Shown here: in pieces, positions 1 through 64,000 of the stretch
Layout: each line of letters opens with the position of its first letter
Numbering within the stretch: the first letter of the stretch is position 1
IMG/VR virus record: IMGVR_UViG_3300032233_001072
Location: 1 to 64,000 of that record
Length of the DNA: 64,000 nt
Direction: 5' to 3' (one strand)
Source of the DNA: an uncultured virus (IMG/VR IMGVR_UViG_3300032233_001072)
Lineage: Duplodnaviria; Heunggongvirae; Uroviricota; Caudoviricetes
Translations under genes and position numbers: made by a program
The notes under the pieces: generated by a model
Databases searched by the model: none
The model's input: only the letters and a program-made list of their open reading frames with translations
What the model was told of the DNA's origin: nothing

Positions 1-7
1 AGATGGA

Positions 8-1255
8 ATGAAATCTCTAGTTGTTGTACCACCTTCACTTCGCCTCAACTGGCAACGTGAATTCAAAGCGACAGCACCATGGCTCTCAGTCGCCATTGTT
101 ACTGGTAACACCGTGACCGAAGTCCCTAAAGAAGACGTGATCATCATTGGAGACTCCAATGTTGATCAATGGGCGGTCGCTCTTTGCAATGCTCGTTTCG
201 GTTGCCTCATCGTTGATGAAGCACACCGTGCGAAGAATGCAAAAGCGAATCGCACCAAGGGCATCGTCAACATCGCCAAGTCAGTCAATGACAAAGGTTA
301 TGTTGTTTTGCTCTCGGGAACCATCGTCGTTAATCGCCCAGCGGAACTGGTGTCGCCTCTTACCATCATCGGTCGTCTTGACCGTGTGTTCGGTGGGCGC
401 CATTCGTTCTTACAGCGTTACTGCGACCCCATCCACAATGGCTGGGGCTGGGTGTACAACGGCGCCAGCAACACGACTGAATTGAATGCGAACATGCGTG
501 GCACCTGCTACGTACGTCGCAAGAAAATGGACGTGCTAACTGAACTCCCTGCGAAGCGTCGTGCACAAGTGAGTGTGGAAGTGCCTGAGGAGGCACTCAT
601 TAAGTATCGCCACGCTGAAGAGGACTTCCGTGACTTCGTCATCACCAATGGTGGTGCACAGGCATGGGACAAAGCCTCTAAGGCTGAAGTGATCACTCGC
701 ATCAATGCACTACGCCATCTGCTTGGCAACGCCAAAGTCGCCAATGTCGTTGAACATGTTGAGAACTTGCTCGCTGAAGATGAGCAGGTCATCGTGTTCG
801 CTTATCACACTGACGTGATCAACGCCATATGCAAAGCACTCGCTTCGCACAATGTTGTGAAAGTCGGGGGCGGTATGACGGACGAAGCCAAGCAGATCGC
901 TGTTGACTCATTCCAATCGGGTGAGGCAAGAGTGTTCGTGGGTCAGTTTCAAGCGGCTGGTGTGGGTCTCACCCTCACAGCATCCAGCAACGTGGTCATG
1001 GCAGAAATTCCATGGACACCTGCGGATGCAGTGCAGGCAGAAGATCGCTCGCATCGTATTGGAAATTTAGTAGGAACCATGGCATGGTGGCTCACTGTTG
1101 CTGACGAATATCGTCCTACGATTGATGACCGCATGTGGGCATTGCTCAACGCAAAGCACACAACGGTAAGTGCCGTCCTTGACGGCTACGGCGTTGATCT
1201 CGGCGCTGAGGGTGGCATACTTGCTGACCTCATTGACGGGATCATCGGCAACTGA
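8..1255 (+). CDS. SNF2/SMARCAL1-like SF2 helicase, probably 5'-truncated by the window edge
   Basis: VVVPPSLRLNW (Ia), DEAH (II), LSGT (III), AAGVGLTL (V), QAEDRSHRIG (VI). Walker A is missing and the frame is open upstream. Confidence 0.92.
   Translation: MKSLVVVPPSLRLNWQREFKATAPWLSVAIVTGNTVTEVPKEDVIIIGDSNVDQWAVALCNARFGCLIVDEAHRAKNAKANRTKGIVNIAKSVNDKGYVVLLSGTIVVNRPAELVSPLTIIGRLDRVFGGRHSFLQRYCDPIHNGWGWVYNGASNTTELNANMRGTCYVRRKKMDVLTELPAKRRAQVSVEVPEEALIKYRHAEEDFRDFVITNGGAQAWDKASKAEVITRINALRHLLGNAKVANVVEHVENLLAEDEQVIVFAYHTDVINAICKALASHNVVKVGGGMTDEAKQIAVDSFQSGEARVFVGQFQAAGVGLTLTASSNVVMAEIPWTPADAVQAEDRSHRIGNLVGTMAWWLTVADEYRPTIDDRMWALLNAKHTTVSAVLDGYGVDLGAEGGILADLIDGIIGN
580..597 (+). promoter_or_regulatory. 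Intragenic CCT-GAGG-AGG hairpin (AGTGCCT-GAGG-AGGCACT)
   Basis: Perfect 7-bp stem with the same 10-mer core as the three intergenic copies. Confidence 0.5.
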
Positions 1256-1304
1256 TTGCAAGAGCATTCGCTGGCGCAACTGGTTCTGCCGACTACGAAT
1301 GACA

Positions 1305-1338
1305 GGGTGCCCTCTTTCCTCGGGGGGCACCCACTTTC
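1305..1338 (+). terminator. GC-rich hairpin, possible intrinsic terminator
   Basis: GGGTGCCCTCT/GGGGGGCACCC stem followed by ACTTTC (weak U tract). Confidence 0.5.
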
Positions 1339-1349
1339 GCTTGAAGGTG

Positions 1350-1418
1350 CCCTAGGGCATCGGTATCACACCGATGTCGTATGGTGCAATCACGCACTAC
1401 TAGAGACCTGAGGAGGTC
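1350..1418 (+). ncRNA. Structured early leader, degenerate copy 1
   Basis: GGCATCGGT/ACCGATGTC stem, GGTGC/GCACT stem, then GACCT-GAGG-AGGTC over the RBS. Confidence 0.55.
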
Positions 1419-1425
1419 ACAGATC

Positions 1426-2148
1426 ATGTCAACCATTACACCAAAGCAACAAAACTTCTTGCGCTCGCTCTTGATTGAGCGGGCACCATCATTAGAACTT
1501 GATGAGGCTGGGGTTGATTCTTTAATTAAAGAGTTCAACCTTGATCGCTTAACAGCGAAGTCCGCCTCGTTCTGCATTGACCATGTCAAGAAGATCAAAG
1601 TGCTCCGATTGGATTCGGCGCACTTGCCCAGCGATGCTGAACGTGTCATTGCGAACAACTACGCCAAGCCTTGTGCGCTCTGTGGCAACACAGTGCCCAA
1701 GAGCGAAGGCTTCGCAGTGCTCGTCAGTGGTACATGGAGCACCTATCACAAAGAGGGCGAATGCCCAGCCAGTGAGGGCGCTCCAGCGCCAGTGCGAAGC
1801 CTCAACGACATCCTCAAAGATGTCAGCGACGGGTACTTTGCAATCACGTCAAAGGGCACCAATGATCTCGTGTTCTACCGTGTTGCCACTAACAAGGGCT
1901 TTCACAACCCTTCAAAGAAGGGCGAGCGGTACGTTCAACTGATCGTTGGTGGTCATGCCAATGAGACTCTCACTGGCAAGCGGGCACAGGCTTCAGCGAA
2001 TCGTCTTGCTGAACTCAGCCCACTGGAGCAACACGAAGCACAAGCCACATACGGCAAGGAAATCGGCGTATGCGGTAAATGCGGGAAGCATCTCACTGAC
2101 GAAGTATCTCGTGCCTACGGCATGGGTGCTACGTGTCGTGCGATGTAA
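1426..2148 (+). CDS. DUF6011-like Zn-finger protein
   Basis: C-terminal CGKCGKHLTDEVSRAYGMGATC and a central CALC..H..C. Start moved to ATG 1426, after GGAGG. Confidence 0.75.
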   Translation: MSTITPKQQNFLRSLLIERAPSLELDEAGVDSLIKEFNLDRLTAKSASFCIDHVKKIKVLRLDSAHLPSDAERVIANNYAKPCALCGNTVPKSEGFAVLVSGTWSTYHKEGECPASEGAPAPVRSLNDILKDVSDGYFAITSKGTNDLVFYRVATNKGFHNPSKKGERYVQLIVGGHANETLTGKRAQASANRLAELSPLEQHEAQATYGKEIGVCGKCGKHLTDEVSRAYGMGATCRAM

Positions 2149-2157
2149 TGAATCGGG

Positions 2158-2267
2158 GCGTCACGAACTACGGTTCGTGGTGCGCTCAGGGTGCATGGGG
2201 CTTTCGCCTCCTAAGTTTTAGTCCCATGCACTCTGAGGGCACTTGCCCACACGACGCCTGAGGAGGC
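2158..2267 (+). ncRNA. Structured early leader, copy 2 (four hairpins)
   Basis: 11-bp UACG-loop stem; 18-bp CTCAGGG../..CTCTGAG stem; GGGC-ACTT-GCCC; GCCT-GAGG-AGGC. Confidence 0.7.
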
Positions 2268-2274
2268 ACACATC

Positions 2275-2820
2275 ATGAATAAAAACGCAACATTTCAAGA
2301 CATCGTTGACAACAAGCAGGCGCTCTGCGAATACGCAAAGCAACTGCTGTCCAATCCTGAGTTTGCTGAAGACGAAGACTGGTGGGATGCATTGCATCTC
2401 AACGGTTTTACCTTTGACATCAATGGGTACCGTTGTCAGAACGACAAAGGTGCAAAGGTCACGCAAGTAACGGCATATCCAGTTATGTGGGTGAACGATT
2501 ACGACGCTGAAACCAACACCAGCGTTTGGTTGCAACTGGTGGAAGAAAACGTGAAGACAAAGATCGTACAAGAATCCTTTGGTTCTTCTAAAGCCTTCCA
2601 CAAGAAGGGTGGCTTCATTCAAGTCACTGGGCATTACGTAGACGAGACCGAGACCATGGAAAAGGTTTTCGGGATCATCCCTACAGGCTTCACTGGCAAC
2701 ACTGAAGAATTAGAGGGCGATAACTTCGTCCACTTTTGGCTTGAGTGGAATGAAGAGATCAAGATTGGCGAAGAGTACGGCGAGTTCGTCGTGCTAGACG
2801 TTGAACGACCCAAGTGGTAA
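2275..2820 (+). CDS. Hypothetical acidic early protein
   Basis: 181-aa ORF with AGGAGG RBS. Confidence 0.8.
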   Translation: MNKNATFQDIVDNKQALCEYAKQLLSNPEFAEDEDWWDALHLNGFTFDINGYRCQNDKGAKVTQVTAYPVMWVNDYDAETNTSVWLQLVEENVKTKIVQESFGSSKAFHKKGGFIQVTGHYVDETETMEKVFGIIPTGFTGNTEELEGDNFVHFWLEWNEEIKIGEEYGEFVVLDVERPKW

Positions 2821-2833
2821 ATAATCACTACGG

Positions 2834-2927
2834 GTACAACATCCATTTAGGATGTTGTGCTCAGAGTACATAGACGATAGTTTGTGTGCTCTGAGGGCAA
2901 CAGCCCATTTAGAGACCTGAGGAGGTC
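2834..2927 (+). ncRNA. Structured early leader, copy 3 (four hairpins)
   Basis: 11-bp stem; 16-bp CTCAGAG../..CTCTGAG stem; GGGC-AACA-GCCC; GACCT-GAGG-AGGTC. Confidence 0.7.
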
Positions 2928-2929
2928 AT

Positions 2930-3118
2930 ATGAAATACACATTGAGAGTTACCGAGACCGTCAATCACGACTACGAGATTGAGGCTGGGTGCGAGGAAGA
3001 AGCATTGGAGATCTACCAGTCGTACGACGACGAGCAACTAAAGACGCTTGACCTTGACGGCAGTAGTGATTGGGACACACACCCATGGGACATATCAACG
3101 GAGGAAGTAACACAATGA
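2930..3118 (+). CDS. Small acidic protein, DpnD/PcfM-like
   Basis: KYTLRVTETVNHDYEIEAGCEEEA pattern; RBS present. Confidence 0.65.
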   Translation: MKYTLRVTETVNHDYEIEAGCEEEALEIYQSYDDEQLKTLDLDGSSDWDTHPWDISTEEVTQ

Positions 3119-3363
3119 GCACTACACACACGCACTACTACGTCATCTCGTATGACACAGGAACCAATAAATGGACATGGGACAACGAAGCCGAAGAGAT
3201 GCAATTCCCTGAAGGCACCGTTGTCAACCACGACAACAACGAGTGGGGATACGCACTCGTTGATGGCGAAGAATGCATTGATTTTGAAACAGAAACCAAA
3301 TTAGGCGAAGACCTAGAAGTAATCATCAAATATCTAAACGAGGGAATGGACATATTCAAATGA
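3115..3363 (+). CDS. Hypothetical acidic protein
   Basis: ATGA overlap with upstream gene and GGAGG RBS; start reassigned to 3115. Confidence 0.75.
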   Translation: MSTTHTHYYVISYDTGTNKWTWDNEAEEMQFPEGTVVNHDNNEWGYALVDGEECIDFETETKLGEDLEVIIKYLNEGMDIFK

Positions 3364-3659
3364 ACTACATGAACTATCAACAACTACGTGACTACGCACT
3401 CCAGTGTTCACTGGAGCACCACCTGTGCAATGTGCAGGAACTAATGCAAGAAGGAAAGACACCTGACGAGATCCTCGCCATGGTGGAGGAAGGCAACGAC
3501 GCCCTCGTGATCTACGAACCATACGAATGGTGCAGTGAAGAAGAACTCGTAGATGAAATAGAAAGTTTACGAGGCGTCAACGTCTACAACTTCTTGTTCG
3601 TGCTTCGCCAAGTCAACAGCCAAGAATGGCTGGTCAAGTTCAAGGGTGAGGGAGCGTAA
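3360..3659 (+). CDS. Hypothetical acidic protein
   Basis: ATGA-coupled ORF. Confidence 0.75.
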   Translation: MNYMNYQQLRDYALQCSLEHHLCNVQELMQEGKTPDEILAMVEEGNDALVIYEPYEWCSEEELVDEIESLRGVNVYNFLFVLRQVNSQEWLVKFKGEGA

Positions 3660-3661
3660 TC

Positions 3662-3955
3662 ATGAAGAAGGAAGTCTTAGACACCATCGTCATGGGCGAC
3701 ATCATATCCAAGCGATACAAAGGCAAGGTCACTCGCTTTGTCGTGACCGCACGTACCCGTTCAGGCACGCACTTTTGGGTGCGTGACCTGAAATGGGGGC
3801 ACGACGGTTGGTATGACGTAAACCATGACCTCACACGTTCCGCATGGTTTGCTGTGGAGCACACAAACTTAAAGTGGGGAGACTGCACGGGTTGGTATGA
3901 CCTAGACCAAGACCTCACACGATTCACTGAAGACTACGACGAGGAGACAGCATGA
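3662..3955 (+). CDS. Hypothetical protein with an internal tandem duplication
   Basis: LKWG..GWYD...DLTR occurs twice; GGGAG RBS. Confidence 0.75.
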   Translation: MKKEVLDTIVMGDIISKRYKGKVTRFVVTARTRSGTHFWVRDLKWGHDGWYDVNHDLTRSAWFAVEHTNLKWGDCTGWYDLDQDLTRFTEDYDEETA

Positions 3956-4161
3956 GCGTTGAACAAGACCGAACAACAGAACTTGGTAACCAAGCGTTAC
4001 AGGAAGCCCTGTTGGTTATCGGAGGCGTAGACGGGTACAGATTGGAAATGGCAGAACAACGGATTAGCAGAGCCATAGAGATACTGGGGGGAAGTCGTCA
4101 AGAACTTTTCTCAAATGCGGAAAAATACTTATCAGAACTACAACAAAAGGAACCATCATGA
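3952..4161 (+). CDS. Hypothetical protein
   Basis: ATGA overlap, GAGGAG RBS. Confidence 0.7.
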   Translation: MSVEQDRTTELGNQALQEALLVIGGVDGYRLEMAEQRISRAIEILGGSRQELFSNAEKYLSELQQKEPS

Positions 4162-4388
4162 GCACGTACACGTTAACTGCGATACGGGAAGGAGTCGCTG
4201 AAGTCATCGCACTCAGCGCCGACACCCGCACAGAAGCCTACGCATCCGCCATCGGCACCGTCTTTCGGAAGTTTCACGACTCCGATCAAGGACAAGTGCT
4301 CCAGCGGTTGTGGAGGTACGGAGAGATTACATTCCGTGATCCCGACGGCGAAGTCATCCAAGTACTGGAGCAGGGGGTGGAGGCATGA
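4158..4388 (+). CDS. Hypothetical protein
   Basis: ATGA overlap, AAGGA RBS. Confidence 0.7.
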   Translation: MSTYTLTAIREGVAEVIALSADTRTEAYASAIGTVFRKFHDSDQGQVLQRLWRYGEITFRDPDGEVIQVLEQGVEA

Positions 4389-4666
4389 TTGACAACCAAG
4401 ACTCTGACCTTGTCTCTGACTACAGCACACCGCTGTACGACGATGACCAGTACAGCAAGATAGAAGTGCTGTGGGTGAGCGCCCCACAGCCACAAGGGTT
4501 CCTGATCGGATCAGGGATTGATGTGAACACGCAGGAGACCGTTGAGTGGGCTAGTAATAGCCTTGACATGGTCTTCACTGCGGAGATGCTCAACGAGGAA
4601 GACCCCGTGTACTTCCTCGTACCGTATTGGCAAGAAAGATCTAGGAGGAATAATGCGCCCGCATAG
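4385..4666 (+). CDS. Hypothetical acidic protein
   Basis: ATGA overlap, GGAGG RBS. Confidence 0.7.
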   Translation: MIDNQDSDLVSDYSTPLYDDDQYSKIEVLWVSAPQPQGFLIGSGIDVNTQETVEWASNSLDMVFTAEMLNEEDPVYFLVPYWQERSRRNNAPA

Positions 4667-4910
4667 CAGGCTAATAATGTTCATGGGAATACTCACGATT
4701 CTTTTAATCGGAGCCAGTATGCCCAGCGATCCCACACTGGACGGGACACCCGATTGGTCAGACAGAATCTTTATAGGCATTCTGTGCCTCATCTGCTTCT
4801 ACAACATCATTAGGGCACTCTCGGACATGTCGTACAAGACCAAGCCAAACCACAAACCACAAGTTCGTCAGCACTACCACGTTGACAAGCGTCGTAAAAA
4901 ACTTAAGTAG
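4653..4910 (+). CDS. Small two-TM membrane protein
   Basis: AGGAGG before ATG 4653; two hydrophobic segments and a basic tail. Confidence 0.7.
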   Translation: MRPHSRLIMFMGILTILLIGASMPSDPTLDGTPDWSDRIFIGILCLICFYNIIRALSDMSYKTKPNHKPQVRQHYHVDKRRKKLK

Positions 4911-4922
4911 AAGTTGTAAACC

Positions 4923-4962
4923 AAAGTGTTACGGGGATAGATTTATCTCCGTAACACTTTTT
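4923..4962 (+). terminator. 17-bp hairpin with U tract (terminator or processing stem)
   Basis: AAAGTGTTACGGGGATA-GATT-TATCTCCGTAACACTTT-TT. Confidence 0.75.
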
Positions 4963-5000
4963 AATTTAAACCAACCAACCAACCAAGAGAAAGAAACATC

Positions 5001-6008
5001 ATGTCCAAAGAATCCAGCCAGTGGCTCAACCAAAATGTCCTCGTAGGCATGACATCCAAGCGTGGAAACGCATGGCACTACAAGGAGAACGAGCAAGGCT
5101 CAGAGCCAAACCACTACATCGGAGCAATCCCCATTGACGACGTTCGTCGTCGTCTCTTCCACTGGAGCGCCGTAGAAGCACCCGTTTACGTCTACGCTGG
5201 TGGTAACTACCACAACCAAGAAGACCGCAAGGCTGTCGTCCGTGACGACACTTTTGAAACTCTCGGTGTGTTCAAAGATGGTTACTCCATCCACCAGTAC
5301 AGCGAGTGGCTCCTTGACACCGTGTCCAACATCATTGACGACAGCAACCTTCAGATCGGTTCTGCTGGGCTGTTGAAGAATGGTGGAGTCGCATGGGTCT
5401 CCATTGAGATGGAAGAGAACCTCACCGCTGAGGGCTTTGAGTTCCGTCCGCACCTCCTTGCCACCACCAGCCACAACGGCACGTTGGCTACCACCTTCAA
5501 GCGTGTGTGCACCGCTGTGGTGTGTGACAACACGCTCGCCGCAGGACTTGGTGAGCAGGGTCAGGAGCACAAGACACGCCACAGCAAGCACAGTGGCTTC
5601 AAGTTGCAGAACGTCCGTGACGCTCTCGGCATCGTTCACTCGTTCGCAGATGACTTCACCGCTGAGATCCAGCGCCTGTGTGCCATCTCGGTGACCGACT
5701 CTGAATGGGACGCCATCGTCAATCGCATCATCCCAGTGGCTTCAGAAGGCGACTCACGCCCTCAGGCAATCAGTCGTGCTCAGAACAAGCAGGAGGCAAT
5801 CCGCCACCTCTACAAGTACGACGACCGCTCTGCACCTTGGGCAGGCACCGCTCTCGGCGCTCTGCAAGCCTTCAACACCTACAACCACCACCTCACGGGC
5901 AAGGATGAGTCCCGGGTTGAGCGCAATGCGTTCAACGCTCTCACTGGCAAGACCAGCGAGTTTGACCGTTTCGTTCTCAACGTGATTAACGAGGTGGTTT
6001 ACGCATGA
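5001..6008 (+). other. DUF932/DUF945-family phage-plasmid protein
   Basis: AWH, SAGLLKNGGVAW, TSHNGT and AVVCDNTL motifs. Confidence 0.85.
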
Positions 6009-6331
6009 CCGCCCAGCACAGTGGGGAGGGGGCAACCCCTCCCTACACGCTGGATGTTTCGTTACCTGTTGCGAAGTATCTTGAACGCAACAGCGACTGG
6101 AGGGATGGCGCCAAGTGCCGTGGCAACGAGGGCACAATATTCTTTGCTCTCCGAAGTGTTAAGCACCAAGAGGAAGCCATCAGTATGTGCACCGTTTGCG
6201 AAGTACGTCTCCAGTGCTTGAACTTTGCAATACGTAATGAAGAGAAGAATGGCATATGGGGAGGAGTGAACTTCAGAAAGATCAATGAAACCACTCGTAA
6301 AGAACTACTCAATGCAGTCAGCAACCTATAG
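6005..6331 (+). CDS. whiB: WhiB-family transcription factor
   Basis: DWRDGAKC..FF..CTVCEVRLQC..GIWGG (four Cys plus the turn motif). Confidence 0.92.
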   Translation: MTAQHSGEGATPPYTLDVSLPVAKYLERNSDWRDGAKCRGNEGTIFFALRSVKHQEEAISMCTVCEVRLQCLNFAIRNEEKNGIWGGVNFRKINETTRKELLNAVSNL

Positions 6332-7415
6332 AAATATCATTTAAAACTTGTTGAAGAGCGTGGGCACCGATAGAGATATCTCGTGTCCACGCTTTTTCAC
6401 GTAGCGCAGTACCTTCAAGTGCTCGCACCTCAGGATCTTTTAGTTCATTGAAATGCTTGAGCCACTGCTGTCCGTTCTTAGCGAGACGCCCAATACCCCA
6501 TTCCTCTTTCAACTCCCTGTAGGCAGTCCTAGGAGAGCCAATCCAAGGAATTCCTGAGGATGAGTACTCCAGCAACTTTATGTCGCTCTTGGCGTGATTA
6601 AAGGGGGTATCAGACAACGGTGCAATCCCGATGTCCATTGTCAATGATGAGGGGTACAGGGTGCTTTCAACAAGGGGCACTGTAAACACTTCATCCTCAG
6701 TCAATTTAAATAGTTTGTGTACTGCTGGAGAATGAACAGAATGACCGCTGTGCTGGAAAGTAAAGTCACCACTACGTACCAACTGGGGAATGACTCCCCT
6801 CATAAGTTCTAAGTCTCCTGACCTGTGGCTGGTGGAGCCTGCCCAACCAATCCTAGGCACCTCAGCAGTGTGCTCCAGTGGCGTAAACCGAGCCACGTCA
6901 ATGGTGTTTTTAAGCACCACGATGGGGCATGTCACCCACGGTTTAATCCGATCTTGCAGGTATGAAGTGGACACAATGACAAGGTCACTGGCGCCTATCA
7001 CACTCTTGTAATGGTTTACGTTCTCGTTTGGATTCGTCTTGGGGTGCGATGACTTAAAAGCGTCATTCCTTGGGTCAAGCCCCCAGTACCAGTCGTCTAA
7101 ATCATTAATTACAATCTGTCCGTATGCCCGTGCCTTGTAAATGTGTTCAGCAAGGTTGGCATGCATGAGACGCTGTAAAACAACGATAGAGACATCCTCA
7201 AGGTGCTCATTGGCGTCTTTAATAAAGAAATGGTCTTCATGCCATACGAGAGTGCCAGCGACAACTGTGTCGTCTAAGCGTCCAACGTATTGACCGAGTC
7301 GTGCCCAGCCTGAACCACCCCACTGCTCTTTGCCATTGTGGTCTTTAACACGGTCGCCACTAGCAAATCCTATTTTTTGGGTAGTGGAAGAACTTGTGAT
7401 CTTTTTTTCTTGCAT
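6318..7415 (-). CDS. GT-B glycosyltransferase
   Basis: DLDDWYW, RIGWAGS.SH..DL, DIGIAPL...PFN.AKS.IKLLEY. Confidence 0.85.
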   Translation of the reverse strand: MQEKKITSSSTTQKIGFASGDRVKDHNGKEQWGGSGWARLGQYVGRLDDTVVAGTLVWHEDHFFIKDANEHLEDVSIVVLQRLMHANLAEHIYKARAYGQIVINDLDDWYWGLDPRNDAFKSSHPKTNPNENVNHYKSVIGASDLVIVSTSYLQDRIKPWVTCPIVVLKNTIDVARFTPLEHTAEVPRIGWAGSTSHRSGDLELMRGVIPQLVRSGDFTFQHSGHSVHSPAVHKLFKLTEDEVFTVPLVESTLYPSSLTMDIGIAPLSDTPFNHAKSDIKLLEYSSSGIPWIGSPRTAYRELKEEWGIGRLAKNGQQWLKHFNELKDPEVRALEGTALREKAWTRDISIGAHALQQVLNDISIGC

Positions 7416-7516
7416 ACATGTACTGGCGGTTCAGCAAGAGTCACGTACACCGTGATCCCTTCTCCGCATGACTCACATTCATATCTAGTGGACTTGGACT
7501 TAGTAGGATTGCTCAT
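7370..7516 (-). CDS. 48-aa Zn-ribbon-like protein (absent from ORF track)
   Basis: MSNPTKSKSTRYECESCGEGITVYVTLAEPPVHVCKKKRSQVLPLPKK; preceded by TGG-TACGCT-N6-ATG. Confidence 0.55.
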   Translation of the reverse strand: MSNPTKSKSTRYECESCGEGITVYVTLAEPPVHVCKKKRSQVLPLPKK

Positions 7517-7531
7517 GGGTACAGCGTACCA

Positions 7532-7744
7532 TTAATCTTCATCTTTTTTAACAACTGAAGAAAAGGTGCCTTGGGAACAGAGGTTGTACATGCGTCCTCC
7601 AAGATTGCCAAACGCACCATGATACGAATACATGTGGCGGTTCTTTCGTCCCTCGTTGTACTCACGGCGGGTTTGTGTACCGACGAGACCACGCTTCTCT
7701 TTGCGTCGCTCATTCTTGGTTGCCCATACATTATTTTGTTTCAC
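7532..7744 (-). CDS. Small basic hypothetical protein
   Basis: GGAGG 8 nt before GTG 7744; corresponds to the 3' part of track ORF 7532..7888. Confidence 0.5.
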   Translation of the reverse strand: MKQNNVWATKNERRKEKRGLVGTQTRREYNEGRKNRHMYSYHGAFGNLGGRMYNLCSQGTFSSVVKKDED

Positions 7745-7970
7745 TGGTGGTTCCTCCCGTTTGGTTTTGTTCTGCTTTCCATGGTCGCCACTGGCGTAGG
7801 AAGTTATCAATCTCTCGTTTATCCCACAGTGGGCTGGATGCCAGCACTTTGAATGGTTCAGGGAACCGCTTATCTTTACGGAGGGCATGGATGCGTTGCT
7901 TGCTTACGCCCAACACATCTGCGACTTCGCAGGTGCCAACAACGTCTTCAGGTCTAAGTGTGTATGTCAT
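7731..7970 (-). CDS. AlpA/excisionase-like HTH DNA-binding protein
   Basis: VGTCEVADVLGVSKQRI...FPEP....LW. Confidence 0.85.
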   Translation of the reverse strand: MTYTLRPEDVVGTCEVADVLGVSKQRIHALRKDKRFPEPFKVLASSPLWDKREIDNFLRQWRPWKAEQNQTGGTTSETK

Positions 7971-7976
7971 GTTTAC

Positions 7977-8005
7977 AAACTACACCCATGTAGTACGCTG
8001 GTCAA
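7977..8005 (-). promoter_or_regulatory. Sigma-70-type leaderless promoter
   Basis: TTGACC-N17-TAGTTT-N6-ATG(7970). Confidence 0.75.
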
Positions 8006-8007
8006 CC

Positions 8008-8502
8008 TTAGTACCCCCAATGGTGTAGCCCACCATTGTCGTACAGGTAACGTGCCACAGCGACGTTACAACGTGGTTTAAGCAACACGGACAAGTCGCC
8101 CATTTTACTGCGACATATCTTGGAAGTGACGGTTTGCCATGACGAGTTGATCTGCAAGATGCCACTGTCAAATGTGCCGTTACTATTCAATGTCCACACA
8201 ATTTTGCCGTTCCTCCAGCGAGCATTGACCACTTGACGTTGGCACTTTGACTCACGCCAAGCAAAGTAAGTGAAGAACTCAACAGGCAAACCAAACTCTT
8301 TAAAAAGCCCTTCCCATTGGGGACACCTATCTCCTTTGGCAATGTGGTTTTTAATCCACTGTGGAACTGGCGGGACTTTCTTGTCGGGTTTTGCTGGGGC
8401 AACAATTGTCGTATTCGTATTCATTTTTGCAAAAGTTGGGGTGGTGCTGGATACTGCCAACATCACTGACACAGCGATTGCGGAAAAAATGCGATACCTC
8501 AA
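8008..8502 (-). CDS. Secreted lysozyme-like/SLT transglycosylase
   Basis: AWRES and DSGILQIN motifs; signal peptide after TTG 8502 with AGGAG RBS. Confidence 0.8.
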   Translation of the reverse strand: MRYRIFSAIAVSVMLAVSSTTPTFAKMNTNTTIVAPAKPDKKVPPVPQWIKNHIAKGDRCPQWEGLFKEFGLPVEFFTYFAWRESKCQRQVVNARWRNGKIVWTLNSNGTFDSGILQINSSWQTVTSKICRSKMGDLSVLLKPRCNVAVARYLYDNGGLHHWGY

Positions 8503-8524
8503 TAGTGTTCTCCTTGATAGGGGA

Positions 8525-8570
8525 CAAAAGCAAACGCCATATACAATGCTCATGCGCTGTATATGGCGTT
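8525..8570 (-). terminator. 13-bp inverted repeat (terminator or 5' stem)
   Basis: AACGCCATATACA/TGTATATGGCGTT followed by TGCTTTT on the - strand. Confidence 0.6.
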
Positions 8571-8585
8571 ACTTATAGTTTACCT

Positions 8586-8996
8586 CTAATTTGCCGAAAG
8601 CAACCTGTATTTCAACATCTCTAAATCCCCCAAGGACTCAGTCATCTTGGGAATCAAGTTAATATTTATTTTATCGTTGTCTTTCGCCTCAGAAACTAAA
8701 CAATCTGTGCACCGACAACCCTGTCGGTAACGTGTCCATGTTCCATGCGGTTTAAAGACTGTGGGACGAGGTGTCGGGGATGTAAGCGCAGTGCGCTCCT
8801 GTGGTGTCAACCCACCCCACATGCCCCATCGTTCCTCTATGCCGTCGTCCAAGCAAGTCACCCATACTGGACAGCGTTTGCAGACTTCTCTAGCGATGCT
8901 GTAGTACCGCTCAGGCACGTCCGCATCTAAAGGAGGGAACCACAGGTCAATGTGTAGACGTTTGCAGAGAGCGTCATCTCTGTAGGTCTCAGTCAT
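8586..8996 (-). CDS. whiB: WhiB-family factor with an extra C-terminal Cys/His module
   Basis: ALC..WFP..CKRCPVWVTC..GMWGGLTPQER, then HGT..RY..GCRCTDC. Confidence 0.92.
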   Translation of the reverse strand: MTETYRDDALCKRLHIDLWFPPLDADVPERYYSIAREVCKRCPVWVTCLDDGIEERWGMWGGLTPQERTALTSPTPRPTVFKPHGTWTRYRQGCRCTDCLVSEAKDNDKININLIPKMTESLGDLEMLKYRLLSAN

Positions 8997-9406
8997 GATT
9001 CGCTGGGTGGCAAGTCTTCAGCGACAGATTCTCGCAGTCCACGAGAAATCTGATCAATCGCATCTTGCAGAATGTCAATGACATCTGTGCGCTGGCGATT
9101 GAGGTCTCTAGACAACCTTGCCACTTCTTGTGACATACGGTCATAGTCCCGCATAAAAGTAAGAAGGGCTTCCCAACCTGTAAACGCTACTTCAGGTATG
9201 CCCATCTTTGTCTTCTCGGCAAACTGGTTAATGTTTAGAACTGGGCGCTCAAACAATAGGTTCGGGGCAGTATCCAAGATGTGCTCTAAACGCTGTTTCT
9301 CTGTACTCATAGAGATATTGGGAGATTCAGGTGGAGGCATCAAAGGATATTGTTTTGCATGCTTCAACGCTCGGTTAATTGCATTAGTCATTTCATCAAA
9401 GTCCAT
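8993..9406 (-). CDS. Hypothetical protein
   Basis: TAATG/ATGA-coupled ORF with a coiled-coil C-terminus. Confidence 0.7.
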   Translation of the reverse strand: MDFDEMTNAINRALKHAKQYPLMPPPESPNISMSTEKQRLEHILDTAPNLLFERPVLNINQFAEKTKMGIPEVAFTGWEALLTFMRDYDRMSQEVARLSRDLNRQRTDVIDILQDAIDQISRGLRESVAEDLPPSES

Positions 9407-9747
9407 TAGGAGATAAAACCTTCCCACTCATCAGCGATGCCTTCACGCTCTACACAGTCCCAGCCACAAGAGGCATACCCAATTGCGTCCACCCAGTGGT
9501 CACGCTTCTCGGGAGACCATGTCAACCGAGACACCTTGAGAAGGAGCATCATGGAAGCAACGTCATGAGGTTGCAACTTGGTGCTTTCCCGACGGGCAAC
9601 AATGCGACGAATGTACGTTGTCCATAACTCCGCCGTTGTACGGAAGTCGTCAATCGGATCACCGTAAGTGTCGTTGCGGTCACCATTGACCAATGCCTCA
9701 GCCTCTCTCAGAACATCAGAACGATTGTTGAGGGGTTTTGAACTCAT
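9406..9747 (-). CDS. DUF6378-like protein
   Basis: EAEALVNGDRNDTYGDP..F...AELW, MMLLLKVSR, DHWVDAIGYA. Confidence 0.8.
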   Translation of the reverse strand: MSSKPLNNRSDVLREAEALVNGDRNDTYGDPIDDFRTTAELWTTYIRRIVARRESTKLQPHDVASMMLLLKVSRLTWSPEKRDHWVDAIGYASCGWDCVEREGIADEWEGFIS

Positions 9748-10313
9748 GCCATCTCCTTGTTGTAAAGATCTATAAGACGGGCGAACCCCATCAAAGTTTG
9801 TACTCGTACGCAGTCAACGTCCTTATTCCACGATTGGTCGTAGACCACGGGAACGACGTTGGAGCACTCTTGTAAGCGCTGGATGTTGCTCGGGCTGTCC
9901 TCCAGCATGAAACCTACGGAGTCTTCGCCAACGAGATACGAGAAAATTGTCTTGTCTTCGGTAAAATGCAAACCATCTGCTTGGATCATCCAATGGTCAA
10001 GCCACCAAGTGGTGTCTGCCCATGCTTGGGATGGACGTGCCGTGATGATGTGCACTTTGATGCCCATCTCTCTGATTACTTTCAAAGATGCATGGGTACC
10101 AATAGGTGGCTCACCGTGCAGGAAGACACCAGCATGGGATGCCTCAATCAGCAGGGCGCTGTACTCTTCAAAAGACAGCCCCCAGTCCTCGTAGAAGTGC
10201 CAGTGGGTAGGCATTGAAAGCGGGGTGTTTAAAGCCTTGGAACAAAACTTGTAAAACTCTTTGTCAAAAGGATAGATAACCCCGTCAAGGTCAAGGGCAA
10301 TATCAGTAATCAT
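9744..10313 (-). CDS. HAD 5'(3')-deoxyribonucleotidase (NT5C-like)
   Basis: DLDGV, IITAR, EDSPSN, QSWN. Confidence 0.85.
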   Translation of the reverse strand: MITDIALDLDGVIYPFDKEFYKFCSKALNTPLSMPTHWHFYEDWGLSFEEYSALLIEASHAGVFLHGEPPIGTHASLKVIREMGIKVHIITARPSQAWADTTWWLDHWMIQADGLHFTEDKTIFSYLVGEDSVGFMLEDSPSNIQRLQECSNVVPVVYDQSWNKDVDCVRVQTLMGFARLIDLYNKEMA

Positions 10314-10341
10314 GTTGTCTCCGTACGTCGTATTTACGGGA

Positions 10342-10371
10342 AGAATACTACCTAGCGGTAGGCTGTGTCAA
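10342..10371 (-). promoter_or_regulatory. Sigma-70-type promoter
   Basis: TTGACA-N18-TATTCT. Confidence 0.65.
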
Positions 10372-11807
10372 CCTTCGTCGGCGTCAATGATTTCGGAGTA
10401 CATTGCATTCGTAGCGTCAGGGCTTAAGCCACCCCCCGGCAATTGCCGTGCAGTCTCTCCCGCTTTAGTGCCAAACAAACGTGACAGCACACCTGCACCA
10501 CCTCGGGCTTCCACTTCTAAACGCACCATCTCACGATTGTCAGAGATGTTTTTAAACTTGTCTACAAGATTAAATACACGATCCATTTCTTGCGACAAGG
10601 TTGGGTCAAGACCCTGTCCTTCTAGTTCTTCAGCAAACCTAGCGAACATCACACGACCTACTTGCATCTCAATTAATGCTCGCATAGCAGACTGAAGTTG
10701 GTCTTTTGTGCGGATCTCTATAGGAAGTTTGTACGCACATTCCATATGTTCTTGAAATGCAGGGCATCTATTGCTCAAATAGCAACTATCGCACTGTCTC
10801 AAAGGGTTGGCGTTGTACCTTAAAACGGGGATCGTTTCAGGGTTCACAACAATAGATTCCCCTTCATTATCAACGGTTTGCGACCCCATGGACACAACCT
10901 CTTCTACCCCCATAACGGGTAGTAAGATACGGTCAATACCGTGCCGCTTATTTGGTACCCCGATAGTAAGATTTGACCCCTGAGAAACCGCAGAAGTGAG
11001 GGGTGCCGTTCTATGGTTGATAGCAACTATTTGCCCATCTGTGGACTGCTCTGACTCGTCGTCACTGTCATCATTCATAAGGTCATAGCCCCCAAAAGTA
11101 TGTGTTTCCCATTGTTGCCAAGAACGTATAGCAAGCGTACCTACAGCGTCTACATCGTCTGCCAAGACAGCGTCGTAATCAACGCCTAAGCGCACAATGT
11201 CAGCACGGTGTTTACGACGTGAACTCTCTTTTTGCTGTGCTGGGTACCGACGTAAACCGTGGTTGTCCCACACTTGTGTTTCCCCATATCGGATGGCGCT
11301 TGTCCATGAGCCGACTACAGCAGAATCCCAATTTACTTTTTCTATTAGGTCGGGCTTGCTGGTGATTCCGATGAGACTTGCTCCCCATCGTTGAGCCAAG
11401 GAGTTGATTCGGTGGATGTTCTTCGGCGTGATCGCTTTGTCACTGATGGCTGAGCGTCCGTACCGCTGGCAAATCCACGCCAGTCTTTCCAAATCCTTTT
11501 CGTCGTTCCATATGGGAACATAGCGGTCTCCTAACCATGTGCCGTCATACTCTGCCCGCCCAATAACTACCGACAAACTGTCAGCGTGATCACGTATAAA
11601 AGAGTCATAGCGGTCGGTGTCTTCGTCGCCTTCAGAAGTGTATAGAAGGATCTCTCCTCCATTAAATAGAGTTTGTAGGTCTAACTCTTTTCTTTTGGGG
11701 ATGGGAAAATGAGTCAGGTTTACACCGAAACGTGTCACCCCATTAGCGAGCAACATGTTTCGGTATGACCCTTTTTCGGCACCGCCAAAAAAGACCTTCA
11801 CTCCCAT
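10368..11807 (-). CDS. Degenerate TGT/DpdA-like barrel fused to a C-terminal Cys-rich/helical domain
   Basis: YVPIWN and IGITSKPD..WDSAVVGSWTSAIRYG resemble TGT-like motifs; CDSC..C..C cluster. Confidence 0.5.
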   Translation of the reverse strand: MGVKVFFGGAEKGSYRNMLLANGVTRFGVNLTHFPIPKRKELDLQTLFNGGEILLYTSEGDEDTDRYDSFIRDHADSLSVVIGRAEYDGTWLGDRYVPIWNDEKDLERLAWICQRYGRSAISDKAITPKNIHRINSLAQRWGASLIGITSKPDLIEKVNWDSAVVGSWTSAIRYGETQVWDNHGLRRYPAQQKESSRRKHRADIVRLGVDYDAVLADDVDAVGTLAIRSWQQWETHTFGGYDLMNDDSDDESEQSTDGQIVAINHRTAPLTSAVSQGSNLTIGVPNKRHGIDRILLPVMGVEEVVSMGSQTVDNEGESIVVNPETIPVLRYNANPLRQCDSCYLSNRCPAFQEHMECAYKLPIEIRTKDQLQSAMRALIEMQVGRVMFARFAEELEGQGLDPTLSQEMDRVFNLVDKFKNISDNREMVRLEVEARGGAGVLSRLFGTKAGETARQLPGGGLSPDATNAMYSEIIDADEG

Positions 11808-12064
11808 CCACTCCTACGCCACAACGATGGGCTGTGTGCACTCTCCACCATCAGACGTTCACCGATGTCGTGGTACAAGCGGAGCATCTCTACGCACAAA
11901 TCGTCGCCCTGTTCAAAGGCTTCTTCTTCCTCGGCTGTCCAAGGTTCCCCGTCATGGGTGGCACATACAGGTGGTCCACAGTAACTGTTTTCCATCCCGT
12001 ATTGAATCCACTCGGTATATGACATTGTAATTTTCTTATCTTCAGATGACATCTCTTGGGTCAC
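11798..12064 (-). CDS. Hypothetical acidic protein
   Basis: ORF packed in the operon; C...C.THDG.P. Confidence 0.7.
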   Translation of the reverse strand: MTQEMSSEDKKITMSYTEWIQYGMENSYCGPPVCATHDGEPWTAEEEEAFEQGDDLCVEMLRLYHDIGERLMVESAHSPSLWRRSGWE

Positions 12065-12527
12065 TCCAGTTCTTTTCTGCTCTTGCTAGTGTCTGTGATT
12101 CAATCTCCTGAACTAGCGTATCCCAACCTTTGACCTGACGTTTTGTGTCCCACTCAGGGCGGACGGTATGCGGGATAGTAACAAGCAGGGTAGATATCCC
12201 ACTCCTGACCACTCCTGCTACTGCCTCGGGGTCTGCGTCAATGTACCAATCAATCTTTCCGTAGACAGCATTTAATGACAAGACACGGTCAATCTTGGAC
12301 TGGGAGTCCGTATCTTCAATGATGTCAATCGTAGAGGCTTTAAAACCCTCCCGTTTGAGCCATTCTATGAATACGGGAGTGTTAGCAATTCCGGTGCCTA
12401 GAACGGCTATACGCCCATTGTAGGTCGTTACAAAGGAGTTCCATAAACGACGCCCCTCAGGGATGGGTTGACGTGCCCCTAACTCTTTATTTGGCGCTGC
12501 TAAAACGTCAAAAGAGAAAAGGATCAC
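12042..12527 (-). CDS. Hypothetical protein, possibly degenerate HAD fold
   Basis: ILFSFDVL start and YIDADP. Confidence 0.65.
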   Translation of the reverse strand: MILFSFDVLAAPNKELGARQPIPEGRRLWNSFVTTYNGRIAVLGTGIANTPVFIEWLKREGFKASTIDIIEDTDSQSKIDRVLSLNAVYGKIDWYIDADPEAVAGVVRSGISTLLVTIPHTVRPEWDTKRQVKGWDTLVQEIESQTLARAEKNWSDPRDVI

Positions 12528-12991
12528 TAGTCGTACATCCCTTTTTCAACACGAACACGGTGGGTGTAGTACTCAGCAACAGGGCAGTACATGCACACAT
12601 ATTGACGAGCCTCTTTAGGTATGCCCACTTTTCGTCCAATCGTTTTGTCTTCTGAGCACCAGTCAATACAACCTTGTTTAGGACGGTTGTGGCGATTGAA
12701 ACACTTGAGAGCGTCTACCTTTAGTTCGTCACGAAAATCTCGGATGTAAACATCCTGTTCTTTAAGTTCCTTTTTGATGGCTGTCTCAACGTCAAGTTTT
12801 GAGGCAGTATCAGGGTCTGTGCGGTAGATAAGCGCTCTACAGTTGTCAGGGTCAGGAATCTGTGCGTTGTGGCGGTCACAGAGTTCACGTAGTTCCATGT
12901 CGTACTCAGGAGGTCCATCATATGGACGCATCTTGTACATCACTCCGTGCGTTTTGCATACCAAAAGACGTTCATACGCTATGTCAGCCAT
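12527..12991 (-). CDS. Cys/His-rich (Zn-binding) hypothetical protein
   Basis: CKTH, CDRH, CFNRH, CIDWC, CMYC; AGGAG RBS. Confidence 0.8.
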   Translation of the reverse strand: MADIAYERLLVCKTHGVMYKMRPYDGPPEYDMELRELCDRHNAQIPDPDNCRALIYRTDPDTASKLDVETAIKKELKEQDVYIRDFRDELKVDALKCFNRHNRPKQGCIDWCSEDKTIGRKVGIPKEARQYVCMYCPVAEYYTHRVRVEKGMYD

Positions 12992-13039
12992 CTTGTACTC
13001 CTTATTTTATTAATTGAATTAAAAACTTAATTGTGTCTT

Positions 13040-13240
13040 TTAGTGAAACAAACCAGTGTTGGCGTAAGCCGTATTAACTTTGTCAACCACATTGTATTGT
13101 GGCTGGAGTTGGGTGCGACGAATCTGTACGTTATTCACGTCTACCTCACCACCACGGTCAGGGGTGAGCGACTTGTGTGAGCCATCGCAGGCTCCCAAAC
13201 GAAGATCCATGTTCATTGAGCGAGAATCATTAACTGCCAT
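13040..13240 (-). CDS. Small hypothetical protein
   Basis: 66-aa ORF with RBS. Confidence 0.7.
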   Translation of the reverse strand: MAVNDSRSMNMDLRLGACDGSHKSLTPDRGGEVDVNNVQIRRTQLQPQYNVVDKVNTAYANTGLFH

Positions 13241-13252
13241 ACATTAATCCTA

Positions 13253-13957
13253 TCATGTCCAGCCTGAAGAGGGTCGTGACCATGAGCGGTTCATGGTACG
13301 AGACTTTGCAGGAGAAGAAGCGGGGCGAGCGGGGGTCCAAGGGGTAGGTGCCTGAGGTGGGTACATCTTGCCTAAGTTAGCGTTGATGCTCGCAGGGGAA
13401 CCTTTACCAACAAACGGAAGTGGAGCGGGCGCTGGGGCGGGGGCGGGCTTAGGAAACATCTTTGTTAAGTTAGCGTTGATTGCCCCCGGAGTTCCTGTAG
13501 AACTCCAAGGCGTAGACGTGGGGGTAGCCGTTCCGTACCCATATGCATTTGCGTACTGATTGGCTAGTTGGTTGGACTGCGACGCTTTAGAACCTTGCTG
13601 ATAGGCACCTTGCCACATGTCTACGCCTTTGTTGTATGCCTCGGTTTGTTGAGTGTTGTAATTTTGGTATTGCTTAAAAAGGTCTGCGCCTTGTGAGCCA
13701 ATGGCACGTCCCATCGTGGCGACGCCACCTTCACTACCTGCGCCATATCCTCGGTATTCTCCACCTCGCCAAACTTGACCGATACCGATGGAAGGCGGAT
13801 GGTAACCGCCTCCACCTCCACCGCCCATGCGCCCAGCAGAAGGGATACGCCCTTGTGCTGTCCACCTGTTGCGTCGGTTTTCCGCAAAATAGAGTTCACT
13901 GTTAACTTTGTCTGCAAACACAGCCCCCGTTGATGCACCATCCCATGTACCTGCCAT
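13253..13957 (-). CDS. Low-complexity G/P/S/Q-rich protein
   Basis: TAATG coupling; poly-G, PAPAPAP, and INANLxKM twice. Confidence 0.75.
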   Translation of the reverse strand: MAGTWDGASTGAVFADKVNSELYFAENRRNRWTAQGRIPSAGRMGGGGGGGYHPPSIGIGQVWRGGEYRGYGAGSEGGVATMGRAIGSQGADLFKQYQNYNTQQTEAYNKGVDMWQGAYQQGSKASQSNQLANQYANAYGYGTATPTSTPWSSTGTPGAINANLTKMFPKPAPAPAPAPLPFVGKGSPASINANLGKMYPPQAPTPWTPARPASSPAKSRTMNRSWSRPSSGWT

Positions 13958-14265
13958 TACATACCTAAACTTTGCATTGAGTAGCGACTAGAACCGCTAA
14001 ATGAAGGGTCTACAAAACCATTACGGAACATCACAGGAGCACCCGACAACCATGAACGGTTTGTAGGGAAGTTGCGATCAATGTTTAAAACATCCATAAT
14101 CCCCAAAGACTGCTTAACCATACCCCTTGAGTTTGTAAACAATTGTTGTGGCACTGCGGGGCGAATCTTCCTGATCGTGTCAGGGTCAGAGATAGCCGAC
14201 TGCAATGCTTGGTCAACAAGCGTTTCAGAACGTGACTGGTTGGGCTTATAGGGATACTGAGGCAT
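13957..14265 (-). CDS. Hypothetical protein
   Basis: TAATG coupling at both ends. Confidence 0.75.
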   Translation of the reverse strand: MPQYPYKPNQSRSETLVDQALQSAISDPDTIRKIRPAVPQQLFTNSRGMVKQSLGIMDVLNIDRNFPTNRSWLSGAPVMFRNGFVDPSFSGSSRYSMQSLGM

Positions 14266-14537
14266 TATTTATTTTTGTTCCAAACAAGCCCATTTTCTGG
14301 GTCTTCTACGGGGCGGATGTGGCGAACATCGCTAGTTGGTACATGATATTGGTTACCAACGATCCCACCCCAACTGCCACCTCCAGTATCATGGGCTTGC
14401 ATTGAGTCTGTAGAATCTCCACCAGTGCTTTCAGCACTGAACATATGGGTGCGCCCAACACTTCCCATGTATGTGCCTACATGCTCCCTACCAACTTTAC
14501 GGTTTGGATGGTGTGCAGTGTTTTCTCCGTTAGCCAT
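14265..14537 (-). CDS. HPNR-leader protein 3
   Basis: Begins MANGENTAHHPNRKV. Confidence 0.8.
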   Translation of the reverse strand: MANGENTAHHPNRKVGREHVGTYMGSVGRTHMFSAESTGGDSTDSMQAHDTGGGSWGGIVGNQYHVPTSDVRHIRPVEDPENGLVWNKNK

Positions 14538-14539
14538 AA

Positions 14540-14767
14540 TTATTCCTTATCTTTCTTTAAATTACTTCTAAACACAGGGTGGTCTGAAGGTAGATCTTTA
14601 AGTTTCATAATGTCAATAGGTTCGTCAATGCCTTCAACTTTTTCAGGCAACATTCCTATTGATGAAAGGAATGCAGGGTGGTTTTGCATAGGGTGTCCAA
14701 AGTTAGCGTAGACAACATTGTCTACACGCCTATTTGGATGACGGGAAGTGTCTTCACCTTTTGCCAT
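14540..14767 (-). CDS. HPNR-leader protein 2
   Basis: Begins MAKGEDTSRHPNRRV. Confidence 0.8.
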   Translation of the reverse strand: MAKGEDTSRHPNRRVDNVVYANFGHPMQNHPAFLSSIGMLPEKVEGIDEPIDIMKLKDLPSDHPVFRSNLKKDKE

Positions 14768-14769
14768 GA

Positions 14770-15144
14770 CTACCCTTTATATTTCTCGGGAGGTGTTGAA
14801 GCAAACTTTGTACGCACTGCTTTTGCAGTGTCCATTAAAGAGCCAGATTCTCTTATTGATGCTGCTTTTGCAGGATGCATTTTTGTGTATTCTGTAACTC
14901 TTTTAAACCCAGCACGATCAAGAGCAGTTCCAATGCCTTCAACGACATGACTACTATCTGCAAGACCACTAGCAGGATCTACCCCTTTTGTACCGTAACG
15001 ATTTACGGCAGATTGTAATCCTTGCGCTAACGCAGTACCCCATTCTGCACTAGTGCGGGTACTGGGGACCATAGGAATAATCCCTCGCATAGGGACAACA
15101 GGGCGACGATTTGGGTGGTCACGAGTGTCTTCTCCGTTAGCCAT
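14770..15144 (-). CDS. HPNR-leader protein 1
   Basis: Begins MANGEDTRDHPNRRP. Confidence 0.8.
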   Translation of the reverse strand: MANGEDTRDHPNRRPVVPMRGIIPMVPSTRTSAEWGTALAQGLQSAVNRYGTKGVDPASGLADSSHVVEGIGTALDRAGFKRVTEYTKMHPAKAASIRESGSLMDTAKAVRTKFASTPPEKYKG

Positions 15145-15169
15145 AATTAGTCCTTATCTCTTTAGATAC

Positions 15170-15178
15170 ATTTTACCA
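15170..15178 (-). promoter_or_regulatory. Extended -10 promoter for the HPNR-leader genes
   Basis: TGG-TAAAAT in the intergenic gap. Confidence 0.6.
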
Positions 15179-15179
15179 T

Positions 15180-15677
15180 TTAGCGCCAACGAGGGGCGAG
15201 AGACTTCAACATAGAACGACGCTCCATGCTAATTTCTTGAGCGTCTTTTCGGCTCATGTCTCGGGAAATCCCTCGGGGACCGACTTTGCCGTCATTAGTG
15301 AGGCGGACAGGTTCGGCACCTACTGGAGCAAACTTCTTACCTTTTGCTTCCATCTCTAAAGCAGTGAAAAGGTTGAATTCATCAGGCCAAATATAATCAC
15401 TCTGATTAATCCTTTCACCTTTGTGAACACCACGGCTGTACTGCCGAGCGTTCATACGGCTTAAAGAACCAAGGATTTTGTCTTGGCGTCGGTTAGCCGA
15501 CATAGTGCCAAGGTAACCATCAGGGTAGTTAGTGTCAGGCTGTGAACGGTACCCCGACAACTGGGAGTCTTTGGCGTTACGGAAAACTGGGGCAGGACCG
15601 TAAGCAACCGCCGAACCAGCCCCCGGGGCTTCTGAAGGGCTACTCCAAGAAGTAAATGTAGGGGTTTGCTGTGCCAT
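15180..15677 (-). CDS. Hypothetical protein (possible virion protein)
   Basis: 165-aa coupled ORF; YPDGYLGT, Y.RGVHKGERI. Confidence 0.8.
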   Translation of the reverse strand: MAQQTPTFTSWSSPSEAPGAGSAVAYGPAPVFRNAKDSQLSGYRSQPDTNYPDGYLGTMSANRRQDKILGSLSRMNARQYSRGVHKGERINQSDYIWPDEFNLFTALEMEAKGKKFAPVGAEPVRLTNDGKVGPRGISRDMSRKDAQEISMERRSMLKSLAPRWR

Positions 15678-15841
15678 TAGATGTTTACTTGTCCAATACC
15701 GCTAGGTGAGAAACCACCAATGGCGGAAGCACCAGTTGGCTCAATAGGGCGAATATGGTAACGAGCACCGCCACGCTCCCCCATCAAACGATTAGGGGTA
15801 CGCATTGTTACTGCGGGCTGTACTTTCTTCTTTTTAGCCAT
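15677..15841 (-). CDS. 54-aa basic protein (absent from ORF track)
   Basis: MAKKKKVQPAVTMRTPNRL...GQVNI; TAATG overlaps at both ends fill the gap exactly. Confidence 0.75.
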   Translation of the reverse strand: MAKKKKVQPAVTMRTPNRLMGERGGARYHIRPIEPTGASAIGGFSPSGIGQVNI

Positions 15842-16365
15842 TACCCGCCAAATTCGTCATCTCGGTGCAAGTTGCCACTCCATGTAGGCTTTTCCCATTT
15901 ATGTGACATACGTTGACCTGAACTATAATCAACTCCTCCAAAGAAACTTGCCGTTCCCGCTTCTTCATCATGGTGAAAACTTGCATCGGATACGGAATAT
16001 TGTGGTTTATGGTCATCACTGTAGGTTGTTACGTCATGGCGACCTTCTTTACCTGCGGTAGGGGTTGTCCTAATGTACCCACCACCTTTTAGTAGGTAGC
16101 GCCCACGACCTGACGGTGCAGAAGCAGCACCAGATTGTGGAGACATAGTTTCTTTAGAAAAGTTGCCATCTGTTATACGATGAGTATACAAATCAGATGG
16201 GAACTCATGCTTTGTAGGCCGATTTGAAGATGCGTCCCTAACCCACTCGTCAGCACCATTGTCGGCAGGTTGGGATGGTGCGCCATCACCTGCGTAAGGA
16301 TAATCATTACGTCCTGAATAATGGTTTGAACCTGCACCGCCACGAATTTTGTTAAAAATGCCCAT
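15841..16365 (-). CDS. Hypothetical G/S-rich protein
   Basis: 174-aa ORF with GAGG RBS. Confidence 0.75.
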   Translation of the reverse strand: MGIFNKIRGGAGSNHYSGRNDYPYAGDGAPSQPADNGADEWVRDASSNRPTKHEFPSDLYTHRITDGNFSKETMSPQSGAASAPSGRGRYLLKGGGYIRTTPTAGKEGRHDVTTYSDDHKPQYSVSDASFHHDEEAGTASFFGGVDYSSGQRMSHKWEKPTWSGNLHRDDEFGG

Positions 16366-16367
16366 GA

Positions 16368-16658
16368 TTACCTCTGTACTGGTTTGAATGAAATGGCAGA
16401 AATAGTTTCGCCATTATCACCTTGAATATCGTCAAAACCAATTATAAACGATAAATCAATACCTCGTGGTGCTACAAAACCACGAGCAATTGCTGCCGCT
16501 TTTGCGGCTTGGTTGACGGCAGATGCACCGATAGCCCGCATCTTTGGGGTGTGCCCTGCGTTGACTGAGCGGGCAAGAATAGACCCTACACTTTGGGGGT
16601 TGCTAGAACCTGATACTTTGATCACGTCCTCAACGATTGAATGCAGTTCTTGAGACAT
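16368..16658 (-). CDS. spoVS: SpoVS-family (Alba-like) protein
   Basis: KVSGSSNPQSV and AIGASAVNQAAKAAAIARGFVAPRGIDL match the SpoVS signature. Confidence 0.92.
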   Translation of the reverse strand: MSQELHSIVEDVIKVSGSSNPQSVGSILARSVNAGHTPKMRAIGASAVNQAAKAAAIARGFVAPRGIDLSFIIGFDDIQGDNGETISAISFKPVQR

Positions 16659-16700
16659 AAGTTACTCCTAGTAAAACAAAGATTGTGTTGCCCTTGTATT

Positions 16701-17078
16701 TTAGGAGTATTCAGCCTCAGTCAAGAGGTCAATAAAATCATCCAACCTCATCACAACATAAGTTTCACCTAACGCTTTTTCCCCTTTACCCTGTCTCTTC
16801 ACGACTAGGGCTGGTACAGCGTTACCAAGGCGGGTAGCCTGCTCAACGGTGTCGTTAAGCCACTGGCTCAATTGGAACTGCTTTTGGTTCTTACATTGCA
16901 CCGCTACTTTGCGAAGGGTAGAGTGACGGGCAATCCCGTTAATGTCTCCCGTATCGTTACCACCTGATAAAGCAGGACGGTGAGCGTGAATAAAGCCTTT
17001 AGAAATTAAATAATCTCTTACAAGTACCTCAAAGGATGTTCCTTTGGCTTTTGCTTTATTTCCCACGGTACCCTGCAT
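16701..17078 (-). CDS. Hjc-like Holliday junction resolvase
   Basis: KAKGTSFE, DTGDI, VQCKNQK. Confidence 0.85.
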   Translation of the reverse strand: MQGTVGNKAKAKGTSFEVLVRDYLISKGFIHAHRPALSGGNDTGDINGIARHSTLRKVAVQCKNQKQFQLSQWLNDTVEQATRLGNAVPALVVKRQGKGEKALGETYVVMRLDDFIDLLTEAEYS

Positions 17079-17466
17079 CTTCTAATGCCTTTAAACCTTT
17101 GGGAGTAATCGCCCAAACATGTACTTCTACGCCTGCACGACTTTTACGTCTAAGTTCAGTTTCAAAAATATATCCAGCACTTTTAAGGTCTGACACTTTA
17201 TTCCACCAGCCATACGTTTCTCGCCCTTCGGGAATATTTAAATAAACACCAGCCTCATCGGTGGTTAATGTTTTGTTTTCAGCAAAAGCAGCAAGAAACT
17301 CATAATGAATGCTTCCTTCTACAATTTTTATGTTTTTTGGCTTTGGTTTTTTACTAGATACCCCAACCTCTCCCAACAGTAACCTCAGACGTTCAATCTC
17401 GTCAGCGGCTTCTTTACAATCTGCTACTTTAGGCAGTTTGCGTAAACGCTCAACAATATCAACCAT
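17056..17466 (-). CDS. Winged-helix DNA-binding protein
   Basis: DIVERLR..EAADEIERLR N-terminal module; LTTDE..SDL...GYI..T..RR..G....VW. Confidence 0.65.
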   Translation of the reverse strand: MVDIVERLRKLPKVADCKEAADEIERLRLLLGEVGVSSKKPKPKNIKIVEGSIHYEFLAAFAENKTLTTDEAGVYLNIPEGRETYGWWNKVSDLKSAGYIFETELRRKSRAGVEVHVWAITPKGLKALEDAGYRGK

Positions 17467-17806
17467 TTGGGATCATCCTTTTTAGACGCTTGACCTGATG
17501 TTCCAAGTCCTCTATCTGCTTAATCATTGCTTTCCAATCATCACGAAACCTGTTGCGGTCTTCAATAAGTTTTTCTATCTCAATACCTAGGTCACGGTGG
17601 GCTAGTTCTATGTTGCTTCCTTCACTCACTTTTGCTTTTCCTTTTTGTCTGCTTTTTGGATAGTTAACTGTGGCATATCCTTCAAGAATGTTACCTCTCT
17701 CACGCAAACCACGGCAATACGCCATCCATGCTTCTTTAGAGGCTTCATTCATCTCTCCCCATGAGGTAAAGACAATGCCTATCTCGGGGTCACTTCCTAC
17801 TGCCAT
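17459..17806 (-). CDS. Hypothetical protein
   Basis: Packed ORF with a coiled-coil tail. Confidence 0.7.
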   Translation of the reverse strand: MAVGSDPEIGIVFTSWGEMNEASKEAWMAYCRGLRERGNILEGYATVNYPKSRQKGKAKVSEGSNIELAHRDLGIEIEKLIEDRNRFRDDWKAMIKQIEDLEHQVKRLKRMIPNG

Positions 17807-18400
17807 TTAGTCCCCTGAGTAGTTGTTGATGCTGTGTTCTGTGTAGGTGTCCCCGCATGCACAAGTATGCGTATAAAGAATGTTCCAAGTTCCAAGAATC
17901 TTGTTCCTGTCTCCCTGTTCTGTAACTTCGTACTTGTGGAAATGTGTCGTTGCGATGTATTCCATTGCTTCTGCGTGGGTTGCTTTTTCGTTTCGGTAGC
18001 GAAACTGCTCGTACGCTAAAGCATGTGGGGTCGCTAAAACTTCTATAACTTCTGCTATGTGTACATCGGGAAACCGCTGGATTGTACGCAATGCAAAGTT
18101 TTTGATGTCTCCTATAGTGCCAGTAATGTTGGGTTCTCCAAAATAGATGTGAACAAACTCATTCCACTTTTCAGGGCAACTATATGCCATACGCATGAGG
18201 TATTCCAACTGTTGGCGACGGTCAAAACTCAGGAAGTTTGGGTACCGTGAGCCATTCTCTATTTCCCATGAGTGTAAAACGCTGTGGCAAACAGACTGTG
18301 CGTTTTGAACAAGTTTGTTAAACTCACGTTTATCTTCAGGAATAAGGACGGGGAACAAATTGAGCATTTTGTCTAGGTTTAGTTTGGTTTGTGTGTGCAT
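17807..18400 (-). CDS. Hypothetical protein (leaderless)
   Basis: TGG-TACTGT-N6-ATG upstream. Confidence 0.75.
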   Translation of the reverse strand: MHTQTKLNLDKMLNLFPVLIPEDKREFNKLVQNAQSVCHSVLHSWEIENGSRYPNFLSFDRRQQLEYLMRMAYSCPEKWNEFVHIYFGEPNITGTIGDIKNFALRTIQRFPDVHIAEVIEVLATPHALAYEQFRYRNEKATHAEAMEYIATTHFHKYEVTEQGDRNKILGTWNILYTHTCACGDTYTEHSINNYSGD

Positions 18401-18438
18401 GAGTACACAGTACCAACTGGGTGTAACAAAGCAAACCT

Positions 18439-18945
18439 CTACGGCATATATTTTGAATGACGGCGTTCTTGGGGAGCCATAGATATGCGACGGCTGAGTT
18501 CCCGAGAAAGGAGTTGGGCACCACGTTCACAGCGTTCAAATACAGAATCAACCAATTTACGATATGCCCGTGCCTCAAGGTGTTTGTTTTGGTACTTGAT
18601 GACTTCAGGGTCTACGTCACGACGAGCCTTGGCAAGAGTAACGGTGTCGCCTTTGGTGGTGATCCCCCATTGTCCAATAAGTATCTCTGCTTCTACAACC
18701 TTGAGATCATTAGCAGAGCGCTCTTCAATGATCTCTGCCTGCACTAGTTCTGATTTTGCGAAAGACATCCACCCCATGAAAACACGGTAGACCTCCATCA
18801 AACTAGCGTCTGATAACTCGTCTAGGTTCTCCGGAATCTCCGGCATCTCCACTATCGGACGGTTGGGGAGGCTGAAGTTCTCGTTGAACTTCTCCATCGT
18901 TGACTTCGGGCGTGAACTGATCACTCGTCTCGTCTCTAGTTCCAT
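18439..18945 (-). CDS. Coiled-coil protein, possibly a UvsY-like recombination mediator
   Basis: Long helical protein next to recA and the nucleases; GGAG before ATG 18945. Confidence 0.5.
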   Translation of the reverse strand: MELETRRVISSRPKSTMEKFNENFSLPNRPIVEMPEIPENLDELSDASLMEVYRVFMGWMSFAKSELVQAEIIEERSANDLKVVEAEILIGQWGITTKGDTVTLAKARRDVDPEVIKYQNKHLEARAYRKLVDSVFERCERGAQLLSRELSRRISMAPQERRHSKYMP

Positions 18946-19714
18946 AATCTCTCCAGCATGTTTTTGAGTAGGGGCATTGTTTGCATGTTTTGTTTTTTTC
19001 ATCCTCTATCCACGCTGGGCGCATGGGAGGAATACCTGATGCTACGCACTTCTTTACCATTACACAAGCGCTAAGGATAGGTTCCACAAGTTCGGGCATG
19101 AACTTAACAGTGAATTCTTTTACTTCTTGTGTGGCTTTCCACTCATACAGAAAAACTAAATCGTGGATGCCTGTGGCATGCATGTACAGCATCGCTTGAC
19201 GAACGTGCGAAGGAAAAGGTGTGCGAAGTTTCTTCCACATCTCATCGCCGTTGCCATTGCATTCTTTATACAGGTCGTAGTTCTCAAAGCGAAAGGTGCC
19301 GACTCCTAGGCTCTTGATTTCAATGAGCATGTCTTTACCATTGATGTTTACATGCCCGTCTGCGTGACCTAACAGCAAGTGGTCATCGTCTGATATCGGA
19401 AGTTCGGCTTTAACCATTACGCCTGCTTCAGTCAGCCAATCCTGCCATTTACGGTGGATGAGGTGACCTTCTTCAAACACGTTGAGACGTTGAAAAGTAA
19501 ACGACTCATCGTTCTTCTCATAGCCTTTAATGGTGTACCAAGACGAGCGAGGGCACCAGTCCTTCTTACAGATCTCTGAAGGGTGCAGGTGCTCTGTGTC
19601 TCGTGTTGACTTGAGGCGCTTTTCAATGAGCAGTTGATGTACAACTGGTACCAATGTGCCATTGGCTGTTAAAGACTTTTTAAACTCTTGTAGGTACCAC
19701 GGTGTGTCAGTCAT
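18803..19714 (-). CDS. Cas4-like PD-(D/E)XK exonuclease
   Basis: HPSE..CPR, G..IH, GHADG, EIKS, Q..LY, CKQCPY...C. Confidence 0.88.
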   Translation of the reverse strand: MTDTPWYLQEFKKSLTANGTLVPVVHQLLIEKRLKSTRDTEHLHPSEICKKDWCPRSSWYTIKGYEKNDESFTFQRLNVFEEGHLIHRKWQDWLTEAGVMVKAELPISDDDHLLLGHADGHVNINGKDMLIEIKSLGVGTFRFENYDLYKECNGNGDEMWKKLRTPFPSHVRQAMLYMHATGIHDLVFLYEWKATQEVKEFTVKFMPELVEPILSACVMVKKCVASGIPPMRPAWIEDEKNKTCKQCPYSKTCWRDYGTRDETSDQFTPEVNDGEVQRELQPPQPSDSGDAGDSGEPRRVIRR

Positions 19715-20024
19715 CTAAGCCTGCCATTGTGATGAAGTCATCTTCAGGAATGATGACGTAACGACGCCCACCGAGATCAAACTGTAGGACAGGTGTACGG
19801 TCTTCCAAGATGGCTCGCTCACGCAACTCCACTAAGTCAGCGGACTTGATGGTGTAACTCTTCTTGTTGTCGGTGAACTTGTTCTCTAGGAGAAACTCAT
19901 GTGAACGTACATCGTTTTTACGAAGCCATCCTGAACCTGAGCCAGCATTGCGACTGCCTTTGTATAAGTCGGCTGTCCTGACCTCTTGCTTTTTAGAAGT
20001 CTTCATTATTTGGCGTTGGTTCAT
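19707..20024 (-). CDS. Small PD-(D/E)XK nuclease/resolvase
   Basis: GSGSGWLRKNDV...LENKFT. Confidence 0.75.
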   Translation of the reverse strand: MNQRQIMKTSKKQEVRTADLYKGSRNAGSGSGWLRKNDVRSHEFLLENKFTDNKKSYTIKSADLVELRERAILEDRTPVLQFDLGGRRYVIIPEDDFITMAGLDD

Positions 20025-21049
20025 ACTGGTTCGGGAATACCTAACTTGGTGTAGACGTCGTGCTTAATTTCTTTTTGCAACATGATGTCTTCACGAAAAG
20101 CGGCAAGTACTGCATCTTTACCCTGCCACTTTTGTGAACCGTAAGAATAGAACGCACCGGCACGGGTGATGATGTCATATGTAATACCAATGTTCACCAT
20201 GTCTTTGATGACGTCAAAGTCACCAAAACTAAAACCTTGCGACTGTGTGAAGTAGAAGTCAATAGTCGCTACCTTCTGAGGAGGGAACGTCTTGTTCTTA
20301 ATGGTACGTGCCTTGATGGTTTGTCCGACTGTTTCATCTTTGTCTTTCAACCATTCGTCACGCTTTACTTCAACACGAGCAAAGTAATGAAAGTTCTTAG
20401 CCTTACCACCGGGGGTTGTGCGGTTGTCTCCCCACATAACGCCAATTTTCTCACGCCACTGGTTAATGATGATGCCTGTGCATCCACGGTCTTCATCAAT
20501 GAGTGAACGACGCTGTGCTTTAGAAGACTTGCGAAGGAACTTGCCAGTAAGACGAGCGCCTAAACCAACAGTGAACTCTTCCATGAGTTTCTCTGCTTCA
20601 TCGTCAGGTACTAACGCTGGTAGTGAGTCAATGACAATCATGTCTACTGCACGATTAGCCAACGCTTTGATGACAAGATCGTAAACGTGCTCCATGATGT
20701 TTGCTTCAACAACCCACAAACGCTCTAGGTCTACACCGATAGCACGGGCGTACTCAGGTACATACTCTTCAGCGGCTACCCACATCGCAACAAAGTTAGG
20801 ATCTTTAAGTTGATTAGCGGCAATGGTCTTGTAAGCAAGAGCAGTTTTACCTGACGACTCATCACCAATGATTTCACTCCATTGGTTCATAGGCCACCCA
20901 CCACCAAGCATAAGGTCATACGCAAGTACGCCAGTGGTGATACGTGGGAGTTCGTCTTTTACACAGTTGCCTTGGATGATGACACCGTCACCATACTTCT
21001 TGTTTACGGACGCAATAATAGATGCGAGTGATTCACGGGTTGATGACAT
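20021..21049 (-). CDS. recA: RecA recombinase
   Basis: GDESSGKT, VIDSLPAL, INQWREKIGVMWG...TPGG.A. Confidence 0.96.
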   Translation of the reverse strand: MSSTRESLASIIASVNKKYGDGVIIQGNCVKDELPRITTGVLAYDLMLGGGWPMNQWSEIIGDESSGKTALAYKTIAANQLKDPNFVAMWVAAEEYVPEYARAIGVDLERLWVVEANIMEHVYDLVIKALANRAVDMIVIDSLPALVPDDEAEKLMEEFTVGLGARLTGKFLRKSSKAQRRSLIDEDRGCTGIIINQWREKIGVMWGDNRTTPGGKAKNFHYFARVEVKRDEWLKDKDETVGQTIKARTIKNKTFPPQKVATIDFYFTQSQGFSFGDFDVIKDMVNIGITYDIITRAGAFYSYGSQKWQGKDAVLAAFREDIMLQKEIKHDVYTKLGIPEPV

Positions 21050-21057
21050 ATGGTTCC

Positions 21058-21438
21058 TTAACTAATCCATGAGCCTTGGCTGGCTTGGTCATACATACCA
21101 TTCCAACCACACTCATAGCAACGAGGTGCGGGAGAAGCGCCATTGACTGACGTTCCCTGTCCTTTTCCTGTTCGTGTGAATACATACGAACTTCCGCAAT
21201 CAGGACATGATCTATCTTCTTTACGAGCGGCTTCACCGCCGTTTGTCAATCCTCGCTGAAGTGCTTCAGTGAAGTTTTCGGGGGGTGGGCTATTGTCTGA
21301 ACGGCTTGTACGACCTGACGCAGGGTGAGAGGCTTGTTGGGACTGCGGGAACCTAATTGGGACCTCAGTTGGGGGTAATGCAGGCTTAGGTGTCGTTGGG
21401 CGTTCGCCTGCCAGTTTTTTTGACCACCAGTCACTCAT
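21058..21438 (-). CDS. Zn-ribbon hypothetical protein
   Basis: CPDCGS...CYECG. Confidence 0.7.
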   Translation of the reverse strand: MSDWWSKKLAGERPTTPKPALPPTEVPIRFPQSQQASHPASGRTSRSDNSPPPENFTEALQRGLTNGGEAARKEDRSCPDCGSSYVFTRTGKGQGTSVNGASPAPRCYECGWNGMYDQASQGSWIS

Positions 21439-21799
21439 AGTCCTCACTGTCCTCGTCGTCGTCGGAAAAGAAATCTTCTAACATGATAACGACTTTATCG
21501 GAGTCAATCAACTTATTGGTGATAGCAATTCCAAAAACTGTAAGGATTTCTCGCAACTCATCTGAGTTAGATCCCAACTTATCAAAGTGTTTTAAAAACC
21601 TGATAAACCAGTCAGAGCCTTCAACAATCTCTTGGTAAATCTCTGTAGCCACAAAGATGCCCCAGCGAGTCATCACATCAGTTTTTTCAATCTCCTGTAC
21701 CTCTTCAGAAGGTGGGGGGAACCCCATCTCCTGTGCGTAGTACTGCCCTTCAGGGGCAGAGAGCATAAGGTAGAACATTCGTTTATCTATTGCGTTCAT
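21431..21799 (-). CDS. Hypothetical protein
   Basis: TGATG coupling to the polymerase gene; acidic tail. Confidence 0.7.
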   Translation of the reverse strand: MNAIDKRMFYLMLSAPEGQYYAQEMGFPPPSEEVQEIEKTDVMTRWGIFVATEIYQEIVEGSDWFIRFLKHFDKLGSNSDELREILTVFGIAITNKLIDSDKVVIMLEDFFSDDDEDSEDYE

Positions 21800-23883
21800 C
21801 AGCCTTTTGCCTCCGACCATGAGCCAGCGACATCGCAGGAGACCTTTAGAGGCACACCTCTGATGATCTTGCCTTCTCCCATTGCATCAATGAACTTGGG
21901 AATCAGTTCATAAGCGGTTTCTTGAGGCACAGCGGCTACAAGTTCGTCGTGTACCTGTACTAACATGTGGGTGTCCGTTCCTTGTAAATCTTCTGCTACA
22001 GAGATCATAGCCCGTTTACAGATGTCAGCGGCACTTCCTTGAACTACAGCGTTTACGGCTTGGCGCTCTGCACGAGAACGCTTTTCGTCATCAGAAGAGC
22101 GCAGGTCAGGGAGCCTTCTATAGCGCCCTGCCATCGTCTTCACGTACCCCTTTGCTTTGCCTTGCGAGATAACTTGACGCTTCCACTTGGTGATACCTGA
22201 GAACTGCTCGTAGTACTTGTCAATCATGTACTTGGCTTTCTTCTCTTCCAGCCCTGTAGTGCGAGCCAGTTTCATGTACCCACCACCGTAAGCGGTAAGG
22301 AAGTTGGCGCCTTTCCCAATCTGACGTTCTTCAGAAGTAACGTCGTTTACGTCCTTGTCAAACAACAGAGCAGCAGCACCAGCATGAATGTCAATGCCGT
22401 TGGTAAAGATGTTCATCATCTGCTCGTCTTGTGAGTACATAGCCATTACACGCAACTCAATTTGGTCGTAGTCAGCCACCATAAGGGAATAACCCGGAGG
22501 CGGAATAAAAAGACTGCGAACACTGGAGTCTCGTGGGATGTTCTGAAGGTTGGGGTCACTAGATGACAACCGACCTGTGGCTGTGCGGTGCAAGTGAAAC
22601 GACGGGTGCAAACGTCCCTTGTTAAGTTTCGGCAACAGCCCATCAACATAAGTTGATTTAAGTTTCTGCGTTTCAGACCAATCCAACAGAAGTTGAATGG
22701 CTGGGTGATGGTGCGCTAATCGCTTTAACGACTCAGCGTCAGTAGACGGGGAGCCTTTAAGGGTGGTCTTGAAAGGCTTAAGCCCCAAACCACCGTCACG
22801 CTTTTTATTAAACAAAAAGTCTTGCTTGTGCTTGGTGGAGTCAGGGTTGAAACCAATGGGAGCGTACTCAGATAGCGCAAGCAACGTGTCACGCATCTTG
22901 GCGTCCAACTCTTTACCCAACACCTTAAGTTGGCGGGAGTCAACTGGGATGCCGTTGTTCTCCATCTGCATGAGAACACTGAGCACCTGACTGTCCTGCT
23001 GGAACACACGGATCAAGTCTTCTTGATTCTTTATTTGATTCCAAAGGCGGTTGTACAACATCCATGTCCAACGCACGTCAAGGTGCACGTAACGTGTTGC
23101 TGAATCAAATGGAACAATGTCAATAATCTTTCCCAACTTCCCTTCACGGGCGTAAGCGCTGTGCTTGTCGTAGTTGGCGGTAATGAGGTTCTCTAGCGAG
23201 TACGACATCATGTTCTCGTTCAGGCTGTGCTGAAGAATCATGGTGTCCGCATAAGGACCGGGCGGGATCTTCTCGTAGTACTTAGAGATAGAACGAGCGT
23301 CAAACTTTACGTTGTGCCCAATCTTTAATAGGTTGCTAAAGAACAAAGGCTTAAGCGCTTCAAACACAACTGAGCGTGACAACTGCGGAGGCGCAGGGCT
23401 GTACACGGCTGGCTTGTGATAGCGAGCCTTAGCAGTGGACTCCTGTCCACTCTTCAAAACCTTACGGTAGCCATCAGGAGGCACTGTGGTGCCGTCACCG
23501 ATCTCTTCAGGCTCTAGGAGGTAGCCGAGGTTGTGTCCCATTGGGATTGCCCATGAGTGTCCTCGTGTTGCAAGACCGATCCAAAACACTTCATTACGAA
23601 GTGGGTCAAGTGCAAGCATGCTCCTGTATTTAGACTCAATGTTTTCCCGTGCACGCTGAACGATGTCAGGTGAGGGGTTCTTTAATTTGGAAACGTGATG
23701 TTTCCAGTCAGCCTCAATGTGTTCAAGCAAGTCAGGGTGACGGTCAAGTATCCCTCGTGTTTCAACGTCAAATACAAAACAACCCTCTTGTTGAATAACT
23801 GCAATGAGTTCTTTAATTTCTTCTATAGAAGACACAACATGGGGCGCAGAGCGCCCCATGTCATGCGTAATTGGTTCAGTCAC
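21799..23883 (-). CDS. polA: Family A DNA polymerase with 3'-5' exonuclease
   Basis: DVET, HNVKFD, TGRLSSSDPNLQNIP, DYDQIELR, K..NF..AYG, QVHDE. Confidence 0.96.
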   Translation of the reverse strand: MTEPITHDMGRSAPHVVSSIEEIKELIAVIQQEGCFVFDVETRGILDRHPDLLEHIEADWKHHVSKLKNPSPDIVQRARENIESKYRSMLALDPLRNEVFWIGLATRGHSWAIPMGHNLGYLLEPEEIGDGTTVPPDGYRKVLKSGQESTAKARYHKPAVYSPAPPQLSRSVVFEALKPLFFSNLLKIGHNVKFDARSISKYYEKIPPGPYADTMILQHSLNENMMSYSLENLITANYDKHSAYAREGKLGKIIDIVPFDSATRYVHLDVRWTWMLYNRLWNQIKNQEDLIRVFQQDSQVLSVLMQMENNGIPVDSRQLKVLGKELDAKMRDTLLALSEYAPIGFNPDSTKHKQDFLFNKKRDGGLGLKPFKTTLKGSPSTDAESLKRLAHHHPAIQLLLDWSETQKLKSTYVDGLLPKLNKGRLHPSFHLHRTATGRLSSSDPNLQNIPRDSSVRSLFIPPPGYSLMVADYDQIELRVMAMYSQDEQMMNIFTNGIDIHAGAAALLFDKDVNDVTSEERQIGKGANFLTAYGGGYMKLARTTGLEEKKAKYMIDKYYEQFSGITKWKRQVISQGKAKGYVKTMAGRYRRLPDLRSSDDEKRSRAERQAVNAVVQGSAADICKRAMISVAEDLQGTDTHMLVQVHDELVAAVPQETAYELIPKFIDAMGEGKIIRGVPLKVSCDVAGSWSEAKG

Positions 23884-23891
23884 AACTAGTT

Positions 23892-24626
23892 TTAATCTAG
23901 TTCTTCATCAGCAATACGTACAAGATCTTTGCGCTTTGGAATTGCGATGATCTCGTTTGTGTACTTCTCGCTCAACAATGAAGCAAAAGTTTCATCGCTG
24001 ATATAAGAGAGTCCGTACTCTTCAAGGTCACGTTCACGTACCAACTGCAAGTTGGTGACGGTAGTTGTACCTTTACCTGTTTTGGACACTGCCCAGTAGT
24101 GCTTGCCGAGGGGGCCTGTGCGCTCATTGTTGTTGAAGTTCTTCAACTGGTCAATGACTCGTGGACCAATCTCAAATGACTTGAGCACTGGTTCTTCACC
24201 TTCGGAAAGAAGGGCAATGTTGAAAGCAAACCGACTAGAAGGTTTGTTGCCTGCATTGCACAGTGGGCAATCTTCTCCAAGGCAAACAAATGACTTCTGT
24301 CCAGTGCGCTCAATCCAATGCTGACGCCATGAGGCGAATGGAGCATCTTCAATGAACTTGATGATCTGTGGATCGTCAGTCACAGTCAGACGTGAAGCGT
24401 ATGCAGAGTCAGATACCTTTGTCTGCTCTACGCCTGCCCAACCTGAACGTACAACTTTACGAACTTTCGCAGGTGGCAAGTCGTCTTCGTCGTCGTCGTC
24501 GCTGGACTGGGGAGTTGGTGTGGCACGCTTGCGAAGCGTTGGAAGATCTTCATCTTCCTTCGTAATTTTGCGTGCTACTGGCTTTTGGAATTCTTGTTCG
24601 TCGTCTTCAAAGTCGTCAAACGTCAT
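23892..24626 (-). CDS. Single-stranded DNA-binding protein (gp32-like)
   Basis: QHW...SFVC....CPLC; acidic N-terminus; replication context. Confidence 0.7.
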   Translation of the reverse strand: MTFDDFEDDEQEFQKPVARKITKEDEDLPTLRKRATPTPQSSDDDDEDDLPPAKVRKVVRSGWAGVEQTKVSDSAYASRLTVTDDPQIIKFIEDAPFASWRQHWIERTGQKSFVCLGEDCPLCNAGNKPSSRFAFNIALLSEGEEPVLKSFEIGPRVIDQLKNFNNNERTGPLGKHYWAVSKTGKGTTTVTNLQLVRERDLEEYGLSYISDETFASLLSEKYTNEIIAIPKRKDLVRIADEELD

Positions 24627-24642
24627 GGTCTTTGCTTCTTTC

Positions 24643-25074
24643 TTATCTTGGGTAATTGGTTTTGATGTGTTCTTTAAACTGAACCCATTGGGGTTCTTTA
24701 CTGTCTATGCAAAAGCGTTCAACAGCGTCAATCAGGAAATCTACCTGCTCAAGGCTGTAAAGCCTACGTCCTTTTGCAGGTTTTTCTCCAAAGTGCACTC
24801 CGTTGGGAGCAGGCGTACGATACATCGCTTTAGGTATCCAACCATTGGATTCCCACATGCGTATCGTAACTGGCTTCCGCAGAAGTGCTTTTGCTAAACC
24901 ACCAACAGTGAAGAAAGTTTTCTTCTCACCATTGATGGTGTAGGTCTTTGCCTTTGCACCGTTGTAACGGTCGCTGGCTTCAACATATACCGACTTTTGA
25001 TTAGGTCGGTTTTTGGGCGGGCGGGTACCCGGAAAGTCGGGCAAGTCGCCAAACAGTTCCAGTGGGTCTTTCAT
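24643..25074 (-). CDS. MerR-like HTH protein
   Basis: FTVGGLAKAL....TIRMWESNGWIP...RRLYS. Confidence 0.8.
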   Translation of the reverse strand: MKDPLELFGDLPDFPGTRPPKNRPNQKSVYVEASDRYNGAKAKTYTINGEKKTFFTVGGLAKALLRKPVTIRMWESNGWIPKAMYRTPAPNGVHFGEKPAKGRRLYSLEQVDFLIDAVERFCIDSKEPQWVQFKEHIKTNYPR

Positions 25075-25496
25075 ACCTTAAATGCCCATGATTCTTTCTC
25101 TTCGTAAAAGCCTTGCACAACGGGAGCCAACTCTTTGTGCTCCCATGCAAGCGCAAGCATCTTACTTTCACTTAAGACTTCTACAACCTCTTTAACGTCT
25201 TCCCAAAATCCATTTGCTTCTGCCCACTCTTTAGCAGCAGAAGTGTTAAATGAACGAGAGACACGGCGCTCACGCTTTAGTTGCATGCCTTCAATCTCTA
25301 CCCAGCGGTGACCTTTGTCGTCAACGACGCCGTTGGTATCAATGTATGCAGACAGTTCTTTCTTCATTGCATCTTGGCGCTTAGTCAGCGCTTCAATACC
25401 TTCTTTAGACTTTTTGAATTCTTCAGCAAGCCTTTTGATGTACGCAGGGTCTTGTGCTGGTTGGTCTTGTCGTTTGATTACTCGTGGTGTTGTCAT
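25071..25496 (-). CDS. Hypothetical coiled-coil protein
   Basis: Packed ORF with GAGG RBS. Confidence 0.75.
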   Translation of the reverse strand: MTTPRVIKRQDQPAQDPAYIKRLAEEFKKSKEGIEALTKRQDAMKKELSAYIDTNGVVDDKGHRWVEIEGMQLKRERRVSRSFNTSAAKEWAEANGFWEDVKEVVEVLSESKMLALAWEHKELAPVVQGFYEEKESWAFKV

Positions 25497-25497
25497 C

Positions 25498-27042
25498 TCA
25501 TACCTCTGTGTTTGTTAGAAACTCGGAAAGAGATCCGAGGCTCAGTTGGAAGTTACCTTGTGTGTCGTACCCTTTGTCAATAAAGGCTTCGTTAATTTTT
25601 CTTTTTTGCTGAAGCATTTCGTACTGACGTTCCTCTATGGAACCTTTCATTACGAATGAGGTAATAGTAACGTGGGGGTGTACAGATGACAACCTGATTA
25701 TTCGTGCTTCTCGTTGATCCAATTTACCGGCAGACCACGGGAGGTCAAAAGAAATGAGATAGTTGGCTTGGGGCAAGTCAACTCCATACCCTCCGGCGTC
25801 GGAAGATAAAAAGATACGACAATTTGGGTCTGACTGGAATCGTTGTTTAGCGGTGTCTCGTTCTTCTGCACCCATTCCACCCATGAAGAGGACGCTGTCC
25901 GCAATACGTGCAGTTGCGTCCTTGATAAGCCGTAGGTTCTTTTTAAAGAACGAAAATAAAACCACTTTGTTATTTGGGTCTTCATTTAAAACGTCCTTAA
26001 TGTATTCAATTACAGCATCTAATTTTGGGGAAGCCGCATTGGTCGGAAGGATGCCACCTTTAATAACTTTGTCAGCGTACGCACTGCCTTCGTTGGAAGC
26101 AGGGTCGTTGTACAGCGATGCAGATGCTCGTACCAACTCAGCGTTGTCACACAACATACGGAGCACCGTAAGGCGAGCCATGATCTGCCCTTGCGCCTCG
26201 TTGCCATCTTTACCGTTGTAGTGAGACCATAGGTCAAACCCACGACCGTGTTGCGAGATCGCTTTTTGAATCTCTTGCAAAAGGTCTCTAGCAATAACCT
26301 TGTACGCCGATGCGCCTGCCTTGTCAAAAGGCACAGGGATTACTTGACTAATGACTTTAGGCAATTGGTCTGCAATATCTTCTCTTGTCTTACGCACCAT
26401 TGATTCCCCAAGACTGTCATTGAGTTGCTTGAGGTTGCGGTAATGCTTTGGTTTACCAAAATGGTCACGCACAATGAAGGTGCGATCAAAAACGTCAAAC
26501 TTACCAAGGACAGTAGGGTCTACAAACTGCATGATGGAAAACAACTCTTCAGGCTTATTCTCTATCGGTTGTCCTGTTAATGCAAAACGGTAATGGCATT
26601 TACGACTTAAGCGTTTAATTAAACGAGATCGCTTAGCCGATGGAGATTTAATAATGGTTGCTTCATCTATGACCATTGCGTCGTACCCAATTTTTAAGAA
26701 ATACGCCTCGTCTTTAGTAAGCAGTTCAGGGTTAATGATGGTGTAGTGGCAATTGAGAGAAGTGCGCCACAAGGTTGCACGTTCTTTTGGAGTGCCGTCA
26801 ATAACAACAACACGAGACGTCGTAAACTTTTTAATTTCACGCATCCACTGGTATTTGAGGGAAGACGGAACAATTACAAACACACGATCTATTTCTTTTG
26901 TGTCAAGTAACTCTTCTATCGCAGACAATGTCGTAGGTGTCTTGCCCGCACCCATGACCATGGCAAGAAGCATCTGCCCACGGTCAACCATGCGATCTTT
27001 AGCGTCCTCTTGAAAAGGGTACAGAGTGCCTACAAAAGTCAC
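25498..27042 (-). CDS. SNF2-family helicase
   Basis: MGAGKT, IDEAT, LTGQPIEN, GGYGVDL, QREARIIR. Confidence 0.92.
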   Translation of the reverse strand: MTFVGTLYPFQEDAKDRMVDRGQMLLAMVMGAGKTPTTLSAIEELLDTKEIDRVFVIVPSSLKYQWMREIKKFTTSRVVVIDGTPKERATLWRTSLNCHYTIINPELLTKDEAYFLKIGYDAMVIDEATIIKSPSAKRSRLIKRLSRKCHYRFALTGQPIENKPEELFSIMQFVDPTVLGKFDVFDRTFIVRDHFGKPKHYRNLKQLNDSLGESMVRKTREDIADQLPKVISQVIPVPFDKAGASAYKVIARDLLQEIQKAISQHGRGFDLWSHYNGKDGNEAQGQIMARLTVLRMLCDNAELVRASASLYNDPASNEGSAYADKVIKGGILPTNAASPKLDAVIEYIKDVLNEDPNNKVVLFSFFKKNLRLIKDATARIADSVLFMGGMGAEERDTAKQRFQSDPNCRIFLSSDAGGYGVDLPQANYLISFDLPWSAGKLDQREARIIRLSSVHPHVTITSFVMKGSIEERQYEMLQQKRKINEAFIDKGYDTQGNFQLSLGSLSEFLTNTEV

Positions 27043-27983
27043 TGCAACCACCAAGGAATGATTGAAGCACCAACTACTGAGTCGTATATCTGTTCGTCAG
27101 TCATCTCACCGATGTCTTTAGCATCGGGGGCTTTGCTGTAGTCCAGCCAAAACATTCCACCCTTCAAGCGAGGCATTTGTTTTAGCAACACCTTTGCTGA
27201 AGAGATACCGGCCTTGTCGTTGTCCATCGCAATAATCACACGGTCTGCAACCTCCGGAATTAAACGAAGTTGCTCTTTGCTTACAAACGCTCCAAAGGTA
27301 GCAAGAGCCTGCATGCCACTGAAGGATGACGCAAAGCGCACAACGTCTAGCGGGGACTCCACAAGCACAGCGGTCTTTGCGTAGAAGCGCTCAATGCCGA
27401 ACAACGTCACGCTCTTTTTAACTCCGGTGGGGACGTTGTTAAACCACCCGTTTCCTTTCTCTTGCCAACCAAGGAGTTCTCCTTCGGCAGACACGATAGG
27501 AATAACAAGGGCTTTCTTTTCATTGTTCCACTTCACGCCATATGACCGCACAATGTCGGGGTCTAAGTTGCGACGAGCGGAAACCTTTGCAGGGACATTC
27601 TCAAACTTGTTGTATGCCAACCAGTCAACGTCAGGCTTGTACTCAACACGTTCAGGTGAAGTCAACTGACGCATGCCCGACTCCATCAATAAACGGTGCG
27701 CCGTCATGGTGTCTTCAAAACTGCCAGTGAGTTCCGCAATCAAAGATGAGAGTGTGCCTTTAGCACCGCATGAGAAACAAATCCAAAGACCTGTCTCTGC
27801 GTTCATTGACCATGATGGAGAGTTGTCGGCTTTACCAACACGCTTAATGTGTACAGGGCATCGCCCTACAATCTCTGCTCCACCACTTCTTGTGAGTTCT
27901 ATGCCAAGGTTGGCAAGCACATCGGTGATGCTAGTAATACCAGTTGTCGCTTCCGCTGTCGTCATTTGCTTCTGTATCCTCAT
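27039..27983 (-). CDS. DnaG-like primase (start uncertain)
   Basis: CPVH..CFSC Zn finger; ESPLD and MDNDKAG TOPRIM motifs. Confidence 0.9.
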   Translation of the reverse strand: MRIQKQMTTAEATTGITSITDVLANLGIELTRSGGAEIVGRCPVHIKRVGKADNSPSWSMNAETGLWICFSCGAKGTLSSLIAELTGSFEDTMTAHRLLMESGMRQLTSPERVEYKPDVDWLAYNKFENVPAKVSARRNLDPDIVRSYGVKWNNEKKALVIPIVSAEGELLGWQEKGNGWFNNVPTGVKKSVTLFGIERFYAKTAVLVESPLDVVRFASSFSGMQALATFGAFVSKEQLRLIPEVADRVIIAMDNDKAGISSAKVLLKQMPRLKGGMFWLDYSKAPDAKDIGEMTDEQIYDSVVGASIIPWWLQ

Positions 27984-29199
27984 CTATCTCAGTAAAGTCC
28001 ATGTGTTCCCAGTCCCACTTGATTCGCACTTCACCTTTAGGAGCAGAGCGAGCCAAAATAACTCGGATGATTGATTGGTTATCTATGTCAGGGTCTGATT
28101 CAACACCTAGTACAAGATCGGAGTCTTGTACGAAAGATGATGAGTACCCAATTGAATCAGATGTTACCTGACGTGATTTCTTATTCCCCAACTTCCAAGC
28201 AAGAACTTGTGTCGTGCATATGATTGGTATTTGGAATCTCTGCGCCATTCTCTTCAGTGAACGTGTGATGTTGGTAAGCGCTTGGGGGCTTCCCTTTGGC
28301 TCACCGTTCTCATCGTCCATAAGGTAAACACCGTCAACAATTAGAAGTCCCGGGCGGTGTTGCTGTACTTTGCCAGCAAGCGCACTTACAGTTGTTAGTG
28401 ACGAAGTATCTTCCGTCATATAAAACTCGTGCATGTTACGACGAGACTTCAAGGCTTTCTCTACACGTTGCATCTCTGCTGACGACAGGTTGCCGTGCAT
28501 GATGTTTTTATGGGCTACACCTGAAATCAAAGAGTCGTAACGAGCGGCTTGCTCATCAATACTCATTTCAAAAGAAACGTAGAGAGGGCTGATGCCGTGG
28601 TTGTGAGCAGCGTTAGCCATGATAAGTGTAATCATTGACTTACCTTTTTTGGCTTCACCAACAAAGGTAACAAGTTGTTGTGGACGTAGTCCAGCAGTGA
28701 TCCTGTCCAAACCGTAGAACCCAGTAGGCATTCCACGAAGAGCGTTAGGTGTGTTACGCATCTCTTCGTAGTTAGCAAGGCGTACTTCCCACGAAGTAAT
28801 TAAGTCAACATCACGTAGACGTGCAACTGCTACCGATGCTTTCTGTAGACCAGCGCTAAGAAGTTTGTAAGCCTCATCAACGTCATTCTTTTTAAGGACG
28901 GTAACTGCTTCAGTCATCGCCTCTTGGATGTGCTGTTGCTTGTACTCTTTGTAGAGTTCGTCAATGAGTGCGGGGAACGGTTCGTTCTCCGTGTTGATTA
29001 ATTTGGTGTCGCCGTACTCTTGTTTAAACGCACGAGCAGTAGGAACCGTTTGGTATTCGTTCCAATAGTTAATAACCCATAGCCAAATGTCTGACCATTC
29101 ACCATTGAAGTGATCGGGACGTATGCCTGCGTTAAGTATCTCAGACATGTCTCCAGTCTGAATGACCTTGCTAACAAGAAGATGTTCTGTAGAAGCCAT
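27931..29199 (-). CDS. dnaB: DnaB-like replicative helicase
   Basis: GEAKKGKS, SFEMS, VDGVYLM, QDSDLV. Confidence 0.92.
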   Translation of the reverse strand: MASTEHLLVSKVIQTGDMSEILNAGIRPDHFNGEWSDIWLWVINYWNEYQTVPTARAFKQEYGDTKLINTENEPFPALIDELYKEYKQQHIQEAMTEAVTVLKKNDVDEAYKLLSAGLQKASVAVARLRDVDLITSWEVRLANYEEMRNTPNALRGMPTGFYGLDRITAGLRPQQLVTFVGEAKKGKSMITLIMANAAHNHGISPLYVSFEMSIDEQAARYDSLISGVAHKNIMHGNLSSAEMQRVEKALKSRRNMHEFYMTEDTSSLTTVSALAGKVQQHRPGLLIVDGVYLMDDENGEPKGSPQALTNITRSLKRMAQRFQIPIICTTQVLAWKLGNKKSRQVTSDSIGYSSSFVQDSDLVLGVESDPDIDNQSIIRVILARSAPKGEVRIKWDWEHMDFTEIDEDTEANDDSGSDNWYY

Positions 29200-29633
29200 T
29201 AGAGTGTCCATCCACGGTCGCTGGCAACTACTCGTGCTCGTAAACCAATGATCTGAGCAAGTTCATCCGTAGGTACAAGGATAGTGCGTATAGAACGGTT
29301 AAAGCGCAGGTCATATTCAAGAAATGTTGCATCTTCGTAGTAACTAACTGGAACGGACACGCCTTTGCGAGAAAGCCAGCGTTCAATTGGTGCAACAGCA
29401 TCTTCTCCTAGAAACGTGTAAACCTCACACCCAACGCCTAAGCGACTGGTTGTGTCAATCATTGACTTGAGAGGAAGTTCGTTTGCTTTCCATCGTGGAA
29501 GGTCTTTCTCCCATTTTGGAGACTGCGATGTAAACACTTGACGAAGACTGCGGTCGGGAGGTGTAGCGAGGACACCTTCAAAGATGATGCCGTAGCCACG
29601 GGTGTCATAAGACATCAAGTCATTGCCCTGCAT
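29199..29633 (-). CDS. Hypothetical protein
   Basis: Coupled ORF; IIFEGVL. Confidence 0.7.
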   Translation of the reverse strand: MQGNDLMSYDTRGYGIIFEGVLATPPDRSLRQVFTSQSPKWEKDLPRWKANELPLKSMIDTTSRLGVGCEVYTFLGEDAVAPIERWLSRKGVSVPVSYYEDATFLEYDLRFNRSIRTILVPTDELAQIIGLRARVVASDRGWTL

Positions 29634-30267
29634 CTAGTCCTCCAATCCGATAATCAATCCCAGCGGTACGCAATGGGTATGTAGACTGACGGAGGATAGA
29701 GGCAATGCGCTGAGTAAACAACCCTCCAATTTTATCAATACGTTCTGACGACGTAAAGATCGTAGGAAGTTGTGTGTCGTAACGTGACTGTATGAGGTCG
29801 GCGGTCATCTTGATCATGTAGTCCGTTACACGGTCAGCATTGAAGTTGTCAATCACAACAACGTCGTAGGTGCGCCGTGTGTACTTAAGCAAATTCTCTT
29901 CGCCGTACATCTCAGGAAGTTCGCCATCACGAGAGTCGTAAACCATCTCACAAAACATGTCGTACGTTAAGAATAAACCACTCAACTCGTGTTGCTTGAT
30001 TACTTCTTTAAGAGTTGCCACCGCAAGGTGTGTCTTACCTGTTCCAACATCTCCGGAAATATAAAGACCCATGCCTTCCTCCATGTTCTGAGGCATGTTG
30101 CTTACCCACTTATGGAGGGCTTTAACAAGTGGCTGTGTGGCGGTCGTTGTTTCAAAACTATCAAAAGAGCATGAGCGATACCGTGGAGGTACCCGCAAGT
30201 TCTTTAGGCGCTCATCTAGGGGCCTATTACGCCAATACTTGGCGCTCTTCCATTCACTCATGTTCAT
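29620..30267 (-). CDS. DnaC/IstB-like helicase loader ATPase
   Basis: GDVGTGKTHLA, VVIDN, RY....PTIFTS. Confidence 0.88.
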   Translation of the reverse strand: MNMSEWKSAKYWRNRPLDERLKNLRVPPRYRSCSFDSFETTTATQPLVKALHKWVSNMPQNMEEGMGLYISGDVGTGKTHLAVATLKEVIKQHELSGLFLTYDMFCEMVYDSRDGELPEMYGEENLLKYTRRTYDVVVIDNFNADRVTDYMIKMTADLIQSRYDTQLPTIFTSSERIDKIGGLFTQRIASILRQSTYPLRTAGIDYRIGGLDAGQ

Positions 30268-30293
30268 CTCCTGCGATTGAGGAAAGAAGGTTG

Positions 30294-30707
30294 CTAAAGA
30301 AGACGGTCATCAACTTCAACTTCATTATTTCCTTCTGTGGTTGTTGCTCGTTGTACTAAGTCAGCGTACTTGTCAATATCCGAAATAAACGCTCGCCATG
30401 GTGCAATGTGTGATGGGAGTGGTCTACGGGTAATTGCTTGTACGAAGAGGTCAATCATCCCACGAATCTGTGCGCTTGTAAAGTCCTTGTCGTGAAGTGT
30501 CTTAAAGTACTTCAACATCACGGGACCGTTTACGTTTGCGCCGATCCTTTTCATGTCTACGGGTATTGTTTGATTAAAATATAAGAGGAGACCTGTACGA
30601 GAATCGGGTTCGTGCTGGCGTTTCTTCTTGGGGGAGTCTTTAGGTAGTTTTGGGTTCTCGGGGTCATCCCCAATTGCTGTCCCCCAGTCGTCGGGAACCC
30701 TACTCAT
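30294..30707 (-). CDS. Hypothetical protein, possibly an initiator C-terminal-like domain
   Basis: Lies between the HTH initiator and the loader. Confidence 0.6.
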   Translation of the reverse strand: MSRVPDDWGTAIGDDPENPKLPKDSPKKKRQHEPDSRTGLLLYFNQTIPVDMKRIGANVNGPVMLKYFKTLHDKDFTSAQIRGMIDLFVQAITRRPLPSHIAPWRAFISDIDKYADLVQRATTTEGNNEVEVDDRLL

Positions 30708-31215
30708 CTAAGAGTCTCCCATCAACAAAAACCCCGTCTTTCAGAAAATCTGCTTTCTTGTTTTTTTTAGTCTTGTTCTTTAGTATTGTTTGGGTGTCTG
30801 TGGAGTCACCCCCGGGGGTGTCTGTGGAGTCACCCCCCAGTGTCTGTGGAGTCACCCCTACCAGTGACTCTGGTGTCACCGGTGACTCTGGAGTCACCCC
30901 TAGTTGAACCTTCGGATTATTGAAGTTTACGTAGTAACAATTCGTCAATTGGCGGTTGTTTCTCTTCCGCTCGGCTTTCTCAATAATGCCGATTTCCGCT
31001 AGGCGGTGGATAGCCCTGATGACTGTCCGCTTGTTGCACCCCATTTGGTCAGCAATGTGCTGGTAAGAGGTGGTCAGTTGCTGGGAGTCATTATCCATGT
31101 ACTGTAGAAAGAATAACAAAACGGTGTTCGCAACATGGTCTCCTCCCGTGTAATCCAACACCCATCGGGGTACTGGGAGGAAGGGTCCTCCAAAGGTCGC
31201 CTTTTTCTTTACCAT
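30700..31215 (-). CDS. Winged-HTH replication initiator-like protein
   Basis: SYQHIADQMGCNKRTVIRAI..L...GII....R.....TN.Y; contains internal DNA repeats. Confidence 0.8.
   Translation of the reverse strand: MVKKKATFGGPFLPVPRWVLDYTGGDHVANTVLLFFLQYMDNDSQQLTTSYQHIADQMGCNKRTVIRAIHRLAEIGIIEKAERKRNNRQLTNCYYVNFNNPKVQLGVTPESPVTPESLVGVTPQTLGGDSTDTPGGDSTDTQTILKNKTKKNKKADFLKDGVFVDGRLLDE
30794..30900. repeat. Iteron-like array, putative replication origin
   Basis: GTGTCTGTGGAGTCACCCC at 30794, 30818 and 30840; GTGACTCTGG(T/A)GTCACC at 30864 and 30882; adjacent AT-rich tract. Confidence 0.85.
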
Positions 31216-31312
31216 TTATTCTCCTTAGGTTGACTGCTTGTAGGGATGTCATGATACACTCCTTGTCAACCAAGGGTACATGTGTGTGCATTTATTTCCT
31301 AGGTTGATTGCT
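31213..31312. repeat. Imperfect direct repeat (31213-31238, 31289-31312)
   Basis: AGCA(G/A)TCAACCTA(A)GGA(G)AATAAATG on the - strand. Confidence 0.75.
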
Positions 31313-31318
31313 CAGGTG

Positions 31319-31355
31319 AATGGCTGGATATTGGCAGAAACTGTATCCAGCCATT
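31319..31355. promoter_or_regulatory. 12-bp inverted repeat in the divergent intergenic region
   Basis: AATGGCTGGATA/TATCCAGCCATT. Confidence 0.6.
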
Positions 31356-31380
31356 TGCCATTTATAGGGTAAAATGGGGC

Positions 31381-31542
31381 ATGGCTAAAAAAGACGTGTG
31401 GGATAAACCAAACCCCAAGAAAAAGTCAGACAAGTTGACTCCTGAGCAAAAGTCTGAAGCAAAATCTCGTGCTAAAAAAGCAGGACGTCCTTACCCAAAT
31501 CTTGTAGACAATATGGCTGTGTCCAAGAAAGGAAAGAAGTAA
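31381..31542 (+). CDS. 53-aa Lys-rich protein (absent from ORF track), leaderless
   Basis: MAKKDVWDKPNPKKK...RPYPNLVDNM..KKGKK; TAAAAT-N5-ATG; TAATG overlap. Confidence 0.8.
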   Translation: MAKKDVWDKPNPKKKSDKLTPEQKSEAKSRAKKAGRPYPNLVDNMAVSKKGKK

Positions 31543-31769
31543 TGGCAACTAAGAAAGATCAAAAACCAGCAACTATTTCTGCTGGCGGCGCACCTCATGT
31601 CATTTATGAAAAAGATAAGAAGATAGTTGCAGACCATCTTGGTAAAACTAGTGGAAAAAATGACAAGATCAATTTAACTAAGGTTGCTGGTGCAAAAACA
31701 GTTAAAGAAGGAGTTGCTGCTACTAAAGGTTGGCATTCAAAGCACCCTCATAAGAAAGGAAAGAAGTAA
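31542..31769 (+). CDS. Lys-rich small protein
   Basis: Coupled ORF ending KKGKK. Confidence 0.8.
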   Translation: MATKKDQKPATISAGGAPHVIYEKDKKIVADHLGKTSGKNDKINLTKVAGAKTVKEGVAATKGWHSKHPHKKGKK

Positions 31770-32050
31770 TGGCTGTTAAAAAATCTGATGCGTGGCAACG
31801 CAAAGAAGGAAAAAACAAAGAGGGCGGGTTAAACGAAAAAGGACGCAAGTCCTACGAAAAGGCCAACCCCGGTAGTGACCTTAAGCCACCTGTATCTAAA
31901 GAGCAGGCTAAGAAGTCTCCTAAGTCTGCGGCTCGTCGTGAATCTTTTTGTGCTCGTATGGAAGGCATGAAGAAGAAAAACACTTCATCTAAGACTGCCA
32001 ATGATCCTGATTCACGCATAAACAAGTCACTTAGAAAATGGGATTGTTAA
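31769..32050 (+). CDS. DUF6321-like basic protein
   Basis: WQRKEGKN..GGLN.KGR..Y, RR.SFCARM.G, SRINKSLRKW.C. Confidence 0.8.
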   Translation: MAVKKSDAWQRKEGKNKEGGLNEKGRKSYEKANPGSDLKPPVSKEQAKKSPKSAARRESFCARMEGMKKKNTSSKTANDPDSRINKSLRKWDC

Positions 32051-32487
32051 TGTCTAAGTTGACTGACGCTCTCAAAACAACTCTTGCTGATACCGTCACA
32101 ATGTACTTTGTTGCACACGGTTACCATTGGAACGTAGAGGGTCAAGACTTTAGTCAATACCATGCACTCTTTGCAGAAATCTATGAAGACGTTTACTCTG
32201 CTGTAGACCCACTTGCAGAAGACATCCGTAAGTTGGGGGAATACGCTCCATTTACCTTGAGCAAGTTCATTGACCTTCGCACAGTGGAATCAAAGGACGT
32301 TGATCCTTCTCCTAAGGCAATGGCAAAAGCCCTGCTCACTATCAACGAAGGTCTTATTAAAAGCGTTAATCTTGCTTTTAAAGCAGCCAACGAAGCCAAT
32401 GAACAGGGCATTGCAAATTTCCTTGCAGAACGAGATGACATGCACAAGAAATGGGCATGGCAACTCAAAGCATCAACTAAGTCCTAA
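32050..32487 (+). CDS. dps: Dps/mini-ferritin
   Basis: HGYHWNVEG..F..YH.LF.E.Y, D.LAE.IR.LG, H.K.AW.L. Confidence 0.92.
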   Translation: MSKLTDALKTTLADTVTMYFVAHGYHWNVEGQDFSQYHALFAEIYEDVYSAVDPLAEDIRKLGEYAPFTLSKFIDLRTVESKDVDPSPKAMAKALLTINEGLIKSVNLAFKAANEANEQGIANFLAERDDMHKKWAWQLKASTKS

Positions 32488-33234
32488 TATCAATCGTGCT
32501 TCTGCCATAGTTGCAGGCGTAGATACAACAGTTCCATTAGGCATAACTACTGTGATCATGCACTCTTTGTCATCAGATGTTTGGATGCTTTCACGCACTG
32601 GGTATGGGGTTGTAGACACACTTTTGACTTCAGGTACTTCTGGAATGTCACCCAACAAATGATTAATAATTTGCTCTTTGGACATGTAAGACGCATCAAT
32701 GTTTTGATTCTTAGCACTCTTCTTTAGAACGCTAATTGGCATGTCTTGCAATTCCTTTTTAGTAAAAGGCTCTATCTCTACTTCTTCTTTTTGCACTTTT
32801 TCCTTAACTTCCGTTACGTCTGTCTCAACGACAATTGGAACAAGACCGTTGGTTAAGTCTTTTATTTCAATGCCAAGGTCAGTTGCGGTGAATACAATGT
32901 TTTCCATCTCTTCATTGTTTTCTTCATCCCACAACAAAAGCAAAACGCCTTTGCGCTTTTTAAGTTCTTTGAGAAAGAATTCAACATTTAAAGATTTGTT
33001 TGACACAAAGTGCAAAGCGTTTTCCATCAACGCTGTACTAGTTTCAGTGTTGTGCACCACGGTGTATGGAACTTCATGATCAGTCAACCAATCATGAACT
33101 CTTGCTTCTGAAGCGCTCAGTTTGTGTACACCGTAGACAAAGAACTCGTTGTCTTCGCCAAGTTCGTTTAATGCATCTTCAATTACATTTTTTTTAGTTG
33201 AGCCAGTGCCCAAAATTCCGTATGTTGCTAACAT
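32473..33234 (-). CDS. Hypothetical acidic protein with a possible Rho-N/HeH module
   Basis: ELQDMPISVLKKSAK...SKEQII; AAGGA RBS before 33234. Confidence 0.7.
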   Translation of the reverse strand: MLATYGILGTGSTKKNVIEDALNELGEDNEFFVYGVHKLSASEARVHDWLTDHEVPYTVVHNTETSTALMENALHFVSNKSLNVEFFLKELKKRKGVLLLLWDEENNEEMENIVFTATDLGIEIKDLTNGLVPIVVETDVTEVKEKVQKEEVEIEPFTKKELQDMPISVLKKSAKNQNIDASYMSKEQIINHLLGDIPEVPEVKSVSTTPYPVRESIQTSDDKECMITVVMPNGTVVSTPATMAEARLILGLS

Positions 33235-33244
33235 GTGCTTGTCC

Positions 33245-33499
33245 TTATTTGATTGATTTGCGGTGTGCCATGTCCCCAAGGAAGGTGACTAGCCTCATTA
33301 AACCATGGCATGCGCTTGCAATAGTAGCGATTACTAAACCTGCTGTCCATTTATTTGGAACATCAAGAATGAAGGACACACCATATGCAAGAACAGTAGC
33401 CGCAGTTACTTTTACCCAAGGCATTGCTTCTTTAGGGGTTAACACATCTAAGATGTGTACTGCTTTGTATACTGCTAAACCTGCAATTATATAAATCAT
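33245..33499 (-). CDS. Small membrane protein (holin-like)
   Basis: Three hydrophobic segments; ATGA overlap. Confidence 0.6.
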   Translation of the reverse strand: MIYIIAGLAVYKAVHILDVLTPKEAMPWVKVTAATVLAYGVSFILDVPNKWTAGLVIATIASACHGLMRLVTFLGDMAHRKSIK

Positions 33500-35100
33500 G
33501 CCTGCCCGGGGACACAATCGTACGTAATTGTGTATTTAGGTGAAACCCCACCTAACAATGTAACTGGCAAAATCTTAGGAAGCAACCGAGTCAAAGCATC
33601 TTGTGTCTTTTGACGGTTTGCTGTATATGTGGACAATGAAACGTGTTGACTAATTTTCCACAGGTGGTCAGAAGATTGGTTTTGATATAAGTTTCCACCA
33701 AAGATAGTGTTGCCATCAAAGTAGGTACCAAAGTTATTTGGCTCTACCATCCAATAATCTAAATTAATTGTTTGCCCAGCGTTTAGTTTAAAAACAAATA
33801 CTGGGTAGTAGTTATTTTTTGAGGACACTGCCTTCATTTGGTATGCATAGCGGTTTTCACCCAACGTATTTTGACTTACCGCCACAGTGCTCCCCCATGA
33901 TGACCACGAAGCGCCAGTATGCCAAAGAGGTTCATAAACAACGTCGTAGTTACCAGTGATCTCCATAGACATGTAATAAGGAACAGTAGGTGAAACAGGT
34001 GCAGTTATCGTAGAACGTACTGCTACTTTGGTTGCAGTTCCTCCACAAGTAATGCTGATGCCATATGGGTTTGCGCTATTTACAGTTACACTGTTTTCTG
34101 AGGCAACAGTCCAGTTACCTTCGTTAACAAAACGAGGGTTACCAACTAAGTTAGCCCTTTGAGAATGTACAAAAAAACTGTAATAAGGTGCGGCACCAGC
34201 AACCACCACATCTACTGCTCCACCACTTACGGCAGTTAAGTAGCCTGTTATTGCCTCAACAGTTCCTTTTTTGCGCCGAAGGTGTCCAATGTCGTGTAGT
34301 AACGCACGGGTTCTTGTTACTCCAACGTCATTAACGGACACTTCTAGCCCAAGCATTTTTGCCAACTGATCTACTGCTTCAGCCTCTGCTAAAAGTGGAT
34401 CGTATTGGGTCATCACAGCATCTATGAGAGTGCGTGTGGTGTCTAGTTCAAACCCAAAAGTACTTACAAATTTGTACAGTGTTGAGTCATCTGCTTCTCT
34501 ATAGTACTTAGGAATACGCTTCCATAAATCTTCTGAACTTCCGTAGTTGTTAGGTACAAGGGTTTCTAGACTTACTAATTTATTATAGTAATAAGTACCG
34601 TTTACTCCGCTTTCGTTGTAATACCCAAACAACGAATAATACGCCCATTTACCAGACGTTGGTTCGTACACAGTTTGGGGGCCTGCATCTGTAGTTATTA
34701 CATAAGAAGATTGGTGAGTGTAAAAAGAGTCAGTGCCACTAGATGAATAAATAACTACGCCATCTTTAACCGTTTCGGGATACCCTGTTTTTGAATAAAC
34801 AATTGTTATTCCTATTAATTTAGTTTCTCCTCCCAACACGTTTTCTATGGCAGTGAAGTTTTCCGAAAGAGTCCAGTTTAAAATAACACTGTTATACGAC
34901 AAAGCATTTGCTTCAAAAACAGATTCTGGACTAGTGGGGACATCTATAATAATGTTGTCAGACCGAAGAGCAGAGTCTTGGTCAACGCTTATAGCACCCG
35001 CTTGTGTTTGTAGACTGCTGGTTCCACGGTTAAATGAACCAACGCCTACTACTTCACCACCAAATGTATTGCGCCGAAGATTAAAGGAAACCCGTGCCAT
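33496..35100 (-). CDS. Baseplate wedge/tail protein (P2 gpI-like)
   Basis: LWKRIPKYYR, LAKMLG, RRKKGTVEAI; follows the baseplate J gene. Confidence 0.75.
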   Translation of the reverse strand: MARVSFNLRRNTFGGEVVGVGSFNRGTSSLQTQAGAISVDQDSALRSDNIIIDVPTSPESVFEANALSYNSVILNWTLSENFTAIENVLGGETKLIGITIVYSKTGYPETVKDGVVIYSSSGTDSFYTHQSSYVITTDAGPQTVYEPTSGKWAYYSLFGYYNESGVNGTYYYNKLVSLETLVPNNYGSSEDLWKRIPKYYREADDSTLYKFVSTFGFELDTTRTLIDAVMTQYDPLLAEAEAVDQLAKMLGLEVSVNDVGVTRTRALLHDIGHLRRKKGTVEAITGYLTAVSGGAVDVVVAGAAPYYSFFVHSQRANLVGNPRFVNEGNWTVASENSVTVNSANPYGISITCGGTATKVAVRSTITAPVSPTVPYYMSMEITGNYDVVYEPLWHTGASWSSWGSTVAVSQNTLGENRYAYQMKAVSSKNNYYPVFVFKLNAGQTINLDYWMVEPNNFGTYFDGNTIFGGNLYQNQSSDHLWKISQHVSLSTYTANRQKTQDALTRLLPKILPVTLLGGVSPKYTITYDCVPGQA

Positions 35101-35102
35101 TG

Positions 35103-36677
35103 TTAGCCTCCTGTGGCAACGATGCCACCACTAGCGTTGATTGTCCATGACGCACTTTTGGCAAGCAAAGTATGTGCAGTTGGGGTAACGCCTATGAAAG
35201 TTCCAGAAGCATCAAGTACCGTGGTGCCATTGGTGGTTGTGAAGTTTGTTACGGTAAAGTAGTCTACCCCTTCAATTGCTAACGCTGTGCGGTAAACCGT
35301 TCCAAGTCCTACCGTTACGTCAAAATCAATATTGTCAAAAGAAAACAAATCTTCAAGCGCACTAAACACTTTGCTTTGAACATCTTCTTGGACAAACCCT
35401 GCCATCACTCGCAGGTTTGCGGTTAATTTAACTGGAGAGAGGCTCACAGAGGCGCCCACGTTAGATGAGGCAAAAGCCATTTCACGAGGAGTTAAGTAAT
35501 CATCAATTTCAGTGACTTTAGCATTTGAAAGAATAATTGGGTTAACTGCACCAAAGTTAGATTGTGGAACAACCGCACGCACTTGGACAACCCCACTACC
35601 ATCCACCCATGCCGTAGATTTAACAACCCCCGGCACCCTCTTTACAATGTCTATGTAGTCTTGTAAAGATACTGCACGGTCTTGGGAGCGGAAAGCGGCT
35701 GGAATGTTTGCTTTCAAAGAGTTGATTGACTCTACGTCAACACCTCCCGTAGCAGCAAGGGTATTAGGGGTTACGACAAGCCCGTCAAGGCTTGGTTTCC
35801 CCGCTACCGTGTTACTTTCTATTCTATTAATTGCTTGAGAGGCTACGTTACCTGCGGCACCACGGCTACGGCGATACGTAATTGTAATAGTTGAGTTGAC
35901 TAATGGGATGCGTCCGTTGATTGCATTACCAAAATTAAGAACTGAATAGTTATCAGCAGAAATGTCTACGCTAAACACACGTTGGCTACTCGTTGCAGTA
36001 AGCAATCGTGGAACATACGTGTATTGCACGCTTGCCCCTCCTGCGCCTTCGTTAACAGTTACGATCATTCCATCAGTAACAACACCCGTTTTACGCAAAG
36101 TTATTTGTTGACCTGAAAGTCCTGTACTTGTATATGTTTCACTAAAGATCTCACCTTCAGTAAGGAATGTTGTAATACTTTCAGTCTTAGGGTAAGTTGC
36201 GTAAGTAACTCCATCAAGATCTACAAGTGGTGTAGACGCTCCACCTGCCGTACCTGTAAAAGCAATCGCTGTATTGGTTGTAAAAACCACTGGAGAAGCA
36301 GTATCTACAAGAGGGGTGGCAAGGAAACGGGTATATTTTGGAATATAAATAGGGGCTGTGTCAGTCGCTGAAGTGGCGTTAGCATTTAACGTAATGGTTG
36401 CGGTAGCCGCACGACGACCTGACGGTACATAGTCAAGCAAATTAGCAATAGCCAGAACCGATTCACGCTGTGTAGCAGTGCCTAGAAAAGATTCCCCAGC
36501 CGCACGGTCTACGTAGTAATGAAGAATATCACCCATGTAAGCCCACAGATCAACAAGAACCATACCGAAGTCAGATGGTTCCCTGTTTGTCCATTCAGGC
36601 AATAGAGTTTGGGCACGACGGAGAAGATCGTCTTGGATAGACGCATAATCCCGACTTGTATAGTCAAATGTACTCAT
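35103..36677 (-). CDS. Baseplate J-like wedge protein
   Basis: DYTSRDY, PEWT...SDFG, GG.D.ES, RAVS.QDY. Confidence 0.9.
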   Translation of the reverse strand: MSTFDYTSRDYASIQDDLLRRAQTLLPEWTNREPSDFGMVLVDLWAYMGDILHYYVDRAAGESFLGTATQRESVLAIANLLDYVPSGRRAATATITLNANATSATDTAPIYIPKYTRFLATPLVDTASPVVFTTNTAIAFTGTAGGASTPLVDLDGVTYATYPKTESITTFLTEGEIFSETYTSTGLSGQQITLRKTGVVTDGMIVTVNEGAGGASVQYTYVPRLLTATSSQRVFSVDISADNYSVLNFGNAINGRIPLVNSTITITYRRSRGAAGNVASQAINRIESNTVAGKPSLDGLVVTPNTLAATGGVDVESINSLKANIPAAFRSQDRAVSLQDYIDIVKRVPGVVKSTAWVDGSGVVQVRAVVPQSNFGAVNPIILSNAKVTEIDDYLTPREMAFASSNVGASVSLSPVKLTANLRVMAGFVQEDVQSKVFSALEDLFSFDNIDFDVTVGLGTVYRTALAIEGVDYFTVTNFTTTNGTTVLDASGTFIGVTPTAHTLLAKSASWTINASGGIVATGG

Positions 36678-37087
36678 AGAATTGATTCCTCGGTCAGGTA
36701 ACTAGGGGCAGTAATACGGAAAGTAAAAGACGTTTGTGTAAAGGGTAACATTTTATAACGAACCCATATTTCAAGTACGTTCTGTCCCTCATCTCCAGTT
36801 ACTGGAACACTTAAGGGGCGGATGCGTATATCTGAAACAGTGGCAATGGTTAAGTTACGGTTTAGTTCTTGTAAAGCGTCCATTTTAAACTCAGAAAAAA
36901 CAAGGTCATCCATAGGTTCAAACAACAGTTGTTGGGCACTTGCGCCATAATCTGGGCGAAGTACCCGCTCAAACTTGTCGGTAGTGAGCACATCAATGAT
37001 TTGTTGTTCAGCAACTACTTGTGGGTCAAGGGTTTTTGCCACTTTACCAGAAGCATTAATTGAAAAAGGTACTCGTATAGATGTCAT
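36674..37087 (-). CDS. gp25/GPW-like baseplate protein
   Basis: PF.....G, LTT...ERVLRPDYG. Confidence 0.88.
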   Translation of the reverse strand: MTSIRVPFSINASGKVAKTLDPQVVAEQQIIDVLTTDKFERVLRPDYGASAQQLLFEPMDDLVFSEFKMDALQELNRNLTIATVSDIRIRPLSVPVTGDEGQNVLEIWVRYKMLPFTQTSFTFRITAPSYLTEESIL

Positions 37088-37093
37088 TGTTAG

Positions 37094-37849
37094 TTAAAAC
37101 TTTCTCACTGGGCTTACGTAGAGTGTAATCGTCTTAGGGTAGTTGATCTGGACCCCGACGCCGAAGTTCTGAATCCACGATTCCGACGAGTCGTTCTCAG
37201 ACGAACTCCAATAGAGGCCAGACTCAAAACCACCAACACCCAAGTTAATATGGAGCACATCGTAAACCATTTTGATTTCTGCTAACGAAGGTAAGTACCA
37301 GTCAGATTTACCACCCGATGTTAAATCATCACAGTATTTGGCGGCACAAGTTGCGGCAACGTTACCAGTCTGAGCAACTATGTCTAGGGTGTTCTGGTAA
37401 CCACCACCCAATGCTTTTGAGTCAGCACCAGAAACTGCTGTTGATTGGTTTGAGTTCACATTCGTTGCCCAAGTTCTTTGAACCTGAGTACTGACTGGGG
37501 CTACTTCAAGATAGGTAAATCCTGAATGTTCATTGTAACGGTCAACAAAAAAGATGATTCCACCACCGGGACCAGTGTCTCCTACTTTATAAGCAAAAGT
37601 TGAAGGCACTACAGCATCTGTTTGTACCCAGAAAGCGTTAGTAAAGTTTGGGTCGTCAGCAGTGACCACTATTTGAGTTCCTACAGTAGGTACTGTCCAC
37701 ACTCCATCATGGGCACTTCGCCCAATTTTAGACAGTTCAATTGTGCTTTCTATTCCTAACAAAGAAGGAATACGCACAAATATTTGACCGTTAGCACTAT
37801 TTGAAGATGCAACAATGGCTCGGTATACAGAGGGATCACACGTAGACAT
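37094..37849 (-). CDS. Baseplate spike OB-fold fused to a DUF1566/CLec-like domain
   Basis: YRAIV..GQIFVRIP..P.VG N-terminus; KVGDTGPGGGIIF, DWYLPS..E, YWSSSE..W...F..G..V.PVR.F. Confidence 0.8.
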   Translation of the reverse strand: MSTCDPSVYRAIVASSNSANGQIFVRIPSLLGIESTIELSKIGRSAHDGVWTVPTVGTQIVVTADDPNFTNAFWVQTDAVVPSTFAYKVGDTGPGGGIIFFVDRYNEHSGFTYLEVAPVSTQVQRTWATNVNSNQSTAVSGADSKALGGGYQNTLDIVAQTGNVAATCAAKYCDDLTSGGKSDWYLPSLAEIKMVYDVLHINLGVGGFESGLYWSSSENDSSESWIQNFGVGVQINYPKTITLYVSPVRKF

Positions 37850-39005
37850 TGTTGTACTCCACTGATGTTTCCCAACGGTCACTTGTGTTTAAACGAGGCA
37901 AAGGGGGCAAGTTGTATGCCGCACTTGGGTTCACCGTAGGTTTAGATTTGCTTGTGCTGTCTGTGGACAACTTAAGTTCTGTAACAAAGTTGGAACGGGT
38001 TACCGTATGTTTAACGCCACGAACTAACCAATACCCATCAAAGTTTGAATCGTAGTTGTCAAGTTTGGCGACAGATCCGGGGAGTGCTTCAGCAATGCCA
38101 GTAGTAATCGCTACAGCGTTGTATGGGTATGTATTCTTTTTCTTTGCTTTAGCAAAACGAGAAAGCATGTCAATAGACGAAACATTAGTAGTTATTTGAT
38201 CAGTAAACCGAGAAGGTACACGCTCACCCAGTTCAGACCACATGTCATCGGTATCTGTTTTGATAACATTACCTGCGTTGTCTATACCTACAAATTCAAA
38301 CTTGTTAGACGACCCATCTGGGGTGATGTCTCCAAAGGTGCCATTAAACTCCATTAACGCACCGGGAACATACTGAGGACTTCCTTGAGCGCCTCTAACT
38401 GTCTTTAGTTCAATGTAAGGGAGTTGGCGAGCAATTGCTTTGTAAGGATCGTAGACATGGATGTGGGTACCATTTATGGTCAGCCCATAACCTAAAGAAG
38501 ACACAACGCTAGACAGCAGCGCCCAGTCCGATTGTTTAGTTTGTACAATGCGAGACCAAGTAAAGTGGTCTTCTGGAACTGAGTAAGACATGCTGTACGC
38601 CATAGCAAGTTCATCAACAATAGAAGGAATAGTGGCGTTAGTCCACGCTTTGTTCTTAGTGGACTTCATTTCATAACTAGCCCCGAAGCAAACAACTTCT
38701 GCGGTTTGAAATGGGCTGTTGTTTACAAGACCAGCACGGGAATACGATTGAGGACTGTTGTACGCAACATACCCATAGAAAGAACAAATAGCCGCAGGGC
38801 TAGTGGCTATAGAAATAAACACTGGCGCACCTACATAATCTGTGATGGCTTTAGGAACTAATCCATTAAAAGTTAAAACTGCTATGTCGTGGGAGTGTTC
38901 ACTGATATCAACAGACACAGACGTAATGGTTGTGTAGTCAACCAACGCTCCACTGATTATTACAGACACATCAGGAGAACCAGCAAAGGAACTCTTAAAT
39001 ATCAC
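37836..39005 (-). CDS. Baseplate hub (VgrG/gpD-like)
   Basis: Q..QSDWALL, FDGYWLVRGVKH; position in the tail module. Confidence 0.8.
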   Translation of the reverse strand: MIFKSSFAGSPDVSVIISGALVDYTTITSVSVDISEHSHDIAVLTFNGLVPKAITDYVGAPVFISIATSPAAICSFYGYVAYNSPQSYSRAGLVNNSPFQTAEVVCFGASYEMKSTKNKAWTNATIPSIVDELAMAYSMSYSVPEDHFTWSRIVQTKQSDWALLSSVVSSLGYGLTINGTHIHVYDPYKAIARQLPYIELKTVRGAQGSPQYVPGALMEFNGTFGDITPDGSSNKFEFVGIDNAGNVIKTDTDDMWSELGERVPSRFTDQITTNVSSIDMLSRFAKAKKKNTYPYNAVAITTGIAEALPGSVAKLDNYDSNFDGYWLVRGVKHTVTRSNFVTELKLSTDSTSKSKPTVNPSAAYNLPPLPRLNTSDRWETSVEYNNVYV

Positions 39006-39256
39006 TTAGGAATCCTTATAGTTTCTCCAGCAGGTATTAAATCAGGAAACTTAAGTTGTGGATTAATATCTGCAACACGCCAGTATTGAGATGGGTCACC
39101 GAATAGTTTAGTAGCGATGTTAATAAAAGAGTCACCGTCTCGTGCGGTGTATGTGCTGTACTGCACAAAAGAAGTGCTTTTACGAACAGCAATAACTATA
39201 GATGTTCCATCTTTTTCAGCAGATGTAGTGGTGTAACGAGAAGATGATGACAACAT
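39002..39256 (-). CDS. LysM/tail-X-like baseplate protein
   Basis: GDSF..IA..LFGD...YW.VAD.NP....G..IRIP. Confidence 0.85.
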   Translation of the reverse strand: MLSSSSRYTTTSAEKDGTSIVIAVRKSTSFVQYSTYTARDGDSFINIATKLFGDPSQYWRVADINPQLKFPDLIPAGETIRIPK

Positions 39257-40872
39257 TATAATCCTCCTGCTCTTGCTGGGTTGTTTGCACCGTCGTAGTA
39301 TTCACTGTGGACTGTGGCGTCACTACCCATTGAAATATTGGTAGACCAACTAACTTCTTTATCAATTTTAATTACCTGTAAACAATTTACAGTGCCACCT
39401 TCTGTACCTACAAGTACTGCTGTGTACGTTGTAATGAACTGGTATTTAGATCCATTAGATTTATCTAATATCTCATTTGCAACTTCTTGGCTTTGTTCTA
39501 TTTTAAATTTTGCAGAGTCCCAAGGATCTCGTTTTGTATTATTTAATTGAGATATGTCAAGATCATATGACGCTGATTTAGAAAAGATAGTTTCGTTAAC
39601 ATCATAGGTAACTCCCGCTGGTGGGGTGCCACTGTTTCCTTTATATTTTATTTCTATATTTGCAGTTACTGTTACTTTTGTAATACTGCCTTTGTTGCTT
39701 ATTTCATCTCGTAACGAGTTGGTTGCTAAAAAGCGTACCGTGAAATCTTTTGATCCTTTATCTTTATCAAAAAAGTCTTGAGGACGTACAACAAAGTTTG
39801 CGTTGCTTGGGTTTTCTATTTTTTTAAAAAGGTCAGATCCAAGGGTTCCTAACGCATCTGTTTCTGTGCGACTAGATGTCACCTTATCTTCAATGCTTTT
39901 TTTGTTGCTTTCAAAGGCTTTAGTAAAGAACGTGTCTTTCTTTCCAAACCCCATGTACATAGCCTGCATTTGAATGCCTACTGTTGCTTGTACGGGTACC
40001 ATTGTGGGCGTAAACTTATTAAACATTACAGTTGTAGATGTAACATAACCTTCTACAATAAACAGCGATGAAAGCACTACACGAATTGGTTGGGCAATAA
40101 GAAACGCAGAGTTACCCCAGTTTGCTTGTAAGGCATTTTCAGTTTCTGTACGACTAAAAGACACTGTGGGTGTTTCGGGTGTTTTATCTTCATCATCACT
40201 TGTTGTGTCTTTTTTTGCTTCTGCGTCTCTGTAAGCCGCACCAGTTTCTGCCCGATCAACCATTGCTTGAATAAGTTGTGAGTTAAGACCTTGTCCAATT
40301 AGTTCATCAAAAACAATCAAGTCTGCAAGAACACCAATGTCTGTAACGCTGTATTGCCCTAACGTGCTATTGCCATTTGTAGGGAGGATTGCAGGAATGT
40401 TTGATGATATTGTTGTTTGCCCGTTTGCAGATATAAAAGGGGTGCCTACATTTGTTGCAGTTCCTGAAGAGTATGTACCAGAATATACTTCTGCTTCTCG
40501 GTTAAACAATAATTCAAAAGCAAAGTTAGAATCACCCGGAACAGGTTGTGTCATTTGGGCAGGGTCCATGTTCATCCATAGTTGGATGTCATTTCGGGCA
40601 GCCACCGAACGGGTAATACTGTCGGGATTAAACTGAAAATGTAAACGACGGCGACTAAGTGTTTCATATTCACTGCCAAGTAACTCACTCATCATACGAA
40701 TGTAACCACGTTGAATAGGTGTGCTTTTACCTGTTACTGCATTACGTAAGTTATTTGAAGGGTATAAAAATGGAGGGTTATCAGTTGCCGCACTATTTTG
40801 AGATAAAGTACTGCTAAATGGTTCAAAAGAATCAAGGTTATAAAACTGATTGGTTGCGTAACGCTCTGCCAT
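39256..40872 (-). CDS. Tail tube initiator-like protein
   Basis: FQFNPDSI, FELLFNRE, F...MVP; follows the tape measure. Confidence 0.65.
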   Translation of the reverse strand: MAERYATNQFYNLDSFEPFSSTLSQNSAATDNPPFLYPSNNLRNAVTGKSTPIQRGYIRMMSELLGSEYETLSRRRLHFQFNPDSITRSVAARNDIQLWMNMDPAQMTQPVPGDSNFAFELLFNREAEVYSGTYSSGTATNVGTPFISANGQTTISSNIPAILPTNGNSTLGQYSVTDIGVLADLIVFDELIGQGLNSQLIQAMVDRAETGAAYRDAEAKKDTTSDDEDKTPETPTVSFSRTETENALQANWGNSAFLIAQPIRVVLSSLFIVEGYVTSTTVMFNKFTPTMVPVQATVGIQMQAMYMGFGKKDTFFTKAFESNKKSIEDKVTSSRTETDALGTLGSDLFKKIENPSNANFVVRPQDFFDKDKGSKDFTVRFLATNSLRDEISNKGSITKVTVTANIEIKYKGNSGTPPAGVTYDVNETIFSKSASYDLDISQLNNTKRDPWDSAKFKIEQSQEVANEILDKSNGSKYQFITTYTAVLVGTEGGTVNCLQVIKIDKEVSWSTNISMGSDATVHSEYYDGANNPARAGGL

Positions 40873-43685
40873 TACATGCTCCTCATTGCTGCAATTTTAA
40901 TTTCTTTAACCATCATATTGGATACTTCTTTAGCGGCACGTTGAGCATCAGCAGAGTTATTACCTGTTGATTGGATATAGATAGTAGGGGCAATTGTAAT
41001 GTTGCTCCCGCCTTCAATACGTACAGATCCGCCTGAACGTACGGGAGTAGAGGTAGGGGCACCGTCGCCTGTCTTAATGTTAGGCCACTTGATTGCATTT
41101 TTGGCTACTGATTCAAAACCACCAATACCGGATGCTGGTTTAAACTTTCCTGTTTTAGGATCGTTGTACCCATCAAATGATGAGCGTTCTGCAATTTTAA
41201 TCTGTTCTTCTGGCGTTGCTTTTTCTGCCCAGCGAGCAAATTCCCTACCGCCATAGAAATCCCATACTTTATTGTGCATGGCTAAACCGCCACGGAACAC
41301 TTTGGAATCGTTAACAAACTTCCAGTTTTTCTTAGTTTCTACTTGAGCAATGGCATCCCAGTCTGCTCGTGTAAAACGACGTTTAGGAATTTGGTAAGAA
41401 CCCCAAACTTTATGATTTCTTGTAGTCATTCCCGACGAAGGTACTTTTTGAGATGAATACCCACTATCTGAGGCTTTTGTGTTACTTGATATTGCTACCG
41501 AAGAAACAGATTTAGTTCTACCCATCCCTCCACCTTGGGTCCCCAACAAATTTTGATTTGCCTGCCTAGAGGCAGCAATGCTTTCTGCAATAGACATTTG
41601 CCCGTAAGACTCTACGGATTGTTTTGCAATGCCTCTAGCACTAGATGAACGGTCTCCTTGCACATCAGGGTTTCCGTTGAACTTTGATTCGGGGTCATAT
41701 TGGCTACCCCCGGCGATTGTGCCCCAAGGAGAGTTTTTCTTTTCGTATTCACTACGACCTTTAGGAAGTTCAGCAGGCTGTACGTGCCAAGGTTCATCAT
41801 TGACATTTGCAAAAGTTTGCAATCCGTATTTAGCCGCATTCTTTTGAACCCAGTCAAGGTCACCTGTGAGGTCAGCCGCTAAACCAATTTCGTGCATAGA
41901 CATTCCGGGAGGAGCAGCATCTGGACCGCTGTGCTTTTTCCAAAATGAACCGTTCCAGTATGTACCCGTATCTTCGGTAGTACGGCTGTAGCGACTTAAG
42001 AACATACTGCGTTGTTCGGTACTTGAGCGGTATCCATTGCCGATACCCACGTTAGGGTTATCAGCCATCATCTTAAGCAAGCGTTCTTTAAACTTAGGAT
42101 TTAGTTTAGAAAACGTATCTCGTTTTTCTAACTGTGCAAATTTACCTTTGCTTGAACTGCCCGAAACGGTGGGAGATTTAGAATTACTTTTATCAGCAGT
42201 ACCGTCTCCAATTAATTTAGTGCCAGCACCAACTGCTATTCCACCACCAAGTACTCCGCCTACACCTCCAGTAAGTGCTGTAAATGCGGCACCCCCTCCT
42301 ATTAAGCCAAGACCTAATAGGTTTTTTCCAATTTTCATAAATGGGTTGTTTCGGCTACTGATGCGAGCACCAATGATTCCTGACAACTTGTCTTCTAACA
42401 TAGTAAACGCACTAATTAATTTTTGTGTATTGCGTTCAAGAGCGGCGTAGTTGTCTGCTTGGCGACGGTAGAACATTTCGTCACGTTGGTTACGGCGCAC
42501 ATCTGTAACCTCTGCTTCCATAGCAAAGTTCTTGTTAATGCCCATTGTTTTACGTTGCGACGCTTTACTAGGGTCATACATCCCTTGTTTTCCGCCACTC
42601 TTCTTTTGGAACTGTATGTTTTCTTGGGCGTACTGCAAAACGATGTCTTGCATGTCTTCAGGGACACCCATAGACGTAAGGCGTGCACGGGTTACTGACC
42701 CTTGTTGCATCCCAGAGTTAACCATTCTTTCGTTGGTAAGCCCTGCGCTTCTAACAATTTGTTGGGTAACTTCCATCGGGTTACGTTGTTTGCCACCAAT
42801 ACCGTAGATGCCCGTGCCCATTGTCATGGTCATACGATTGTTAATAGTGGGGGATGCCAGCGTGCTAATCATTTTTGTAATATCTTGAGTGGTGTATGAG
42901 AACCCACTAGCAACACGAAGAGCCTCAACACCGGGCATCATTACCTTGGATTGCAAACCTGTTTGTGCTTGAAGACCAAGAAGCGTATTGATACCGCCAG
43001 CACCTAATAGTCCACCAGCCAATGGTGCTCTAAATTGTTTAGCGTACTGGTTATTAGTAATACCTTGGGTTTGCTGATACAGCATTCCCATACGGTCAGC
43101 GGCTAGTGCTGGGGCATAACCTGCATCGGTACGTTTATCAATCATTTCAATAGGCATGCCAAGCGCACCAACTATTTGTTTTCCAAGGCCCATTCCCATG
43201 CCGCTTAATGGGTTCCCGCCACCCATTGCACCCCCGGCTTTACCCATTAAACCACTCATTGCACCACCGCCACCTGCGGCAGATGTACCAGTAGGCATAG
43301 AGCCACGGAAGTTTTTAAAGAAGCCACTTGCCGATGAAGGGCTAACACCCATAGCAGCAGTTGAGGCTGGGGCACCTCCACTGCCAGAAACCATGTCTTG
43401 AGATTTAACAACGGCGTTGCTTACAGCACTGGCAGTGCTTGTACTGGTTGATGGGGAAGTATTTGCTGTAGAAACAGTGCCAAGAGCATTAGCAAGTTTG
43501 TTTACTTTGGCAATGGTCTTATCAAGGTTGTCGTGCATCCACTTGATATCGGCTTTGATACTGCTAAAGCCTTTAACAAGTTTCTCCATTTGAGACGTGT
43601 CAACAGAGAACTTGGAGCGGACGTCAGCCATTGAACCGCCACCAGCGAGGTTGGGTTCTTTGCTTCCTTCACCAAAAATTGCCAT
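40872..43685 (-). CDS. Tape measure protein with M15 peptidase and Rpf-like domains
   Basis: GYRS..EQ, PPG.S.HE.GLAAD, EPWH; WDAIAQVE..NW..GGL..W..YGG..ATPEEQI.IAER. Confidence 0.85.
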   Translation of the reverse strand: MAIFGEGSKEPNLAGGGSMADVRSKFSVDTSQMEKLVKGFSSIKADIKWMHDNLDKTIAKVNKLANALGTVSTANTSPSTSTSTASAVSNAVVKSQDMVSGSGGAPASTAAMGVSPSSASGFFKNFRGSMPTGTSAAGGGGAMSGLMGKAGGAMGGGNPLSGMGMGLGKQIVGALGMPIEMIDKRTDAGYAPALAADRMGMLYQQTQGITNNQYAKQFRAPLAGGLLGAGGINTLLGLQAQTGLQSKVMMPGVEALRVASGFSYTTQDITKMISTLASPTINNRMTMTMGTGIYGIGGKQRNPMEVTQQIVRSAGLTNERMVNSGMQQGSVTRARLTSMGVPEDMQDIVLQYAQENIQFQKKSGGKQGMYDPSKASQRKTMGINKNFAMEAEVTDVRRNQRDEMFYRRQADNYAALERNTQKLISAFTMLEDKLSGIIGARISSRNNPFMKIGKNLLGLGLIGGGAAFTALTGGVGGVLGGGIAVGAGTKLIGDGTADKSNSKSPTVSGSSSKGKFAQLEKRDTFSKLNPKFKERLLKMMADNPNVGIGNGYRSSTEQRSMFLSRYSRTTEDTGTYWNGSFWKKHSGPDAAPPGMSMHEIGLAADLTGDLDWVQKNAAKYGLQTFANVNDEPWHVQPAELPKGRSEYEKKNSPWGTIAGGSQYDPESKFNGNPDVQGDRSSSARGIAKQSVESYGQMSIAESIAASRQANQNLLGTQGGGMGRTKSVSSVAISSNTKASDSGYSSQKVPSSGMTTRNHKVWGSYQIPKRRFTRADWDAIAQVETKKNWKFVNDSKVFRGGLAMHNKVWDFYGGREFARWAEKATPEEQIKIAERSSFDGYNDPKTGKFKPASGIGGFESVAKNAIKWPNIKTGDGAPTSTPVRSGGSVRIEGGSNITIAPTIYIQSTGNNSADAQRAAKEVSNMMVKEIKIAAMRSM

Positions 43686-43689
43686 TTAT

Positions 43690-43842
43690 TTAATCTCCAC
43701 TACTCTTCCATTTACCCATAGATGCCCAATAGCGCCTTTGGCGCACAGTCATGTGTTGTATGTCAGCGAGTGTGAAACCCTTGTAAACAGAAGCAATCAG
43801 GTCGTAATCCCAATATAAGTGTACAAGATTAGCCGAATAAAA
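43690..43842 (-). CDS. Tail assembly chaperone frameshift extension (GT-like)
   Basis: Start-less frame YWDYDLIASVYKGFTLADIQHMTVRQRRYW in +1 relative to the upstream ORF. Confidence 0.65.
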   Translation of the reverse strand, partial: FYSANLVHLYWDYDLIASVYKGFTLADIQHMTVRQRRYWASMGKWKSSGD

Positions 43843-44608
43843 GTGAGGCCCAATTGAGCATAATAATCATTTGTTCTGAACAGTGTGCACAAGGGGCTTT
43901 CACCTCCCCGATCTGAGGGCCGGGTTGGGCGTCCAATAAAGCATTAATGATTTCTGTACGGTCTGCCATGTTGAGGTTTCGTGCCCAGTCAGCCGCATTG
44001 TCCACACCAATTACACAGCGTGAGAGCATGATGGTATTTTGCTCTGGGGTGGTTTTGCCCTTAGTTGCCACAATCTTGCTGTCTAGGCCGTTAGGAAGGC
44101 GTAGAGAGACCTCTGAGCCGTTCTTGAGGGCAACCTTAAGAGGCTCTTTAAGATCATGTTTGGCTTCCCGAACTGGGAACTCGTCTACCCCAACGAACAC
44201 GTCATTAGTCTCATTGCATGAATCACAGACAACTTGGTATTCCCGTGTGTTGCCGTAGGTAGCCTTGATAACTCCAAGGAATAAAGCGTCACGATCCCCA
44301 ATAATTAACTCGTCAATTACTTGTGGGTTGTCTTTGATAATAACTGACCCCACAGAAACAACAGCACGGCGTAACAGAAACGACATGTATTCTGCGTACA
44401 CCGTGCTTTTGTTGTCATGAGAAGAAAGGGCTTCTTCGTCATAACCATTGAGTTCTCTAACAACTGCGGAGGTTTCCCAAGTATCTAATTCTTTGTTGTA
44501 CACCCCACGCATAAGTTTAACAACCGTGTCTGGGGCTGGTGCCATTTCTGGGACAGCCTCTTCTAGGGCGCTACTTAGCGCATCGGCTTGCGCCGCTATA
44601 TTCTCCAT
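43829..44608 (-). CDS. Tail assembly chaperone / gp26-like protein
   Basis: VRELNGYDEE, GDRDAL, two CxxC; between tube and tape measure genes. Confidence 0.75.
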   Translation of the reverse strand: MENIAAQADALSSALEEAVPEMAPAPDTVVKLMRGVYNKELDTWETSAVVRELNGYDEEALSSHDNKSTVYAEYMSFLLRRAVVSVGSVIIKDNPQVIDELIIGDRDALFLGVIKATYGNTREYQVVCDSCNETNDVFVGVDEFPVREAKHDLKEPLKVALKNGSEVSLRLPNGLDSKIVATKGKTTPEQNTIMLSRCVIGVDNAADWARNLNMADRTEIINALLDAQPGPQIGEVKAPCAHCSEQMIIMLNWASLLFG

Positions 44609-44629
44609 GTTGTACTCCTATTTAATTGT

Positions 44630-45262
44630 TTATAGTGAAGCGAGTGATTCAGAGCCTGACCAGTCAATGTAAAAACCTTCATGGTGAAGGGTCATTGATT
44701 GGATGATAATACCATTATCGCCTGCGTTGAGGTCAGTAAGGGCATAAGCACCGGGCCAGCAGTTATACAGTTTGAATTGGAATTTTACGTTACCCGGAAC
44801 AATAGATGCTCCAAGTTGTTCGCCACCGTCGTATTGGTAACGAACACCAGTTGCGGTGTGTGGGTGGTCATAGACTTTTACAAGCACGTCACAGCGGTAG
44901 TCGCCATCACCTGTTGCCAAGCCAGCGCCACCTGAAACGCCGCCGCCTACCCATGCGTGCATGAATTTCTGCCACTGCCAAACAGCATCTTGCTTGTTGC
45001 TATCTGTTGCGTTAAAAGCACCACGAGCAAAAGATACCGGAGCAAAGTCAGATTGCCCAACCATTTTATGTGGATGAGTGTTCATGCCACCTTCACGGTA
45101 GGAAATAACTTCGTTAGTAACTGAGATACCACTTACTTGAGCAAACCCAAGGTCTCCAATACCAGCCAAGGTAGTTGATAGGTTTCCAGTAGCCTTCTTT
45201 GGAATGATCTGTACACGAAACTTAAAGTTACGTAGTGGATCTGTGCGAAGAGTTGCAACCAT
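44630..45262 (-). CDS. Tail tube protein (T4 gp19-like)
   Basis: DPLRNFKF, F..VSG, YREGG, NCWP, L.HEG. Confidence 0.92.
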   Translation of the reverse strand: MVATLRTDPLRNFKFRVQIIPKKATGNLSTTLAGIGDLGFAQVSGISVTNEVISYREGGMNTHPHKMVGQSDFAPVSFARGAFNATDSNKQDAVWQWQKFMHAWVGGGVSGGAGLATGDGDYRCDVLVKVYDHPHTATGVRYQYDGGEQLGASIVPGNVKFQFKLYNCWPGAYALTDLNAGDNGIIIQSMTLHHEGFYIDWSGSESLASL

Positions 45263-45277
45263 TATGTACTGTGCTCC

Positions 45278-46810
45278 TTAAAGATTCGTGGTGGCGGTGC
45301 TTCCGCCAGCCCACTGTGTGAGATTAATAACAACAAATTCTGTTGGGTACTGTAGTGCAACGCCAACTTCAACATTTACGTAACCATCTTCAATAGAAGA
45401 TGAACTGTTGTTTGAAGCATCACACGTAATGTAAAAGGCTTGGTTTGCTGTATCACCTTTCAAGTTACCTTTAGCCCAGAAATCGGTAAGGGTACTGGAA
45501 AGACTTACTTTAATTTTGTCCCACAAACGATCATCGTTTGGTTCAAACAGAGCGAACTGAGTCTGGTCTTGAAGGACAGTGTTTAGGTAAGAAAGCGTAC
45601 GACGAATCGTGATGTACTTGTCAGGACGACGCTTGGCAAGGGTGCGAGCACCGTTGATGATTGTTCCACCACCGGGGATGTTGCGAAGGACGTTTACGTT
45701 ACTTGTAGCGTAAAGTTCGCCTTGGTCAGCATCCGATAAAGTAGCAACTAAACCAAACACGTTCTGAAGGTCAAGTGTGTAGCCAGCAGGTGCTTTAGCA
45801 ACACCACGCAAAGTTTCTGACCGTACGAATGCACCAGCAATTGCGCCACCACAGTAGGTGTTACGGATAGCAGTTGGTCCTGTTTTTGCAGGATCGTACA
45901 TCTTCAAACCGGGATAGTACACTGCACCAAAACCACCGTATGCGTTGCTGTATCCAGATATTGCAGACTGAATGCTGTTTTTAGTTGTGGCGGCAAGGTC
46001 ACCGTCAATAATTACAAAAGCATCTCCACGATCATAAGCCTCTTGCAAAGCGTAGTTAACACGGGTGCTAGAGAATTGTCCAACTAAGTTAATCAGTAAT
46101 GGACCACCGACAGTTGCTAAGGCGTCAACTCCTGTAAACCAGTTAGCATCAACAATAGCATCCCCAGCAGTTCCTGATGCAAAAGTAAGAACTAGTCCTG
46201 CTTGTGGGGTTACCGTTGTAGTAATTGTGGCTGGAGTTCCCTGCACTACTACATAATTTGAATAAAGATCAAGAACACTCTTGTAGTAACGTGAAGAAGC
46301 AGGGCTGAAAGAAAGTTCTTGCCAACGCTCTACTTCTACTGTGTTGCTTCCTTGGATTAATGAAATAATTAAACTAAATTCTGTAGTGCTGTTAATTTTT
46401 CCAGTGTCAAGTGTGTTTGTATCAAAGGCAATAGTGGCACGGAGGTTGTTGCCCCATGTACCAACGGAAGTAGACCTGAGCGTAAACAGTGTACTTGCAG
46501 CAGAAGCGCCTGTAACAGTTCCTGTGAAGGCAACAGTTGCGTTAGTTGCGTTTGCACCAACTACTCGCTGAACGTAAGCATCTCGCCCACCGTTTGCAAA
46601 GTAATGGTAAATGGCGTAACCAAGATCATATGAGTCACTGATTTCTCCATACAATGTTTTGTATGAGTTCCATGAACTAATAAGTGTTGGGGTGGTGGCA
46701 CCACGTTCGGCAGTGCCAACAAATGCGGCAGTGGTTGCCGCTGAACGAGCGCCAATGTTAGATGTGAACGGGGTCTCTTTAACGTAGACTCCGGGGCGGG
46801 TATATGCCAT
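45278..46810 (-). CDS. Contractile tail sheath
   Basis: PGVYV.E, GVAKAPAG, GARTL, YI.IRR, FEPND..LW, P.EFV. Confidence 0.95.
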   Translation of the reverse strand: MAYTRPGVYVKETPFTSNIGARSAATTAAFVGTAERGATTPTLISSWNSYKTLYGEISDSYDLGYAIYHYFANGGRDAYVQRVVGANATNATVAFTGTVTGASAASTLFTLRSTSVGTWGNNLRATIAFDTNTLDTGKINSTTEFSLIISLIQGSNTVEVERWQELSFSPASSRYYKSVLDLYSNYVVVQGTPATITTTVTPQAGLVLTFASGTAGDAIVDANWFTGVDALATVGGPLLINLVGQFSSTRVNYALQEAYDRGDAFVIIDGDLAATTKNSIQSAISGYSNAYGGFGAVYYPGLKMYDPAKTGPTAIRNTYCGGAIAGAFVRSETLRGVAKAPAGYTLDLQNVFGLVATLSDADQGELYATSNVNVLRNIPGGGTIINGARTLAKRRPDKYITIRRTLSYLNTVLQDQTQFALFEPNDDRLWDKIKVSLSSTLTDFWAKGNLKGDTANQAFYITCDASNNSSSSIEDGYVNVEVGVALQYPTEFVVINLTQWAGGSTATTNL

Positions 46811-46852
46811 TAGATTCTCCTAGAAGATGTGGTACGGCGTGGAACAGAATTT

Positions 46853-47491
46853 TTAATCATTTGTCTGTACAAGTGTAGTCTGAACAGAGGTAACCTGCTT
46901 AACTCCTATTAAGGCTTCAGACGACAATTCTGACGTCATCTGCAACGTGTATATTTTGCGGAAAATCCGCTTACGGTAGCCAGTCTCCTGATCTAGGAGA
47001 TCGGCGTTCGCCCAGTCCAACATTTCTAGACGGCGAGACGTGTTGTCTGCCGCTATAAGGATGGACCCGAAACGATATGGTGTAACCGTAGTAAGCATTT
47101 TGGCGGTCAATTGACGGTCATGCTGGGCACTACGGCAGTAAGTAGATACCTGATAGGTGATGTCTACAGGCATAAAATCGTTAACTCTTAAGAAATCTTG
47201 CCCCGCAGCATCTCCAATAAGGTCGGCTGTGCTGGGCCAATAAGTTAAATTGTTAGGATGTTCTTCATAATTGGAGTACAAATATACTTCTGAGTGTTGA
47301 CGTGTCCTAGCGTGGTTAATGTCAAGTAACTCAATGGTAATAAAAGGGTAGTGCTTTTCAGTTTCCCCTTCTGGGTAACGGAAAAAGACTTGTACAGGGC
47401 GAGTAGGCTCCCTATCATCGCTTACTGTTAAGCCAGTTAAACGAAGTTTGAGAGCCTCATCTTCAGCAAGAAGGAATCCAGACTTGCTCAT
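46853..47491 (-). CDS. Tail completion/terminator-like protein
   Basis: YPFITIEL, PVDITYQV; upstream of the sheath gene. Confidence 0.6.
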   Translation of the reverse strand: MSKSGFLLAEDEALKLRLTGLTVSDDREPTRPVQVFFRYPEGETEKHYPFITIELLDINHARTRQHSEVYLYSNYEEHPNNLTYWPSTADLIGDAAGQDFLRVNDFMPVDITYQVSTYCRSAQHDRQLTAKMLTTVTPYRFGSILIAADNTSRRLEMLDWANADLLDQETGYRKRIFRKIYTLQMTSELSSEALIGVKQVTSVQTTLVQTND

Positions 47492-47898
47492 TTCTTACCC
47501 AATTGCTTATCAATGCTTATATTAATTCGTTTTTCTAAACGCTTGGCGTTGCTGATTGCGGCTTTACGAAGTACTGGATTAGCCGCAGATTCTGGACCGC
47601 CGTACTCAAGGTTGCGGGCTGTATCCCCATAAGGTGCAGAAACTCCGTATACAAATTGAGCGTTTTCAGCATCATAAGAGATATCAAAAAAATCCATAAT
47701 TTCTTGGTAGTCACTATTCTTTTTAGTAACTTCCTTTTTAATTTCTGACACTTCGTCATTAATTGCTTCATTAAGAGCCGTAGCCAAGATTGAAGGAGAG
47801 TTGCCTAAAGCATGCAACATATAGGTTAGAGGGGATGGAATTCCGCCAATTAACGTACGAGAACCCTTGTTTATATAAGTTGAAGAAGAGCCATTCAT
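47488..47898 (-). CDS. Neck-region protein
   Basis: LEYG....NPVLR motif; position. Confidence 0.55.
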   Translation of the reverse strand: MNGSSSTYINKGSRTLIGGIPSPLTYMLHALGNSPSILATALNEAINDEVSEIKKEVTKKNSDYQEIMDFFDISYDAENAQFVYGVSAPYGDTARNLEYGGPESAANPVLRKAAISNAKRLEKRINISIDKQLGKK

Positions 47899-47964
47899 GG
47901 CGATATCCTCACAAAGTTCTCGGCGTTGGACCTCTTGGCGCTCACCAAGATTACATTTAGTTTA

Positions 47965-48501
47965 TCAAAGATTAGCAATGGTTGAAGGCCAAGGTAGGTT
48001 TTGAATAGTCATGGAGGCAGGACCCGGGTCAAAAAGGAGTTCTTCATTGATATATATTTCGTATCCTTGTATTAATACAAACAAGTCATCTTTGGCTCTC
48101 CCCCGTACACGGTAAGTACCAATCCCGTAATACCGCCCGTCGTACAAAAACATGTCGTTTAGGTGGTTCTGGTATTCAAACGGGTTGACAACTCCTGCAC
48201 TACGAAGGTCCTCCACAGAAGCAATAAACTCAACAACTTGTACAGGCTGGCGACCTTCGGGAATTGCCCGTTTCTGGTCTTCTGTTTCCTCAATGTGCAA
48301 AACAGGCAACTGGATACCAGTTTTGTATTTACGACCACTTGACCCAATGATGCCTTCGTCATATACGCTGTCGTACTGGGAGCCAACACTAGCGGGTGTG
48401 GTAGCCGTCACATACTCAAAGTAAACAACTGTTTCACCATACACACGAGTATGGTTTCGTAAGTGTTTACGTATTTGGGAAAGTTCTCGGCGGGGGTCCA
48501 T
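47965..48501 (-). CDS. Head closure-like protein
   Basis: Position; D.FLYDGRYY. Confidence 0.55.
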   Translation of the reverse strand: MDPRRELSQIRKHLRNHTRVYGETVVYFEYVTATTPASVGSQYDSVYDEGIIGSSGRKYKTGIQLPVLHIEETEDQKRAIPEGRQPVQVVEFIASVEDLRSAGVVNPFEYQNHLNDMFLYDGRYYGIGTYRVRGRAKDDLFVLIQGYEIYINEELLFDPGPASMTIQNLPWPSTIANL

Positions 48502-49298
48502 TAGTAGTAAGTATTTGTCACAATGCCAGTAGTAGGTGGCTCCATGTCCAAGAAGATATCTTCTCGTAGACTGTCGCTTTCAGATTCAATTTGAATATGC
48601 CCTGTGTTTTCTTCAGCAAAGAGGCGTTCAATAGGAGCGTAGTCTCCAATTTCTTGAGAAACGTATAGAGGAACAAGACGGTTTGTTGCACGGGAAACAC
48701 GACGAAGGTTCATAATATCTATGCGTTCTGGGCCAATGTTAAGGTTATTGGCGTGTTTACGGTATTCTGCTTCCCACATAGCAATTAAAGATTGAAGCAT
48801 ACGGAAACGCTGGGAACCGGGGATGTGGATGGATTCAGAGGTGCTTACGTCAATATCTCGTGCATACTCTGTAACAAGGGCTTGTAGAGCCTCTACAAGG
48901 GCGCCTAAGCCCACCACGTCAAAGACTGCGGGTATTACGCCACTTAACGGTACTTTAACCGTATGCTCATGGTAGTTAATTGATCGTTGTGAATAAAACG
49001 TAAGGTCTTCTGGAAGAATCCATTCGTAGTAGTAACCTTCTACAAGGATCTTTGTGTTAGCCGCAGGGGTTGTCGCCAACCGTAAAATACCGTTACGAAC
49101 ATCTAAAGAGTAATTGGCGGCACTGAGCGTTGAAACGGAAGCGCCACTCGTAGAGGCGATCCAAAGAGTAGTGGTGTCAAGGTTGGTGACACCCAGTTCA
49201 TAAGTACGCCCAACGGCGTCAAAAGATACTTGAAAGAACTTAGGGAAGTCCCGTAAGTAAGTTCGGGCAATTTCGGCTACACGCTCAACAATAGTCAC
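48501..49298 (-). CDS. Head-tail adaptor-like protein (leaderless GTG)
   Basis: TAAACT-N6-GTG; IP.SQRFR.L, LRRVSR.TNRLVP. Confidence 0.6.
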   Translation of the reverse strand: MTIVERVAEIARTYLRDFPKFFQVSFDAVGRTYELGVTNLDTTTLWIASTSGASVSTLSAANYSLDVRNGILRLATTPAANTKILVEGYYYEWILPEDLTFYSQRSINYHEHTVKVPLSGVIPAVFDVVGLGALVEALQALVTEYARDIDVSTSESIHIPGSQRFRMLQSLIAMWEAEYRKHANNLNIGPERIDIMNLRRVSRATNRLVPLYVSQEIGDYAPIERLFAEENTGHIQIESESDSLREDIFLDMEPPTTGIVTNTYY

Positions 49299-49316
49299 GT
49301 TAATAGTTTACTTCAA

Positions 49317-49469
49317 CTACTGATCGCCTGAGCCGTCACCGGGCACAGAGTCACTAAGGGGTTGGTTTAGTTCAGGTTGTGTTTCCCTACGACGGTTAGC
49401 CATCATACGAAATACTTTAATAATGTCAGTAGGAGTTCCTGAAGGTGTGGGGATAGGGCGGTCAGCCAT
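49317..49469 (-). CDS. 50-aa hypothetical protein (absent from ORF track)
   Basis: MADRPIPTPSG...GDQ; TAATG coupling and GAAGGA RBS. Confidence 0.65.
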   Translation of the reverse strand: MADRPIPTPSGTPTDIIKVFRMMANRRRETQPELNQPLSDSVPGDGSGDQ

Positions 49470-51154
49470 TATGGTCCTTCCCATTGAACAAGCACAAAAC
49501 CTTTGTGTCCATTGCCACCTGATCCTTTAGCGCCACCGCCGCCTCCACCACCCCATGTGGTTGCAGGTTCTCCTCCTTCGTAGCCGCCGTTTCCGCCACC
49601 GTCTACTCCTATCGCTGCTGTTGGTAAATACCCGTAATCATAATAAACACCTGCTCCGCCTCCGCCACCGCATTGTCCGTTTACACCGGGACCACCTTTT
49701 CCGGCTGAATAGGTAGTAGAAGAATCTCCAGCACCATTGTTTCCAGCACCTCCACCACCAGTGGAATACCCGTATGTAATGTTGTCATATCCAGCGCCAC
49801 CGGGTTGGGTAACCCCGGAGTTACCACCATTTGGCGCTCCAAGAAAAGCAGACACCCCACCAACACCGCCTAGGGCTGAAAAACTAGACCCTGTAGGAGA
49901 GCAAGTGATTGTAGATGTTCCTCCATTAAACCCACTCTTAGCACCGTTGGCTACGGAAGCACCTTGACCTTGTTCACCTACGTCAAGGGTTGCACTATTT
50001 CCATTTATGGTTAAGACTCCGTCAACACGCCGACCGCCTCCCCCACCACCGGCTCCAGCATAGGTTATTCCAGAAGATGTGTATTTACCTGCTCCTCGTG
50101 CACCACCTCCGCCACCGCCAACAACTATCACATTCACAGTGTTTATTTGTGAGCCACCTGTTGGGATAGCGGGATAACTCCACGTAGCAGGACCGGGAGT
50201 AGTAAAGTATTGATAACGATATCCATAAGTATTAAATGTAGTTGTATTGCCTGTTACACTCTTGTTTGCAATTGTTACAGACACCACATTTCCATAAGAA
50301 GTACCACCAGCATTAGTGGCTTCTACACGGTAGTAGTATGTTCCTGCTGGCAAACTCTGAGTTGCTATTATGTATTGGGGAGTTGTATTTGTAACAAGAG
50401 CGTTACTAGCAACAACGGTACCACCACCGGCTTCAACAACCGCTGAACTTGTAGCGTACCTAAACACAGAAGTTGTACTGCTGTTGTTAGGGTTTACAAT
50501 GCCGTTAAAGGTTAATTGTGGTGAGTTATTTTGAGCAACTAATTGAATTATTTGTAACCTATCTTCTTCCAGTGCCACAGATAATGATGGGCTTGTAGTA
50601 CTGGCTGTATTTCCAGTACTTGTAGATACCGGGACACCAGAAACATAGTATCCCCGTAGAAAGAAGCAATGTGTTGCATTTGTAGCAGTTCCATTAAGAG
50701 TTGCGCTATAGCGTGCGATGTTACTTGCGTTTGTTGTAGTGGCAGTAGGAGTTGCTGTAGAGTCATTCCCCGCACTTGTAGTAACTGTAGGTGGTCTCAC
50801 AGGCACAGTTGCTGATCTAATTTCCCCTAATGCAGTTCCACCCAAGTTTGTAGACACAACTCTGTAATAATAAGTTGTGCCAGCGTTATCTGCATTTAAC
50901 CCCGTTTGGGTAAAGAAAACGTCATAGGTGTTGGTACCGTTGGCAACAGCAGTTGCTGGAGAAGTCGTAAGATATGACGCCAAAGTTGACGAAGTGCCAT
51001 AGTGGAATACAACACTGTTATCACTGTTACCAGCACGTTCTATACGCCCGCTAAAAGTTAATTGGGTGTACTGCGTAGGCACAGGAGTAATACTGTTAGT
51101 GCTAACTACTGGAGGGTATTTGTGCCCCCCTGCTACGGCGCCGGGGATCATCAT
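49469..51154 (-). CDS. FN3-like repeats plus glycine-rich domain (fibre/adhesin)
   Basis: TTYYYRVVSTN.GG and TYYYRVEATNAGG; VIVVGGGGGG tract. Confidence 0.75.
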   Translation of the reverse strand: MMIPGAVAGGHKYPPVVSTNSITPVPTQYTQLTFSGRIERAGNSDNSVVFHYGTSSTLASYLTTSPATAVANGTNTYDVFFTQTGLNADNAGTTYYYRVVSTNLGGTALGEIRSATVPVRPPTVTTSAGNDSTATPTATTTNASNIARYSATLNGTATNATHCFFLRGYYVSGVPVSTSTGNTASTTSPSLSVALEEDRLQIIQLVAQNNSPQLTFNGIVNPNNSSTTSVFRYATSSAVVEAGGGTVVASNALVTNTTPQYIIATQSLPAGTYYYRVEATNAGGTSYGNVVSVTIANKSVTGNTTTFNTYGYRYQYFTTPGPATWSYPAIPTGGSQINTVNVIVVGGGGGGARGAGKYTSSGITYAGAGGGGGGRRVDGVLTINGNSATLDVGEQGQGASVANGAKSGFNGGTSTITCSPTGSSFSALGGVGGVSAFLGAPNGGNSGVTQPGGAGYDNITYGYSTGGGGAGNNGAGDSSTTYSAGKGGPGVNGQCGGGGGAGVYYDYGYLPTAAIGVDGGGNGGYEGGEPATTWGGGGGGGAKGSGGNGHKGFVLVQWEGP

Positions 51155-51156
51155 AG

Positions 51157-52158
51157 TTATACGATGTCTCCAAATACCACCCAATTAGTTGCGTCGTATC
51201 TAACTGCTGTAGCAACAGACCACTGTGTACGCAGTTTAGGTGTAGCCCCTACAGCAGAGTTGAGAGTGCCACTAGCAACACTAAACGAAACTTGTGTGGC
51301 AGTTGTTTGCATAAAATGAATTGTGGTGCCGACAACAACAGTTGTGTTTAATTCAGCAACCGGGGTGCTTGCTCCCATTCGTATAATGGTGTTTTCATCA
51401 CCCGCTACGATTGCCCGAGTTCCTGTAGCAACACTGCTTAAAGTTACTGAGCCAAGTTTAGCGCTTGAAATGCTGGCATTAGAGATTGTTGCTACTGCTC
51501 CACTAGTGGTCACGTCGCCAGTTAACTGGGCGTACTCAGCAAGGTTTTCCCATGTGGTTGCTTCAACTTTTACGTATAACTGGGATTGACGACCAGCAGT
51601 GGAAAGGTCCGAACGAACATATAGATCGCCTACATTTCCCAAACTGTTTGCAGGCGCCCCACTCCCTGTACGCACAGGACTAGTGGTTGCAAACACACGT
51701 TTGTCAATAGTTATTTTATTGATAGCCGTGCTGTTAAGCCCACTCTTTACATAGATGGCATATAAAGGAAGTTGACTATCAGTAAGGGTAGGAAATATAG
51801 GGTTTGTAGCGCTGTTAGTTCCGGGGACTATTGCGTAACCGCAGGATGCTCCATTTACTTGGGCACATACAAAGTCAAAGCGTGCGTTTACAGGAGCGGC
51901 TCCTGAGATAACAGTTGCGGCTGGCACAGAGTAAATAACACCATTAACCATTACTTCAGAGGCGGTAAGAGCAATGTTTACGTACGCAGGAGTTGCGTTA
52001 CCTGCGGCAGTTGTAAGGGTGGCGACGGCACCAGTAAAAACAGCGTTACGACGATTACCTACAATTTGGAAATCAAGTGAGTCTGGCTCTGACTGGTCTA
52101 GGGATGCAATTACTGACGCAGCAAGGTCAGTAGCATTAGGTACGGTAAAACCAGACAT
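51157..52158 (-). CDS. Virion fibre/decoration-like protein
   Basis: GSGAPANSLGNVGDLY, LTGDVT, and KLRTQWS..W...GD C-terminus. Confidence 0.65.
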   Translation of the reverse strand: MSGFTVPNATDLAASVIASLDQSEPDSLDFQIVGNRRNAVFTGAVATLTTAAGNATPAYVNIALTASEVMVNGVIYSVPAATVISGAAPVNARFDFVCAQVNGASCGYAIVPGTNSATNPIFPTLTDSQLPLYAIYVKSGLNSTAINKITIDKRVFATTSPVRTGSGAPANSLGNVGDLYVRSDLSTAGRQSQLYVKVEATTWENLAEYAQLTGDVTTSGAVATISNASISSAKLGSVTLSSVATGTRAIVAGDENTIIRMGASTPVAELNTTVVVGTTIHFMQTTATQVSFSVASGTLNSAVGATPKLRTQWSVATAVRYDATNWVVFGDIV

Positions 52159-52166
52159 TGATTACC

Positions 52167-52397
52167 TCACAAGGTGTCGTAGATATTTCCGCTCTTCCGC
52201 AAGTATGCAAAAAGGTCACGGGGGATTTGGTAACGCTTACCGTCTTCAAAGTTAAAAACTAATGCGCCCCAGTGCATGGTCCATGTACCTTTGATACGGG
52301 CAGAAATAGAGTCGTCTTTAATTTCTACCGTAGGGGTGGCTTCTTCAGCAATTTCTTCTACTGGTTCTGCGAATTGACGAGATGATTTGGTTGACAT
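52167..52397 (-). CDS. Small head-associated hypothetical protein
   Basis: AAGGAG RBS; follows the major capsid gene. Confidence 0.7.
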   Translation of the reverse strand: MSTKSSRQFAEPVEEIAEEATPTVEIKDDSISARIKGTWTMHWGALVFNFEDGKRYQIPRDLFAYLRKSGNIYDTL

Positions 52398-52431
52398 AAA
52401 TTCTCCTTTAGTAGTCCTTCAGATTGTACAC

Positions 52432-52472
52432 AAAAAAGAAGAAGGGAGTGGAGCGTTAACCCCACTCCCTTC
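52432..52472 (-). terminator. Intrinsic terminator after the major capsid gene
   Basis: GAAGGGAGTGG/CCACTCCCTTC followed by TTCTTTTTT. Confidence 0.88.
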
Positions 52473-52485
52473 AACTAATTAACAC

Positions 52486-53577
52486 TTAGGACTGAGCGAT
52501 TGCTCCACCCTTAGTGTTGATAAGCACACGGGACTCGTGGGTGATAACACCGAAGCCCCAGATTGCGTACCATGACAAACCATGCTCACGACCGAAGTCA
52601 ATGACGCCACCGTCACGGAGTTCCACTGGCAATGCAATGGCTTGTCCGAAGGCGTTGTCACCAATCATCATCGCTGAGTATGAGTCAGCCGTTGGGTCCT
52701 GATAACCGGCAGATGCTGGGTTGAGGTCAACAATATCTGTGCCAGCCTGACCCTTAAGAACCTGAGTGGTTTCAATGAACACTACGTCGTAAATGCGTCC
52801 GATTTCACCGAGCATGAAGTTGCCGGGAGCGGCGTACTTCGTGACTTCAATGAATTCAGGCCAGTCACGCAATGAACGTGCCTGTGATGGATGTACGAAA
52901 CAAACATAGGTGTCGCCAAGGCGTGGGATGTTCTGGTTAGCCAAAACTTCAACTGCGTCTTTAACGGTTGCAGGTGAAAGGTATCCCGGAGCCGAAGCCG
53001 AGCCAGCAGCCGAGTATTCGTAAGGAGCAATAGAGCCACGGCTTGCGGCAACATTGCGACCGAACACAACACTTGGAGCAACAGCCGCACCGCCACCGAA
53101 AGGAATTCCGGGGCTGTAAAGGGTGTTGCGTGCTTGGATGTCCATGGACTGTGCCATGTGGCGACCGAGCAAGCGGCTGGACGAAGCCATTACGTCGTCA
53201 AATGATGCGTTGAGCAACAATTCGGTGACGGCAACAGCCTGACCTTGTTCTTTAACTGTGATCTGAATCTGGCTTGCGGACAGAGCGACTGGCTCCATAC
53301 GTACACCTTCGGTCAATTCTGCTCCAGAGTAATCATTAACCGAGAGGTTGTTGTAACGCATGAAGTTGATTGTGAGACCGGGCATAACACCGAGTTCAGT
53401 TTTCTTTACAGCAAACTGCTCAAAACGAAGCACTGGCATCGCTTGAAACAAGATTTCTTTTGACCAAATTTGCTGGATTGCGGGAGAGAGCGTTGCATCA
53501 CTTGAGTAACCAGTCGTGGTAATTGAACCGAGACCGGCACCTGTAATAGCACCACCTTGGGGGGCTGGAAGGGCCAT
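52486..53577 (-). CDS. Major capsid protein (N4-gp56-like)
   Basis: G.TINF.RY, LTEGV, VHP.Q...LR, GEIG.I..V.F; strong codon bias. Confidence 0.92.
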   Translation of the reverse strand: MALPAPQGGAITGAGLGSITTTGYSSDATLSPAIQQIWSKEILFQAMPVLRFEQFAVKKTELGVMPGLTINFMRYNNLSVNDYSGAELTEGVRMEPVALSASQIQITVKEQGQAVAVTELLLNASFDDVMASSSRLLGRHMAQSMDIQARNTLYSPGIPFGGGAAVAPSVVFGRNVAASRGSIAPYEYSAAGSASAPGYLSPATVKDAVEVLANQNIPRLGDTYVCFVHPSQARSLRDWPEFIEVTKYAAPGNFMLGEIGRIYDVVFIETTQVLKGQAGTDIVDLNPASAGYQDPTADSYSAMMIGDNAFGQAIALPVELRDGGVIDFGREHGLSWYAIWGFGVITHESRVLINTKGGAIAQS

Positions 53578-53617
53578 TGTGTTTAATCCTCCGTGGATTA
53601 GTAGTTATGTTGGATTT

Positions 53618-54400
53618 TTAAAACCTGCCCCGTGAGGAGCGGGCATTTAGGAGCCTGTCACGCATCTTTTCGTACTGATCCATTGTCATATTGCGAATAT
53701 CATCCGCAGTCACTGTCTGGTATTCCGTTTGAGTTTCCATTGGCCCAATAGGTGGAGCCGTTACCGGCGCCCCCCGCAAGCGTCCCTGAGATTGCTGAGC
53801 CGCTTGTTGGATTGATTCAAGGATAGCAGAACTGCGATCCCTAAGTACACTAATAGATGTTTCAATTTCTTCTTCCGAATTACCACTAACTAAATCTAAT
53901 AATTCTGGAATGATGTTCTCTGATTCGGCGTGGATACGACCTTGACGGTATGTATTCAATTCTTGCAGGCGACGTTCTTTGTCAAGGAGCGCTTCTTGAG
54001 TCTGACGTTGCATTTCAATTTCTTCAAAACGCTTACGATAATCAGATTCTAGATCTTGGATCTTGGCGTTAAACTCGTCTTCACGCTTGAGAAGTAGTTC
54101 CTTAGCCGACATTTCGTCAATTTCACGCTGGCGAAGCAATTCTGTTTCCTGCTTGGCACGGTCTTCAGCCTCTTTACGGGCTGCTTCACGTTCCTGAGCG
54201 ATGGTGTTCATCTGCTCTTCCATTGCTTTTGTACGAAAGTCTGCTTCTTCAATCCGCTTATACAGTTTATCTTTTTCCTGTTTGCGGATACTTTCTACTT
54301 CATCTTCCGTAAAGACTTTGCTCTTGGGAGCCTCTTCTTTTGGAGTTGGGGTGTCACTGGGGATAATGAGGACGTCGCCCTCAGAGGGTTGGTTACCCAT
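53618..54400 (-). CDS. Capsid scaffolding protein
   Basis: Acidic coiled coil ending IRNMTMDQYEKMR; between portal and capsid genes. Confidence 0.85.
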   Translation of the reverse strand: MGNQPSEGDVLIIPSDTPTPKEEAPKSKVFTEDEVESIRKQEKDKLYKRIEEADFRTKAMEEQMNTIAQEREAARKEAEDRAKQETELLRQREIDEMSAKELLLKREDEFNAKIQDLESDYRKRFEEIEMQRQTQEALLDKERRLQELNTYRQGRIHAESENIIPELLDLVSGNSEEEIETSISVLRDRSSAILESIQQAAQQSQGRLRGAPVTAPPIGPMETQTEYQTVTADDIRNMTMDQYEKMRDRLLNARSSRGRF

Positions 54401-54453
54401 ATGTATTCCTACCTTGTTTAGTTGGTCAAATATGAACTTTGTTAATGATTCTT

Positions 54454-56148
54454 CTAGTCATCCTCATCCGGTACTCGTCTCTGAGCGAAACGGGCACCGT
54501 ATGCTTTACTTACCAAGTTGTTTACCATCTGTTCTGCCATCGGACTGATAGCAGGACCCGGTAGTGGTGCGGCACCGCCGCCTCCACCACCTGCTTGAGA
54601 TACATTAGCACCTCCAGCAGAAGCCATCTCGGGACCACCGGGTCCCGGGATCATCCCAGTAGCAAGCATTACTGCTTGACTAATCTGAGCACGAAGCATG
54701 TCAAGAGCGCCTTGGTCTTCGGCGTCATCTTGTAGTTCTTCAAAGATTTCCAGCATCTTCTCATTCGGGAATTCTTCACCAAGTGTGCGTAGAGCACCAC
54801 GCTTGGATTCAAGACCGAGAGCCATCTTTGCTTGAACTTCATTGAGTTTGATAAGAGCATCAACAGGAAGCGGCTCAGGCCAGTGGACACTTGTACGGTA
54901 TGTCAAAGGGTCAGCAGGATCTAATTGAGGAAGTTGATCACGCTCTGGTGGAGCCGCTTTAGTTGGATCGTACACAAGCAACTGTGGCTCAAACAGGGCA
55001 CAAGTACGAATGATGATTTCGTTTACCCGTTCTAAACCCTTAGTAAAGTGCACTTTCTTCATGCTGAAACGGTTCATCATTGGCTGGTATTGGATAGCCA
55101 ATGCGGTACCTGATGTGTTAGATACTGGTTGGAACTGCCCAAGTGCTGTCTCAGGAACACCCGTGATTTCATGCATTGTACGTTTGAGGAACATGATGAA
55201 CTCCATAGCGCCTGCCATGTTTCCACTAGATTCAAGGTTGAAAACGCTTGCATCTTTAGGAAGACCTGCCCAAACTTTCTTAGGTCCACGCTCTAGTTGA
55301 GAAGCCTTAGCACCTGTGATGATGGTCACTGGGGCAGCATGGTAGTTAATGATGTCAGAAACTTCTGCCATCTTCTCATTGAGTTCACGGTTAAGAGGGA
55401 TAACGTCCCAAATATCCGACTGACCCCAAGGTGATGATGAAATAGTTGTGTTTGGAATATGCACAACAGGTACAGTTCCAATTGCATTGGGGTATTCGTC
55501 AATCAACTCATCGTTAATAAACTGCTGTACTAGGTCATCTGTAAGGATTTCCGTGAAGGTGTACACCTGACGGGTACCTTCTGGAGATGTGCCCCAGAAA
55601 CGGTATTTAAGTTTAAAGCGAAGCAAGCGGTCACGGTCGTGAGGGTGGTACTCAGGGAAGCAATGTGCTGGGTTCAAAGGAATGATGCGAACACGACCTT
55701 CGTGTGGGATGTTCGCCCCATCAACGTAAGGTTCTTCATAGGCAACTTTGACAAAGCAGTCACCTGTTACAGAAGCCAACTGCCCCATTTCCCAAAGAAC
55801 GTAGTGCTTGTTATTATCTATATCCCATACTTTGTGGAGTAGGTGGGGGATAATTGCACCGTTTTGTTCTGGGCAACGAAACTGAACGCCTTTACCAAAA
55901 CAGAAGTTGGTGATGTAATCCGACATGGTACGGACATAGTTCATGTAGAACTGTGACTCACCCATCTCACGGCGGTACGACCAGTGGTGACCGAGGTACC
56001 ATGCCCATGCCGCTGAGTATCTATTTAATCGTGGTCCGTGTACTTCAAACTCTTCGTCAGCAAGTTCTACAAGTCCAAGAGGGGAGATGGCAACCGTGAG
56101 GTCGCTAGAAGATGCTCTATATGATGGTGACCAAAAGTCAATTGACAT
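54454..56148 (-). CDS. Portal protein (SPP1-type)
   Basis: NYVR...D, TGD.FV, PVVHIPN, GQSDI, SG.AL. Confidence 0.9.
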   Translation of the reverse strand: MSIDFWSPSYRASSSDLTVAISPLGLVELADEEFEVHGPRLNRYSAAWAWYLGHHWSYRREMGESQFYMNYVRTMSDYITNFCFGKGVQFRCPEQNGAIIPHLLHKVWDIDNNKHYVLWEMGQLASVTGDCFVKVAYEEPYVDGANIPHEGRVRIIPLNPAHCFPEYHPHDRDRLLRFKLKYRFWGTSPEGTRQVYTFTEILTDDLVQQFINDELIDEYPNAIGTVPVVHIPNTTISSSPWGQSDIWDVIPLNRELNEKMAEVSDIINYHAAPVTIITGAKASQLERGPKKVWAGLPKDASVFNLESSGNMAGAMEFIMFLKRTMHEITGVPETALGQFQPVSNTSGTALAIQYQPMMNRFSMKKVHFTKGLERVNEIIIRTCALFEPQLLVYDPTKAAPPERDQLPQLDPADPLTYRTSVHWPEPLPVDALIKLNEVQAKMALGLESKRGALRTLGEEFPNEKMLEIFEELQDDAEDQGALDMLRAQISQAVMLATGMIPGPGGPEMASAGGANVSQAGGGGGGAAPLPGPAISPMAEQMVNNLVSKAYGARFAQRRVPDEDD

Positions 56149-56159
56149 TGTTTAAAACA

Positions 56160-56468
56160 CTACTTCTTTGTAGGAGTTTTGGGAGCGGCTGGTTTTTTAG
56201 CAGCCGCTTTTTTAACTGGCTTAACAACCTTTGTCTCTTCAATTTCTTCTTTAATAGCAGGTAGTTCTTTGATTACTTTGGTAATAAACGAAGCAATTTT
56301 TGGATCACCAAACTTGGTACTTGCGTAAGCAAGAACAATAGTAACTACAGGAACAACGGATGCAATGTACTCAGCGTCTACGTTTGCTTTTGTCAAACCA
56401 TACACAACTGCACCTAGAACAACACCTTTAAGGGTTTGGTCAGTAACTTGGGAACGGGCATTATTCAT
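56160..56468 (-). CDS. Two-TM membrane protein with a K/A/P-rich tail (holin-like)
   Basis: Two hydrophobic helices; KKAAAKKPAA. Confidence 0.6.
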   Translation of the reverse strand: MNNARSQVTDQTLKGVVLGAVVYGLTKANVDAEYIASVVPVVTIVLAYASTKFGDPKIASFITKVIKELPAIKEEIEETKVVKPVKKAAAKKPAAPKTPTKK

Positions 56469-56500
56469 TAGGACTCCTTGGGCTTTCTTTAACTATGATA

Positions 56501-57103
56501 CTAGTTTTGAACAACACAGTTGAACGGGGGTCCAGTGTGTGGGTCAAATCTAGAGGCAATTTGTAGGGCTAGGAGCGCTTCTGAGCGGGCTTTAGCCATT
56601 GTGTAGTCCTTCTTAGGCTTTCGGGCATGCAAAGCGCCTACGGCATACTGAGCACCTGATCCGAGGGCGTAGATGCCACTACGGTCGTTAGACCATGAAT
56701 AATCGCCATTTACAACGTAGATAGTGCTATTGATGACAGCAAGGATGGTTGACCCTTGTTCTGCAACATGCGCCGAACTATCTTTGGTAGGCATGGCATA
56801 CCCTTGTTGCTCAAAGCACCCTCTTAGCGCAGGGATAAATTTCATTGTAAAAAACTTATCTAGTTTTTGACCTTCACATCCTGCTGGTGGTAAGGGAGGG
56901 GTAAAAACGTGGTGAAGGATGTTGATAGCACGAACATCCCCAGCCGCCCCTAATAGGTACTTACCATTGACGGCTACTTTTGCCGAAGTTCCTTTTAGGG
57001 TTGTGGTCATACTTACGTAGCCACTTTCGTCTACATCGCAGATACGGGAATCTGAACCGACTAGGGAAAAGCCTTCTCCTTGGATTGCCACAATAGTAGT
57101 CAT
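56501..57103 (-). CDS. Proteasome-beta/HslV-like Ntn hydrolase
   Basis: M-TTIVA..DSR, K33-like KV, ALGSGAQYA.GAL, D..TG; TAATG start at 57103. Confidence 0.88.
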   Translation of the reverse strand: MTTIVAIQGEGFSLVGSDSRICDVDESGYVSMTTTLKGTSAKVAVNGKYLLGAAGDVRAINILHHVFTPPLPPAGCEGQKLDKFFTMKFIPALRGCFEQQGYAMPTKDSSAHVAEQGSTILAVINSTIYVVNGDYSWSNDRSGIYALGSGAQYAVGALHARKPKKDYTMAKARSEALLALQIASRFDPHTGPPFNCVVQN

Positions 57104-58257
57104 TAGGCTGTGTACTCCTTGTTGTGGTACATCGCCCAACCTTCACGGATAGGGATCATTTCAAGGTTAAATTCAGCATCACCATCTTTGTAACTAACCA
57201 CACAAAGCCCTTGTTGCCAGTTCTCAGTAATGATCATCGGACGACCATCAAGGTCAATCCCACCTTTAGTGGAAGGAACTACTCCATCAACACGAGCAAG
57301 ACAGCCCGCAGAGGCCGCTAGGATCGTCTTACGCCCGTCATAATCCTCACGAGTCACTTCTGCCCACTCACGGCGATGAATGTGCCCATAGAGCACTGAG
57401 GTCTTTTCGTTAGCCAAATACATGTGTGCGGTAGAGCCATTGCTCTTGACACGGGTACCGTGAATAACTTTTAACTTCTGATTGATCCAGTAGTAGCCAG
57501 CAGGGTAGCCGGGGACGTACTTGACATTGAAGTCATCAAAACGACAGAGGAAGGGCACTGAAAGAACAGGCCAGTTGTCAGGGGTATCCCCACGACGTAG
57601 CCCAAAAGAAGCCTTTGCATTATCTAACGTGTAGTTAACAAGACGCTCTTCGTGGTTACCAGCAAGCCAAACAATTTCAGCATCAGGGGCAACTGCACGT
57701 AGACGAGCCATCAAGATGGTTGCGTAGTCAATGGCTCTTTGAGTAGTCAGTGCGTATGCAGGACTAAGGCGGTATTTACCAAACTCAGCAAAGTCAAGGT
57801 TGTCACCATGCATGACTACTTTGGCTGGCTTTAAGTCTTTGATCATTGCAACACAAATATCAATAGCCGCTTCATCATGGATGGCTTCTAGTTCACCTGC
57901 CACGTTACGGAAATAACCAATCTGCATGTCAGGTAGGACTACCGCAGTGTTCCATTCTGTTTTCTTTGGTGTTTTGGTTACATTACTTGTGGGTAACTTA
58001 ACTGCTGGCCCTTGGTGGACTGGGTCCCATTCAGGTCCTTCTGCCCACTTAGGAGAGAATTGAATAGCAGCAAGGTCGTGAATCTGTGCTTCACCTTCTT
58101 GGTCTTTGGTTAAAGACTGGTAAAGCGATACACGTTTTACAGAGCCAATTTCATTGATGTCAATGTTCTGACGATCAAGGATTTCAACAAGGCGACCAAG
58201 CGCTTGTGATTTGGATTCTGTTGGTCCTTTTTTTAATTCACTTGATAATTCGCTCAC
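57103..58257 (-). CDS. Calcineurin-like metallophosphoesterase
   Basis: DMQ, GDNLD, GNHE, HG, GHIH. Confidence 0.88.
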   Translation of the reverse strand: MSELSSELKKGPTESKSQALGRLVEILDRQNIDINEIGSVKRVSLYQSLTKDQEGEAQIHDLAAIQFSPKWAEGPEWDPVHQGPAVKLPTSNVTKTPKKTEWNTAVVLPDMQIGYFRNVAGELEAIHDEAAIDICVAMIKDLKPAKVVMHGDNLDFAEFGKYRLSPAYALTTQRAIDYATILMARLRAVAPDAEIVWLAGNHEERLVNYTLDNAKASFGLRRGDTPDNWPVLSVPFLCRFDDFNVKYVPGYPAGYYWINQKLKVIHGTRVKSNGSTAHMYLANEKTSVLYGHIHRREWAEVTREDYDGRKTILAASAGCLARVDGVVPSTKGGIDLDGRPMIITENWQQGLCVVSYKDGDAEFNLEMIPIREGWAMYHNKEYTA

Positions 58258-58516
58258 AAGAACACTCCTTGTTTACATGTCGTTGAACACTACTTACGCT
58301 TATGTCATGACCAACACTTCTTAGAATCTTTGCTAACCACGAAGTGCTGTATTGTTTGGATTTACCCATGCTTACGTCGTTACGAATAAGCAAAATAGAC
58401 TCATTAATATTGGTTTTGTCTTCTTCGTCAAGAACATTAAACACTTGCATAAACTTACAAGCGTTTGCACCTGCTGGGTGTCTAGGCGCTTTTAAAGCGT
58501 CTGAAAGTGCACTCAT
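58238..58516 (-). CDS. Small HTH-like protein
   Basis: STSWLAKIL...G..IS.SSVQRH...CSC. Confidence 0.7.
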   Translation of the reverse strand: MSALSDALKAPRHPAGANACKFMQVFNVLDEEDKTNINESILLIRNDVSMGKSKQYSTSWLAKILRSVGHDISVSSVQRHVNKECSCERIIK

Positions 58517-58560
58517 GTTGGCTCCTTGTGATAATTGTTTATCTGTTCACAAACACTATC

Positions 58561-58593
58561 ACAATGTTAACAACATTGTATTCAACTATGCAA
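58561..58593 (-). promoter_or_regulatory. Promoter overlapped by a palindromic operator
   Basis: TTGCAT-N18-TAACAT with ACAATGTT-N3-AACATTGT (58561-58579). Confidence 0.6.
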
Positions 58594-58596
58594 GCG

Positions 58597-58806
58597 TTAC
58601 TTCTTCAGATGCCAATCAATATGATCGTCTAAACGCTCTGCTACTTTGTCTACACCAGTCTGCACATTATCTAATTTACGCATAACAGCACCGTGGTCTT
58701 CATTATTGCTTTTTCGCATACCACGGAATTCTTTAATTGATAACCCGACAAGACCACCAATGGTCGTGATTACGGCAACAACAATGGTAGCGAGTGCAGG
58801 GTCCAT
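58597..58806 (-). CDS. Single-TM protein with a coiled tail (lysis-associated type)
   Basis: IVVAVITTIGGLVG; N.EDH...RLDDHI.WH. Confidence 0.7.
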   Translation of the reverse strand: MDPALATIVVAVITTIGGLVGLSIKEFRGMRKSNNEDHGAVMRKLDNVQTGVDKVAERLDDHIDWHLKK

Positions 58807-59996
58807 TATTCTCCACGGAAAGAAGAGTTGCGACCCTTGCGAGGCGATAATGAAATTGGGGTAGAAGAAGGTTCAACAGGTGCGCTACCATCCCCTTTCC
58901 ATTCTCCATGTCGTTGAAATTTGGCAACTTGACGAGAAGGGTCTACTTCACGAATAAAAGTAGTGTCAACTACCGCTTTCTTTCCAGTTTCCTTATCTGC
59001 AACTTTCTTACCACCTAAGTAAAGAAGCCCTCCTTCAATTCCAGATAAGTCTCTGTCTGTGTTTCTAGTGTCAGAAAGGTCACCTAAAGACCTACCATCA
59101 CTAGTTAGTAGTGGAGGTATTTTTACTGTTTTTCCAAAATTGTCAACAAAGATACCCGTGTGTGACTCAGGATCTGTACTGTACCGTGCTTTAGGAGATC
59201 TGCTGACAGGGACTGCAACCGCTCTGCCTTGTTCTTCTGAAGATTGACGCACCCGATCAGCAGTTGTTTCTTCAGTTGCACTAGTTACAATTGTAGTGTT
59301 TGGATGGTTTGGTTCATAAAACTCAGAACGTGGAATAACACCACGACTATGCGTTTTGCTGTATTCTACTTTTGCAATGTCAGGGTTTGGATGAAAAGAT
59401 GCTTCGGAACCTTGGAACATGTCAAACATTCCTTCGTGTGTTCCACCTGTTCTAATCAATGTTTCTAAATGGTTTTGAATGTTGTAAGCATGAAACATAT
59501 TGGCTTCATGGGTCATTACCCCCCAATACATGGCTGGATTTTCAAAACCAAATGAAGTGCGTGCTTGACGAGCAACGTGTGCGTTAGGAAAAGACATACG
59601 CCCGGACTCTGCCAAACATGCAGCACTACAACCTTTAGTTGCGTACCCACACGTATTGCAGCCACCGCCATGTACGTTATGGGGTTCTAGATAAGAAGTA
59701 ATTTGGTTAATATTTTCAATACGTGGAATGCCAGAAGTCCTGTTTGCCGCCATCTTGGCGCTTTCCGTAGTAAAAATACTAGGGTTAGGTCCGCCCCTAT
59801 ACGTTGTACCATTATGTTCTAAAACAGTATTTTGGGAAATGTTAGAAAAAGTTGCTTTTGCTTCTTCAAGACCACCTTTAGGGTCTGAGTAATACGCCAC
59901 TTCTTCTGGGGTAACTTTTGCTAACCCTTGCTGAAATCTTGTTAGTTTTAATCCCCAAGGATTAGAAAAGTCTCGTGGGTTAAAATACTGAGCCAT
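58806..59996 (-). CDS. GP88-like (radical-SAM-related) protein
   Basis: CGYATKGCSAACLAESGR, AR.ART, GDLSDTR..D. Confidence 0.6.
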   Translation of the reverse strand: MAQYFNPRDFSNPWGLKLTRFQQGLAKVTPEEVAYYSDPKGGLEEAKATFSNISQNTVLEHNGTTYRGGPNPSIFTTESAKMAANRTSGIPRIENINQITSYLEPHNVHGGGCNTCGYATKGCSAACLAESGRMSFPNAHVARQARTSFGFENPAMYWGVMTHEANMFHAYNIQNHLETLIRTGGTHEGMFDMFQGSEASFHPNPDIAKVEYSKTHSRGVIPRSEFYEPNHPNTTIVTSATEETTADRVRQSSEEQGRAVAVPVSRSPKARYSTDPESHTGIFVDNFGKTVKIPPLLTSDGRSLGDLSDTRNTDRDLSGIEGGLLYLGGKKVADKETGKKAVVDTTFIREVDPSRQVAKFQRHGEWKGDGSAPVEPSSTPISLSPRKGRNSSFRGE

Positions 59997-60004
59997 TACT
60001 TAAA

Positions 60005-60199
60005 TCACTTTCTACAAGAAGCATGTCCATCATTGAAGCACTTACGACGCAAGTACTTATTGGCAAAGCCTGCAAACACTGGTGCAATGGGCAACCCAGA
60101 TTGGGTAGTAGTGAGGGGAGCGTCGCCGCTCCCCTCTCCGCCTGCACTGGCGTCTACTGAACCGCTGCCGCCTTCTGTGGATGAAGCGGCGGAATCCAT
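60005..60199 (-). CDS. Small hypothetical protein
   Basis: Fills the gap between coupled genes. Confidence 0.55.
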   Translation of the reverse strand: MDSAASSTEGGSGSVDASAGGEGSGDAPLTTTQSGLPIAPVFAGFANKYLRRKCFNDGHASCRK

Positions 60200-60601
60200 T
60201 TAGTCGCTAACGACCGTGGCATTCATGCGGTTGGTGTGTGTGCCCGGGTTGAAGGCACGCTCAAACTGTGGCATTCCGTCGCCAGCCATTGCGCCTTGAA
60301 CGAAGTCAGACAATACAGTTGGGGCTTCAATCCACGATGCGGAACCTACGTGAGCACGCTCACGCATGGTGTCCATAGGGTGTTTGAAAACACCTTCAGG
60401 GTTGTTGTGGTTCATGCGACCGGGAGCCGATGAGGTGTCAAAGTAAGCGCCACGGGCAAAGTCATTTGGAACGTCGGTGTCAGTTGCGACACCTTCCTCA
60501 AAACGAAGCGGTCCCTTGTTCATCGGGATGCTAGGTGCATAGGTACGTTCAAAGACGTTTGGTGAACGCTCTGGGAACATTGGTGCGGGTGCTACATTCA
60601 C
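60200..60601 (-). CDS. Hypothetical, probable virion protein
   Basis: GGAGG RBS; GPLRFEEGVATDTDVP, ERAHVGSASW. Confidence 0.8.
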   Translation of the reverse strand: MNVAPAPMFPERSPNVFERTYAPSIPMNKGPLRFEEGVATDTDVPNDFARGAYFDTSSAPGRMNHNNPEGVFKHPMDTMRERAHVGSASWIEAPTVLSDFVQGAMAGDGMPQFERAFNPGTHTNRMNATVVSD

Positions 60602-60650
60602 TTATTTCCTCCAAATGGGGGGTTTGATACTACGTACTAGATTACCACTT

Positions 60651-62216
60651 TTAACGACTGAAAAATGGATTGTTTGCTACTTGCACCGTTGGAAGTGTTT
60701 CGTAGATAGTCATGGCACATGCGATAGCAAGAGAATCGGGGTAGTCGTCAAAGGCTCCCTTTTCATTTGGGGCTTCTGCCAACATAAAAGGACCTTTATA
60801 AACCTTCTCAAGGTCTCCCATTTGTTGCGTAAACCGTTTCCAAGATTTAACTCTCTTAGCCTTAGAGTGGGCTGGAATGACTAATTGGTCTCTCTGAATC
60901 AATTCGGTAAGATGTACCCAACGCTCGTGCTGTGCCCGAGAATCAGAAGAAACCCCGATGACTTCAATGTTAGGGAGAAGTAATTGGAGACGTTCCGCCA
61001 CAGCCCCACCAACACCTTGGGAGTCAACTCCAATGCGTAGGCAGTCGTAGTTTCTCAAGAAGTCAATGATCTGAAAGTATTGAGATTCCCATTCCTCGTT
61101 GTTAATTTCCAACCAGTTAAGAATGCGGTGTTCATAGAAACCAAATGGATCTGGATGATCCCAGTCAACCCACAGAACAGTAACCACCGTGGAGTCAGTA
61201 GATCGGGCAACGTCAATACCGACTACAACAGGGGTGCGCCACCAACTTCTTACGAGTGGCATCTGTATGTCAAATAAACGCTCTAAGCGTTCTTCGGTTA
61301 CAAACATTCCTCGTTCCAACATGAACCTGTTGCAGTAGGACATTTGGAATTCTTCGGAGTCTTCACCAATGCGTAGTTTTTCTTTAGAAATAAACTTGGC
61401 ATAGTTAGGGTTGTATTTAGCCGCAACCCTCCAGTCATACTCAAAATGGCATTGGCGTACTTTGCGTCCACCGTTTACTTCACGCCTTTTGTTGTACTGG
61501 ATCATTTTATAGAAGTAGGACTTCTGGCGGTTAGCCGTACCTGTGAGGCAGATAGAACCGTTGTTAAACGCCAACATCGGTTTAATTGACTTGGTAACCA
61601 TAAACTCGTCTGCTTCTTGAGCCTCGTCAATAAGGACGAAGTGATAAGTCTTAGATTCAATCTTTGCCTTGGGGTTACAAGTCTGCATACGGCAAAGTGA
61701 TCCAGAATTCTTTAGGGTGATAATTCGCCCTTTTCCTCGTGATCCACCAGACATCGCCTTGTCGTCAATCTCAGGGTCAAGCAAAAAGTCCATTGCATGG
61801 TCGCTAGTTAACTTGCTTACGATACGTCCAAACACAGTGTCTGCTTGGTCTTCTACGGGAGCAAAAACGCCAACCCAGAATCCTTTTTCAAATTTACCAA
61901 GCCACGTTGGATAGACCTTGGCAAGTTTGGGAAGGAGCACCATCATGGCAGAAAGCACGTTAGACAGTACTTCCGATTTACCTGACTGGCGTGTAGCAAT
62001 CACTGTCATTTCATCGCCGTCACCAAGAATCACTGATTCAATTAAACGGTACGCAATAGGTAACTGGTAAGGGAAGAATTTAGTGTCAGTAAAGGCTTCG
62101 GTGAATATGACTCCCCGTTTTACTAACTCATCTAAAAACTCTGCCGACGTATCGTCAAGTTCTGTGAATTCGTCTTCGGGGATTAGGTTTTCTTCTAGTT
62201 CTTCATCTGTAAGCAC
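60651..62216 (-). CDS. terL: Terminase large subunit
   Basis: RQSGKSE, IDEAQ, TGT, GIDVA, DDYPDSL; likely leaderless start TATGAT-N6-GTG 62216. Confidence 0.93.
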   Translation of the reverse strand: MLTDEELEENLIPEDEFTELDDTSAEFLDELVKRGVIFTEAFTDTKFFPYQLPIAYRLIESVILGDGDEMTVIATRQSGKSEVLSNVLSAMMVLLPKLAKVYPTWLGKFEKGFWVGVFAPVEDQADTVFGRIVSKLTSDHAMDFLLDPEIDDKAMSGGSRGKGRIITLKNSGSLCRMQTCNPKAKIESKTYHFVLIDEAQEADEFMVTKSIKPMLAFNNGSICLTGTANRQKSYFYKMIQYNKRREVNGGRKVRQCHFEYDWRVAAKYNPNYAKFISKEKLRIGEDSEEFQMSYCNRFMLERGMFVTEERLERLFDIQMPLVRSWWRTPVVVGIDVARSTDSTVVTVLWVDWDHPDPFGFYEHRILNWLEINNEEWESQYFQIIDFLRNYDCLRIGVDSQGVGGAVAERLQLLLPNIEVIGVSSDSRAQHERWVHLTELIQRDQLVIPAHSKAKRVKSWKRFTQQMGDLEKVYKGPFMLAEAPNEKGAFDDYPDSLAIACAMTIYETLPTVQVANNPFFSR

Positions 62217-62229
62217 ATCTCTATCATAC

Positions 62230-62268
62230 AAAAGTAAATGCCCCCGGTGTTAAACCGAGGGCATTTAC
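62230..62268 (-). terminator. Intrinsic terminator
   Basis: GTAAATGCCCTCGGT/ACCGGGGGCATTTAC followed by TTTT. Confidence 0.85.
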
Positions 62269-62269
62269 A

Positions 62270-62323
62270 AACTCTTGGGGAGGAGGTCACACGGAAAGGG
62301 GGAACGTGATGAACCCAAGAGTT
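62270..62323 (-). ncRNA. Candidate 3'-UTR structured RNA with anti-SD loops
   Basis: 10-bp closing stem enclosing UUCCCCCUUUC and GACCUCCUC. Confidence 0.4.
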
Positions 62324-62525
62324 AGAACAATGTTAGTTGATTTTCACTAGGTACGGTGGGCATATGGTGATCTTTTAGGAACTCTAAAGCCTCTTCTAAA
62401 ACACAGAAAATGTCATTACTACTGATTACAACTTTACCATGTGCGTCAAGTTCTGCAACTTGTTTGGGGTACCCGTAAACAATATCTGCCATTTCATTCA
62501 ACATGTTTACTACTGTTTTGCTCAC
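62322..62525 (-). CDS. Hypothetical protein
   Basis: AAGGA RBS; packed ORF. Confidence 0.65.
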   Translation of the reverse strand: MSKTVVNMLNEMADIVYGYPKQVAELDAHGKVVISSNDIFCVLEEALEFLKDHHMPTVPSENQLTLF

Positions 62526-62526
62526 T

Positions 62527-62757
62527 TTAGTCCTTTTTGTTTTGGCGTGACACGTACTCTAGCCAGAGAGTATTCACAATGTCAACTTGTTCACTAACAA
62601 GTTCTAAAGGAGCATCATGGAAACGCCACTGGTCGTAAGCGCCACCAAGAAACATGATGCTGTTGTTTAGCCAATCCAGTAGATCAGCATTTGACATCTT
62701 CTGTATGCGAGAAGGAGAAGGGATTGAATCATCTGATTTCTTTTTAAATATCGCCAT
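62527..62757 (-). CDS. Hypothetical protein
   Basis: TAATG coupling. Confidence 0.7.
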   Translation of the reverse strand: MAIFKKKSDDSIPSPSRIQKMSNADLLDWLNNSIMFLGGAYDQWRFHDAPLELVSEQVDIVNTLWLEYVSRQNKKD

Positions 62758-63089
62758 TACCAGTTGCCAATCTCGTGAGCAGTTGTGTCTAGCATACGCC
62801 CACCAACAGCATTTAAGATGCCTTCTTCGTCATTTTTAGGGGCTGTTTTTTTACAAAACCCTATTTGAAAACTATGTTTTCTAAAGCGAAATTGAACGCC
62901 TTTGCCAGTTCTCCACGGTTTATCAAGTTCATGCATAAACCCAAGAGACACTATTGGGGTGCCTTTACGAACGTAGTTACGGGTAATCCAATACAGATTG
63001 CCCACGGATTGCACAAGGTTCATAGAATCTTTAAACAGAAACCAAGATGCGACAAGTACTACAACAACTAATATACCTACGATGATCAT
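62757..63089 (-). CDS. N-terminally anchored membrane protein
   Basis: MIIVGILVVVVLVASW. Confidence 0.7.
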   Translation of the reverse strand: MIIVGILVVVVLVASWFLFKDSMNLVQSVGNLYWITRNYVRKGTPIVSLGFMHELDKPWRTGKGVQFRFRKHSFQIGFCKKTAPKNDEEGILNAVGGRMLDTTAHEIGNW

Positions 63090-63527
63090 TTACATATCCT
63101 GAAAGTAAGCGGCTTCTTCGTCTTTAGTAACCCTACTATACGGGTATTTGTCAAGCACTTCTCTAATAAACACCCCTTTAGACGGGGCTGAGAAAAAAGA
63201 AATATAAGTTGTATTGGGCACATCCGTATATTTCCACGGAGTATCCCTGTTAATAAACCTAACAAAGATAGTACCGTATAGGTTTCCAAAACCTTTTTCG
63301 GTAACGGGGATAAACTTAAAGGCTCTTACACGACTACTTTCATCTGGTGGATGATTGTTTCCGGGTACCCAAGCAATTTCAGTCAACGCAGTGGTGGGGA
63401 AAGAAGATTCTCGCCCTTCACGGATACGTGCACGTTCTTGCTCAATGCGCCCAGCACCCGTGTAAGTAGAAGTACCTCTGAAGTCTTGTATTTTACTGGG
63501 GTTCATGCCCCCTTTACGACGTGCCAT
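63090..63527 (-). CDS. KTSC-domain protein
   Basis: SSRVR..F..VRF...WKY.DVP...Y..F..APSKG.FI. Confidence 0.75.
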   Translation of the reverse strand: MARRKGGMNPSKIQDFRGTSTYTGAGRIEQERARIREGRESSFPTTALTEIAWVPGNNHPPDESSRVRAFKFIPVTEKGFGNLYGTIFVRFINRDTPWKYTDVPNTTYISFFSAPSKGVFIREVLDKYPYSRVTKDEEAAYFQDM

Positions 63528-63546
63528 TTAGTTATATTAGCAAGTA

Positions 63547-64000
63547 TTAAGCAGGCTTCAACGCTGGTGGCACTTTATCAGCAATGGCGTACTGCCAGTG
63601 CCATGCTTCAAACTCTGCTGACTTAGGGTCAGAACCTTGAAGGTAGAAACCATACTTAGGACCATTGGTGCACATCCATGCAAGCATCTTAGGGTGAGCC
63701 GAAAGGCTTTCAATCTTGCCCTTGATTTCTACACCAAGGTCAATAGCAAGACCCCATCCGTGGTTTGACTTGCCGGGAGTTGAGCAGGGGGCCATTCCGG
63801 GCTTGAGGTACCAAGTCACACCTTCGTAGGTACGGGTTACTTGTGGCTTGCGACCTTTGTCTTCTTTGGAGTAACGGTCAAGAAAAAGCGCCAATGCTGG
63901 CTCAAGTGGGCGGTAGTCACCAATGTTTTTAAGTTCAATACCAGCGGCTAAAGCAGCGTCGTACAAAGCATTAAAGGATTTAGCGGCGGTAGTCCACATT
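63547..64000 (-). CDS. M15 (VanY-like) peptidase, probable endolysin, 5'-truncated
   Basis: YRP, PGKSNHGWGLAID, EAWHWQY. Confidence 0.88.
   Translation of the reverse strand, partial: MWTTAAKSFNALYDAALAAGIELKNIGDYRPLEPALALFLDRYSKEDKGRKPQVTRTYEGVTWYLKPGMAPCSTPGKSNHGWGLAIDLGVEIKGKIESLSAHPKMLAWMCTNGPKYGFYLQGSDPKSAEFEAWHWQYAIADKVPPALKPA

Follow-up and report, generated by a model that had tools for sequence, protein, structure and literature searches.

Leaders of a + strand gene module

The DNA comes from an IMG/VR virus record of 94,948 bp, of which bases 1-64000 were analysed as the window; coordinates refer to the window unless marked "genome". On the + strand, an SNF2-type helicase gene ending at 1255 is followed by ORFs starting at 1426, 2275 and 2930 and then by tightly packed small ORFs. 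The three spacers in between (1256-1425, 2149-2274 and 2821-2929) each end in the RBS motif CCTGAGGAGG, which occurs exactly at 1407, 2257 and 2916 and once more within the helicase gene. With one mismatch the motif has 8 matches against 2.5 expected, a count reached by none of 100 shuffles. The second and third spacers carry, at 2156-2267 and 2834-2927 of the + strand, two copies (A2 and A3) of one RNA architecture comprising a hairpin P1, a long hairpin P2, a hairpin P3 and the RBS hairpin (P4). The features of the three spacers, the first being termed IG1, and all copies of the element in the genome are:

1305-1332, + strand: IG1, 11-bp hairpin directly behind the helicase gene, weakly terminator-like; relatives have a counterpart of other sequence in the same place
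1347-1387, + strand: IG1, imperfect long hairpin, P2-like remnant (z -4.70 for 1290-1428; no covariance-model match)
1405-1418, + strand: IG1, RBS hairpin (P4), identical to the A3 RBS hairpin; ATG at 1426
2158-2183, + strand: A2 P1 hairpin, 11 bp including 2 G-U, 4-nt loop; inside the covariance-model match 2156-2248 (66.0 bits)
2185-2237, + strand: A2 P2 hairpin, 18 bp in the MFE structure, inverted repeat
2238-2247, + strand: A2 P3, short hairpin whose 5' strand alternatively pairs with the 3' end of P1
2256-2267, + strand: A2 RBS hairpin (P4), 3-bp stem around a Shine-Dalgarno loop; ATG at 2275
2834-2860, + strand: A3 P1 hairpin, 11 bp, 5-nt loop; covariance-model match 2834-2906 (63.7 bits)
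2861-2894, + strand: A3 P2 hairpin, 15 bp in the fold
2895-2906, + strand: A3 P3 hairpin, 4 bp and 4-nt loop in the fold
2914-2927, + strand: A3 RBS hairpin (P4), 5-bp stem; ATG at 2930
genome 90545-90619, genome 94561-94647, window 2156-2248 and window 2834-2906: element copies found by the covariance model

Sequence and folding confirm the original prediction that two copies here share one hairpin architecture. The predicted 11-bp P1 is present in both, although the P1 sequence of A3 is unrelated to that of A2, and the P2 closing motif and P3 recur as exact repeats at 2231 and 2889. The P2 length of 16-18 bp that had been given holds for A2 but not for A3. P3 has a stem of 3-4 bp across the two copies, and P1 of A2 starts 10 nt past the upstream stop codon (2146-2148). 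The + strand folds of the A2 and A3 spacers reach -67.3 and -54.0 kcal/mol (z -6.71 and -8.55; no shuffle out of 200 folds as well), while those of the - strand are weaker (z -5.69 and -4.37). In A2, four extra pairs of 2180-2183 with 2239-2242 can extend P2 across one G.G mismatch; the MFE structure adopts this extended form, which under constrained folding lies 4.4 kcal/mol below the three-hairpin form. The stretch 1350-1418 had been taken for a degenerate third copy. Its RBS segment (1401-1419, 19 nt with 100% identity to 2910-2928) and a P2-like hairpin are indeed present, but P1 and P3 are absent from the fold and the covariance model gives no match there, leaving a remnant only.

The + strand module spans genome ~90,640 to the record end and on into the window. 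It contains 13 leaders with the RBS motif, namely 4 copies of the element, the remnant in the first spacer and 8 type II hammerheads. Two good copies lie beyond the window and were absent from the original prediction. Nearly all + strand genes of close relatives begin with the same RBS motif, and the hairpin around it covaries. Its 278 sites give 41 distinct contexts, all of them with a Watson-Crick pair at the first variable position and 32 with pairing at the second. Of 65 distinct copies of the element, 41 start only 0-9 nt past the stop codon upstream. The distance from the end of the element to the RBS core is 8-27 nt.

The elements sit between same-strand ORFs, and a terminator-like hairpin follows downstream at 4923-4960. 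None of the three promoter-like sites in 1-6500 falls within a leader, and a promoter cassette was rejected on this ground. In the A2 and A3 leaders P1, the full P2 and P3 are not terminator-like, the one terminator-like stretch (2197-2210) lying inside P2 of A2. No U-tract follows P3 and the two leaders contain no U-tract terminator, so an intrinsic terminator was likewise rejected. The element probably acts as RNA, as an intercistronic module of a polycistronic + strand transcript that is probably early; co-transcription we infer.

Covariation, strand and two alternative folds

We collected relatives by a helicase search of IMG/VR, which gave 80 loci. Here L numbers denote related or compared viral loci and G000 the present phage genome; L035-L065 are 66-99% identical, L066 is 52% identical and all others are at most 36% identical. 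A covariance model was built from 17 leaders, given only the inner P1 and core P2 pairs, and used to search 929,905 nt. Its 150 best matches are all on the + strand with 55.3-80.9 bits and all in G000 and L035-L065, as compared to 34.2 bits for the best - strand match. No match was found in L066-L114. A scan for the P1 motif returned at least 119 stretches, and 80 unrelated viral loci among the matches listed (668,128 nt) served as a negative control, again with no model match. In 43 further loci the model matches only in four more contigs of the same clade, and an exact-pattern scan for the P2/P3 junction found 29 loci of which only two, the close relatives L006 and L018, have the architecture. 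In viral metagenomes, whose search the original prediction had proposed, the model recovered the element only in leaders between cistrons, 4 of them in G000 and the others in some 35 related IMG/VR contigs.

The 150 matches comprise 68 distinct sequences. In the three-hairpin fold 94.8% of the alignment cells are paired and 18 of 28 pairs are changed on both sides, and none of 500 shuffles reaches any of the measures, in agreement with the covariation that had been claimed from two copies. Sliding the partners of this fold lowers pairing to 29-48%. However, an alternative that had not been considered, a P2 lengthened by pairing between the 3' end of P1 and the 5' strand of P3, performs equally well: 94.4% of cells are paired, 19 of 28 pairs are changed on both sides, none of 500 shuffles reaches any measure, and the resulting 20-pair helix is 96.2% paired. 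Alignment column 32 pairs with each of its two alternative partners in 68 of 68 sequences. Covariation gives equal support to the three-hairpin and extended-P2 folds because the exchanging segments are repeats of each other. The energies are near-equal as well, with constrained folding means of -47.2 kcal/mol for the three hairpins and -47.5 kcal/mol for the extended form; the three-hairpin fold is lower in 37 of the 68 sequences, the extended fold in 24, and the two are equal in 7. An independent RNAalifold run returned the extended helix with 20 pairs and a short P1, with 17 of 24 pairs changed on both sides. P2 alone measures 14-18 bp. Extended, at the expense of P1 and P3, it reaches 19-24 bp in 44 of 68 distinct copies, while no more than 14-18 bp run uninterrupted in A3 and in 24 of 68 copies.

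In the core helices 240 cells are G-U and 7 are A-C, which argues for selection on the + strand RNA; a DNA palindrome was rejected because of this ratio. Together with the model scores on the two strands this bears out the view of the element as a + strand RNA-level cis element. All conserved positions of the 68-sequence alignment lie within helices while the loops are variable, and P1, P2 and P3 abut with 0-2 variable nucleotides between hairpins.

Helix sequence is conserved at many positions, for which recent copying or a specific binder may be the reason. The binder could be an RNA-binding protein of phage or host, for instance a translational repressor, an antiterminator or a packaging-like factor. 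By reading the stems of P1 and P2 it would account for two P1 pairs that are invariant in 68 of 68 sequences, for a U-G wobble retained in 59 of 68 and for several near-invariant P2 positions. The SAS and ESAS repeats of Cluster K mycobacteriophages are likewise proposed as possible binding sites in the available text of PMC3203893. We nevertheless consider a protein site unlikely: the G000 copies A1 and A3 keep the architecture with quite different P1 sequences, the loops vary, and copying among leaders can explain the conservation. As the four G000 copies combine unrelated P1 and P2 sequences with one architecture, a structure-reading enzyme fits better than a sequence-specific binder.

Exchange with type II hammerheads and motif C

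Eight other operon spacers of G000, outside the window, contain predicted type II hammerheads, each followed by the same RBS hairpin. The Rfam gathering threshold misses them; in E-value mode RF02276 finds five at 28.2-36.4 bits (gathering 37; E 9e-5 to 0.012), and one hammerhead of L066 passes gathering with 48.1 bits. All 17 hammerheads analysed (8 in G000, 7 in L035 and 2 in L066) have a complete core and paired stems, with stem II open and three covarying stems. All 17 also have a predicted GUC cleavage site, and their stem I carries a loop of only 3 nt.

The element itself was rejected as a hammerhead. The core CUGANGA / GAAA / NUH is absent outside the RBS, there is no conserved junction, and region 1200-3000 has no Hammerhead match at E up to 10.

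A second structure, motif C, is a three-way junction of ~40 nt in which a 6-nt loop is invariant. Scanning for an exact pattern returned 95 matches from 67 loci; both tested stems are fully paired in 90 of these matches, and motif C is also found in phages with a different ribosome-site motif. Its 50 distinct sequences are 97.7% paired, with 9 of 14 pairs changed on both sides and 18 invariant columns. Unlike the element, motif C has conserved unpaired nucleotides, and as judged from its sequences a new ribozyme or a tRNA-like processing signal is more plausible for it than for the element. It has no match in Rfam or in cultured phages.

We then sorted the leaders of 268 leader-gene pairs by regular expressions and clustered the downstream proteins. 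The element accounts for 123 leaders, motif C for 76 and hammerheads for 15, a count that leaves out 4 false positives in which the RBS was taken as the core (L038, L043, L045 and L046); 54 leaders are unclassified. By eye, many of these unclassified leaders are three-hairpin variants. More than one leader class occurs in 7 of the 19 gene clusters of at least four members. An orthologous gene of 172-176 aa, for example, follows a hammerhead in G000 and L035, motif C in L047 and the element in L060. Within the close set hammerheads occur only in G000 and L035, in slots where relatives carry motif C. That three unrelated RNA structures have been swapped in front of one and the same set of genes is direct comparative evidence for a common function. 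The niche common to the element and the ribozyme shows a shared role, yet not that this role is cleavage by RNase III.

A niche and orthologous downstream genes in common with hammerheads could also mean that the element is a self-cleaving ribozyme of a new class. It was by its association with hammerheads that twister came to be identified as a ribozyme, and the shared niche was the clue that led to a search for further classes, as stated in the available text of PMC6765202. For the element we consider this very improbable. It has no conserved unpaired or junction nucleotides, its hairpins are separated by 0-2 nt, its loops vary, and no ribozyme family matches it even at E up to 10. The self-cleavage that had been suggested as an assay for the element is therefore unsupported.

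Rfam 15 at gathering score gave no match in the window or elsewhere in the genome, and in 10 related loci it matched a single hammerhead only, in line with the earlier statement that the family is not a recognised one. At E up to 10, region 1200-3000 yields 5 chance-level matches, none of them a ribozyme or a bacterial cis-regulator, and the leaders have no DNA match in cultured phages. A 2015 paper reportedly described twister-sister, pistol and hatchet. The element is undescribed in Rfam 15 and in the literature searched, and the supplementary motif lists of PMC3088659 and of the 2015 twister-sister paper may contain it or motif C.

The leaders also mark the borders of gene exchange. Gene-content breakpoints, where insertions, deletions and replacements begin or end, were mapped between G000 and L035, a relative of 95-99% identity, and 7 of 10 lie at leaders or at the start codon behind them (genome 90962/90873, 91565, 92029, 92906, 93145, 93650 and 2941/2930); those at genome 93871, 3101-3129 and 3957-4146 lie away from leaders. 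The pattern fits recombination between repeated leaders, as proposed for PeSLs in the available accounts, and supports as a side effect the recombination handle suggested originally. These breakpoints, together with the swapping of leader classes before orthologous genes and the precedent of PeSL cassettes in T4-type phages (PMC2839356, available text), might be taken to indicate that the element works chiefly at the DNA level, as a recombination site or a cruciform that shuffles gene cassettes. We give this very little credence: with 240 G-U against 7 A-C cells only the + strand transcript pairs well, minus-strand scores are far lower, and recombination at any repeated sequence would yield the same breakpoints as a by-product.

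A putative mRNA punctuation site and its known counterparts

Based on these data we propose, with a probability of about one half, that the element punctuates the mRNA: RNase III of the host would cut it, and P1 and P3 would be kept as protective end hairpins. The cut would fall in the long P2 helix and be made by an endonuclease specific for double strands, of which host RNase III is the most likely. By pairing of the 3' end of P1 with the 5' strand of P3 this helix would grow to 20-24 bp, and an end-to-end stack of P1, P2 and P3 would give a comparable length. After the cut P1 would stay as the 3' hairpin of the upstream mRNA, and P3 and the RBS hairpin would stand at the 5' end of the downstream mRNA, so that both ends would be protected and a standard ribosome site presented. 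The P1 and P3 hairpins at the new ends would mirror stems III and I after a hammerhead cut, which in the sibling spacers would also leave both new ends with a hairpin.

Two helical turns are the usual length of an E. coli RNase III substrate; a coaxial stack can take the place of a continuous helix, and where only one cut is made a protective 3' hairpin remains, according to the available text of PMC1540722. P2 agrees with this length because of its extended form, the 20-pair RNAalifold helix and the abutting P1, P2 and P3. RNase III is favoured by stable helices with variable loops, by the possible helix of about two turns and by the niche shared with hammerheads. The processing role suggested in the original prediction is therefore strengthened by the type II hammerheads in sibling spacers and by P2 reaching RNase III length, while cleavage itself we infer. 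Counted against RNase III are the 14-18 bp helix in A3 and in 24 of 68 copies, the conserved helix positions and the lack of a phage enzyme, as a search of the genome found that G000 encodes neither RNase III nor RtcB. Gene content suggests that the host is probably an actinobacterium: G000 has a WhiB gene (6005-6330), an Rpf-like transglycosylase domain in a 936-aa protein and a DUF6011 domain, and its nearest polymerases are those of Streptomyces phages with 35% identity. A helicase scan of prokaryote genomes found relatives of at most 31% identity and assigned no host.

A lesser but serious possibility is that the element is a structural insulator that stays uncut. Its hairpins would isolate the cistrons, keep the RBS out of long-range pairing and protect the untranslated spacer from 3' exonucleases and from Rho loading. 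The RBS hairpin would set translation initiation, and no endonuclease would take part. The placement of all nucleotides in stable helices with short loops and the covarying RBS hairpin agree with this, as does the start 0-9 nt past the stop codon in 41 of 65 copies, where terminating ribosomes would melt P1. Yet the same slots hold hammerheads, whose sole known activity is cleavage, and an insulator needs neither a helix capable of two turns nor two near-isoenergetic folds. The element is also a potential compact natural insulator part for operon design.

A bolder reading, which we regard as unlikely, is that one operon of this phage lineage contains three structurally unrelated and freely exchangeable RNA punctuation modules. 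The element would act as a two-state switch, and motif C either as a self-cleaving ribozyme of a new class or as a tRNA-like signal that RNase P or RNase Z would recognise. The element would alternate between three hairpins and a 20-24-bp duplex, biased by the ribosome terminating 0-9 nt upstream, and translation of one gene would thereby be coupled to mRNA cutting ahead of the next.

In coliphage T7, RNase III processing signals R0.3 to R1.3 lie between the early genes, and other phages have similar sites. Like the element they are hairpins in gene spacers with a helix of about two turns (PMC1540722, available text, for general properties); their transcript is polycistronic, as is probable for that of the element, and their cutting leaves a 3' hairpin on the upstream mRNA, as we propose for the element. 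In contrast to the T7 signals, the element has no sequence relation to them and no T7-type internal loop, it combines three abutting hairpins with an RBS hairpin and two pairings, and its host is probably an actinobacterium. If the RNase III reading is true, T7-style punctuation would extend to uncultured actinobacterial phages.

Among genomic features described so far the closest is the start-associated sequence (SAS) of Cluster K mycobacteriophages, a conserved asymmetric motif that contains the RBS and precedes many start codons, with function unknown (Pope et al. 2011, PMC3203893). As described in the available text of this paper, the SAS consensus has 13 nt, about half have an upstream inverted repeat with a variable spacer, the extended SAS (ESAS) of 17-bp imperfect inverted repeats, and genes of different families follow; its authors saw little support for an mRNA hairpin in the ESAS. 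An RBS-containing motif directly before the starts is common to SAS and to the leaders of the element. However, CCTGAGGAGG and its flanks differ from the consensus published there, and the element has abundant compensatory changes, three hairpins and hammerhead alternates.

PeSLs (promoter-early stem-loops) of T4-type phages, a promoter with a terminator-like stem-loop, are repeated intergenic motifs bounding shuffled cassettes (PMC2839356, PMC4122927, available text). They resemble the element as repeated intergenic stem-loops at the borders of shuffled genes and differ from it in that the A2 and A3 leaders have no promoter-like site and no U-tract after P3.

The same niche and the same proposed role as for the element are found for clustered prophage hammerheads. 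Perreault et al. 2011 (PMC3088659, available text) proposed that such ribozymes, clustered on the flanks of phage genes, split long transcripts into single-gene mRNAs. The swapping of leaders bears on the long-standing question of what purpose bacterial and phage hammerheads serve, and two uncatalogued RNA motifs, the element and motif C, are added to their niche. While the element lacks the hammerhead core, in G000 both kinds of structure alternate within one operon.

Hammerhead ribozymes in the intercistronic spacers

The + strand gene series that runs from about position 90,640 of the 94,948-bp record (genome coordinates) to its end, and then into the window, carries predicted ribozymes in its spacers.

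Genome 90,870-94,120 (11,870-15,120 of L005, a stretch of the same genome), outside the window: eight intercistronic spacers, each with one type II hammerhead ribozyme

Each of the eight predicted hammerheads has a complete core, with the same RBS hairpin 3' of it. Their Rfam scores of 28-36 bits are slightly below the cut-off of 37, and the stem I loop comprises only 3 nt. In the hammerheads of L005 and of the close relative L035 (95-99%) the variable core position N7 covaries with stem II. Because the two change jointly, 13 of the 15 copies have a perfect palindromic hairpin made up of the core and the bases that follow it, an alternative fold in which the catalytic core would be sequestered. 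The upstream stop codon of two spacers is located inside, or directly abuts, the stem II strand, a position that hints at regulation through translation.

Approximately 1 kb without long ORFs (genome about 89,480-90,530, outside the window) lies between divergent gene modules, 5' of the first leader. It harbours small palindromes and several short repeated motifs, and may be a promoter or origin region.

A third leader class

Ahead of orthologous genes, the hammerheads are substituted by motif C, a three-way junction of about 40 nt; 18 of its columns are invariant, and so is its 6-nt T-loop-like loop.

L045 1200-1250 and L041 325-373: examples of motif C in related loci
L242 3088-3136: example of motif C from other clades

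Paired cells amount to 97.7% across 50 distinct sequences. The motif is located 5' of genes of this clade, and also of genes of other uncultured phages whose ribosome sites differ; neither Rfam nor cultured phages gave a match.

Gene layout and record ends

Window 3115-4666: six small ORFs 3' of the gene behind leader A3 (the element copy at 2834-2927), whose stop and start codons overlap or adjoin
Window 4923-4960: 17-bp hairpin with a T-rich tail, 3' of the ORFs behind A3 and 5' of a DUF932 gene (5001-6008)

As the six small ORFs lack leaders, only some genes of the module have structured leaders. The ORF at 3662-3955 contains a 32-nt direct repeat (3806-3837 and 3890-3921, 91% identical), which gives an internal repeat in its 97-aa protein. 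The hairpin at 4923-4960 is likely an intrinsic terminator.

Both record ends fall within the helicase gene (genome 94,678-94,948; window 1-11). If the end of the record is simply joined to its start, the N-terminal helicase frame meets a stop at window 9-11, whereas the helicase frame of the window spans 2-1255; thus, the ends do not join seamlessly.

Host indications

Window 6005-6330, + strand: WhiB-family transcription factor gene
Window 40872-43685, - strand: gene for a 936-aa protein with Rpf-like transglycosylase and VanY domains

These two genes point to an actinobacterial host. The closest DNA polymerases are those of Streptomyces phages, with 35% identity.

Follow-up and report, generated by a model that had tools for sequence, protein, structure and literature searches.

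A short N-terminal peptide on unrelated small proteins of uncultured freshwater phages: a possible capsid-addressing tag

What is the function of a short conserved peptide that stands at the N-terminus of small phage proteins whose bodies are unrelated? The question is raised by three tandem genes in a stretch of 64,000 nucleotides (the window, here and below, means this whole stretch), which is part of the complete 94,948-bp record of an uncultured virus, IMG/VR IMGVR_UViG_3300032233_001072. Nearly all genes of the window are encoded on the minus strand. The gene set is that of a myovirus and includes a tail sheath, baseplate proteins, a portal, a major capsid protein, a large terminase, a family-A DNA polymerase and a DnaB-type helicase. 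The capsid protein matches phage capsid families and shares 58% identity with its counterpart in Streptomyces phage BRock, which together with a WhiB gene points to actinobacteria as the probable hosts; megablast of positions 13000-17000 against GenBank phages gave no match. The phage also encodes an HslV-like Ntn peptidase, whose reading frame contains an internal Met followed by Thr-Thr. A 260-aa gene between the portal and capsid genes encodes a coiled-coil, scaffold-like protein, and no canonical prohead protease family was found in that interval. The features on which the argument turns are collected in Table 1.

Table 1. Coordinates of the leader genes and of other features of the window.
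Feature	Position	Strand	Remarks
WhiB gene	8586..8996
102-aa gene	13957..14265	minus	downstream slot border; 62-97% identical in 12 relatives
Leader gene 3	14265..14537	minus	90 aa; most widespread body type
Leader codons 1-17, gene 3	14487..14537	minus
Leader gene 2	14540..14767	minus	75 aa; body in the largest cluster (21 members), a short-motif mosaic
Leader codons 1-17, gene 2	14717..14767	minus
Leader gene 1	14770..15144	minus	124 aa; body in a 7-member body cluster, with a helix-like motif common to the cluster
Leader codons 1-17, gene 1	15094..15144	minus
TGGTAAAAT, extended -10-like element	15170..15178	minus	in the 35-nt gap between the 165-aa gene and leader gene 1
165-aa gene	15180..15677	minus	upstream slot border; 65-98% identical in 11 relatives
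HslV-like Ntn peptidase gene	56501..57139		head module

The starting point was a sequence-only reading of the window, which had described three tandem genes with a common N-terminal leader; all three open reading frames are present and begin exactly as quoted there. The leader is a 17-residue peptide that reads MA[NK]GE[DN]TxxHPNR[RK] at its start in the trio. Spacers of 2 nt separate the three genes, and the downstream 102-aa gene begins at an ATG that overlaps the 90-aa gene's stop. The similarity of the three starts is not a chance effect of composition, as a degenerate leader DNA pattern has 3 matches in the 64-kb window against 0.00 expected (100 shuffles), and the three copies of the trio are the only ones in the entire record. 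Scored with a leader HMM, the trio reaches 42-52 bits and the next best ORF of the genome 3.5 bits. Searches of the three leader proteins against Pfam, PHROG and NCBIfam gave no family match. Contigs of two metatranscriptome runs from two studies fall on pieces of 12985-16645 and include the 5' half of the 75-aa leader gene; the runs had been picked with the same stretch, their shares are small and DNA can occur in such libraries, and these contigs are only a hint that the leader region is transcribed; the stretches that they leave uncovered carry no weight.

The bodies behind the leader share very little. In a three-way alignment of the trio, invariant columns after residue 13 are only scattered, and beyond residue 17 the proteins cannot be aligned. 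A collection of 94 unique full-length leader proteins was assembled, in which one 17-aa ORF proved to be a chance match; the 93 unique proteins of at least 40 aa fall into 32 body clusters when the bodies alone are compared by BLAST, and the three bodies of the trio belong to three different clusters. When the five largest body clusters were compared as profiles by hhalign, after trimming of residues 1-18, the probabilities were at most 0.5%. The absence of evident similarity downstream of the leader, noted at the outset for the trio, is thus borne out, and the contrary case, that the bodies are homologous along their length and the proteins plain paralogues, is not what these comparisons show. 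The bodies are mosaic at a finer scale. Bodies that otherwise differ have short motifs in common, for example a DDAPxHGIPRP-like motif of which several members contain 1-4 copies, and the type of leader gene 2 exists in relatives as a 54-aa variant with another C-terminus, at least two different C-termini being found overall. The tagged proteins are 50-190 aa long and mostly acidic or neutral, with net charges of the bodies from -11 to +6 and mostly at or below 0. Some bodies end in a part that by eye resembles a zinc ribbon, with paired CxxC motifs.

The leader itself is kept as a peptide. The wider consensus is MA[RNK]GE[DN]TxxHP[NG]R[KRQ]V[GSD]R, in which G4, T7, H10, P11, R13, V15 and R17 are the best-kept positions. 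We examined the codons of 45 distinct copies from related contigs, which had been gathered with a pattern that fixes several residues, so the invariance of the residues is partly a matter of construction and the synonymous variation is not. G4 is encoded by GGA (24 copies), GGT (11) and GGC (10), T7 by ACC (17), ACT (16) and ACA (10), H10 by CAC (26) and CAT (19), and R13 by four different codons. The 30 nt upstream of the leader copies contain only a generic purine-rich ribosome-binding site. Since the residues are fixed, the codons are free and nothing but this generic site precedes the leader, selection acts on the peptide and not on the RNA; the synonymous changes first seen within the trio had led to the same view, which the 45 copies strengthen. 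Taken with the diversity of the bodies, these sequence comparisons show the leader to be a portable module that is conserved as a peptide. G4, T7, H10 and R13 follow one another every three residues, and such a spacing suggests binding in an extended or polyproline-II-like conformation. The leader closes with a basic cluster, R-[KRQ]-V-x-R, and no conserved protease-type cleavage motif is evident at its end. The peptide had been called hydrophilic and unlike a Sec or Tat signal, and hydropathy agrees: Kyte-Doolittle means over the first 17 residues of the trio run from -1.55 to -1.98, and no 9-residue window within the first 35 residues exceeds 1.24, which leaves no hydrophobic core of the kind that Sec or Tat signals possess.

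Structure prediction adds a view of how the leader may be presented. Confidence is low in the Atlas models of the 124-aa and 90-aa proteins (pLDDT 0.41 and 0.36, respectively). AF2 modelling of the 90-aa type from a 19-row alignment gave an overall pLDDT of 63.5, with a small beta body at 70-83 and residues 1-16 at 51 or below; the low values of residues 1-16 imply a tail that does not pack on the body, and the leader is predicted to be a free, unstructured N-terminal extension. Foldseek comparison of the 90-aa model with BFVD returned 0 matches at E<=0.001. A complex prediction of the 90-aa leader protein with the capsid, scaffold-like and 102-aa proteins, each supplied as an alignment, scored 0.00 in a run without controls and counts neither way. 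The ESM Atlas gave no usable match for the leader alone and, for the 124-aa protein, only feature matches below 0.9. One of the latter, a weak lead to a phage DNA-ejection protein cluster at 0.87, is recorded here and is not used as evidence.

The family extends far beyond this genome. An exhaustive search with a 34-residue leader HMM among 1,835,955,588 proteins found 175 clusters (at 50% identity) with E<=1e-3. In 146 of the 150 matches listed, the tag begins at residue 1-2 and the protein is 50-175 aa long; the other 4 listed are two over-extended ORF calls and two long repeat proteins, P0076 and P0195, which were not accepted as family members. A word-seeded profile search yielded 72 proteins (58 at E<1e-3), all of them metagenomic and without Pfam domains or an informative name. 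Scans with the exact pattern found 7, 18 and 11 loci on IMG/VR contigs and 10 loci in metagenomes, where the two loci L015 and L016 are chance matches inside large genes and were discarded. Among proteins of 220-2000 aa the tag was not found, which is weak evidence. The sequence-only reading had expected many unrelated C-termini in this clade, and the 32 body clusters and 175 protein clusters answer that expectation; the latter also show that the motif is not confined to the genome in which it was first seen.

The taxonomic range of the tag is nevertheless narrow. The exact DNA pattern of the leader has 0 matches among 185,579 prokaryote species, each represented by a single genome, so that, as far as such a pattern can tell, the tag does not mimic the N-terminus of a host protein. 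A search by tblastn of two leader proteins against 50,697 GenBank phages, which is insensitive for 17 residues, gave no leader match. The whole genome of BRock (112,523 bp) has 0 matches to the leader regular expression and a best HMM score of 7.5 bits. Homologues of other genes of the window's genome are found at 39 of the 44 leader loci; of the other five, two are chance matches and three lack the length for a judgement. Several loci represent the same contig in two collections, so the independent lineages are fewer than the loci. By these comparisons the tag is confined to one lineage of uncultured freshwater phages. The leader motif strings did not occur in any of the roughly 8.4 million papers and preprints searched, and the family is undescribed in these sources and unannotated.

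Within this lineage the leader genes occupy a variable slot. In the low-GC clade (GC 0.44-0.49), to which 28 loci with one or both flanks belong, they sit between homologues of the 165-aa and 102-aa genes. The 165-aa protein is 44% identical to BRock gp48 and has no family match; its profile found nothing in the PDB at E<=1 and its AF2 model (pLDDT 48.6) is unusable. The profile of the 102-aa protein has only one PDB match, at E 0.62. The closest relatives share slot flanks of 85-100% identity but carry different numbers and kinds of cassettes: the slot holds the 124-, 75- and 90-aa leader genes in the window, a 54-aa and a 125-aa gene in L002, an 87-aa, a 54-aa and another 90-aa gene in L005, L006 and L019, and up to four or five cassettes elsewhere in the low-GC loci. 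Two other small-protein families with conserved N-termini occupy the same slot. In the clade of the window the leader genes lie far from the head module, after replication, SpoVS and nuclease genes and with neighbours of unknown function. Among cultured relatives the closest is BRock (Borockvirus), likewise a myovirus, which shares the order SpoVS, 165-aa gene, 102-aa-like gene and queuine-tRNA-ribosyltransferase-like gene; unlike the window phage it lacks leader genes throughout its 112,523 bp, and its gp48 is followed directly by gp47, which resembles the 102-aa protein by eye although BLAST did not list it. The slot is therefore empty in BRock, which argues against the flanking genes as dedicated partners of the leader.

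Four mid- to high-GC lineages place leader genes elsewhere, between the terminase gene (plus a conserved 133-aa gene) and the portal gene. Nine loci are of this kind (L003, L007, L023, L057, L058, L060, L062, L063 and L064), and the lineages are the mid-GC contigs L057, L062, L063 and L064 (GC 0.53-0.55), L058 (GC 0.66), L060 (GC 0.63), and G001 and G002 (GC 0.62-0.64). The leader ATG of L063 overlaps the stop of the 133-aa gene. The mid-GC leader gene has the same body type as the 90-aa gene of the window, which thus occurs in the head module of these relatives too. The interval between terminase and portal varies in its own right as an accessory region of the phage lineage, so that a location within it is only weakly indicative of a head function. 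Still other accessory contexts surround the leader genes of L059 and L061.

Upstream of the trio, an extended -10-like element, TGGTAAAAT, lies 26 nt before the ATG of leader gene 1, and it had been taken as an extended -10 promoter of the trio's own. This holds in part. Of 13 relatives, 11 retain the hexamer TAAAAT immediately behind the stop codon of the 165-aa gene, but only 6 have the TGn extension, and a sigma-70 scan does not list the element because it lacks a -35 element. In seven relatives with the hexamer the next ATG follows 6-8 nt further on, a distance that would yield a leaderless mRNA; such mRNAs are common in Actinobacteria. As a candidate promoter class, GGTAAAAT was rejected: it has 6 copies genome-wide against 4.0 expected, and therefore defines none.

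How can a free peptide of 17 residues be useful to so many different proteins? Because the module is portable, conserved at the peptide level, strictly N-terminal, unstructured by prediction and restricted to one lineage, the simplest function would be docking to one common partner, and we infer that the tag docks in this way; a lineage-specific partner would be the simplest reason for the lineage restriction. We propose the following scheme. The 17-residue N-terminus, a portable module that recombines onto unrelated small proteins, would act there as a free, unstructured docking tail for the common partner, most likely a part of the head as it assembles in this phage lineage. The tag would thereby address a changeable set of small effectors into the capsid, from which they would enter the host together with the DNA. 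Two parts of the scheme are speculative, namely the identity of the partner as a head component and the injection of the cargo. A partner in head assembly is favoured, on genomic grounds, by the restriction to one structural lineage and by the head-module position in four lineages. The hyperplastic slot also counts for capsid addressing, given its likeness to the T4 internal-protein locus as a review describes it. Against packaging stand the position of the genes in the window's clade, in a setting without structural genes and behind a host-type -10 element of their own, the mostly acidic or neutral bodies, which are not what DNA-associated internal proteins would suggest, and the lack of an evident cleavage site or universal protease. 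On balance we give the scheme as a whole, an undescribed, lineage-specific capsid-addressing tag with interchangeable co-injected effectors and an independent invention of the T4 internal-protein strategy, a probability of roughly one in three.

Nearly as likely, and tentative too, is the possibility that the leader docks to a conserved hub of the host or to a phage protein that is not structural. The tagged proteins would then stay unpackaged in the cytoplasm as host-takeover or anti-defence effectors, and their bodies of shuffled motifs would bring in different targets. The low-GC setting fits this, as the replication module is next to the genes, their neighbours are small and of unknown function, and a host-type -10 hexamer of their own stands before them in 11 of 13 relatives; so do the small, mostly acidic or neutral bodies that are mosaics of short motifs, the two further small-protein families with conserved N-termini in the same slot, and the variability of the slot, since accessory and anti-defence islands are variable as well. 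It is less easy to see why a peptide for a host hub should be confined to one structural lineage when many other actinophages share such hosts, why four other lineages should place the genes inside the head module, or why an ordinary linear motif should need to begin so strictly at residue 1. A peptide that is N-terminal, unstructured and invariant in position could also be a processing or turnover signal, that is, a propeptide or degron for the phage HslV-like Ntn peptidase or for a Clp or proteasome system of the host, and the protease would mature the tagged proteins or limit their lifetime. An HslV-type peptidase is indeed encoded in the head module, with homologues in four of five low-GC relatives, and the basic cluster at the end of the leader is in keeping with such a role. 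However, no HslV-like gene was found in the 68 kb examined of the high-GC record G001, which carries two leader genes, and in the mid-GC contigs the space from the phosphoesterase gene to the portal gene is too small for one, so this peptidase is unlikely to be an obligatory partner. The sequences bear no direct sign of cleavage, and a degron alone leaves unexplained 17 conserved residues with invariant positions at a period of three. Processing or turnover is accordingly an unlikely function of the leader.

Less probable again are two explanations that concern the origin of the pattern or its chemistry. The genes might be fast-evolving paralogues whose starts are kept for translation initiation or as an RNA-level signal; they are tandem, the ribosome-binding region is similar in genes 1 and 3, and small phage genes do evolve fast. 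This is very doubtful given that the synonymous sites of the leader vary freely around fixed residues behind a generic ribosome-binding site, that the bodies form 32 clusters with no profile similarity among the five largest, and that the same body is found with different tails and the same short motifs in different bodies, as mosaic recombination would leave them. A conserved leader on variable downstream sequence, repeated in several tandem precursors, also recalls the recognition leader by which a modifying enzyme binds the precursor of a RiPP. Searches of the slot and its neighbourhood gave no modifying-enzyme family, the bodies of 50-190 aa are far longer than typical core peptides, and some of them model as a fold or look zinc-ribbon-ended by eye; a RiPP-like function would be the most surprising outcome of all.

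The closest known counterpart of the tag is the capsid-targeting sequence (CTS) of phage T4. The internal proteins IPI, IPII and IPIII and the polymorphic internal-protein locus of the T-even phages share with the tag family a short conserved N-terminal peptide on unrelated small proteins, encoded in a polymorphic locus; in both cases the genes are tandem and hyperplastic between conserved flanks. Internal proteins of the T4 type are further marked by a targeting peptide that the prohead protease takes off at a set motif, by residence in the finished virion and by ejection into the host. There is no sequence relation between the two sets of proteins, and the searches of PHROG, Pfam and NCBIfam gave no match. 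Unlike T4, the present phages would infect a different host phylum, the actinobacteria, and neither a cleavage motif nor a prohead protease or core genes of the T4 type were found. The T4 internal proteins are basic, whereas the tagged bodies are mostly acidic or neutral, and no large enzyme with the tag was found, which again is weak evidence. A capsid-addressing tag for small injected effectors, analogous and not homologous to the T4 targeting sequence, is on this comparison a possible but still tentative assignment.

Two other systems offer partial parallels. Encapsulin cargo-loading peptides are short, disordered terminal peptides that dock cargo inside a shell of the HK97 fold. They are usually C-terminal; the tag is N-terminal and has a different motif. 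Polymorphic toxin and effector systems combine a constant N-terminal trafficking module with variable C-terminal cassettes (PMC3482391). They resemble the tag family in the constant N-terminus, the variable and recombining C-termini and the placement of cassettes in a variable locus. The constant part of the tag family differs from theirs in being 17 residues and not a domain, and the searches of Pfam, PHROG and NCBIfam gave no toxin-family match. No immunity-type partner genes are evident, the genes downstream being further leader genes or the 102-aa gene.

If the peptide is an address label, the family would be a large unannotated class of phage effectors, with 175 clusters, in some of the most abundant freshwater phage-host systems, and the 17 residues would be a natural handle by which to find the effectors by sequence, to find their partner by pull-down and possibly to load foreign proteins into actinophage particles. 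If it is a capsid tag in particular, well over a hundred natural cargo variants would already be visible in metagenomes. Even if the partner proves to be a host hub, the family is a clean natural experiment in the modular evolution of viral proteins from short linear motifs.

The leader proteins, small and otherwise unrelated proteins headed by a shared 17-residue N-terminal tag, in many cases share short elements within their bodies. A DDAPxHGIPRP-like motif is present in one to four copies in many otherwise dissimilar members, and the C-terminal ends of several bodies resemble zinc ribbons by eye, with paired CxxC motifs; the repeats and the CxxC ends give the impression of short linear motifs that have been shuffled. 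Directly 3' of the stop codon of the 165-aa gene, the upstream border of the variable slot, there is a conserved TAAAAT hexamer. The next ATG follows 6-8 nt past the hexamer in seven relatives, so that leaderless transcripts would result.

Features in and around the slot and elsewhere in the window, with related loci (L) and leader proteins from the profile search (P)
Feature	Location	Strand	Remark
NT5C-type nucleotidase gene	9744-10313	-	
WhiB gene	8586-8996	-	
Queuine-tRNA-ribosyltransferase-like (DpdA-like) gene	10368-11807	-	
234-aa low-complexity protein gene	13253-13957	-	downstream of 102-aa gene
TAAAAT hexamer	15170-15178	-	equivalent position in 10 relatives
SpoVS-family gene	16368-16658	-	Pfam E 7.5e-21
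HslV/proteasome-type Ntn peptidase gene	56501-57139	-	head module, two genes upstream of portal
133-aa gene	60200-60601	-	adjoins terminase
Additional slot families	L027:3412-4402, L030:860-1897, L034:7023-7617, L037:10045-10398, L041:12138-13089		
Additional slot families	L002/L006		immediately after 165-aa gene
DDAPxHGIPRP-like motif and zinc-ribbon-like ends	P0020, P0027, P0032, P0035, P0038, P0039, P0064, P0066; L024:2053-2313; L033:805-1110		

The SpoVS-family gene, maintained at 80-100% identity among the freshwater relatives and represented by gp51 in the Streptomyces phage BRock, is always found just upstream of the small-gene region in these genomes. On the other side, the 234-aa protein contains a Gly run, a Q/N-rich stretch and PA repeats; its gene is replaced in L024 and L032 by that of an unrelated protein of ~505-509 aa, which gave no Pfam match.

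In the head module, the Ntn peptidase, with homologues in four of five related records, carries Thr-Thr after an internal Met, an arrangement in which a catalytic Thr would be exposed. The portal-to-capsid interval yielded no canonical prohead protease family. All relatives seen keep the 133-aa gene, among them BRock (gp155) and, with a counterpart that is 57% identical, the high-GC record G001; translational coupling links it to a leader gene in the mid-GC relatives. Elsewhere in the window, the DpdA-like gene suggests that the phage DNA bears a 7-deazaguanine modification.

The slot of the relatives holds at least two further small-protein families besides the leader family. Each is conserved at an N-terminus of its own and varies over the rest of the protein. 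One begins MAH[DN]HR..IADPY, to which an M(P)TDHRG start found in L002, L006 and L024 is related; the other begins MA[SN]RF...YR.P. Conserved starts joined to variable bodies may characterise the slot in general.
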